Source of the DNA: a virus | Lineage: Duplodnaviria; Caudoviricetes | Virus record (IMG/VR): IMGVR_UViG_3300033076_000312 | Coordinates: 1-31,215 of that record | Length of the DNA stretch: 31,215 nucleotides | Direction: 5' to 3' (one strand) | In this document: one piece after another, positions 1 through 31,215 of the stretch | Numbering within the stretch: position 1 is the first letter of the stretch | Layout: every line of letters begins with the position of its first letter | Position numbers and translations under genes: made by a program | Notes under the pieces: generated by a model | The model's input: only the letters and a program-made list of their open reading frames with translations | Told to the model about the DNA's origin: nothing | Database searches by the model: none

Positions 1-113
1 TGATCGGCGATGAAGATCGCATGGTGATTGAGGCCATGAGCGAAGATGCTGCGGCCGATTTCTTTGGTATTCAGATTTCGTTTGATCGTGATGATGAAGG
101 AGATGAAGCATGA
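1..113 (+). CDS. 3' end of an upstream gene, truncated by the window; acidic C-terminus
   Basis: Frame open from base 3 (IGDEDRMVIEAMSEDAAADFFGIQISFDRDDEGDEA*). TGA at 111-113 overlaps the next ATG at 110 (ATGA coupling). Confidence 0.6.
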   Translation, partial: IGDEDRMVIEAMSEDAAADFFGIQISFDRDDEGDEA

Positions 114-430
114 AGTATGGGGAGTTCATTTGCGGCGCTTGTGGCGGAGGATACAGCACGGAAGAAGCTGCGCAGGAATGCTACCGCGAATGCATGGGCA
201 CTCGCCCACCGACCGATGTGGTCAATAGCCCGGAGCATTATCGCCAAGGGGGCATTGAGGCCATCGATGCAATTAAGGCGTCAATGACCCGCGAAGAGTT
301 CAAGGGCTACCTGAAGGGCAATGCGCAGAAGTATCTCTGGCGCTATCGCCACAAGGGGAAGCCGGTCGAGGACCTGCGCAAAGCGCGATGGTATCTAGAC
401 CGATTGTTGATCGTGCTTGGCGAAGACTGA
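110..430 (+). CDS. DUF3310 domain phage protein with an N-terminal Cys-rich (possible Zn-binding) extension
   Basis: Signature DVVNSPEHYRQGGIEAIDAI...GYLKGNAQKYLWRYRHKGKPVEDLRKARWYL. N-terminal CGAC...CYREC. SD GGAG upstream. Confidence 0.9.
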   Translation: MKYGEFICGACGGGYSTEEAAQECYRECMGTRPPTDVVNSPEHYRQGGIEAIDAIKASMTREEFKGYLKGNAQKYLWRYRHKGKPVEDLRKARWYLDRLLIVLGED

Positions 431-434
431 ATAG

Positions 435-461
435 AAAAAGAGGGCCGCTTGGCCCTCTTTT
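435..461. terminator. Bidirectional intrinsic terminator
   Basis: AAAAGAGGGCC-gctt-GGCCCTCTTTT, a perfect 11-bp stem with A/T tracts at both ends, directly after the DUF3310 stop. Confidence 0.85.
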
Positions 462-467
462 AGTTTG

Positions 468-738
468 GTGCACGGTTTGAGTGTGGCCGTGCATGGTTGG
501 TGCACGGTTTGGTGCACGGTTTAATGGCGGAAATCAGCCGATGTGCACGGAGTGCACGGTTTGTTGAAGTTCATGACAGTATAAATGTGTTAAGACGTAA
601 ACCATATCAGCTTAACTGCTTTACATGGGGTATTGCAGCACTAAACCGTGCACTCCGTGCCCGAGCCGCAGAAATCCTCACTTTTTCCGTGCACCAAACC
701 GTGCACGAACCATGCACGGAGGGTGTTAAACCGTGCAC
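468..738. repeat. Mirror-symmetric array of 6+6 GTGCACGG(TTT)-like motifs around an 80-bp AT-rich core; candidate replication origin
   Basis: Forward copies start at 468, 489, 500, 512, 543, 552. Reverse-complement copies start at 643, 654, 687, 696, 708, 728. Core 563-642 has 30 G+C in 80 by hand count. The repeat is certain; the origin function is inferred. Confidence 0.85.
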
Positions 739-765
739 GGATTTGAGAGGCCGACAAAAAGACAC

Positions 766-1284
766 TCATTCGTCGCCATACGGATTGGGCAAGTCATCCG
801 CATCAAGGTTATGGGAGCCGACTTGTTTAATCGGTTGGGCCTCTAGAATGATGGGCTGTTGGTGGCCTGCACTGTCGCCAATGTTTAGTTGGCGCAATGC
901 GTCCAGGTGAAGCTGGTTCACGTTGACGTTGACTTGGGCTTGAGTCGGTGAGGACTTATACTTGTCGGGGTTGGTCACGCCGGCCAGCCACTTGCGAGTT
1001 TCGATCTTGAGCCTGTCAGCGTTGGCGTTGAGGTTGTCGGTCTGGTCCGCGATGTCCAGGCATTCATCCGCCCATTGATCCGCCGCCAGTGCCCGCGCTT
1101 GGGCGAACCGCTCTTGCCGATCAGGGTCTTTCTTGATCCAGTGATAGAGCGATAGGTTGCTGATGCGCAGTTCCCGCGCCAGCGCCGCCATTGTCAGGCC
1201 GCTTGCGACCTTTTCGAGCAGCGTCTGTTCGCCGATCTTGTCTAAGTTACTGGCGATGGTTCGCCGCTTGATATGTCCTGCCAT
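766..1284 (-). CDS. terS: Terminase small subunit (Sf6 gp1-like)
   Basis: N-terminal HTH (GLTMAALARELRISNLSLYHWI), FAQARALAADQWADECLDIAD helix and RLKIETRKWLAG..NPDKY motif typical of Sf6-type TerS. SD AGGTG. Confidence 0.8.
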   Translation of the reverse strand: MAGHIKRRTIASNLDKIGEQTLLEKVASGLTMAALARELRISNLSLYHWIKKDPDRQERFAQARALAADQWADECLDIADQTDNLNANADRLKIETRKWLAGVTNPDKYKSSPTQAQVNVNVNQLHLDALRQLNIGDSAGHQQPIILEAQPIKQVGSHNLDADDLPNPYGDE

Positions 1285-1294
1285 GTTTCACCTG

Positions 1295-1384
1295 TTAGGT
1301 TGTCAGATATGAGCCGAGATATACCAGCCACAGGAAGAGGTATATCCCGGCCACAAGTTTAGCGTCTCTAGCGTGGTTGGTCAT
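1295..1384 (-). CDS. 29-aa single-pass membrane peptide (not in ORF track)
   Basis: MTNHARDAKLVAGIYLFLWLVYLGSYLTT*. ATG overlaps the upstream TGA (ATGA at 1381-1384). Confidence 0.6.
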   Translation of the reverse strand: MTNHARDAKLVAGIYLFLWLVYLGSYLTT

Positions 1385-1464
1385 AGGTAAGCCCAGGCCA
1401 ACCAGAGGGTGATCGCCACAACCCATGCTAAAATCGTTTCTAAGCGTCCCTCAGCGTGTTTCAT
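1381..1464 (-). CDS. 27-aa single-pass membrane peptide (not in ORF track)
   Basis: MKHAEGRLETILAWVVAITLWLAWAYL*. ATGA overlaps at both ends. Confidence 0.6.
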   Translation of the reverse strand: MKHAEGRLETILAWVVAITLWLAWAYL

Positions 1465-1643
1465 GGCGTTGCCCTAGTCACACCTAGGACAGAGACGAGA
1501 AGGCGCTCTACGGGCCTTGAAATCGATCTCTGACCTGATTCGTAATACTGGACAGCGCGGAGCGTTACGCCCAGCGCCGAAGCTAGGGCAGATTGCGTCC
1601 ACCCTAGCTCTTCGCGTGCTGCTTTAAACTCGGCCGGCGTCAC
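1461..1643 (-). CDS. XRE-family helix-turn-helix regulator (60 aa)
   Basis: (M)TPAEFKAAREELGWTQSALASALGVTLRAVQYYESGQRSI. GTG start overlaps the upstream TGA; SD GAGGGG. Confidence 0.85.
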   Translation of the reverse strand: MTPAEFKAAREELGWTQSALASALGVTLRAVQYYESGQRSISRPVERLLVSVLGVTRATP

Positions 1644-1846
1644 AGTAGGAATCCCCTCGCCTTGCAAGCTTGGCGCATATGGTCGCGGGACCATCCCCAA
1701 ACTTTAGCCACCGCCGAATAGGATTTGATCTGCTGCACAAGCTTTGCGTCTAGCTCCCGGCGCTGCTGCTCCAGCGCATCGAGGGCGCGGAAGATGCTGG
1801 CCGAGTCCATGCAAATTTTGTCTGCGTCTGCTTTGGTCTTATCCAT
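1640..1846 (-). CDS. Hypothetical protein (68 aa, helical)
   Basis: MDKTKADADK... start at 1846 with SD AAGGGGA; packs tightly with neighbours. Confidence 0.7.
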   Translation of the reverse strand: MDKTKADADKICMDSASIFRALDALEQQRRELDAKLVQQIKSYSAVAKVWGWSRDHMRQACKARGFLL

Positions 1847-2093
1847 TGCGCGTCCCCTTGTAGGATTCAATCTCTGCCCGCATTGATACAGCCGCGCCAA
1901 CAGCCAGCGCCATGCGGTCGCGATGCTCTTTCAATTCCTGGTCTTGCTGCTTGATGCTCAGGCGCAAGCCCTCCAATCGTTCACCAAGCGCCACGCAAAG
2001 CTCGACGTTTGGATTATACCGGGCTTCTTCGATCAGAGCCTGGGTGCCAAGTGCGCGATAATCGCAGCGATCTTTTCCGCCGATGATAGTCAT
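1839..2093 (-). CDS. Hypothetical coiled-coil protein (84 aa)
   Basis: MTIIGGKDRCDY... preceded by SD GAAAGGAAAG. Confidence 0.7.
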   Translation of the reverse strand: MTIIGGKDRCDYRALGTQALIEEARYNPNVELCVALGERLEGLRLSIKQQDQELKEHRDRMALAVGAAVSMRAEIESYKGTRNG

Positions 2094-2094
2094 G

Positions 2095-2250
2095 TTACTT
2101 TCCTTTCTGCTTTTCGAGTAATATCCGCACAATTCTAGGATGCTCTTCTGCGATGGTGTCGCGAAGCATATTGCTTCCCGCGATCATTGACAGGCGGAAC
2201 AATCGCTCCCGCTCAATGATTGCGCTTTCCGATAGGAATCGATTAGCCAT
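2095..2250 (-). CDS. Hypothetical protein (51 aa, not in ORF track)
   Basis: MANRFLSESAIIERERLFRLSMIAGSNMLRDTIAEEHPRIVRILLEKQKGK*. Fills the gap with 1 nt spacing on each side. Confidence 0.65.
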   Translation of the reverse strand: MANRFLSESAIIERERLFRLSMIAGSNMLRDTIAEEHPRIVRILLEKQKGK

Positions 2251-2251
2251 G

Positions 2252-2419
2252 TCAGTCTTCGCCAATCAATTCGGCATATTCTTCCGCCAATTGGTCGTCT
2301 GTATAGTTTGACGCATAACGGGCTGCGATTGTTTCGCGGGCGATTTCTTCAAGGTGCTGGGTGTTAAGATCGGCCATCCAGCATTCAACAAGATCATTAA
2401 TCATTTCTTCGCGTGTCAT
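2252..2419 (-). CDS. Small acidic protein (55 aa, not in ORF track)
   Basis: MTREEMINDLVECWMADLNTQHLEEIARETIAARYASNYTDDQLAEEYAELIGED*. 15 D/E versus 3 R and no K. SD GGAAAGGGAAG. Confidence 0.7.
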   Translation of the reverse strand: MTREEMINDLVECWMADLNTQHLEEIARETIAARYASNYTDDQLAEEYAELIGED

Positions 2420-2496
2420 TATCTTCCCTTTCCAATTAGGCCATCAGCCAATGCTGGCCCGCCTGATTGCGGAAGCGGGCCAGTGGGGGCGGGTGG

Positions 2497-2712
2497 TCAA
2501 TACGCGCCGTATAGACCTGCACGTGCGTCGAAGTAGCTATCGACCAGCATCTTGCCGCGTGGCTTGCCGTCACGTCCAAAAACCTGCCAGTATAAAACGC
2601 CTAGGTCGTTGTGATCGACGCAGCGATGCTCGACACCATCGATACGGATAACAGTGCCAAGCGCGGCTTGCGCTTCCGCAATCGAGCGGCACTTTTGGTT
2701 TAGATAAGCCAT
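2497..2712 (-). CDS. Hypothetical protein (71 aa)
   Basis: MAYLNQKCRS... with SD AAGAAAGGAAAG. Confidence 0.7.
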   Translation of the reverse strand: MAYLNQKCRSIAEAQAALGTVIRIDGVEHRCVDHNDLGVLYWQVFGRDGKPRGKMLVDSYFDARAGLYGAY

Positions 2713-2726
2713 GTTTCTTTCCTTTC

Positions 2727-2849
2727 TTACAAACTAGCAGCGATGCAGGCTTCATCGCCGGCACAAGCTTCACGGGTATCGGACTCGATAAGATACCAGG
2801 CGATCAGGATTGCGATGATTGCAGCGATAATGCGGTGTGGTTTGGTCAT
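2727..2849 (-). CDS. 40-aa membrane-anchored peptide with a C-x5-C tail (not in ORF track)
   Basis: MTKPHRIIAAIIAILIAWYLIESDTREACAGDEACIAASL*. SD AAGGAAGG. Confidence 0.65.
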   Translation of the reverse strand: MTKPHRIIAAIIAILIAWYLIESDTREACAGDEACIAASL

Positions 2850-2853
2850 GGTG

Positions 2854-3039
2854 TTACCCTTCCTTATTTGCATAGTTGGCGACGAATGCGTTGCAGCGGC
2901 TATATTCGCGGGGGGAGAGGAAGATTGCGGAGTGATCGATTGCTACGTCAAGCCGGGCAAGGCGATCATCGAACGGAATATTGTGGCGTTCAAGGTTAGC
3001 GGCGTAACGTTCGAACGCTGCAAGGTTAGCTAGTCGCAT
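2854..3039 (-). CDS. Hypothetical protein, first gene of the leftward operon (61 aa)
   Basis: MRLANLAAFERY... with SD GGAG upstream of the ATG at 3039. Confidence 0.65.
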   Translation of the reverse strand: MRLANLAAFERYAANLERHNIPFDDRLARLDVAIDHSAIFLSPREYSRCNAFVANYANKEG

Positions 3040-3070
3040 GGTATTGCACTCCATTTGCTTCGATGCCCAA

Positions 3071-3110
3071 ACGATATGCGAACGCTGTTCGTATGGTCAA
3101 GAACTTTTTT
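3071..3110 (-). promoter_or_regulatory. Sigma70-like leftward (early) promoter with a palindromic operator in the spacer
   Basis: Minus strand AAAAAAGTTC-TTGACC-N18-TATCGT. The spacer carries ATACGAAC-agc-GTTCGCAT (3076-3094). Confidence 0.6.
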
Positions 3111-3522
3111 CGCTTGCCCTTCACTTTTTTCGTAAGTGACTGACATTGCACCAATCTTTTTGCATTTGCCCGGTGAAGACACACCGAAACAGAGCAGCGC
3201 TCTAGCGCGCCTCTGACCCGATTTGCCAAGCCCGTAAAACAGCTTAACACCATTTACCCTTTGCAAAGTATTGGAAATCAAAAGATATCTTATCTGTGCG
3301 CGCCTGGGCGTAGGGGCGCCATGCAAAAAATACCCCCCCCGGCCCCCGCCAGTCGCGGGGGGTGGCGTGCGTACAACCTGACAGACACCAATCCACGGCC
3401 GAAAACCCTCTACCCCGGTCTCTTGCAAAACGCGGCCCCTCGAAAAATTTTATAATTTTCTGGCTTGATTAGTGTTAAGCTGCTTGATACAGACACGCCT
3501 TAACAGCAACTGGAGTGAGAAA

Positions 3523-4194
3523 ATGGCAGTTTACGGTTACACCCGCGTCTCGACAGAGGACCAGGTCGAGAACACCAGCCTCGAAGATCAAGCCCGCCAG
3601 ATAAAAGGCATCGCGCTTACGCACGATCTGGAGCTAACCCACATCTACGAAGAGAAGGGCGTATCCGGCGCTGTCCCACTCCTGCGCCGAGAAGAGGGCT
3701 GCAAGCTCGCATTCCTTCGCCAAGGCGATACGGTCATAGTATCGAAACTAGACCGTATGTTTCGCGATGCAAGGGACGCATTGAATGTCATTGGCGATTG
3801 GGAAGAGGCCGGGATTAACCTCATCATCAATGGCTACGGAAACGTGATGGACCAGAGCAATCCCCACGGCCGGTTCATGCTGGAGATCATGGCGGTCTTT
3901 TCGGGCGAAGAGCGTCGTCGCATTCGTGAGCGCGTCCTCGCCGGACGGAAGGCCAAGAAGGAAGCCGGCGGTCACGTCGGTGGCAACCCGCCGTTTGGCT
4001 ACGACAAGGTTGGTTCGGGCCGCAACGCCCGACTGCGCGAGAACCCCGAACAGCAAGACGCAATCACGACGATGAAGGTTGCTCGGCTCAAGGGCTATAG
4101 TTTCCGCGACATTGAATCTATCATTAAGAAGCGGCACGGCCTAGAAGTAAGCCACGTATCGATCCGTCGTATCCTTAAGGAGCGCAACCTGTGA
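3523..4194 (+). CDS. Serine recombinase, resolvase/invertase (PinR-like) family, 223 aa
   Basis: YGYTRVSTEDQ with the catalytic Ser, EKGVSG, VSKLDRMFR, E-helix, GGNPPFGY and a C-terminal HTH-like segment. SD GGAG before ATG 3523. Confidence 0.92.
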   Translation: MAVYGYTRVSTEDQVENTSLEDQARQIKGIALTHDLELTHIYEEKGVSGAVPLLRREEGCKLAFLRQGDTVIVSKLDRMFRDARDALNVIGDWEEAGINLIINGYGNVMDQSNPHGRFMLEIMAVFSGEERRRIRERVLAGRKAKKEAGGHVGGNPPFGYDKVGSGRNARLRENPEQQDAITTMKVARLKGYSFRDIESIIKKRHGLEVSHVSIRRILKERNL

Positions 4195-5678
4195 CCACCG
4201 CCAAGACGAAGAACCCTAGCCGCGCAGCCAAGGCCGCGAAGGAAGCGGCCGACCTGATGGCGCAGAACACGAAGCAAGAGCCAAACTTCTTCCTGTCGTT
4301 CCTGAAAAAGTATCGTGACGATCCGGTCGGGTTCGTGCGGGACATCCTGCGGACCACGCCGGACCCGTGGCAGATCAAGTTCCTAGAATCGATTCGAGAT
4401 GGCCATCGCCGTATCTCGGTACGTTCCGGCCACGGCGTCGGGAAGTCCACCGCCGCATCCTGGGCGATGCTTCATTACTTTCTCACCCGCTATCCGGTGA
4501 AGGTGGTCGTCACTGCGCCGACATCGGCACAGTTGTTCGATGCGATGTTCGCGGAACTGAAGCGATGGGTGAATGAACTGCCGGATATTCTCAAAACCTT
4601 GGTCGAGGTGAAAAGTGATCGTATCGAACTTAAAGCGGCACCTAGCGAAGCGTTCATCTCTGCCCGAACCTCCCGCGCCGAGACGCCTGAAGCCCTCCAG
4701 GGTATCCACGCCGACAACGTTCTACTGGTGGCAGACGAGGCATCAGGTATCCCTGAGTCTGTTTTCGAAGCGGCTTCTGGCTCCATGTCTGGCCATAGCG
4801 CAACCACTCTCTTGCTTGGGAACCCGACCCGAAATACCGGCCTATTTTATGACACCCACAACCGCCTGAAGGGCGAGTGGAAGACGTTCCATGTAAGCTG
4901 CGTTGACAGTCCGCGGGTGAGCGAAGCCTTCGTCAACGAAATGAAGCTGCGCTACGGCGAAGACAGCCCGGCCTATCACGTCCGCGTTCTGGGTAACTTC
5001 CCGCCGCGTGAAGAAGATACGGTCATTCCGGTCGAACTGATCGACAGCGCGATGAACCGCGAGATCAAGATCGACGAGAACGCCACGGCCGTCTGGGGCC
5101 TCGACGTTGCGCGTATGGGCAGCGACGCCAGCGCACTTGCCAAGCGCCGGGGTCCGGTCATCGAAGAGGTACAGACCTGGAAAGGTCTCGACCTGATGCA
5201 GCTAACCGGCGCTGTGGTGGCCGAGTATGAGGCGCTCCCGCCGAGTAAGCAGCCAGTCGAAATTCTCGTTGACTCTATCGGTCTTGGCGCTGGCGTTCTC
5301 GACCGTCTGCGCGAACTGGGCCTGCCGGCGCGAGGGATTAACGTTGCCGAAAGCCCGGCAATGAAGGGGACCTACGCCAACTTGCGCGCCGAACTGTGGT
5401 TCAAGTGTAAAGCCTGGCTGGCCAACCGCGACGTGAAAATCCCGAAAGATGAGCAGTTGTTCGCCGAACTGGCGGGTCCGCGCTACACATTCACTTCTTC
5501 GGGCAAAATGCAAGTTGAAAGCAAAGAGGCGATGAAGAAGCGTGGACTCGGAAGCCCGGACAAAGCAGACGCCGTGTGCCTTTCCTTGGCCACCGATGTA
5601 GCAACCGCCATGTACGGCTACTCTATGACGGGCGCTTTTAAGGGATCGCTCAAGCGGAATATCCGCGGCGTTGTATAG
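4191..5678 (+). CDS. terL: Terminase large subunit
   Basis: PDPWQ adenine-binding motif, Walker A RSGHGVGKST, Walker B LLVADEASG, LGNP, nuclease WGLDVARMGSD and SPDKADA. Start is GTG 4191 or ATG 4257. Confidence 0.95.
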   Translation: MTTAKTKNPSRAAKAAKEAADLMAQNTKQEPNFFLSFLKKYRDDPVGFVRDILRTTPDPWQIKFLESIRDGHRRISVRSGHGVGKSTAASWAMLHYFLTRYPVKVVVTAPTSAQLFDAMFAELKRWVNELPDILKTLVEVKSDRIELKAAPSEAFISARTSRAETPEALQGIHADNVLLVADEASGIPESVFEAASGSMSGHSATTLLLGNPTRNTGLFYDTHNRLKGEWKTFHVSCVDSPRVSEAFVNEMKLRYGEDSPAYHVRVLGNFPPREEDTVIPVELIDSAMNREIKIDENATAVWGLDVARMGSDASALAKRRGPVIEEVQTWKGLDLMQLTGAVVAEYEALPPSKQPVEILVDSIGLGAGVLDRLRELGLPARGINVAESPAMKGTYANLRAELWFKCKAWLANRDVKIPKDEQLFAELAGPRYTFTSSGKMQVESKEAMKKRGLGSPDKADAVCLSLATDVATAMYGYSMTGAFKGSLKRNIRGVV

Positions 5679-5680
5679 TG

Positions 5681-5709
5681 TTGCACGTCGATAAATTTTA
5701 ATATAGTTT
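5681..5709 (+). promoter_or_regulatory. Sigma70-like promoter immediately after terL
   Basis: TTGCAC-N17-TAGTTT with an AT-rich spacer. Confidence 0.5.
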
Positions 5710-5715
5710 ACCCAG

Positions 5716-5839
5716 ATTGCTCCTGCGGTGTTTCCTTTCCGCTGCGGTTGAGCGGTGTATCGTGTGGTCCGCACTCCCCCTCGATGCACAACCTAACGGG
5801 GGTCGGTCTTCTCTCCAGGGCCGGCCCCCGTTTCCTTTT
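5716..5839 (+). ncRNA. Candidate ~124-nt small RNA of three stem-loops with pyrimidine-rich (anti-SD-like) loops
   Basis: SL1 5717-5755, loop UUUCCUUUC. SL2 5755-5789, loop contains GCACUCCCCCU. SL3 5795-5832, loop CUCUCC, followed by UCCUUUU. The non-Watson-Crick stem pairs are G-U only on the + strand. Confidence 0.55.
5795..5839 (+). terminator. Intrinsic terminator (third hairpin of the candidate sRNA)
   Basis: AACGGGGGTCGGTCTT-ctctcc-AGGGCCGGCCCCCGTT then TCCTTTT. Confidence 0.7.
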
Positions 5840-5887
5840 AAATAAAATCCGTGTATAAGTCGCTTCCAAGTGGGCTGAGGGGCTTGC

Positions 5888-6283
5888 ATGGAAGATATGA
5901 CGCCGAAGCGTCTCACTAGGTTTAAAGGAAACCTGTGGACGCGATACCGTATACGGTTGCCCGACTTTTTACGAATGCTTGACGAGCAGGACCACCGCTG
6001 CGCGATTTGTAGTGTGGATTTTGAGCTAGGCAGTAAAGAAAGGACCGGGCCGAATAAACCTGTCGTCGATCACTGTCATAGTCAGGGACACGTTCGCGGC
6101 ATCTTGTGCCATGCGTGTAATAAGCTTATCGGTCTGGCTGGCGATAGTCCTGACATTCTACATCGCGCAATTGTTTACCTTGCGCAACGATCCGTGCTAT
6201 ACGATCTCAATCAACCGGAGACTGGTGATGAAGAAACCGACGAAGATGCAGAAGAAGATCGGCAAGGTCATGGGCGAATTTAA
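5888..6283 (+). CDS. Endonuclease VII-family (His-Me finger) protein, probably a free-standing homing endonuclease
   Basis: RYRI...MLDEQDHRCAIC...VDHCHSQGHVRGILCHACNKLIG...LHRAIVYL. Confidence 0.9.
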   Translation: MEDMTPKRLTRFKGNLWTRYRIRLPDFLRMLDEQDHRCAICSVDFELGSKERTGPNKPVVDHCHSQGHVRGILCHACNKLIGLAGDSPDILHRAIVYLAQRSVLYDLNQPETGDEETDEDAEEDRQGHGRI

Positions 6284-6389
6284 GTCCGGTACTTTGCATA
6301 GTGGCAAGGGTGGCCCGGTTGTTAAGAGCCGTAAGCAGGCAGTTGCTATTGCCATGTCTGAAGGCCGCAAGGCTTCTAAGAAGAAGTAA
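6228..6389 (+). CDS. Small basic protein, DUF6496-like (53 aa)
   Basis: MKKPTKMQKKIGKVMGEFKSGTLHSGKGGPVVKSRKQAVAIAMSEGRKASKKK. SD GGAG. Confidence 0.8.
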   Translation: MKKPTKMQKKIGKVMGEFKSGTLHSGKGGPVVKSRKQAVAIAMSEGRKASKKK

Positions 6390-6392
6390 GAT

Positions 6393-6830
6393 ATGGATTG
6401 CCCGATCCAGACTCAGGACATCAAGGCAAACTTGAAGAACCGTAACTGGGCTTTCAAGAATGTCGGATATGGCCCGGCTAACCCGGAAGAACCCAATGCT
6501 GAGTTCTGGAATGCTAAGGCCGATATGTGGCAGACGCCACTGGCCGAGGCGAAGGGTATGCGGTGCAAGAACTGCGCCGCCTTCATCCAGACGCCGCAGA
6601 TGCTTGAGTGCATCAAGTACGGTATGGAGGGTGATGAAAAAGGTCCGTCCTATGAGGAGGAAGTCCAGGCCGCAGCTAATCTCGGCTTTTGCGAACTCTT
6701 CCACTTTAAGTGTGCTGGTGATCGGACCTGTGATGCTTGGCTTGCCGGCGGTCCGGTAACTGTTCCGCTGTCTGGCCGTAAGCGCGCCCAGCTTGAAATG
6801 CACGGCGCCGCATATAAGAGCGAGGACTGA
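6393..6830 (+). CDS. Cys-rich phage protein (possible metal or Fe-S binding)
   Basis: RCKNCAAF...GFCELFHFKCAGDRTCDAW. Confidence 0.75.
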   Translation: MDCPIQTQDIKANLKNRNWAFKNVGYGPANPEEPNAEFWNAKADMWQTPLAEAKGMRCKNCAAFIQTPQMLECIKYGMEGDEKGPSYEEEVQAAANLGFCELFHFKCAGDRTCDAWLAGGPVTVPLSGRKRAQLEMHGAAYKSED

Positions 6831-6833
6831 TCG

Positions 6834-6989
6834 GTGAAAAAGAAACCAGTCTGGGACACAAAGAACCCCGCCAAGAAGTCGAAGCCAATGACTTCGAAGC
6901 AGAAGGCGTCGGCCAAGGCTATGGCCAAATCCGCCGGGCGTCCGTACCCGAACCTAGTCGACAATATGCGGGCCGCGAGGAAGAAGTGA
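6834..6989 (+). CDS. Small basic protein (51 aa, not in ORF track)
   Basis: (M)KKKPVWDTKNPAKKSKPMTSKQKASAKAMAKSAGRPYPNLVDNMRAARKK*. TGA overlaps the next GTG. Confidence 0.7.
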   Translation: MKKKPVWDTKNPAKKSKPMTSKQKASAKAMAKSAGRPYPNLVDNMRAARKK

Positions 6990-7246
6990 AGAAAGACAGT
7001 CGCCTTACTCGCGCTGGCGTTTCCGGTTATAACAAGCCGAAGAAGACGCCGAGCCATCCGACCAAGAGCCACGTCGTCGTGGCCAAGGAAGGCGACCAGG
7101 TTAAGACGATCCGCTTCGGCCAGCAGGGCGTAACCGGATCGCCAGATGGATCAAAGCGCAACGAAGCTTTCAAAGCCCGCCATGCGCACAATATCGCTAA
7201 GGGCAAAATGTCAGCGGCCTACTGGGCCAATAAGGTTAAGTGGTAA
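6986..7246 (+). CDS. Small basic phage protein (86 aa)
   Basis: GYNKPKKTPSHPTKSHVVVAKEGDQVKTIRFGQQG...FKARH...SAAYWANKVKW. Confidence 0.8.
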   Translation: MKKDSRLTRAGVSGYNKPKKTPSHPTKSHVVVAKEGDQVKTIRFGQQGVTGSPDGSKRNEAFKARHAHNIAKGKMSAAYWANKVKW

Positions 7247-7257
7247 GGAATAGCCGC

Positions 7258-9540
7258 ATGGCATATCGCAATAATAAGAAGCCGACTCAGAACGAGCAGA
7301 AGATGATGCTCAAAGACGGGACTGAAGTATCCGTCGAAATGGAAGACGGCGTCGAAGTAGAAGTCGAAATGCCGGAAGAAGAAGGCGGCGTCACTGAAGA
7401 AGAACTTCAGAGTATTGTTGCTGGCGAAATCGACGACTCGCAAGCCTATATTGACGATGTCATTAGCCCTGAGCGGGCAATGGCCGGTCAATACTATAAG
7501 GGCGAGCCGTTCGGTAATGAAGAAGAAGGCCGCAGCCAAGTCGTTTCGATGGACGTGCGCGACACCGTGCAGGCTATCATGCCGTCGATTATGCGTGTAT
7601 TCTTCGGTTCGAGCAACGTTGTCGAGTACGCGCCGAACGGGCCGGAAGACGTAGCAAACGCCGAACAGGCCACCGACTATGTCAACTACTGCCTGACCCG
7701 CGACAACAACTTGTTCATGGTCTGCTACGAGACGTTCAAGGACGCACTGGTCCGCAAGAACGGTATCGCTAAGGTTTGGTGGAACGAAGAGAAGGAAGTG
7801 CAGACCTTCTCGTTCGACGGTCTGAGCCAGGAAGCCTACACCGTCCTGATGTCCGACCCCGATGTCGAGATCGTTGAGGTCGAGATTGAGTCGGGCGAAA
7901 CGATGGTAATGGGGCCAGACGGCGTCGAAGTGTCGATGCCGACCCCGCCGGAATATTCCTGCACCATTCGCCGCACGACCGACAAGGGACGCCTGTGCGT
8001 CTCGGCCGTGCCGCCTGAAGAGTTTCTGATCGACCGCCGCGCTCGGAACATCGAAGAAGCCGAGTTCGTCGCCCATCGCCGTTACGTCACTGTGTCCGAT
8101 CTCGTGAAGATGGGTTACGAGATGGACGAGATCGAGAACCTTGGCTACGAAACACAGGACGACTTTGGGGGGAACGAAGAAACCTTCGACCGGAATCCGA
8201 ACGCAACGATTCTTGGCGCGGGCCGCACAGACGTGGCGAGCCGCAAAGTTCTTTATATCGAAGCGTATGTCCGGGTAGACATGGACGGCGATGGAATCGC
8301 CGAACTGCGCCGCGTCTGCGTTGGCGGCACCGCCTACAAGGTCCTGCACAACGAGCGTTGCGACCTGATCCCGTTCGTATCGTTCTGCCCCGATCCGGAG
8401 CCGCACACCTTCTTCGGCCTGTCAATCGCCGACGTTGTGATGGATATTCAGCTTATCAAGTCGAATATCCTGCGCAATATGCTTGACAGCTTGGCGCAGT
8501 CTATCCACCCGCGCACCGCGGTTGTTGAAGGCCAAGTCAACCTCGAAGACGTGATGAACACCGAAGTTGGTGGTATCATCCGTATGCGCGCACCGGGCAT
8601 GGTGCAGCCGTTCAACCAGCCGTTCGTTGGCCAGGCCGCGTTCCCGATGCTGGCCTACATGGACGAACTGCGCGAGAACCGTACCGGCATCAGCAAAGCT
8701 GCCGCTGGCCTCGACGCTAATGCGCTCCAGTCTTCAACCCGCGCCGCCGTTGCCGCGACGATCACCGCCGCGCAGCAGCACATCGAACTGATCTGCCGCA
8801 TCTTCGCGGAGACCGGCATGAAGGTTCTGTTCGAGAAGGCGCTGAAGCTGATTACGATGAACCAAGATGCACCGCGTATGGTGCGTCTGCGCGATAAGTT
8901 CGTGCCAATTGACCCGCGTGTCTGGAACGCCAACATGGACGTTATCGTCAATGTGGCGCTTGGCACTGGCACCACCGAAGAAAAGATGAACTTCCTCGGC
9001 CAGATCGCGGCCAAGCAGGAAATGCTGATCCAGCAGGGCGGCGTGCAGGATAACCCGCTGGTTGACCTGTCGCAGTATCGCAACACCTTGGCGCAGATGC
9101 TGGCTATGGCCGGCTTCAAGGACGCTGGTCAATTCTTCAAGGACCCAGCAAACCAGCCGCCCCCGCCGCCTCCGGCTCCGCCCCCGCCGTCGCCTGAGCA
9201 GATTTTGGCACAGGTTCAGGTGCAGGCTATCCAGGCCGACATCCAGAAGAAGGCCGCAGAGCTTGAACTTCAGCGCGAAGAAATGCTGCGCAAGGACGAC
9301 CGCGAACGCGACAAGCTCGATGCCGACGTGATGCTGAAGGCTGCGGAGATCGAAGCCAAGTATGGCGCACAGGTCAACACGGCTCAGATCGAAGCGATGG
9401 TGCAGCGTGACCGCGAAGTATCGCGCCAGCAGGCCGAGACGCAGCGCGCTGTAGCTACAGCCGCCGTCCAAGCCGCACAGGCTGCACAAGCTGCACCCGC
9501 CCCAGAACAGCCTCAGATGCCGCCTGAAGGGATGATGTAA
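7258..9540 (+). CDS. Portal protein (P22-like, long helical C-terminus)
   Basis: 760 aa downstream of terL. YYKGEPFGNEEEGRSQVVSMDVRD, AEQATDYVNY, FKDALVRKNGIAKVWW, VPPEEFLID and a Q/A-rich coiled-coil tail. Confidence 0.9.
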   Translation: MAYRNNKKPTQNEQKMMLKDGTEVSVEMEDGVEVEVEMPEEEGGVTEEELQSIVAGEIDDSQAYIDDVISPERAMAGQYYKGEPFGNEEEGRSQVVSMDVRDTVQAIMPSIMRVFFGSSNVVEYAPNGPEDVANAEQATDYVNYCLTRDNNLFMVCYETFKDALVRKNGIAKVWWNEEKEVQTFSFDGLSQEAYTVLMSDPDVEIVEVEIESGETMVMGPDGVEVSMPTPPEYSCTIRRTTDKGRLCVSAVPPEEFLIDRRARNIEEAEFVAHRRYVTVSDLVKMGYEMDEIENLGYETQDDFGGNEETFDRNPNATILGAGRTDVASRKVLYIEAYVRVDMDGDGIAELRRVCVGGTAYKVLHNERCDLIPFVSFCPDPEPHTFFGLSIADVVMDIQLIKSNILRNMLDSLAQSIHPRTAVVEGQVNLEDVMNTEVGGIIRMRAPGMVQPFNQPFVGQAAFPMLAYMDELRENRTGISKAAAGLDANALQSSTRAAVAATITAAQQHIELICRIFAETGMKVLFEKALKLITMNQDAPRMVRLRDKFVPIDPRVWNANMDVIVNVALGTGTTEEKMNFLGQIAAKQEMLIQQGGVQDNPLVDLSQYRNTLAQMLAMAGFKDAGQFFKDPANQPPPPPPAPPPPSPEQILAQVQVQAIQADIQKKAAELELQREEMLRKDDRERDKLDADVMLKAAEIEAKYGAQVNTAQIEAMVQRDREVSRQQAETQRAVATAAVQAAQAAQAAPAPEQPQMPPEGMM

Positions 9541-11186
9541 TGGCCGATATGTACTCCGGTTTGACTCCGCAGGAGAATAGTCTGCTGAAGGCACTTCTGG
9601 CTGGTGAACAGCGCACTCCGACTGAGCAGCCGGTCGAAGCCGTACCGGCCGAACCGGATACGTCCAGCATAGTCGGCTGGGACCCCAGCATGATCGTGAC
9701 TAGCCCATTCAGCGTACTGGCGGACCCCGGCCAAGCCTACGATCCGAACATGGTCTATCGGTTCGACACCGGCAATAAGATCGGCGTACCGAACGCTAGT
9801 GGCGGATATGACTATCAGAACGCCGCTCCGGTCGTATTTCAGCCGGGCCAGCAATACGTCATGGTGAACCCGCTTAATGGGAACGTCATCGCCCGCGCCA
9901 GCACTCCAGAAGAGATGCAGAAGCTGGTCGATCTGTCCAGCAGTAACAAAGACTGGCAACTGTACCGGGCCAACGAGCAAGGTGGCTACACACCAGGCAC
10001 GCAGCTTTTCGACCGCTCAAATGCGGGCTCACTCGGCAGCCTGTTGGTTAACATGGGCGCGATAGCACTCCCTGCTGTTGGCGGGGCCGTTTTGGGCCCA
10101 GCTTTGGCGGGGACCGGCGCCTTAGGTATTGGTGTTAGCGCCCCGGTAGGTGTAGGTCTTGGTACTGCGGCCGGATCAGCACTCTCTGGCGCAACCGCCG
10201 GAAAAAGTATCGAAGATATTCTTAAACAAGCAGCAATAGCCGGCATAACTGCTGGTGGATTTCAGGCACTTGCGGGGTCTTCTTCGGCTACTGCGAACAA
10301 AGTTGCCGGCCTCGCCGCCGATCTACAGCCGCAAGTCATTGATGGCACGATAACAGCCGCCCAAGCCGCACAACAACTTACCCGGGCTGGGGCAACGGCC
10401 GCGGACATTGCGCGTTTTACCGCTGATGTGGCTGGTACCGCAGTTTCGACTGCACCTACTGTTATTGGAAATATAGCAAATGCTGTCGCCGGCGCAGCCC
10501 CTGTAGCGTCCGGAGCATCAGGTGCTATCGGAGCCGCAACGTCTGTTCCGGGTACTGTCGTACAGGGCCGCCCAGACCCGGCCGATATTATCCGCGCTAA
10601 CCCGCAGATCGGTATCCTCGACCCGTTGTTGTCGCAGTTTACGCAAGACGAGATCATAAATGCATCGCGCCGCGTTCAGCAGGAACAGAATCAACCCGCC
10701 ACGACCGTAACAGCTACGCAGCCGACGGTCCCTATACCACCGCCTTCAATTTTGCCGCCTCCTGCTACGACGGTAACGGCCTCAACTACTCCGGCCTCTG
10801 TAGAGCAGACCGCACCGCCTGTGGTTGTGCCACCTCCCGGGACGACAGTTGTCGGCGACACCACTCGCCCGCAACTCACAGAAAATGATATTCGCACGCT
10901 TCCAGGAAACCCTACTCTTGCACCGAATACGTCGGAATTCACTCTGGATAAGAACGGCAATCTTCTCAACGATATTCTGAAGTATTATACTTTAGGCAGC
11001 GGTGTTCTCGATATGCTTGGCGTTGGCCAAGGCGGTGGCAGCACTGCCACAACAACGCCGTATACCTCGACCCTCGGCGTTCTGCCGACGTTTGGCCGCG
11101 GCGCGTTCACGCCATATCAGGGCGATTACGAGCAGTACGGTTTTGGTCCTGAGTTTAATTTCTTCGGCAGTGCAAAGAATGGATAA
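9540..11186 (+). CDS. Gly/Ala/Thr/Pro-rich putative virion (ejection-like) protein
   Basis: Coupled to portal (TAATG). Hydrophobic glycine-zipper segment GAIALPAVGGAVLGPALAGTGALGIGV and Pro/Thr-rich repeats. Function inferred. Confidence 0.6.
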   Translation: MADMYSGLTPQENSLLKALLAGEQRTPTEQPVEAVPAEPDTSSIVGWDPSMIVTSPFSVLADPGQAYDPNMVYRFDTGNKIGVPNASGGYDYQNAAPVVFQPGQQYVMVNPLNGNVIARASTPEEMQKLVDLSSSNKDWQLYRANEQGGYTPGTQLFDRSNAGSLGSLLVNMGAIALPAVGGAVLGPALAGTGALGIGVSAPVGVGLGTAAGSALSGATAGKSIEDILKQAAIAGITAGGFQALAGSSSATANKVAGLAADLQPQVIDGTITAAQAAQQLTRAGATAADIARFTADVAGTAVSTAPTVIGNIANAVAGAAPVASGASGAIGAATSVPGTVVQGRPDPADIIRANPQIGILDPLLSQFTQDEIINASRRVQQEQNQPATTVTATQPTVPIPPPSILPPPATTVTASTTPASVEQTAPPVVVPPPGTTVVGDTTRPQLTENDIRTLPGNPTLAPNTSEFTLDKNGNLLNDILKYYTLGSGVLDMLGVGQGGGSTATTTPYTSTLGVLPTFGRGAFTPYQGDYEQYGFGPEFNFFGSAKNG

Positions 11187-11415
11187 ACAAAAACTGATCG
11201 ACCGTGGCTTCCACGCCAAGCGGTTATTAGAAGACGAGTTGCTCGCCGATTGTTTTACTCGTATTGAGAAAGACATATTCGACGAATGGAAAGATACTTC
11301 AGTGCATAATTACGATGAACGCACTGATCTGTTTCTTACGCTTAAATGTCTTGAGCGTTTGAAAGCTCGACTTCGAGCAATCCTTGATGACGGTAACATT
11401 GCATCAAGGAGTTAA
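11179..11415 (+). CDS. Small helical protein preceding the scaffold (78 aa)
   Basis: MDKQKLIDRGFHAKRLLEDELL...; overlaps the upstream stop. Confidence 0.75.
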   Translation: MDKQKLIDRGFHAKRLLEDELLADCFTRIEKDIFDEWKDTSVHNYDERTDLFLTLKCLERLKARLRAILDDGNIASRS

Positions 11416-11437
11416 CATCGCAGCCAAAAGGTGATAT

Positions 11438-12460
11438 ATGGCCACTGAGGACGGCAACCCCGATACCGGGATCGGACTTCACGAAGCAACTCTTGCCATC
11501 AGTAAACTTCTCGGCCCTGAAGAGGACAACCAAGAGACTGAGGCGCTAGACCCGGAAACGGGTGATGAGGACGAAGTAGAAGAGTACGAAGAAGTCGAAG
11601 CTGACGGGCAGACTGAAGACGAACTCGAAACTGAAGACTCAGAACTGCAAGACGAAGATAGCAACGAAGAAGCTACGCAGGAACTTCCGGAAGACCTGAC
11701 TATCAAGGTTAAAGTTGATGGTGAGGAAGTAGAAGTCACCCTGGCCGAACTTCGGAACGGTTATTCTAGGACGGCAGACTATACGCGGAAAGCAACCGCA
11801 TTGGCCAACGAGCGCAAGACGCTTCAGGCCGAAGTGGAATCGATCCGCAACGAACGCGCTCAATACGAGCAGCTTCTGCCCGCGCTGCGTATGCAGCTTG
11901 AGCAAGCGGCTGCTGCGGAGCCTGATTGGGACAATCTCTACGAAGAGGACCCCATTGAGGCAGCGCGGTTGGAACGTCATTGGCGGAAGTCCCGCGAGGA
12001 ACAAGCGCAGAAGCTCAAAGCCATCGAGGCCGAGCAGCAGCGTCTCCAGCAGGAAAACGCCAAGGAACAGCAGCGTGCTATGGCAGCGTTTATCGAGGCC
12101 GAACGTGCTAAGTTGCCTGAAGTGATCCCTGAGTGGAAGAACCAGGAAACTCTAGTTCGTGAAGTCAACGATCTTCGCAACTGGGCGATGACGCAGGGCT
12201 TGTCGGAACAGGAAGTCAATTCCCTCCAGCAAGCATCGCATATCGCCATTCTGCGTAAAGCCATGCTGTTTGATAAGGGTTCGAAGACTGTGGCCGAATC
12301 AAAGGCGCCTACGACAAAGAAAGTGGCGCGTATTGTGAAGCCCGGTTCTAAGGGTACTCAAGTCTCGACGGGTTCAACCGAAGTAAAGAGAGCGTCACAG
12401 CGCCTTGCGCGTTCTGGCCGTATTTCAGATGCGGCTGCGCTTTTGGATAAACTCATTTAA
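11438..12460 (+). CDS. Capsid scaffolding protein
   Basis: Very acidic N-terminus, VKVDGEEVEVTLAELRNGYSRTADYTRK motif, coiled coil; directly upstream of the capsid gene. Confidence 0.88.
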   Translation: MATEDGNPDTGIGLHEATLAISKLLGPEEDNQETEALDPETGDEDEVEEYEEVEADGQTEDELETEDSELQDEDSNEEATQELPEDLTIKVKVDGEEVEVTLAELRNGYSRTADYTRKATALANERKTLQAEVESIRNERAQYEQLLPALRMQLEQAAAAEPDWDNLYEEDPIEAARLERHWRKSREEQAQKLKAIEAEQQRLQQENAKEQQRAMAAFIEAERAKLPEVIPEWKNQETLVREVNDLRNWAMTQGLSEQEVNSLQQASHIAILRKAMLFDKGSKTVAESKAPTTKKVARIVKPGSKGTQVSTGSTEVKRASQRLARSGRISDAAALLDKLI

Positions 12461-12473
12461 GAGGACTTTACTT

Positions 12474-13424
12474 ATGGCAATTGTAGCAAATACTTTCACC
12501 CGTTATTCGGCTATCGGTATCCGCGAAGACCTGTCGAATGTGATCTACAACATCTCGCCGGAAGAAACCCCGTTCATCTCGAACATCGGCCGCGAGAACG
12601 TTAAGAACACCTACTTCGAATGGCAGACCGACAGCCTGGCCGCTGCTTCGTCGTCGAACGCCGCGCTGGAAGGCGACGACGTTTCGTCGTTCACCGCCGT
12701 CAACCCCACCAGCCGCGTCGGCAACTACACCCAGATTTCGACCAAGAACGTCGTTATCTCGGGTACGCTCGAAGCTCTGGACAAGGCCGGCCGTCGTTCG
12801 GAACTGACCTATCAGCTTGCCAAGCTGGGTTCGGAACTGAAGCGCGACATGGAAAGCGCCCTGCTTGCCAACCAGTCGCCGGTTGCCGGTAACACCACCA
12901 CCGCTCGCCGCACCGCTGGTCTCCCCGCCTGGATCAAGACCAACGTCAACAAGGCTTCGGACGGTGCCAACAACTCGGGTATTTCGGCTCGTACCGATGG
13001 TACGCAGCGTGCGTTCACCGAAACCATCCTGAAGGACGTGATCTCGCAGGTCTGGACCTCGGGCGGCACGCCGAAGATGCTGATGGTTGGCGCGTTCAAC
13101 AAGCAGGCTGCTTCGGCCTTTGACGGCATCGCGACCCGCTACCGCGACGTTCCGGCTGGCCAGCAGGCTCAGATCATCGGCGCTGCCGACGTTTACGTGT
13201 CGGACTTCGGCACCGTGAACATCGTGCCGAACCGCTTCCAGCGCGCTCGCGACGCCTTCGTCGTCGATCCGGACTACGCATCGCTCGCGATCCTGCGTCC
13301 GATCCAGCAGATGGAACTGGCCAAGACCGGCGACGCTGAGAAGCGCCTGATGCTGGTCGAATACGGTCTGAAGGTCTCGAACGAAGCCGCTCACGGCATC
13401 GCCGCCGACCTTACCACGGCCTAA
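12474..13424 (+). CDS. Major capsid protein (DUF5309/SU10-like, 316 aa)
   Basis: GIREDLSNVIYNISPEETPF, FEWQTDSL, NYTQI, ELKRDME, YVSDFG, ELAKTGDAEKRLMLVEYGL. Strong codon bias; SD GAGGA. Confidence 0.92.
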   Translation: MAIVANTFTRYSAIGIREDLSNVIYNISPEETPFISNIGRENVKNTYFEWQTDSLAAASSSNAALEGDDVSSFTAVNPTSRVGNYTQISTKNVVISGTLEALDKAGRRSELTYQLAKLGSELKRDMESALLANQSPVAGNTTTARRTAGLPAWIKTNVNKASDGANNSGISARTDGTQRAFTETILKDVISQVWTSGGTPKMLMVGAFNKQAASAFDGIATRYRDVPAGQQAQIIGAADVYVSDFGTVNIVPNRFQRARDAFVVDPDYASLAILRPIQQMELAKTGDAEKRLMLVEYGLKVSNEAAHGIAADLTTA

Positions 13425-13429
13425 TTGAC

Positions 13430-13469
13430 AGAGGGGTGGGGGTAAGTTTAGGCTTACCCCCTAACCTTT
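13430..13469 (+). terminator. Hairpin after the capsid gene (weak terminator or mRNA stabiliser)
   Basis: GGGGGTAAGT-ttag-GCTTACCCCC stem with no long U-tract. Confidence 0.55.
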
Positions 13470-13481
13470 GAGGATATTCTA

Positions 13482-13787
13482 ATGTCAAAGCGCCTTATCT
13501 CTGACGACGTAGATACCGGGATTAAGACCTATCTTCAGTATGACGGCACCGATGATGACGCCGTTATCGTAAAAGAGCAGGACGTAACTGGGATCGTCGA
13601 GTCTAACCGGGCCGCATTTGACTCCGCCCCAAAGCGTTGGGGCGACATGACGCACGTAGGCCGCATCCCGATGACGGTCTATTACGAGCTACAGCGCAAG
13701 GGCATCCTGGACGATCAGCAGGAACTCGTGAAGTGGCTTAATGATCCAGCGAACGCTATGTGGCGTGTCCGGCCGGGGAGCATCTAA
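13482..13787 (+). CDS. Hypothetical protein following the capsid gene (101 aa)
   Basis: QDVTGIVESN...HVGRIPMTVY...KWLNDPANAMWR. SD GAGGA. Confidence 0.75.
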   Translation: MSKRLISDDVDTGIKTYLQYDGTDDDAVIVKEQDVTGIVESNRAAFDSAPKRWGDMTHVGRIPMTVYYELQRKGILDDQQELVKWLNDPANAMWRVRPGSI

Positions 13788-14407
13788 TGGCTATCACAAC
13801 CTACGCCGAACTGAAGACCGCCGTTGGTGACTGGCTCAATCGGAGTGACCTCGACAGCGTCATTCCGAATTTTATTTCTTTGGCCGAAGCGCAATTCAAT
13901 CGGTCGATCCGTCACCGCAAGATGGTCGTCCGCGCCGACGCTACGCTCGATACGCCGTACTTCGCTGTCCCAGCCGACTGGCTTCAGACGATCCGCTTCC
14001 AGCTTAATACGAACCCGGTAACGCCGCTGTTGTTCGTTACGCCGGAACAGGCGCTCGAAGAGAACATGGTCTATAGTGCCGGCCAGCAGCCGTTGTTCTA
14101 TACGACTATCGGCCAGCAGTTTCAGGTCGTGCCCACGCCTGACACTTCGTATGATGCAGAGCTTCTCTACTACGCCAAAATCCCGGCGTTGTCGGACAGC
14201 AACACTACGAACTGGTTGCTCACCGAAAGCCCGGACATCTACCTCTACGGCGCCCTGATCCAGAGCGCGCCGTATCTGAAGGAAGATGACCGAATTAACG
14301 TTTGGGCGGGGCTGTATCAAAAGCTAATTGATGATATGATGCTGGCCGATGAACGCGCTCGCATAGGGTCGTCGAAACTTAAAACTCGCATAAGGACATT
14401 CGGATGA
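13787..14407 (+). CDS. Head-tail adaptor protein
   Basis: MAITTYAELKTAVGDWLNRSDL..IPNFISLAEA...LYYAKIPALSDSNTTNWLL..PDIYLYGAL; position after the head genes. Confidence 0.75.
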   Translation: MAITTYAELKTAVGDWLNRSDLDSVIPNFISLAEAQFNRSIRHRKMVVRADATLDTPYFAVPADWLQTIRFQLNTNPVTPLLFVTPEQALEENMVYSAGQQPLFYTTIGQQFQVVPTPDTSYDAELLYYAKIPALSDSNTTNWLLTESPDIYLYGALIQSAPYLKEDDRINVWAGLYQKLIDDMMLADERARIGSSKLKTRIRTFG

Positions 14408-14784
14408 GCTTCTCGAACTATCTTGAGAACAAGGTGATGCTGCACGTTTTCGGCGGCACGTCCTACACCGCCCCCAGCACCCTGTATGTTGGTCTGTACA
14501 CGTCTGATCCTGGCGAAGCCAACACGGGTACCGAAGTGTCTGGTGGTTCGTATGCGCGTCAATCGGCTGCGTTCACTATTACCAATAACCTGGCATCCAA
14601 TACCGCCGCGATTGAATTCCCGACTGCAACGGGTTCGTGGGGTACGGTAGCTTATGTTGGTATTAGCGATGCGCTGAGTGGCGGCAACCTTCTCGCCTCT
14701 GGTGCGCTGACTACTTCGAAGACCATCTCCAGCGGCGACGTGTTCCGCATTCCTCTGGGTGATCTCGACATTACGCTGGACTAA
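14404..14784 (+). CDS. Small virion beta-sandwich / fibre-associated protein
   Basis: SNYLENKV...LYVGLYTSDPGE..GTEVSGGSYARQ...DALSGGNLL. Confidence 0.7.
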   Translation: MSFSNYLENKVMLHVFGGTSYTAPSTLYVGLYTSDPGEANTGTEVSGGSYARQSAAFTITNNLASNTAAIEFPTATGSWGTVAYVGISDALSGGNLLASGALTTSKTISSGDVFRIPLGDLDITLD

Positions 14785-14787
14785 TAC

Positions 14788-15663
14788 ATGGCAGCTTACG
14801 GTAGCGGAAATTATGGGGCCGGGGCCTACCCGGCTGGCGCCCCTTCCGGCTACGGTAGCGGCCTTTATGGTCGTGGCAGTTATGGCGAAGACGCCATCTT
14901 TGGCGCAGCGGTTATTACCGCGGCTGGTGATGTCACTGCATCTGGTGATAGGATTAAGGACGCATCCGCCGCCATCGCTGCGGTAGGCGACGTAACTGCA
15001 TCCGCCGTCCGCTACGCCAATGCATCTGCGCTGATCCCTGCCACAAGCGATGTAGTTACATCCGCAGTCCGCATTCGCCTTGGCGATGTCGCAATTCCTG
15101 CGGTATCCGATCTTTCTGCGTCTGCTGTTCGCATTGCGCTTGGAGCGGTTGCGATTGACGCGCAAAGCGATGTTACTGCAACAGCGACACGCACTACGTT
15201 TGCTGCGGGCGAAATAAACGCGACATCTAGCGTTACTGCATCTGCGAATAAGGTAGCCGTATCTTCCGCGGATATTCCAGCGACTAGCACGTTTGTAGTT
15301 AACGCAGTACGATACGCGCAGACAAACGTAGAAATCATTGCCGCAAGCGCCGCAACAGCGTCCGGCGTTATGGTCAATTCGGCTGGCGCACTTCTGTCGA
15401 GTACGTCTGAGGTAGCAATCTCCGCCGGGATTAGGTTTACAGACAGCGCCGCAATAAGTATTACGTCTGTAGTTACTTGTAACGCGGTAAAGAAGTGGGA
15501 ACCAGAACCCATCACGCCGGAAACTTGGACGCCGCAAGGTGAGACAAGTGAGACGTGGACTCCGGTTCCAGTTGTTACCGAGACTTGGGATCAAGTTGCA
15601 ATTACTGACAAGACATGGTCTCCTATTTCTGATACAGCAGAAACATGGCAGCAAGCCGCGTGA
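14788..15663 (+). CDS. Repeat-built fibre-like virion protein
   Basis: N-terminal YG-x-G repeats, about 10 imperfect 20-aa Ala/Val/Ser repeats, and six Trp at 10-aa spacing at the C-terminus. Confidence 0.7.
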   Translation: MAAYGSGNYGAGAYPAGAPSGYGSGLYGRGSYGEDAIFGAAVITAAGDVTASGDRIKDASAAIAAVGDVTASAVRYANASALIPATSDVVTSAVRIRLGDVAIPAVSDLSASAVRIALGAVAIDAQSDVTATATRTTFAAGEINATSSVTASANKVAVSSADIPATSTFVVNAVRYAQTNVEIIAASAATASGVMVNSAGALLSSTSEVAISAGIRFTDSAAISITSVVTCNAVKKWEPEPITPETWTPQGETSETWTPVPVVTETWDQVAITDKTWSPISDTAETWQQAA

Positions 15664-15670
15664 GGATTAA

Positions 15671-16300
15671 ATGGCTGATACAACCACTACGAACCTTGGC
15701 CTAACCAAGCCCGAAGTAGGCGCTTCTGCCGATACCTGGGGTACCAAGCTCAACACCGACTTGGACCTCGTCGATGCGCTGTTCGCGGCTGCTGGTAGCG
15801 GTACGAGCGTTGGCCTCAACGTCGGTTCCGGCAAGACCCTTGCCGTAGCCGGCACGATGGCGCTCACCGGGAACATCACGGCTAACGGCGCCACGATCAG
15901 CCCGACCGAACTCGGCTATCTGGACAACGCATCGTCGAACCTCCAGACGCAGATCAACGCCAAGGCGAACACCGCATCGCCGACGTTCACTGGAACGGTT
16001 ACGCTTCCTGGTGTGACGGAGACGGCCTATAACCTGACCGGCACCGCGATCAGCGCCGCTAACGGCACGTTCCAGTACAAGACCATTGGCGCAAACACGA
16101 CCTTCACTGACAGCCTCTCGGCCGGTCAGGCTGTGATCCTGCGCCTTGCTAGTGCATCGAGCTACACAATCACCTGGCCGACGATTACGTGGGTTAAGTC
16201 GGGCGGCTCGGCTGCACCTACGCTCACTGCCAGCGATGTCGTTGTGCTGTGGAAGGATACGACCACCCTCTATGGCGCGTATGTGGGGAGCGGTGTCTAA
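15671..16300 (+). CDS. Tail fibre protein
   Basis: [32 protein letters not shown] anchor, [27 protein letters not shown] shaft and [16 protein letters not shown] tip. Confidence 0.75.
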
Positions 16301-18273
16301 TGCCGTCACCGGCTAAACTTCTAGCCAGCGCAAGCGGGGCTTCTGTTGACCCCAACTTCCGCAATGTCACCTTGTTGCTGCATGGCGATGGCAGCAACGG
16401 GGCGCAGAACAACACGTTCATCGACAGCAGCACCAATAACTTCACGATCACGCGGAACGGTAACACCACGCAAGGGTCGTTCTCGCCCTACGGTTCGCGG
16501 TGGTCAAACTATTTTGACGGGAGTGGGGACTACCTGACGATCTCGTCGGGCGCTGCGTTTGGCTATGCAACGGGCGACTTCACGATTGAGTTCTGGATAT
16601 ACCTTACCGGCACTCAAGATCAGACCATCATCAGCAATCTGACCAGCGCGTCTAGCACCAACCCGCACATCTACTATTCAGCCGGGACTATCCGGTACTA
16701 CACGGCGTCCGCGGATCGTATCACGAGCGGCTCCATCTCCCTGAACCAGTGGTACCATGTGGCGCTCACACGCGCCTCTGGCTCGACCAAGATGTTTGTG
16801 AACGGCGTTCAGGCCGGGTCAACCTATGCGGACAGCAACAACTACGGGACAACTGCGCCGCTTGGCATCGCCACCTATTGGAGTGGCGGCTCGCCCGTAA
16901 CCACGAACACTTTTACCGGCTACATGAGCAACGTGCGTATCGTCAAAGGTACGGCGGTATACACTGCTGCGTTCACGCCGCCCGCCGCGCCGCTGACCGC
17001 TATCAGCGGAACCTCGTTGCTGACTTGTCAGAGCAACCGCATCCTCGACGCCAGCACGAACAACTTTGCTATTACGCGTAATGGCGATGTCGCGGTTTCG
17101 CCGTTCTCGCCCTACGCGCCGACCGCTCCGTACAGTGCGGCGACGAATGGCGGGTCGGTATTATTTGACGGCAGTAGCGATTACCTCGTAGTCGCTTCGA
17201 ATTCTGCATTTGCTCTCGGAAGCGGCGATTTCACTCTTGAATGTTGGGTATATAACAGGATTGTTTCCGACTATATCGGATATTTGGGTGTCTGGGGCGG
17301 TACCGGTGGTAGCTACATACTTTACCGGGAAGCGACAGCGTGGAAATTTTACTACAGCGGCCCCACTGGCAGCCCGCTGTCTCCCTCCATCCCCGCAGTA
17401 GCTAATACCTGGACACATTTGGCGGTTGTCCGCAATGGCTCTACATTAACTTTCTATATTGACGGGGTGGTGGGCGCCAGCGCCAACATCGGCACAACAG
17501 CCTTTTCGTCATCAACTAGCGACTTCTATATTGGGGCTAACCAAGCCAACCCAAGTAGTGGTCTTAACGGCTATATGGCTGGCGCTCGTCTTGTCAAAGG
17601 CTCGGCCGTCTATACTGCTGCATTTACCCCGCCCACCGCACCGCCTACGGCGATAAGCGGAACGTCATTTTTGCTTCAGGGAACAAACGCCGGTATCGTT
17701 GATAGCAGCGCCGACAATGACCTGGAGACGGTAGGCAACGCCCAGATCAGCACTTCGGTCAAGAAGTTTGGTACGGGGTCAATGTCGTTCAACGGATCGA
17801 CCGACTGGCTAGTAACCCCAAATAAGCCCGAACATAACTTCGGGACTGGCGATTTTACGATTGAAGCCTGGGCGTATCCGACTGGAACAAATTCGCAGGC
17901 GACGATTATTTCTAACTATAATGGCCCGTCTAGTGGATGGGGCCTTTTGCTTGGGTCTACAGGCCCGACATTTGGATGGGGCGATACTAATCTTTTGGCC
18001 GGGTCTTCTGCGTTAACTCAAAACGCATGGAACCACGTCGCTATCACGCGGTCGGGAACTTCCTTGCGTATGTTCCTTAACGGAACGCAGATCGCCAGCG
18101 CAACTAATAGCACTGATTTTACAAGCACTGGCGCCCTTTTCATCGGACGACTTCGTGAAGCTACTGCTGGATTTTATTGGCAGGGTTATTTAGATGATGT
18201 TCGTCTAACTAAGGGCGTTGCCCGCTATACTGCTAACTTCACGCCGCCTACCGCGGCATTCCCCGACCAGTGA
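16300..18273 (+). CDS. Triple LamG (concanavalin A-like lectin) domain protein; candidate receptor-binding or adhesion protein
   Basis: Three repeats of FDGxxDYL...GDFT(I/L)ExW...WxH(V/L)A..R.G...(F/Y).(N/D)G...GY...R..KG.A.YTA.FTPP. ATG at 16300 (TAATG). Confidence 0.88.
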   Translation: MPSPAKLLASASGASVDPNFRNVTLLLHGDGSNGAQNNTFIDSSTNNFTITRNGNTTQGSFSPYGSRWSNYFDGSGDYLTISSGAAFGYATGDFTIEFWIYLTGTQDQTIISNLTSASSTNPHIYYSAGTIRYYTASADRITSGSISLNQWYHVALTRASGSTKMFVNGVQAGSTYADSNNYGTTAPLGIATYWSGGSPVTTNTFTGYMSNVRIVKGTAVYTAAFTPPAAPLTAISGTSLLTCQSNRILDASTNNFAITRNGDVAVSPFSPYAPTAPYSAATNGGSVLFDGSSDYLVVASNSAFALGSGDFTLECWVYNRIVSDYIGYLGVWGGTGGSYILYREATAWKFYYSGPTGSPLSPSIPAVANTWTHLAVVRNGSTLTFYIDGVVGASANIGTTAFSSSTSDFYIGANQANPSSGLNGYMAGARLVKGSAVYTAAFTPPTAPPTAISGTSFLLQGTNAGIVDSSADNDLETVGNAQISTSVKKFGTGSMSFNGSTDWLVTPNKPEHNFGTGDFTIEAWAYPTGTNSQATIISNYNGPSSGWGLLLGSTGPTFGWGDTNLLAGSSALTQNAWNHVAITRSGTSLRMFLNGTQIASATNSTDFTSTGALFIGRLREATAGFYWQGYLDDVRLTKGVARYTANFTPPTAAFPDQ

Positions 18274-18284
18274 GGTAACACACA

Positions 18285-18734
18285 ATGATTGTCGCCATCG
18301 TCAAGAATGACACTATCGAGCAGACCGGCGAACTGTCGGTGCTGTTCCCTAACGTCTCGTTCCCTTCGGGTAGCCCCACTTCGGAATGGATGGCCGAGAA
18401 CAACCTGGTTCCCGTCACCTACTTCAAGGCGTATGACGCTGCGACGCAGAAGCTCGTGAGCGTTGACCCTTACCTTGAAGGCGGCGAAGTCTTTGCTGTA
18501 GCAGTCGAACCACTTACCCCGGAAGAGATCGCTGCTCGCAACGCCAGCATCGAAGCCGCGAATAAGGTTACTCGCAATGCCAAGCTGCGCGATACCGATT
18601 GGACGCAGCTTGCCGACGTAACCCTCACGGCCGAATGCAAGGGTGAGTTCATGGCTTATCGCCACACTCTGCGCACGATGGATATGCTTAATCCTGAGTG
18701 GCCGGTTGAACCCAAAGAAGTTTGGGATGCCTGA
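18285..18734 (+). CDS. Tail fibre assembly chaperone
   Basis: C-terminal RNAKLRDTDWTQLADV...YRHTLR...WPVEP motif. Confidence 0.8.
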   Translation: MIVAIVKNDTIEQTGELSVLFPNVSFPSGSPTSEWMAENNLVPVTYFKAYDAATQKLVSVDPYLEGGEVFAVAVEPLTPEEIAARNASIEAANKVTRNAKLRDTDWTQLADVTLTAECKGEFMAYRHTLRTMDMLNPEWPVEPKEVWDA

Positions 18735-18736
18735 CG

Positions 18737-18955
18737 ATGGAAATGACTTTCGGCATTGATACGCTGATGACCATCATCGCGGGCCTCTTCGGCTTCGCGA
18801 CCATCTGGACGCAACTTAACAATCGTCTCGCTATTCTGGAGACGAAGCACGACTTCGCCGATGAACGCTTCGCTTCTATCGATAAGAAGTTTGACGAAGT
18901 CGTAACCCATCTTCGCCGGATCGAAGATAAATTGGACAACAAGGCAGACCGCTAA
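18737..18955 (+). CDS. Small membrane protein with coiled coil (lysis-associated, holin/antiholin-like)
   Basis: One TM segment (TLMTIIAGLFGFATIW) then a heptad-like tail ending IEDKLD; directly upstream of the endolysin. Confidence 0.6.
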   Translation: MEMTFGIDTLMTIIAGLFGFATIWTQLNNRLAILETKHDFADERFASIDKKFDEVVTHLRRIEDKLDNKADR

Positions 18956-19347
18956 TGGCGTTCAAGCTCGGCCCTCGGTCTCTGCTCAACTTGCGCGGCG
19001 TGCATCCCGACCTGGTGCGCGTTGTCAAGCGCGCTATCGGGATCAGCACGATTGACTTCACCGTCATCGAGGGCCTGCGCTCTCTTGCACGCCAGAAGGA
19101 ACTACTGGCTAAGGGTGCGACAAAGACGCTGCGCTCGCGTCACCTGAATGGGTTTGCGGTAGACATCGCGCCGTATGTCGGTGGCAGCATCCGCTGGGAT
19201 TGGCCGTTGTTCGATCAGATCGAGAACGCCATGAAGGAAGCAGCCCGACTCGAAAACGTCAAGATTGAATGGGGCGGGGACTGGATTACGTTCAAGGACG
19301 GTCCGCACTGGCAGCTTCCGGTTGCTCAGTATCCCGATCCAAAATGA
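18955..19347 (+). CDS. Endolysin, peptidase M15 family (L-Ala-D-Glu peptidase-like)
   Basis: GVHPDLVRVV, EGLRS..RQ, SRHLNGFAVD (Zn ligands H and D), WGGDW..FKDGPHWQL. Confidence 0.92.
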   Translation: MAFKLGPRSLLNLRGVHPDLVRVVKRAIGISTIDFTVIEGLRSLARQKELLAKGATKTLRSRHLNGFAVDIAPYVGGSIRWDWPLFDQIENAMKEAARLENVKIEWGGDWITFKDGPHWQLPVAQYPDPK

Positions 19348-19592
19348 CTTTCGCCGATCTAGAGAAGGCGTGTCTTGAACGTATCCGGGTTTGGTGGCGT
19401 CCGGTCTCGTGTATTGGCATTGCAGGCGGGGTTGTCATACACGGCATAGTCTTGCCGATATGGCGCAAAGAAAGCCTCGATTTAATGGGATGGGCCGCTG
19501 TAATTACTGCTTGCTCTACTGTGTTTGCTGTGCGAACATGGGAGAAACTAAAGCAGGATGATAGCGATGGAAACGTGGGTACAGGTGATTGA
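19344..19592 (+). CDS. Putative holin (resembles the GTA 3TM-holin family)
   Basis: WRP followed by two hydrophobic segments and an RTWEKLK motif; ATGA-coupled to the endolysin. Confidence 0.7.
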   Translation: MTFADLEKACLERIRVWWRPVSCIGIAGGVVIHGIVLPIWRKESLDLMGWAAVITACSTVFAVRTWEKLKQDDSDGNVGTGD

Positions 19593-20067
19593 TTTCCCAG
19601 AATACGAGGTATCCGACCTAGGTCGTGTACGTAGGGTTGCATCGGCCCGAGGTGCAGTCTCCGGGTGTGTGCTTCGCCCATACCAAAGTAATGGGTACTT
19701 AAAGGTAACCCTCACCGCAAACGGTAGGAGGCGGAAAGCAGCCGTACACCGTTTGGTTTTAGAGAGTTTCTCGGGCAAGCCCGTTCCCGGTCTGGAATGC
19801 TGTCACGGCAATGGCGTGAGAAGTGATAACCGATTAGAAAATCTGAGATGGGCGAGCCGATCAGAGAATATGCAAGACGCCAAGAAACACGGAACAGCGG
19901 CTATTGGCGAAAGAAATGGACATGCAGTTTTACGTGCGGAAGATGTCGTAGAGATACGAAAACTAAGGGCATGTGGGGAGAAAGTAAAAGTTCTATCTGA
20001 GAAGTTTAACGTTCGCCATCAGACTATATCCGATATATGTACCCGCCGTAATTGGAAGCACATCTAA
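19567..20067 (+). CDS. NUMOD4-HNH homing endonuclease
   Basis: ETWVQV..FPEYEVSDLGRVR (NUMOD4), VHRLVLESF...CCHGNGVRSDNRLENLRW..SEN (HNH) and a C-terminal HTH. Start is 19558 or 19567. Confidence 0.9.
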   Translation: METWVQVIDFPEYEVSDLGRVRRVASARGAVSGCVLRPYQSNGYLKVTLTANGRRRKAAVHRLVLESFSGKPVPGLECCHGNGVRSDNRLENLRWASRSENMQDAKKHGTAAIGERNGHAVLRAEDVVEIRKLRACGEKVKVLSEKFNVRHQTISDICTRRNWKHI

Positions 20068-20068
20068 G

Positions 20069-20428
20069 ATGCTATTAGTCAAACCCTTCCTTCCGTACAT
20101 TATCGGCACTGCGCTGGTTATCGCGGCATTCAGTGGATGGAAAGTTCGCGACTGGCAATGCGATGCCGCCTATGCCGCTGCCCTGGAAAAAGCGCAGCAA
20201 CAGCGCGACGAAATGCAGGAGAAACTCGATGGAATTTCTGCGTCTTATGAAGCCGAACGCGATCAGGCCAATGTGGTGGTCGGAAGAACGACACGGGAAA
20301 TACGTGAGATTTATAAAACGGCTCCCGCTGTTCCTGTGTCTTGTGCTGTTGATCCTCGTGTTGTCGGGATGCTCGAAAGCAGTATCGATAGTGCCAATGC
20401 CGCAGCCGCCGGCAAATCTGGCAAGTAA
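20069..20428 (+). CDS. Rz: Inner-membrane spanin (Rz-like)
   Basis: N-terminal TM helix, periplasmic coiled coil with Cys; overlapped by a lipoprotein gene. Confidence 0.8.
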   Translation: MLLVKPFLPYIIGTALVIAAFSGWKVRDWQCDAAYAAALEKAQQQRDEMQEKLDGISASYEAERDQANVVVGRTTREIREIYKTAPAVPVSCAVDPRVVGMLESSIDSANAAAAGKSGK

Positions 20429-20582
20429 CTGCGCGCCACTATCGCCCGCACCGCAGCCGCTTGTTGACCCAGAGCGAGTAATCTGGGAAGTAGATACAGT
20501 CGCCAAGTATGGCGATTGCGCCATGAAGCATCGCCTGACAGTTGAGGCATGGCAAGAGGCTGTAAAAAAGTCTAAGAAGTGA
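20304..20582 (+). CDS. Rz1: Outer-membrane spanin lipoprotein (Rz1-like)
   Basis: GTG start, RFIKR plus hydrophobic signal, lipobox LSG-C, Pro-rich PQPPANLASNC...YGDC; overlaps the Rz 3' end in the +1 frame. Confidence 0.82.
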   Translation: MRFIKRLPLFLCLVLLILVLSGCSKAVSIVPMPQPPANLASNCAPLSPAPQPLVDPERVIWEVDTVAKYGDCAMKHRLTVEAWQEAVKKSKK

Positions 20583-20617
20583 TATAAGACCCTAGACTTT
20601 TAGGCACGGATATTAAC

Positions 20618-22099
20618 ATGGCGCTCATTCCGATTAACATTCCACCGGGAGTTTATCGCAACGGTACTGAGCTTCAGTCCGCGGGCCGGTGGTACGATGT
20701 CAATCTTGTGCGCTGGACCGAAGGCGCCATGCAGCCGGTTGGCGGATGGGAACGCCGAGGGACGGGTACTGTCACGGGTAAGTGCCGCGGCCTCCTGACA
20801 TGGAAGACCAATAGCGGTGTGCGCTACGCCGCGCTTGGTACGTCGTCTAAGCTCTATGCCATGACGCAGTCTAGCGCGCTTGTGGACATCACGCCGGTTG
20901 GTTTCACTGCTGGATCGGATGATGCTTCGACTGGTGCGGGCTATGGTATCAGCACTTACGGCACGGGATACTTTGGAACGCCACGTCCTGACAGCGGAAC
21001 GGTAACGCCGGCTACGACGTGGAGCTTCGACACTTGGGGCGAATATCTCGTCGGTTGCTCGACCTCAGACGGTAAACTTTATGAGTGGCAACTTGACTCC
21101 GCAACGCCGACTAAGGCCGCGGTAATCACGAACGCGCCGACTAGCTGCCAGGGGCTGCTTGTCACAGCCGAGCGTTCGCTGTTGGCGCTGGCAGCGTCGG
21201 GCGATGCGCGTAAGGTCGCTTGGTCTGATCTTGAGGACAACACTGTCTGGACGCCGAGCAGCACCAACAACGCTGGCAGTGTCATTCTTCAGACTACGGG
21301 TAAGATCGTCTGCGCCAAGCGCGTTCGTGGTCAGAACCTGATTCTGACTGACATCGACGCGCATACTCTGACTTATGTTGGTCAGCCATTTGTCTATCAA
21401 GCCGAGATTGCCGGCCGTGCCTGTGGTGTCGTATCGGCGAACGCCGTATCGGTGCTGGACAATATGGCCGTGTGGATGGGGATCAAGGGCTTCCATATCT
21501 TCGACGGTTACGTCAAGCCGCTGTCCTGCGAAGTCTACGACTACGTCTTCAACAACCTCAACGTCAACCAAATCTCTAAGGTCTACGCCGTTAACAACGC
21601 GCAGTACAATGAGGTGTGGTGGTTCTACCCCTCGGCCAACTCGAACGAGAATGACAGTTACGTCGTGTGGGATTATCTGGAGAACCATTGGTCTATCGGA
21701 ACTCTGGCCCGCACGGCCGGGACTGACCGAAGTGTATTCCGTAACCCGATTATGGTCGGGGCGAACGGGTACATCTACGATCATGAAGTTGGACTTAATT
21801 ACGATAGCGCGTTGCCTTACGCCGAGAGTGGTCCATTCCAGATCGGCAACGGCGACAACGTTCTGTACATTAACGAACTGATCCCGGATGAGCGCAACCA
21901 AGGCAGCGTCACGGCTACGTTCAAAACGCGCTACTACCCGACCAGTACTGAGAGCACGTTCGGACCGTATAGCCTGACACAGCCGACATCGGTTCGCTTC
22001 AACGGGCGTCAGATCAAGATGCGCGTTACGACGACTACGCCGTCCGATTGGCGCGTAGGCGTGCAGCGGCTCAACGGTATAGCGGGTGGCCGTCGATGA
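20618..22099 (+). CDS. Tail hub / packaged-DNA stabilisation protein (P22 gp10-like beta-propeller)
   Basis: 493 aa, beta-rich and Trp-rich; VAWSDLEDNTVWTP, EVWWFYPS motifs; position before needle and ejection genes. Confidence 0.72.
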   Translation: MALIPINIPPGVYRNGTELQSAGRWYDVNLVRWTEGAMQPVGGWERRGTGTVTGKCRGLLTWKTNSGVRYAALGTSSKLYAMTQSSALVDITPVGFTAGSDDASTGAGYGISTYGTGYFGTPRPDSGTVTPATTWSFDTWGEYLVGCSTSDGKLYEWQLDSATPTKAAVITNAPTSCQGLLVTAERSLLALAASGDARKVAWSDLEDNTVWTPSSTNNAGSVILQTTGKIVCAKRVRGQNLILTDIDAHTLTYVGQPFVYQAEIAGRACGVVSANAVSVLDNMAVWMGIKGFHIFDGYVKPLSCEVYDYVFNNLNVNQISKVYAVNNAQYNEVWWFYPSANSNENDSYVVWDYLENHWSIGTLARTAGTDRSVFRNPIMVGANGYIYDHEVGLNYDSALPYAESGPFQIGNGDNVLYINELIPDERNQGSVTATFKTRYYPTSTESTFGPYSLTQPTSVRFNGRQIKMRVTTTTPSDWRVGVQRLNGIAGGRR

Positions 22100-22746
22100 G
22101 CCTTAAGCTCCCACCCCCACCGCGTGAATACGATGCCGGGTATGAGTCTCAGCGCAACCGGCTGATCGAACTTTACTCGAATAATCTGTACGAGAAGGGC
22201 CAGGACGTAGGCGTCTACTTCCCAGCCAAACTGATCGTGCCTAGCGTCGATTCTCTCGAAGGCGCCATCGTTAATAAGTACGGCGTATTCTCTGATACTA
22301 CGACGCAGACCGCAGCCGCAGCTTACACGCCGCAAGCGATCACATTCAATACGACGGACGCGTCCGATGGGTTCTCTCGCGGTACGCCGACATCACGGAT
22401 CATCGCCAGCCGCAAGGGTCACTACAACTTCCAGTTCTCGTTGCAGCTATCTAGCGGTAGCTCTAGCAATAAGAAGATTTGGATATGGCCGCGACTGAAC
22501 GGCGCAGATGTAGCCAACTCCGCCAGCGAAATCAGTCTTAGCGGATCAGGTACGATGCTGATTCCGTCGTGGAACTGGGTGCTATATCTTGCAGAGAACG
22601 ACTATTTCCAACTCATGTTCGCGGTGGAAGACACGAACATCCAGATAACCGCAGCTGCTGCGCAGACTGGCGCAAATGGAACGGCCACTTTTGCTCGCCC
22701 AGCCGTGCCGTCAGCGATCCTGACTGTGACAGAAGCCCAGCCGTAA
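22096..22746 (+). CDS. Putative tail needle/spike with a C1q/TNF-like beta domain
   Basis: Short N-terminal helix then ITFNTTD...GHYNFQFSLQL...IWIWPRLNG...LAENDYFQL. Confidence 0.55.
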   Translation: MSLKLPPPPREYDAGYESQRNRLIELYSNNLYEKGQDVGVYFPAKLIVPSVDSLEGAIVNKYGVFSDTTTQTAAAAYTPQAITFNTTDASDGFSRGTPTSRIIASRKGHYNFQFSLQLSSGSSSNKKIWIWPRLNGADVANSASEISLSGSGTMLIPSWNWVLYLAENDYFQLMFAVEDTNIQITAAAAQTGANGTATFARPAVPSAILTVTEAQP

Positions 22747-23111
22747 TGGACCTCCGCGCCGAGTTTGAACGTTGCAAGGGTTGGCTCGAAGACGCACTAC
22801 TATACGCCAATGGCACACACGACATCGACGATGTATGGCAGGGCGTAGAAGAAGGTCGGTTCCTATTCTGGCCGGGTAAGAACAGCGCCGTTATTACCGA
22901 GATATATGTTTACCCAAAGAAGAAAGTGTTCCATATCTTTCTGGCGGGGGGCAACCTTGAAGAACTACTTGAGATGTGGGATTCAATCGAAATCTATGCT
23001 AAAGTAGTAGGGTGTTCATCCTTATCAGTTTCTGGTAGGAAGGGCTGGGTAAGAGTTTTAGAAAGCCGCGGCGCAAAACATTTATGCACGACGGTAGCCA
23101 AAGAATTGTGA
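22746..23111 (+). CDS. GNAT-like fold protein preceding the ejection genes (121 aa)
   Basis: SAVITEI..YP.KKVFHIFLAGGNLEEL...AKVVGCSSLSVSGRKGWVRVL. Confidence 0.65.
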   Translation: MDLRAEFERCKGWLEDALLYANGTHDIDDVWQGVEEGRFLFWPGKNSAVITEIYVYPKKKVFHIFLAGGNLEELLEMWDSIEIYAKVVGCSSLSVSGRKGWVRVLESRGAKHLCTTVAKEL

Positions 23112-23128
23112 CCAAGGAACTGTAAACG

Positions 23129-23995
23129 ATGTCTAAGGGTGGCCAGACTGCTACGACAACCCAGCAGAATACGCTGGACCCGTTCATCAAGGAAGCACTG
23201 TCGCGCAACATCAACGCCGCGACCCAGGTAGCTTCTCTGCCGTACCAGCCGTACAGCGGCCCTCGCGTTGCAGGCTTCCGCCCCGCCGAACAGCAGGCAT
23301 TCGACATCACGCAGCAGGCGGTGACTAACCGCGTAGGCGCACCGGAACTGGCTCAGGCTACTCAGGTGGCGCAACAGGCCGCGATGTTTAACCCGCAGCA
23401 GTTCCAGCAGAACGTGCAGGGTTTCATGAACCCGTATCAGTCACAGGTGGTTGACGCTACGATGGCTCGTCTGGCTCAGGCCCGCGCCGAGCGTGACGCT
23501 GCGACCAAGGCGCAGTTGGCCGCTTCCCGTGCATTCGGCAACGAACGTCGCGGAGTTTACGAAGCCCAGCTTGCGGGCGAGCAGGAACGTAACACCGCCG
23601 AGACGTTGGCAAATCTGTACAGCCAGGGCTATGGGCAGGCCGCTCAGATGGCGCAGGCTCTTCCGGGTCAGCAGCTTGCCGGCGCGTCGGCACTTGCAGG
23701 CTACGGCAGTCAGGCGCTTCAGCAGGAACAGGCTCGTGCGGGTATGCTTCAGGCTATCGGCCAGCAGCAGCGCCAGATGGCGCAGACCAATCTCGACACC
23801 GCCTACCAGGATTTCCTCGCCCAGCGCGGCTATCCGGTCGAGCAGCTTCGCATTCTTCAGTCGGGCCTCACCGGTCTGCCGAACGTGCAGTCGGCCACGA
23901 CCACTTCGACTACTCCGGGTCAGGGCTTCCTCGGTACGGCCGGCGATGTCGCTGGTGTTCTTGGTGGGTTGAAGTCGCTCGGCATCTTCAAATAA
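23129..23995 (+). CDS. DNA ejection (internal virion) protein 1
   Basis: MSKGG start, Q/A-rich helical body, FMNPYQSQVVD, Gly-rich hydrophobic C-terminus. Confidence 0.72.
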   Translation: MSKGGQTATTTQQNTLDPFIKEALSRNINAATQVASLPYQPYSGPRVAGFRPAEQQAFDITQQAVTNRVGAPELAQATQVAQQAAMFNPQQFQQNVQGFMNPYQSQVVDATMARLAQARAERDAATKAQLAASRAFGNERRGVYEAQLAGEQERNTAETLANLYSQGYGQAAQMAQALPGQQLAGASALAGYGSQALQQEQARAGMLQAIGQQQRQMAQTNLDTAYQDFLAQRGYPVEQLRILQSGLTGLPNVQSATTTSTTPGQGFLGTAGDVAGVLGGLKSLGIFK

Positions 23996-24004
23996 GGACG
24001 GCCT

Positions 24005-24874
24005 ATGTCTCTGCTTTCATCTCTCGGTCTCGGCACGACCAAGCAAGTACAGAACGTAGCACCCGTTGCGGGCGGCAATACGTATCTTCAGGATATGCAG
24101 AAGCTGCTTGCCGGCGATCTTAGCTCCTCGCTTACTGGCGGTGAAAAGCTAGCTACGCTCGGCGCGCTCTTGAAGTCCGCTGCTCGCGGTTCGCAGACCA
24201 CGCCGCAGGAAGTTATCGCGCAGGCTCGCCAGATGGCACAGAACCGCACGTCTACTCAATTGCAGCTTGCTCAGCTTCAGGCCAAGGCCGAACAGGAGCA
24301 GAAGCAGAAGGCGTTCATCTCGCAGTATGCTAGCGCCATGCCGGAAGATAAGCGCAAGATTCTGGAAAATATGGACACGGCCGAGGCGTTCAAGACGGTA
24401 TCGACCGAAGCGTTCCGCCCGAAGCAAGTCCAGCAGATTGTGCGCGATGCCGATGGTAACACCCGGATTACGTATCAGGACGGAACCAGCCAGGTTGCGG
24501 ACTGGAAACTCCCGGCCAAGACTGAATACAAGGACGTTGGCGACAAGTTGATCCTGGTTGATTCGGATTCCGGCAAGCCGATCCTTGACGACGCCGGGCA
24601 GCAGCGTGTTTTGCCTAAGAACCTTTCGCCGTATGAAGTACAGTCTCTCAGTCTTCGCCGGCAGGAAATGGCACAGTCTGCAAGCAATGCCGCACGCTCG
24701 GCCGGGGCTGCGGAGCGCGGGCAGTTGGTGCAGACGGATCAGGGCTTTGCAGTTTGGGGGCCTAAGTCGCAGACGTTGCGTCCACTTCCTACTACGCTTA
24801 AGCCAAAGGCTGCGGCTAATCCTTTCTTGAACATCCTGAACCCCACCGGAAATCCCGCGTTCGGCAACCGCTAA
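24005..24874 (+). CDS. DNA ejection (internal virion) protein 2
   Basis: Q/A-rich N-terminal half, beta-hairpin-like C-terminal half; lies between the other two ejection-type genes. Confidence 0.6.
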   Translation: MSLLSSLGLGTTKQVQNVAPVAGGNTYLQDMQKLLAGDLSSSLTGGEKLATLGALLKSAARGSQTTPQEVIAQARQMAQNRTSTQLQLAQLQAKAEQEQKQKAFISQYASAMPEDKRKILENMDTAEAFKTVSTEAFRPKQVQQIVRDADGNTRITYQDGTSQVADWKLPAKTEYKDVGDKLILVDSDSGKPILDDAGQQRVLPKNLSPYEVQSLSLRRQEMAQSASNAARSAGAAERGQLVQTDQGFAVWGPKSQTLRPLPTTLKPKAAANPFLNILNPTGNPAFGNR

Positions 24875-24890
24875 ATACGACGAGGTCTAA

Positions 24891-27824
24891 ATGGCAGACG
24901 CCAACACTTCGGCGCAGCTTCAGTCCAGCGCCACGTTGGCGCAGCGGCTTCAGGCTCGCCTTGATGCCGGGGCTAATCTCGACGAACTGCTGAAACTTGC
25001 AGCAGATGCGGGCGTCTCGCTTGATCCGGCGTTGACGCAGCAGATGGTTGACTACGTCGCGCAAGGTGGCAAAGGCGCGCAGTTCCTTCCTGGCGTTGGC
25101 GGCGAGACTACGCCGGCTGTACCCGAAGTTGCTCCTAGCCCCGCCAGTCAGACACCACTCGGCGCGGCTATTGCTGGCGCGGCCGACGTATATGCAGCGG
25201 AGCCGTCGCTTGGTCTCGACCCAGCCAACCGTAGCGAACTAGAAAAGCTTGGCATTCTTGGCAAGTACCTGTACGCGCCGCTCGGTGACATCGGCGCTGC
25301 TGCGTACACTACCGCTCAGGCTGGCCTCATGGGTGCCGCACAGGGAACGGGTCAGCTTCTTGAAAATATCGGCGTGCTTCCTGCGGTTGAGGCACTGACT
25401 AGCGTCAAGCAGACCCCGCAGAGCTTTGCAGAACAGGCACTCGGCATCGCCGACTTTGCCACGATGAAGTATCCATTCGCTACGATTCCGGAACTTCCGT
25501 CACGCACTGCTCCTACTCTGCCTCGCGTTGCTGAAGTTGCAGCCGAAGTGACCCCACCGCCGATGCCAAAGGTTCGCGCACCGAAGGCCGAGCCGACTGT
25601 TCCTGTCAACGAAATGCCGACGCTTACTCCGGCCGAGGGCAAGGCCGCGCTTGAGGGTATGGCCGAACAGGGCATGACTCAGCCGCTGCCGAAGCTGGAC
25701 GTTAGCGAGAAGGTAGCCAACTTCGCATCAGATTACTTGAATGCTGGTGGGCTTACCCGCCCCGCCGACATGCCGTTCTCTGAGTTCTTCTACCGCCACG
25801 TCAAGGCCGGCACGGTTCCTGAAGATCAGTTCCGCGAACTGGTACAGAAGTATAACCTAGATGACCAAGACGTGATGGAACTGTTCACCGGCACCCGCCA
25901 GGGTCTCGGCGATGCAGCGCGCACCATGCAGCGTTTCAGCGTTGCTAGTCGCTACGTCCCGACCGAAGCGGGCGAACTTGCTAAGCTCGGCGTCGAGCAG
26001 GCAGCAGACCTTTCGTTGTGGCAGCGCCTCACGAACACGTATCGCGGTGCGCTGGTGTCGAACATGGCTACGACGATGCGCAACAACATCTCGTCGCTGG
26101 CCCGTGTGCCTATCGATGTTGCGACGAACCTTGCCGACACTGCAATTAATGCCGCCGCTAATCCATTCCGCGCCGAGAAGGTTGGCGTCAACCCGATGGA
26201 CGCATTCGCTGTCGTTACGGATCGGTTCAATCCGGCGCAGAACAAGCGGTTCTACGATCAGCTTCGCAATGTACAGCCTGGCGTCAACCAGGAACTGATG
26301 GCCACTTACGCCTCAGACATTGCCCGCGTCACGAAGAAAGACGCATTCTCGAAAGCCGAGAAGGCAGTCGATACGATTAACCTGTTCAACCGGGTATCGG
26401 AAACGGCGACGCGCAAGGCAATGTTCCCCGTGTTCCTACGCCGAGAAGCGACTAAGCTCGGCTATAACTTCGACGAACTGGTTGACGCGGAGAAGTTGAA
26501 CGCGCTGCCAGAAGAAGCATATCAGAACGCGCTCAATGCTACGCTCGACTACACGTACTCGGCTCGGCCAAAGCGTGATAGCTTTGCTGATCTCTTTGTT
26601 CGGACGGTTGAGAAGGGCGGGCTTCCGCTGGCGACGGTCATGCCATTCCCGCGCTTCATGGTGAACGCCATGAAGTTTCAGTTCGATCATAGCCCAGCCG
26701 GGTTCTTCCGGTTGCTCAGCAAGGCCGAGCGCGAGAAGTTTGCTAAGGGCGATCCATCTGCACTGTCCAAGGCGATGGTCGGCTCGTCGCTGCTTTACGC
26801 TGCGTATGAGTTCCGCAACAGCGAGAACGCTGGCGAAAAATGGTACGAAGCCAAGACTGATAGCGGCAAGACGTTCGACCTTCGTCCGTTCTTCCCGGCC
26901 GCGCCGTATCTGCTCGTCGCCGACATCATCAAGCGCAGCCAGGATGGCTCTGTCGATCTTGCGTTTGAAGCGAAGGATATTCTTCAGGGTCTAACCGGCG
27001 CGCAGTTCCGTGCTGGCGGTGGTCTCTACGTCGCCGACGAACTCATCCGTGACTTGTCGAACGCTGGCACTAACACCGAGAAGGCCAAGACAATTGCGAA
27101 GCAGTGGCTGGCGAATGTTGGCGGGGGCTTCCTCGTTCCGTTCCAGCAGTTCAAGGACTTCTACGCACAGTACAATCCGGAAGAAGCGGTCTACCGCGAC
27201 GCCAAGGACAGCGCACTCGGCACGGCGCTGCGTGCGGTGCCTGGTGCGCAGCGCGCTCTCGGAGTACCCGAAGCCGAGCTACCGACCCGTGAAGGTGCGT
27301 CCGTCACTGTGGACCCGGCACTGCGCCAGCTTCTCGGCGTAACTGTCCGTCAAGAGAAGAACTTCCTTGAAAGCGAGATCGACCGTCTTGGTCTGGCGCC
27401 GTATGAACTTGGTCCGAAAACTGGCGACCCGGAGATGGACCGCCTGATTAACCGTGATCTCGGTATCATCGCTGAGCGAGGCGTACTGCCGCTGATCCAG
27501 TCAGCGCAGTACAAGCAGCTTGACGATGTGCGCAAGGTGCAAGCGATCCGCGATGTTTACTCCAAGGCGCGCGAAGTAGCGATGCAGAAGTTCGAGGCCG
27601 AGAATCCGGAACTAGCACTAATTAAGAGCCTTAAGAACCGTAACCGTACCGAGAAGGTTCTCATCAACCGGGCATTCCAAGAGAAGACTGGCAAGACCGC
27701 AGAAGAATTTCTGCGCCAGCTTCGCGAAGCCCCGATGGTTCGTTCACAAGAACAGTACGACGCATTGCCCAAGGGTGCAAAGTTCACCGATCCTGGCGAC
27801 TACAAGGTATACGAGAAGAAGTAA
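24891..27824 (+). CDS. Large DNA ejection (internal virion) protein 3
   Basis: 977 aa, helical, last large gene of the structural block; C-terminal QEQYDALPKGAKFTDP motif. Confidence 0.65.
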   Translation: MADANTSAQLQSSATLAQRLQARLDAGANLDELLKLAADAGVSLDPALTQQMVDYVAQGGKGAQFLPGVGGETTPAVPEVAPSPASQTPLGAAIAGAADVYAAEPSLGLDPANRSELEKLGILGKYLYAPLGDIGAAAYTTAQAGLMGAAQGTGQLLENIGVLPAVEALTSVKQTPQSFAEQALGIADFATMKYPFATIPELPSRTAPTLPRVAEVAAEVTPPPMPKVRAPKAEPTVPVNEMPTLTPAEGKAALEGMAEQGMTQPLPKLDVSEKVANFASDYLNAGGLTRPADMPFSEFFYRHVKAGTVPEDQFRELVQKYNLDDQDVMELFTGTRQGLGDAARTMQRFSVASRYVPTEAGELAKLGVEQAADLSLWQRLTNTYRGALVSNMATTMRNNISSLARVPIDVATNLADTAINAAANPFRAEKVGVNPMDAFAVVTDRFNPAQNKRFYDQLRNVQPGVNQELMATYASDIARVTKKDAFSKAEKAVDTINLFNRVSETATRKAMFPVFLRREATKLGYNFDELVDAEKLNALPEEAYQNALNATLDYTYSARPKRDSFADLFVRTVEKGGLPLATVMPFPRFMVNAMKFQFDHSPAGFFRLLSKAEREKFAKGDPSALSKAMVGSSLLYAAYEFRNSENAGEKWYEAKTDSGKTFDLRPFFPAAPYLLVADIIKRSQDGSVDLAFEAKDILQGLTGAQFRAGGGLYVADELIRDLSNAGTNTEKAKTIAKQWLANVGGGFLVPFQQFKDFYAQYNPEEAVYRDAKDSALGTALRAVPGAQRALGVPEAELPTREGASVTVDPALRQLLGVTVRQEKNFLESEIDRLGLAPYELGPKTGDPEMDRLINRDLGIIAERGVLPLIQSAQYKQLDDVRKVQAIRDVYSKAREVAMQKFEAENPELALIKSLKNRNRTEKVLINRAFQEKTGKTAEEFLRQLREAPMVRSQEQYDALPKGAKFTDPGDYKVYEKK

Positions 27825-27949
27825 TGGCCAAGAACGTACTAAACAAAACGTGGAAACCGATGCCAAAAGCCAAGCGGCGTAGTAAGCCAGCGGCTCTTCG
27901 GCACCGTAAGAAGCTTGGACCACGTAGTCACTTGCGCACTAAGTTCTAA
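27824..27949 (+). CDS. 41-aa highly basic peptide (not in ORF track)
   Basis: MAKNVLNKTWKPMPKAKRRSKPAALRHRKKLGPRSHLRTKF*. TAATG coupling; 15 K/R and no D/E. Confidence 0.6.
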   Translation: MAKNVLNKTWKPMPKAKRRSKPAALRHRKKLGPRSHLRTKF

Positions 27950-27960
27950 AGGTCTACTAT
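27932..27960 (+). promoter_or_regulatory. Sigma70-like promoter for the resolvase-helicase pair, probably leaderless
   Basis: TTGCGC-N17-TACTAT, then 7 nt to ATG 27968; no SD. Confidence 0.55.
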
Positions 27961-27967
27961 TAGCCCC

Positions 27968-28519
27968 ATGAAAATCATGGGCGTAGACCCCGGCGCTTCT
28001 GGCGCTTTAGTTATTCTCGACACGGACGACCGTTCGATTGTCGTGATTGATATGCCCACTACTAAAGTTAAGCGAGGGCCGCGGACCGTCAACCAAGTTG
28101 ATGCCGTGGCCCTTTCTCATGCGCTGCAACCATATTCGGGTGAATGCACCGCGCTCGTCGAGAAAGTCCACTCTATGCCCGGCCAGGGTGTAGCCTCGAC
28201 CTTCAGCTTTGGCCGTGCGGCTGGTGTGTTAGAGGGCGTTCTTGCTGCGCTCGACATTCCTTTCTCGTTGATCCCGCCGCAAACATGGACTAAGGCTATG
28301 CGTCTATTCGGCGGAAAGGACGGAAGCCGGGCAAGAGCGCAAGAACTATTCCCCGACCAAGCGCACCTCTTCGCTAGGAAGAAGGACGATGGCCGGGCGG
28401 ATGCTGCGCTGATCGCCTGCTACGCCGCAGAAAGGTTGGAGAGTGGAACACCTATTCGAGTATCAGAAGACGGGGGCGAAGTTCCTCGCAGAAAACCCCG
28501 CCGCGTTTCTCGCGGATGA
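27968..28519 (+). CDS. ruvC: RuvC-like Holliday junction resolvase
   Basis: IMGVDPGASGA, LVEKVHSMPGQGVASTFSFG, PQTWTK, DGRADAALIA. Confidence 0.88.
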   Translation: MKIMGVDPGASGALVILDTDDRSIVVIDMPTTKVKRGPRTVNQVDAVALSHALQPYSGECTALVEKVHSMPGQGVASTFSFGRAAGVLEGVLAALDIPFSLIPPQTWTKAMRLFGGKDGSRARAQELFPDQAHLFARKKDDGRADAALIACYAAERLESGTPIRVSEDGGEVPRRKPRRVSRG

Positions 28520-29726
28520 ACAGGGACTGGGCAAGACGATTCAGGTTATCGCAGCCTGCGATCTTCTCGGCCTTACAAAAGTCGCTGTCGTCTGCCCCGC
28601 CATCGCTAAGATCAACTGGAAACGTGAGTTCGATAAATGGGAAAAGGTCGAGCGACAAGTCCTCGTCTACTCCTACGACAAACTCACCCAGTCTAAGGAA
28701 GCGCGCAATGAGATCGCCAAGCTGGAGCCAGACGTTATCGTCCTCGACGAAGCGCATTATCTCAAGAACCGTCAAGCGAAGCGCACAAAGTATCTATATG
28801 GTCAGTACTGTCGCGGTGATGGTCTTGTCCGTTTCGCTGATCGTGTTTGGCTTCTTAGCGGTACTCCCGTTCCTAACGATGTCAGCGATTTCTGGACGCA
28901 TCTCAAAGCGATTTGGCAGTACCCTCTAAACTTTGTCGATTATACGCTGTACTTCTGCAAGACCTGGAACGGCCAGTTCGGGCTGAAGGTGCTGGGCAAC
29001 AAGGCCGAGCGCATGGCCGAGTTCAAGACGATCCTGAAGTCGATCATGCTCCGCCGGAAAGCCGAGACGGTGCTGAAGGAGTTACCACAATTGTGGTGGC
29101 AGGACGCGGTGGTCGAAGCGGACGGCTGGAACGACACGAACCATATCGCTGATGAGCGAGAGCGCGAAGCCGTAGAGCTTATCATCCAGAACGCCCTGTC
29201 CCAAGAAGATTTGTCAGACAAGGTGGACACTATAGCCCCGCACATTGCGTCGCTTCGGCGCTTGACAGCGACGGCAAAAGCAAAGCCGATTGCCGCGCAG
29301 TTGTCGTCCGAGTTGAAGGACCACGCCTACGACAAGGTCGTCGTGTTCGCCTACCATAAGTCGGCGCTGGAGATACTGCGAGAAGAACTGGCCGAGTTTA
29401 ACCCAGCTTACATTGTAGGCGGCCTAACAAATCAGGAGCGGCAGTCCGAGATTGATAGGTTCCAGAATGACCCGACGGTGCGGTGTTTCGTAGGCCAAAT
29501 CACCGCATGTTCTACGGCGATTACATTGACTGCGGCAAACCAGGTTGTGTTTGTAGAGTTGGACTGGGTGCCGGCTACGAATGCTCAGGCGTCAAAGCGG
29601 TGCCACCGCATTGGCCAGTCTCGGCCAGTTATCGTGCGGTCGTTTGGCCTAGCTAATTCGGTTGACGAAATTGTCGCACGGACACTGGCCAAGAAGACGC
29701 AGATGATCTCGGAAGCCTTAGACTAG
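28443..29726 (+). CDS. SNF2/HARP-like superfamily 2 helicase
   Basis: LFEYQ, LADEQGLGKT, VLDEAHYLKN, LSGTP, ELDWVPATNAQASKRCHRIGQ. GTG start with SD GGAG. Confidence 0.92.
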   Translation: MEHLFEYQKTGAKFLAENPAAFLADEQGLGKTIQVIAACDLLGLTKVAVVCPAIAKINWKREFDKWEKVERQVLVYSYDKLTQSKEARNEIAKLEPDVIVLDEAHYLKNRQAKRTKYLYGQYCRGDGLVRFADRVWLLSGTPVPNDVSDFWTHLKAIWQYPLNFVDYTLYFCKTWNGQFGLKVLGNKAERMAEFKTILKSIMLRRKAETVLKELPQLWWQDAVVEADGWNDTNHIADEREREAVELIIQNALSQEDLSDKVDTIAPHIASLRRLTATAKAKPIAAQLSSELKDHAYDKVVVFAYHKSALEILREELAEFNPAYIVGGLTNQERQSEIDRFQNDPTVRCFVGQITACSTAITLTAANQVVFVELDWVPATNAQASKRCHRIGQSRPVIVRSFGLANSVDEIVARTLAKKTQMISEALD

Positions 29727-29765
29727 AAAAGCCGGGGGTGACTTCCAAACCCCCGGCTTCCCTCT
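29727..29765. terminator. Terminator hairpin between convergent helicase and SSB genes
   Basis: AAGCCGGGGGT-gacttccaa-ACCCCCGGCTT, preceded by an A-tract. Confidence 0.75.
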
Positions 29766-29789
29766 GTCGCCACCCAACTGGCAACAAAC

Positions 29790-30350
29790 TTAGATCAGAT
29801 CGTCAAGGTCCGAAATGTCCGCGGACGGACGTGCTTCGGCCGAGAACTCGTCGGCTGCGCTCAGACGGCCGTCCATACGCGGGCCGTCATCCGTCTTCTG
29901 GATATTACCCAGGCTGAAGGCGATGCCGTTGTTGCCGTTCACGCTGTAAGCGTAAGCGCGCAGCGAGGCACGAACCTTGGCACCGGGGTAGATTTCCTTC
30001 GGATCAGTGATCGGAGCGGGCTTGCCGTCCGCGCCAGCAAACTTCGAAACAACCTGTGGCGCCTGCTTCGACTTGACGTTCATGAACGTCGAGCCTTCAG
30101 GATAGCCCTTCTCGACACCGTCTTCGCGAAAGGGCATACGAATCTTGCCGGACTTGACGAGGTCTTTAAACTTGTCGCCCCACTTTTCCTTTCCGACCGC
30201 AAGAGCGGCTGCTTTCAGATCAGTCAGGTCAACCCCGTCTGCAAACACCAGCGAGCAGCTATAGACCGGCTCGGTCGCACCCGGAGGGGTCTGCGGTTCG
30301 AAGATGTGGGGGTAGCTGATGATCGCTTCGGGCGTGATTACCTTAGTCAT
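29790..30350 (-). CDS. ssb: Single-stranded DNA-binding protein (DUF2815/Enc34-like)
   Basis: ISYPHIFEP, YSCSLVF, PFREDG, IYPGAKVRASL..AY..NGNNGIAFSLGNIQKTDDGPR and an acidic tail (DISDLDDLI). Confidence 0.88.
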   Translation of the reverse strand: MTKVITPEAIISYPHIFEPQTPPGATEPVYSCSLVFADGVDLTDLKAAALAVGKEKWGDKFKDLVKSGKIRMPFREDGVEKGYPEGSTFMNVKSKQAPQVVSKFAGADGKPAPITDPKEIYPGAKVRASLRAYAYSVNGNNGIAFSLGNIQKTDDGPRMDGRLSAADEFSAEARPSADISDLDDLI

Positions 30351-30365
30351 GCGTAGTTTCCTTGT

Positions 30366-31215
30366 TTACTCGTTCACGTCAAATTCGTCGGCAGCAAGTA
30401 GCGCAGCCGGCGAGCGGGCGTCTGTGTCCGGGACCATCGACAGGCCAGTAGACACAGACATTACGAGCGTGGCCGGCAAGTTCTTCTTCCCAACGATACG
30501 CTCGATTTGCGATGGCGACTTCAACTTCTTCTCGTAGAGATCGTCGTCATCCAAATCTTCGGTCGCAGCCCATGCAAGCAGTTCTTCCTCGTTCTTCCAA
30601 CGGCGGGTCGGACGCTTTTCCACAAGTTTGAAGCCAGGCAACTTCTCGCCGGTCTCAAGAATTGTGTGGGCATGGCGGCGGATAGACTTAATCCATTCCT
30701 CAATCAGCGGGATGCGCTCCATGTAGTGCGCAACTTCTTCCGGCGTGAGATCGTCGATCTGGCGGATAGCGCCGAACTCATCCTGCGCCACAGCCAGTGC
30801 GTTACCACGCAGGGCCGAGCAAGTACCAGCCGCCTTACAAAACTTACAGTGATCGCCGGCAACCAGCGGTGCGTTGTCCTTCACTGCCGCATGGGCCGCA
30901 TCGATCAGGTCGGTGCCGAAGTCCAGTATCTCGTCCTTCGTGTAGCTGTGCGTGCGGATCGAGCCTAGGCGATGCGGTGCGCGCGGCTGGACGATAGCGG
31001 TGTGGATCGCGTTTATCGGAGCGCGGTCGCCAATCTTCAGCACGGCGCCCAGCGCGTAGTACTTTAGCTGCGGATTGTCTTCTGCATCGACAGCTACGCC
31101 CTGGCCGTGCTTGTAGTCGATCACCCAGAGATTGCCAGTCTCCTTGCCGTAGATCGTGCAGTCGCTGGTGCCGAACATCGGCATCGGCGGATCAAGAGCT
31201 TCCAAGCTGAACCGC
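30366..31215 (-). CDS. DUF2800 family PD-(D/E)XK (Cas4-like) nuclease, 5' end beyond the window
   Basis: FGTSDC...VIDYKHGQGVAV...NPQLKYYALG, IVQPR, GDHCKFCKAAGTC, GFKLVE. The frame stays open to the window edge. Confidence 0.88.
   Translation of the reverse strand, partial: RFSLEALDPPMPMFGTSDCTIYGKETGNLWVIDYKHGQGVAVDAEDNPQLKYYALGAVLKIGDRAPINAIHTAIVQPRAPHRLGSIRTHSYTKDEILDFGTDLIDAAHAAVKDNAPLVAGDHCKFCKAAGTCSALRGNALAVAQDEFGAIRQIDDLTPEEVAHYMERIPLIEEWIKSIRRHAHTILETGEKLPGFKLVEKRPTRRWKNEEELLAWAATEDLDDDDLYEKKLKSPSQIERIVGKKNLPATLVMSVSTGLSMVPDTDARSPAALLAADEFDVNE

Follow-up and report, generated by a model that had tools for sequence, protein, structure and literature searches.

A conserved hairpin array beside a phage terminase gene: a candidate small RNA whose loops co-vary with the ribosome binding sites of non-structural genes

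Blocking of the 30S subunit by pairing over the Shine-Dalgarno (SD) sequence of an mRNA is established behavior of small RNAs (sRNAs). Characterized phage regulatory RNAs act on host genes or on a single phage operon. The c4 RNA is a structured phage RNA that acts in trans on phage mRNA through exposed loops; it controls one antirepressor operon and is processed from a precursor by RNase P. The c4 antisense RNA of phages P1 and P7 constitutes Rfam family RF01695 (PMC2864571). Few phage-encoded regulatory RNAs have been described, according to excerpts of a preprint (bioRxiv 10.1101/2024.10.31.621285) in which PreS (lambda) and VpdS are base-pairing sRNAs that affect the lytic cycle, PreS by activating host dnaN via Hfq. 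The sRNA family known as cuckoo, alpha-r14, or RSs0680 (CcsR) (Rfam RF02344) consists of neighboring hairpins whose stems vary with compensation and whose anti-SD-like loops, CCUCCUCCC, are conserved, as set out in excerpts of PMC4615179. In cluster K mycobacteriophages, an extended SD-like motif (SAS) lies a few bases before non-structural gene starts, and one reverse-orientation copy lies away from any start; in the excerpted account, the authors left open whether RNA or protein is the binder (PMC3203893).

The locus described here resembles each of these systems in part. The window (the whole stretch of DNA analyzed, 31,215 nucleotides) covers 31 kb of an incomplete phage genome. Portal, scaffold, and head genes lie on the + strand, and small leftward genes, terS in the same cluster, occupy 766-3039; the leftward genes are called early on the strength of their strand and position. 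The nearest cultured phage is Sinorhizobium phage phiM5 (terL 56% and head protein 55% identity), and those runs containing the window sequence that have a stated origin are mostly aquatic or wastewater metagenomes. For host assignment, GTDB matches were three MAG contigs from unrelated phyla, and atlas matches were virus-only clusters. A resolvase-sized serine recombinase gene (223 aa; 3523-4194) overlaps the terL start, a position kept across the close clade. Two free-standing endonucleases are present, one endonuclease VII-like (5888-6283) and one HNH (19558-20067). Between convergent genes at 463-747 lies an array of GTGCACGGTTT-type repeats, in two inverted groups flanking an AT-rich center; by its sequence, it looks like a replication origin or packaging-site region. 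The gap that follows terL holds a conserved, + strand-specific hairpin array with loops complementary to ribosome binding sites (RBSs) of the phage's own non-structural genes. The features of this locus are as follows.

4191..5678, + strand: terL (terminase large subunit; PHROG 2, E 3.7e-44), upstream neighbor of the RNA element
5681..5709, + strand: predicted promoter of the RNA, TTGCAC-N17-TAGTTT, from sequence; below the threshold of the consensus scanner in the window
5716..5840, + strand: candidate small RNA, ~125 nt, predicted ends; from fold, covariation, and a single model match in the window
5718-5754, + strand: SL1; open loop 5731-5739, UUUCCUUUC, the main predicted seed (unpaired probability 0.975)
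5755-5789, + strand: SL2; loop 5768-5777 (UCCGCACUCC); the hairpin with the least conservation
5795-5832, tail to 5839, + strand: SL3; terminator-like, loop CUCUCC (5811-5816), U-rich tail UCCUUUU; top row of the terminator scan
5854..5859, + strand: −10-like TATAAG before the downstream (late) genes, a putative promoter from sequence
5888..6283, + strand: endonuclease VII-like gene, downstream neighbor of the RNA element

The fold of the element was strand specific. On the + strand, region 5718-5832 had a minimum free energy of −58.2 kcal/mol (z −6.01), and 0 of 200 shuffles were equally stable, whereas the − strand of the same region gave −39.1 (z −0.66) and was equaled by 46 of 200 shuffles. 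A preliminary description of this DNA, made from its sequence, had proposed selection for a + strand fold of three hairpins followed by UCCUUUU; these were located at the positions it gave, and the many G-U pairs it reported are present, at 8 of 40 rather than about 9. Loop 3 is open (unpaired probability 0.996), and the CCCCCU half (3' part) of loop 2 as first described is mostly paired (unpaired probability 0.001 for 5771-5780). The promoter-like sequence was likewise found at 5681-5709. It is sigma-70-like, and its type B copies (a loop type of relatives, see below) are near consensus. Because the promoter looks host sigma-70 type, late timing of the RNA, one sense of the first proposal that it comes from the late region, is unsupported. 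In the four RNA-labelled runs, related-strain contigs gave low, even cover with no separate piece at the element, which speaks neither for nor against expression, since such contigs cannot show ends, strand, or level. A small peptide encoded by the element was considered and rejected: no + strand ORF of at least 50 aa covers the element, and homologue lengths (121 to 127 nt) differ by amounts that are not multiples of three. Searches against Rfam matched no family: no row reached the gathering score in the window or in the loci scanned (16 close, 14 distant). Relaxing the cutoff to E 10 yielded only five chance-level rows, RF02344 not among them, and four loci scanned at E 0.05 gave none.

Conservation was assessed downstream of terL in IMG/VR relatives, of which the best 80 of 322 were kept (88 to 99% identity), giving 60 distinct downstream sequences including the window. 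The scorable set comprised 79 sequences (the window and 78 relatives), two of the 81 being too short. A pyrimidine-rich hairpin loop follows terL in all 79; the U-rich tail is present in 75 and missing from 4, and a TTG-type −35 with TA 16 to 17 nt further was found in 57. In the L008 and L013 type, loop 1 is lost and the pyrimidine tract is located in hairpin 2 instead. SL2 is not in the RNAalifold consensus, yet every homologue folds a hairpin at its position. As the preliminary description had led one to look for, compensatory stem changes surround the kept loops: in type A stems (10 window-like sequences), both partners differ in 6 of 26 pairs, a count reached by 0 of 500 shuffles, including 4 of 12 pairs of SL1 in the window-like set, and in the type B SL1 stem (20 sequences), both partners differ in 8 of 11 pairs (again reached by 0 of 500 shuffles), all counts being inflated by relatedness of the sequences, as the tool warned.

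A model built from the 10 window-like sequences recognized, at E 2e-6 or better, 26 of the 58 sources (ten of these matches follow from its construction) and found one full + strand copy in the window. It covers types A, A002, A009, C1, and C2. Type B and clade D are not covered and for that reason were not counted as family members; their elements are either same-position analogues or far-diverged homologues of the window-type RNA. In clade D (terL ~65% identical), 52 of 74 loci have a pyrimidine-loop hairpin somewhere between terL and the portal gene or the end of the locus. Seven of 32 metagenome pattern matches were confirmed by the model, all seven adjoining terL; the remaining 25 had no model match and were set aside as chance. 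Annotated phages gave no DNA match to the element, and there was no model match in phiM5, which has no gap after terL, or in four other annotated relatives.

Two further structures were seen among the relatives. The terminator-side module of type B (L044:4470-4550 and other loci) folds into a three-way junction in which the GGUAAUAGCG joiner hardly varies and the third arm is dispensable; it had no Rfam match and, as a sequence-level reading, may be a protein-binding or tertiary motif. Clade D carries another conserved structure, a second element in the first 150 nt after terL, at the end of the leftward module (L168, L214, L216, L219, L182-L190). A c4-like reading of this second element was unsupported, with nothing from Rfam in the four loci scanned.

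Next, pairing between the loops and the gene starts of the window was examined. The loop-1 9-mer has three other copies in the window, two at RBSs (2099 and 2718) and one inside the ssb coding sequence (30185), and zero copies in the other orientation. The two RBS copies, exact 9-nt complements of loop 1, had been noted in the preliminary description, which omitted the copy at 30185. The five top-ranked predicted targets and the promoter of the presumed early cluster are listed below.

2718..2726, − strand: RBS before leftward gene 2712-2497, predicted target ranked first among 38 starts (loop 1, 9 bp, net −8.5 kcal/mol)
2099..2107, − strand: RBS before leftward gene 2093-1839, predicted target ranked second (loop 1, 9 bp, net −7.8)
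3046..3052, − strand: RBS before the first leftward gene (start 3039), predicted target ranked third (loop 2, 7 bp, net −5.9)
28429..28443, + strand: RBS before the DNA helicase gene, predicted target ranked fourth (loop 3, net −5.1)
2424..2433, − strand: RBS before leftward gene 2419-2252, predicted target ranked fifth (loop 1, pairing includes one G-U, net −4.7)
3071..3100, − strand: leftward sigma-70-like promoter before the presumed early cluster; 9/12 match, scan sites being no more numerous than in shuffles

When the 38 starts were ranked with accessibility, the top five were all non-late, and the 12 non-late starts beat the 23 late starts (p 0.0016); early and replication start regions thus ranked above late ones, as the silencing proposal implied. 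The terS start had no match to the loops. Of the individual targets first named, the first early gene has its loop-2 match (GCACTCC at 3046). For the HTH gene, CCCCTCG is present at 1653, but the match is weak and requires paired loop-2 bases. For ssb, GTTTCCTT is present at 30356, but in 13 of 14 orthologues the site stays AAGGAA-like while loops change, and because of this, ssb is not regarded as a specific target. The 9-nt pairing, exact in the window, did not extend to relatives: those with loop UCUCCUUUC, a U-to-C change in loop 1, keep GAAAGGAAA sites, and therefore the conserved pairing core is 7 to 8 nt, not 9. Within the spacer of the leftward promoter is a palindrome (3079-3091), a possible operator. 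A hairpin and leader module with an extended SD at its end (2420-2496) has variant copies before several early genes in relatives and, judging by its sequence, is possibly a cassette-exchange or processing site.

What is new here, beyond the single-window matches of the preliminary description, is that loops and RBSs co-vary between lineages. In 25 of 26 related records, all nearly whole, genes were called with our own scorer, starts without an SD score were dropped, and genes were sorted by blastp. For each loop type, the sequence upstream of every start was paired with own and with foreign loops, and the two were compared after removal of row and column effects, with label permutations. Across five loop types, none of the 120 assignments surpassed the own one for leftward genes or for replication genes, and for resolvase, terL, and terS the own assignment came second. 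When clade D was included and A009, a type represented by one genome, was excluded, the rank for leftward genes was 2 of 720, and re-runs gave 6 of 720 (energy version) and 12 of 720 (energy-free version). Late genes, with six types, ranked 581 of 720, and coding-sequence window controls ranked 532 to 701 of 720. An apparent avoidance of the own RNA by late genes (709 of 720) was rejected, since the same shift in the coding-window controls marks it as a bias of the test.

The type-specific motifs, chosen after viewing the data, illustrate this agreement. Loop UUCCCUUUCC of G002 accompanies GAAAGGG sites at 5 of 22 non-late starts, including helicase and resolvase. Loop UCUCCUCUC of type C1 accompanies GAGGAGA at 7 of 48 starts, including the polymerase site, with 0 in the other four close types. 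Type B pairs loop UCCCUCU with AGAGGGA at 24 of 121 starts, mostly of polymerase, primase, and helicase, and the majority of type B genomes have this motif at these three orthologous sites. In clade D, loop CUCCCA accompanies UGGGAG at 13 of 50 leftward and 0 of 71 late starts, with 5 of 178 leftward starts in other types. The six post hoc motifs occur in 0 of 233 late start regions and, by type, in non-late regions. A perfect complement of at least 7 nt to own-type loops was present in 84 of 266 non-late versus 5 of 233 late start regions.

Several properties of these data bear on their weight. The six loop types follow the terL tree, and therefore represent few independent events, and many rows are near-duplicates. 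The mean difference between own and foreign pairing is ~1 kcal/mol or less. Types B and C2 are near zero for small leftward genes (diagonal cells of −0.21 and +0.09 by energy and +0.10 and +0.20 by longest match). In type B, foreign loops reach 7-nt matches in 32 and 34 of 121 start regions versus 35 for the own loop, and type A helicase sites pair better with foreign loops. The start regions derive from our own gene caller, which rewards SD-like motifs.

The main alternative purpose for the same pairing is immunity. An RNA transcribed as soon as infection begins, or during a carrier state, would serve superinfection exclusion by silencing early genes of incoming relatives with the same RBS type, and such a role would drive loop and RBS to diverge jointly into specificity groups. 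The near-consensus promoters of type B suggest that a late activator is unneeded, loop types have diversified fast while terL has stayed 88 to 99% identical, and the 46 ORFs lack a named repressor family, except for one small HTH. On the other hand, cross-type pairing is only ~1 kcal/mol weaker, which is poor for strict groups, and neither the resolvase-sized recombinase nor the three GTDB matches, which are MAG contigs, give a sign of temperate life. We therefore consider immunity unlikely as the primary role.

It is also rather unlikely that the element is a generic anti-SD RNA directed mainly at host mRNAs, with early phage genes matching through their strong SD sites. The window loop 1 does lie one or two bases from the 16S tail, CCUCCUUUC (excerpts of PMC6107228 and PMC6943124), and therefore type A matches could be generic and it is the other types that carry the argument; in the window, the starts of the portal, major head, and ejection-protein genes also pair over 6 to 10 nt. 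A generic RNA does not predict lineage-specific agreement of loop and RBS in types whose loops are unlike the 16S tail. The type-specific motifs depart from that tail, which is near-invariant in the excerpted PMC6107228, and thus the shared ribosome does not explain them. The caveat of generic matching raised in the preliminary description is answered by this lineage-wise co-variation.

A function in cis only was judged improbable. The element would then be a terminator or 3' stabilizer of the resolvase-terL transcript, or a leader or insulator for the late promoter and endonuclease gene that follow it. SL3 is a strong terminator-like hairpin, the element stands directly before a late-promoter-like motif in the close-clade and clade D loci viewed (a motif similar to TATAAG follows it in 46 of 79 sequences by a loose pattern), and the endonuclease RBS matches loop 2 over 6 nt. 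However, a terminator requires neither SL1 nor conserved pyrimidine loops, and the endonuclease pairing is weak (net −2.6). The endonuclease VII-like gene varies in sequence among relatives and is replaced by another gene in L011, which retains the RNA. In clade D, a stricter descriptor placed the element in 33 of 69 loci, where it often follows an inserted leftward module, at distances from terL of up to 2.9 kb, and directly precedes the late genes; therefore, its constant neighbor is the late block rather than terL. Least probable is that loops and RBSs match through common descent, or because a repeated leader motif was copied at the DNA level, without any pairing function, for although early leaders are repeated modules (family D8) and loop types correspond to clades, the motif is held single-stranded between co-varying stems and shifts between hairpins, and non-repeated orthologous RBSs (helicase, polymerase, and primase) also track the loop of their lineage.

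Taken together, the element is probably a trans-acting RNA that represses translation of early and replication genes, a reading drawn from comparison of sequences. The silencing role first proposed is favored by the co-variation and the non-late bias; its late timing of production is not. In the mechanism we propose, a discrete ~125-nt RNA would be transcribed from the host-type promoter at 5681-5709, and its open loops would seed-pair over 7 to 9 nt with the extended SD of early and replication mRNAs. Such pairing would block 30S loading and lower initiation, in keeping with excerpts of PMC4615179, in which sRNA pairing over the SD blocks the 30S subunit. A stable RNA that accumulates through infection could act as a growing brake and help the phage move from early to late synthesis; virion genes, whose SD sites are short, would escape repression. 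More tentatively, and with less confidence than in repression itself, these phages might carry a private SD "dialect" in early and replication genes that is read by a matching small RNA, so that one RNA shuts a regulon, loop and sites drift into lineage codes, and the code may double as RNA-based immunity between relatives.

If true, this would be a protein-free early-to-late switch, or an immunity device, that works through co-evolved RBS variants of a non-structural regulon, in a phage group for which IMG/VR contains hundreds of terL relatives. The natural pairs of loop and RBS are ready-made compensatory alleles. By comparative analysis, the RNA element is real and conserved, and the evidence points to the phage's own non-structural genes as its targets. 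The literature consulted, with subscription papers incompletely covered, contained no described RNA of this type for this phage lineage. The tables searched from Fremin et al. 2023 (PMC10690425) held no match to the element, which is possibly listed in that study as an unnamed candidate.

Compared with known systems, the element is phage encoded and predicted to base pair, as are PreS and VpdS; it is a predicted repressor, unlike the dnaN activator PreS, and is set apart from both by description. With c4 it shares a structured phage RNA and predicted trans action through exposed loops, but the RF01695 model does not match it, and many RBSs rather than one operon are its predicted targets. The likeness to cuckoo lies in the adjacent hairpins (two to four, three in the window element) with variable stems. 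Whereas cuckoo has CCUCCUCCC in each loop, the phage loops (UUUCCUUUC, UCCGCACUCC, and CUCUCC) vary by hairpin and lineage and track the RBSs of their own phage, and the RF02344 model does not match. Cuckoo sits in conserved Rhizobiales and Rhodobacterales replicon neighborhoods, and the model-confirmed metagenome matches of the phage element are all beside terL. Thus, the phage RNA is predicted to work like cuckoo and other C-rich-loop sRNAs, and its loops, model, and location place it outside that family. As with the cluster K SAS, an SD-like motif is repeated before non-structural starts only (0 of 233 late regions, for motifs chosen post hoc); unlike there, the motifs are others, in another phage group, and the 13-bp SAS consensus is absent from the start regions listed. 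A further difference from SAS is that the reverse copy forms the loop of a co-varying hairpin that has its own predicted promoter, and that motif and loop change jointly. The element would thereby offer a concrete answer to the question left open for the mycobacteriophage SAS motifs.
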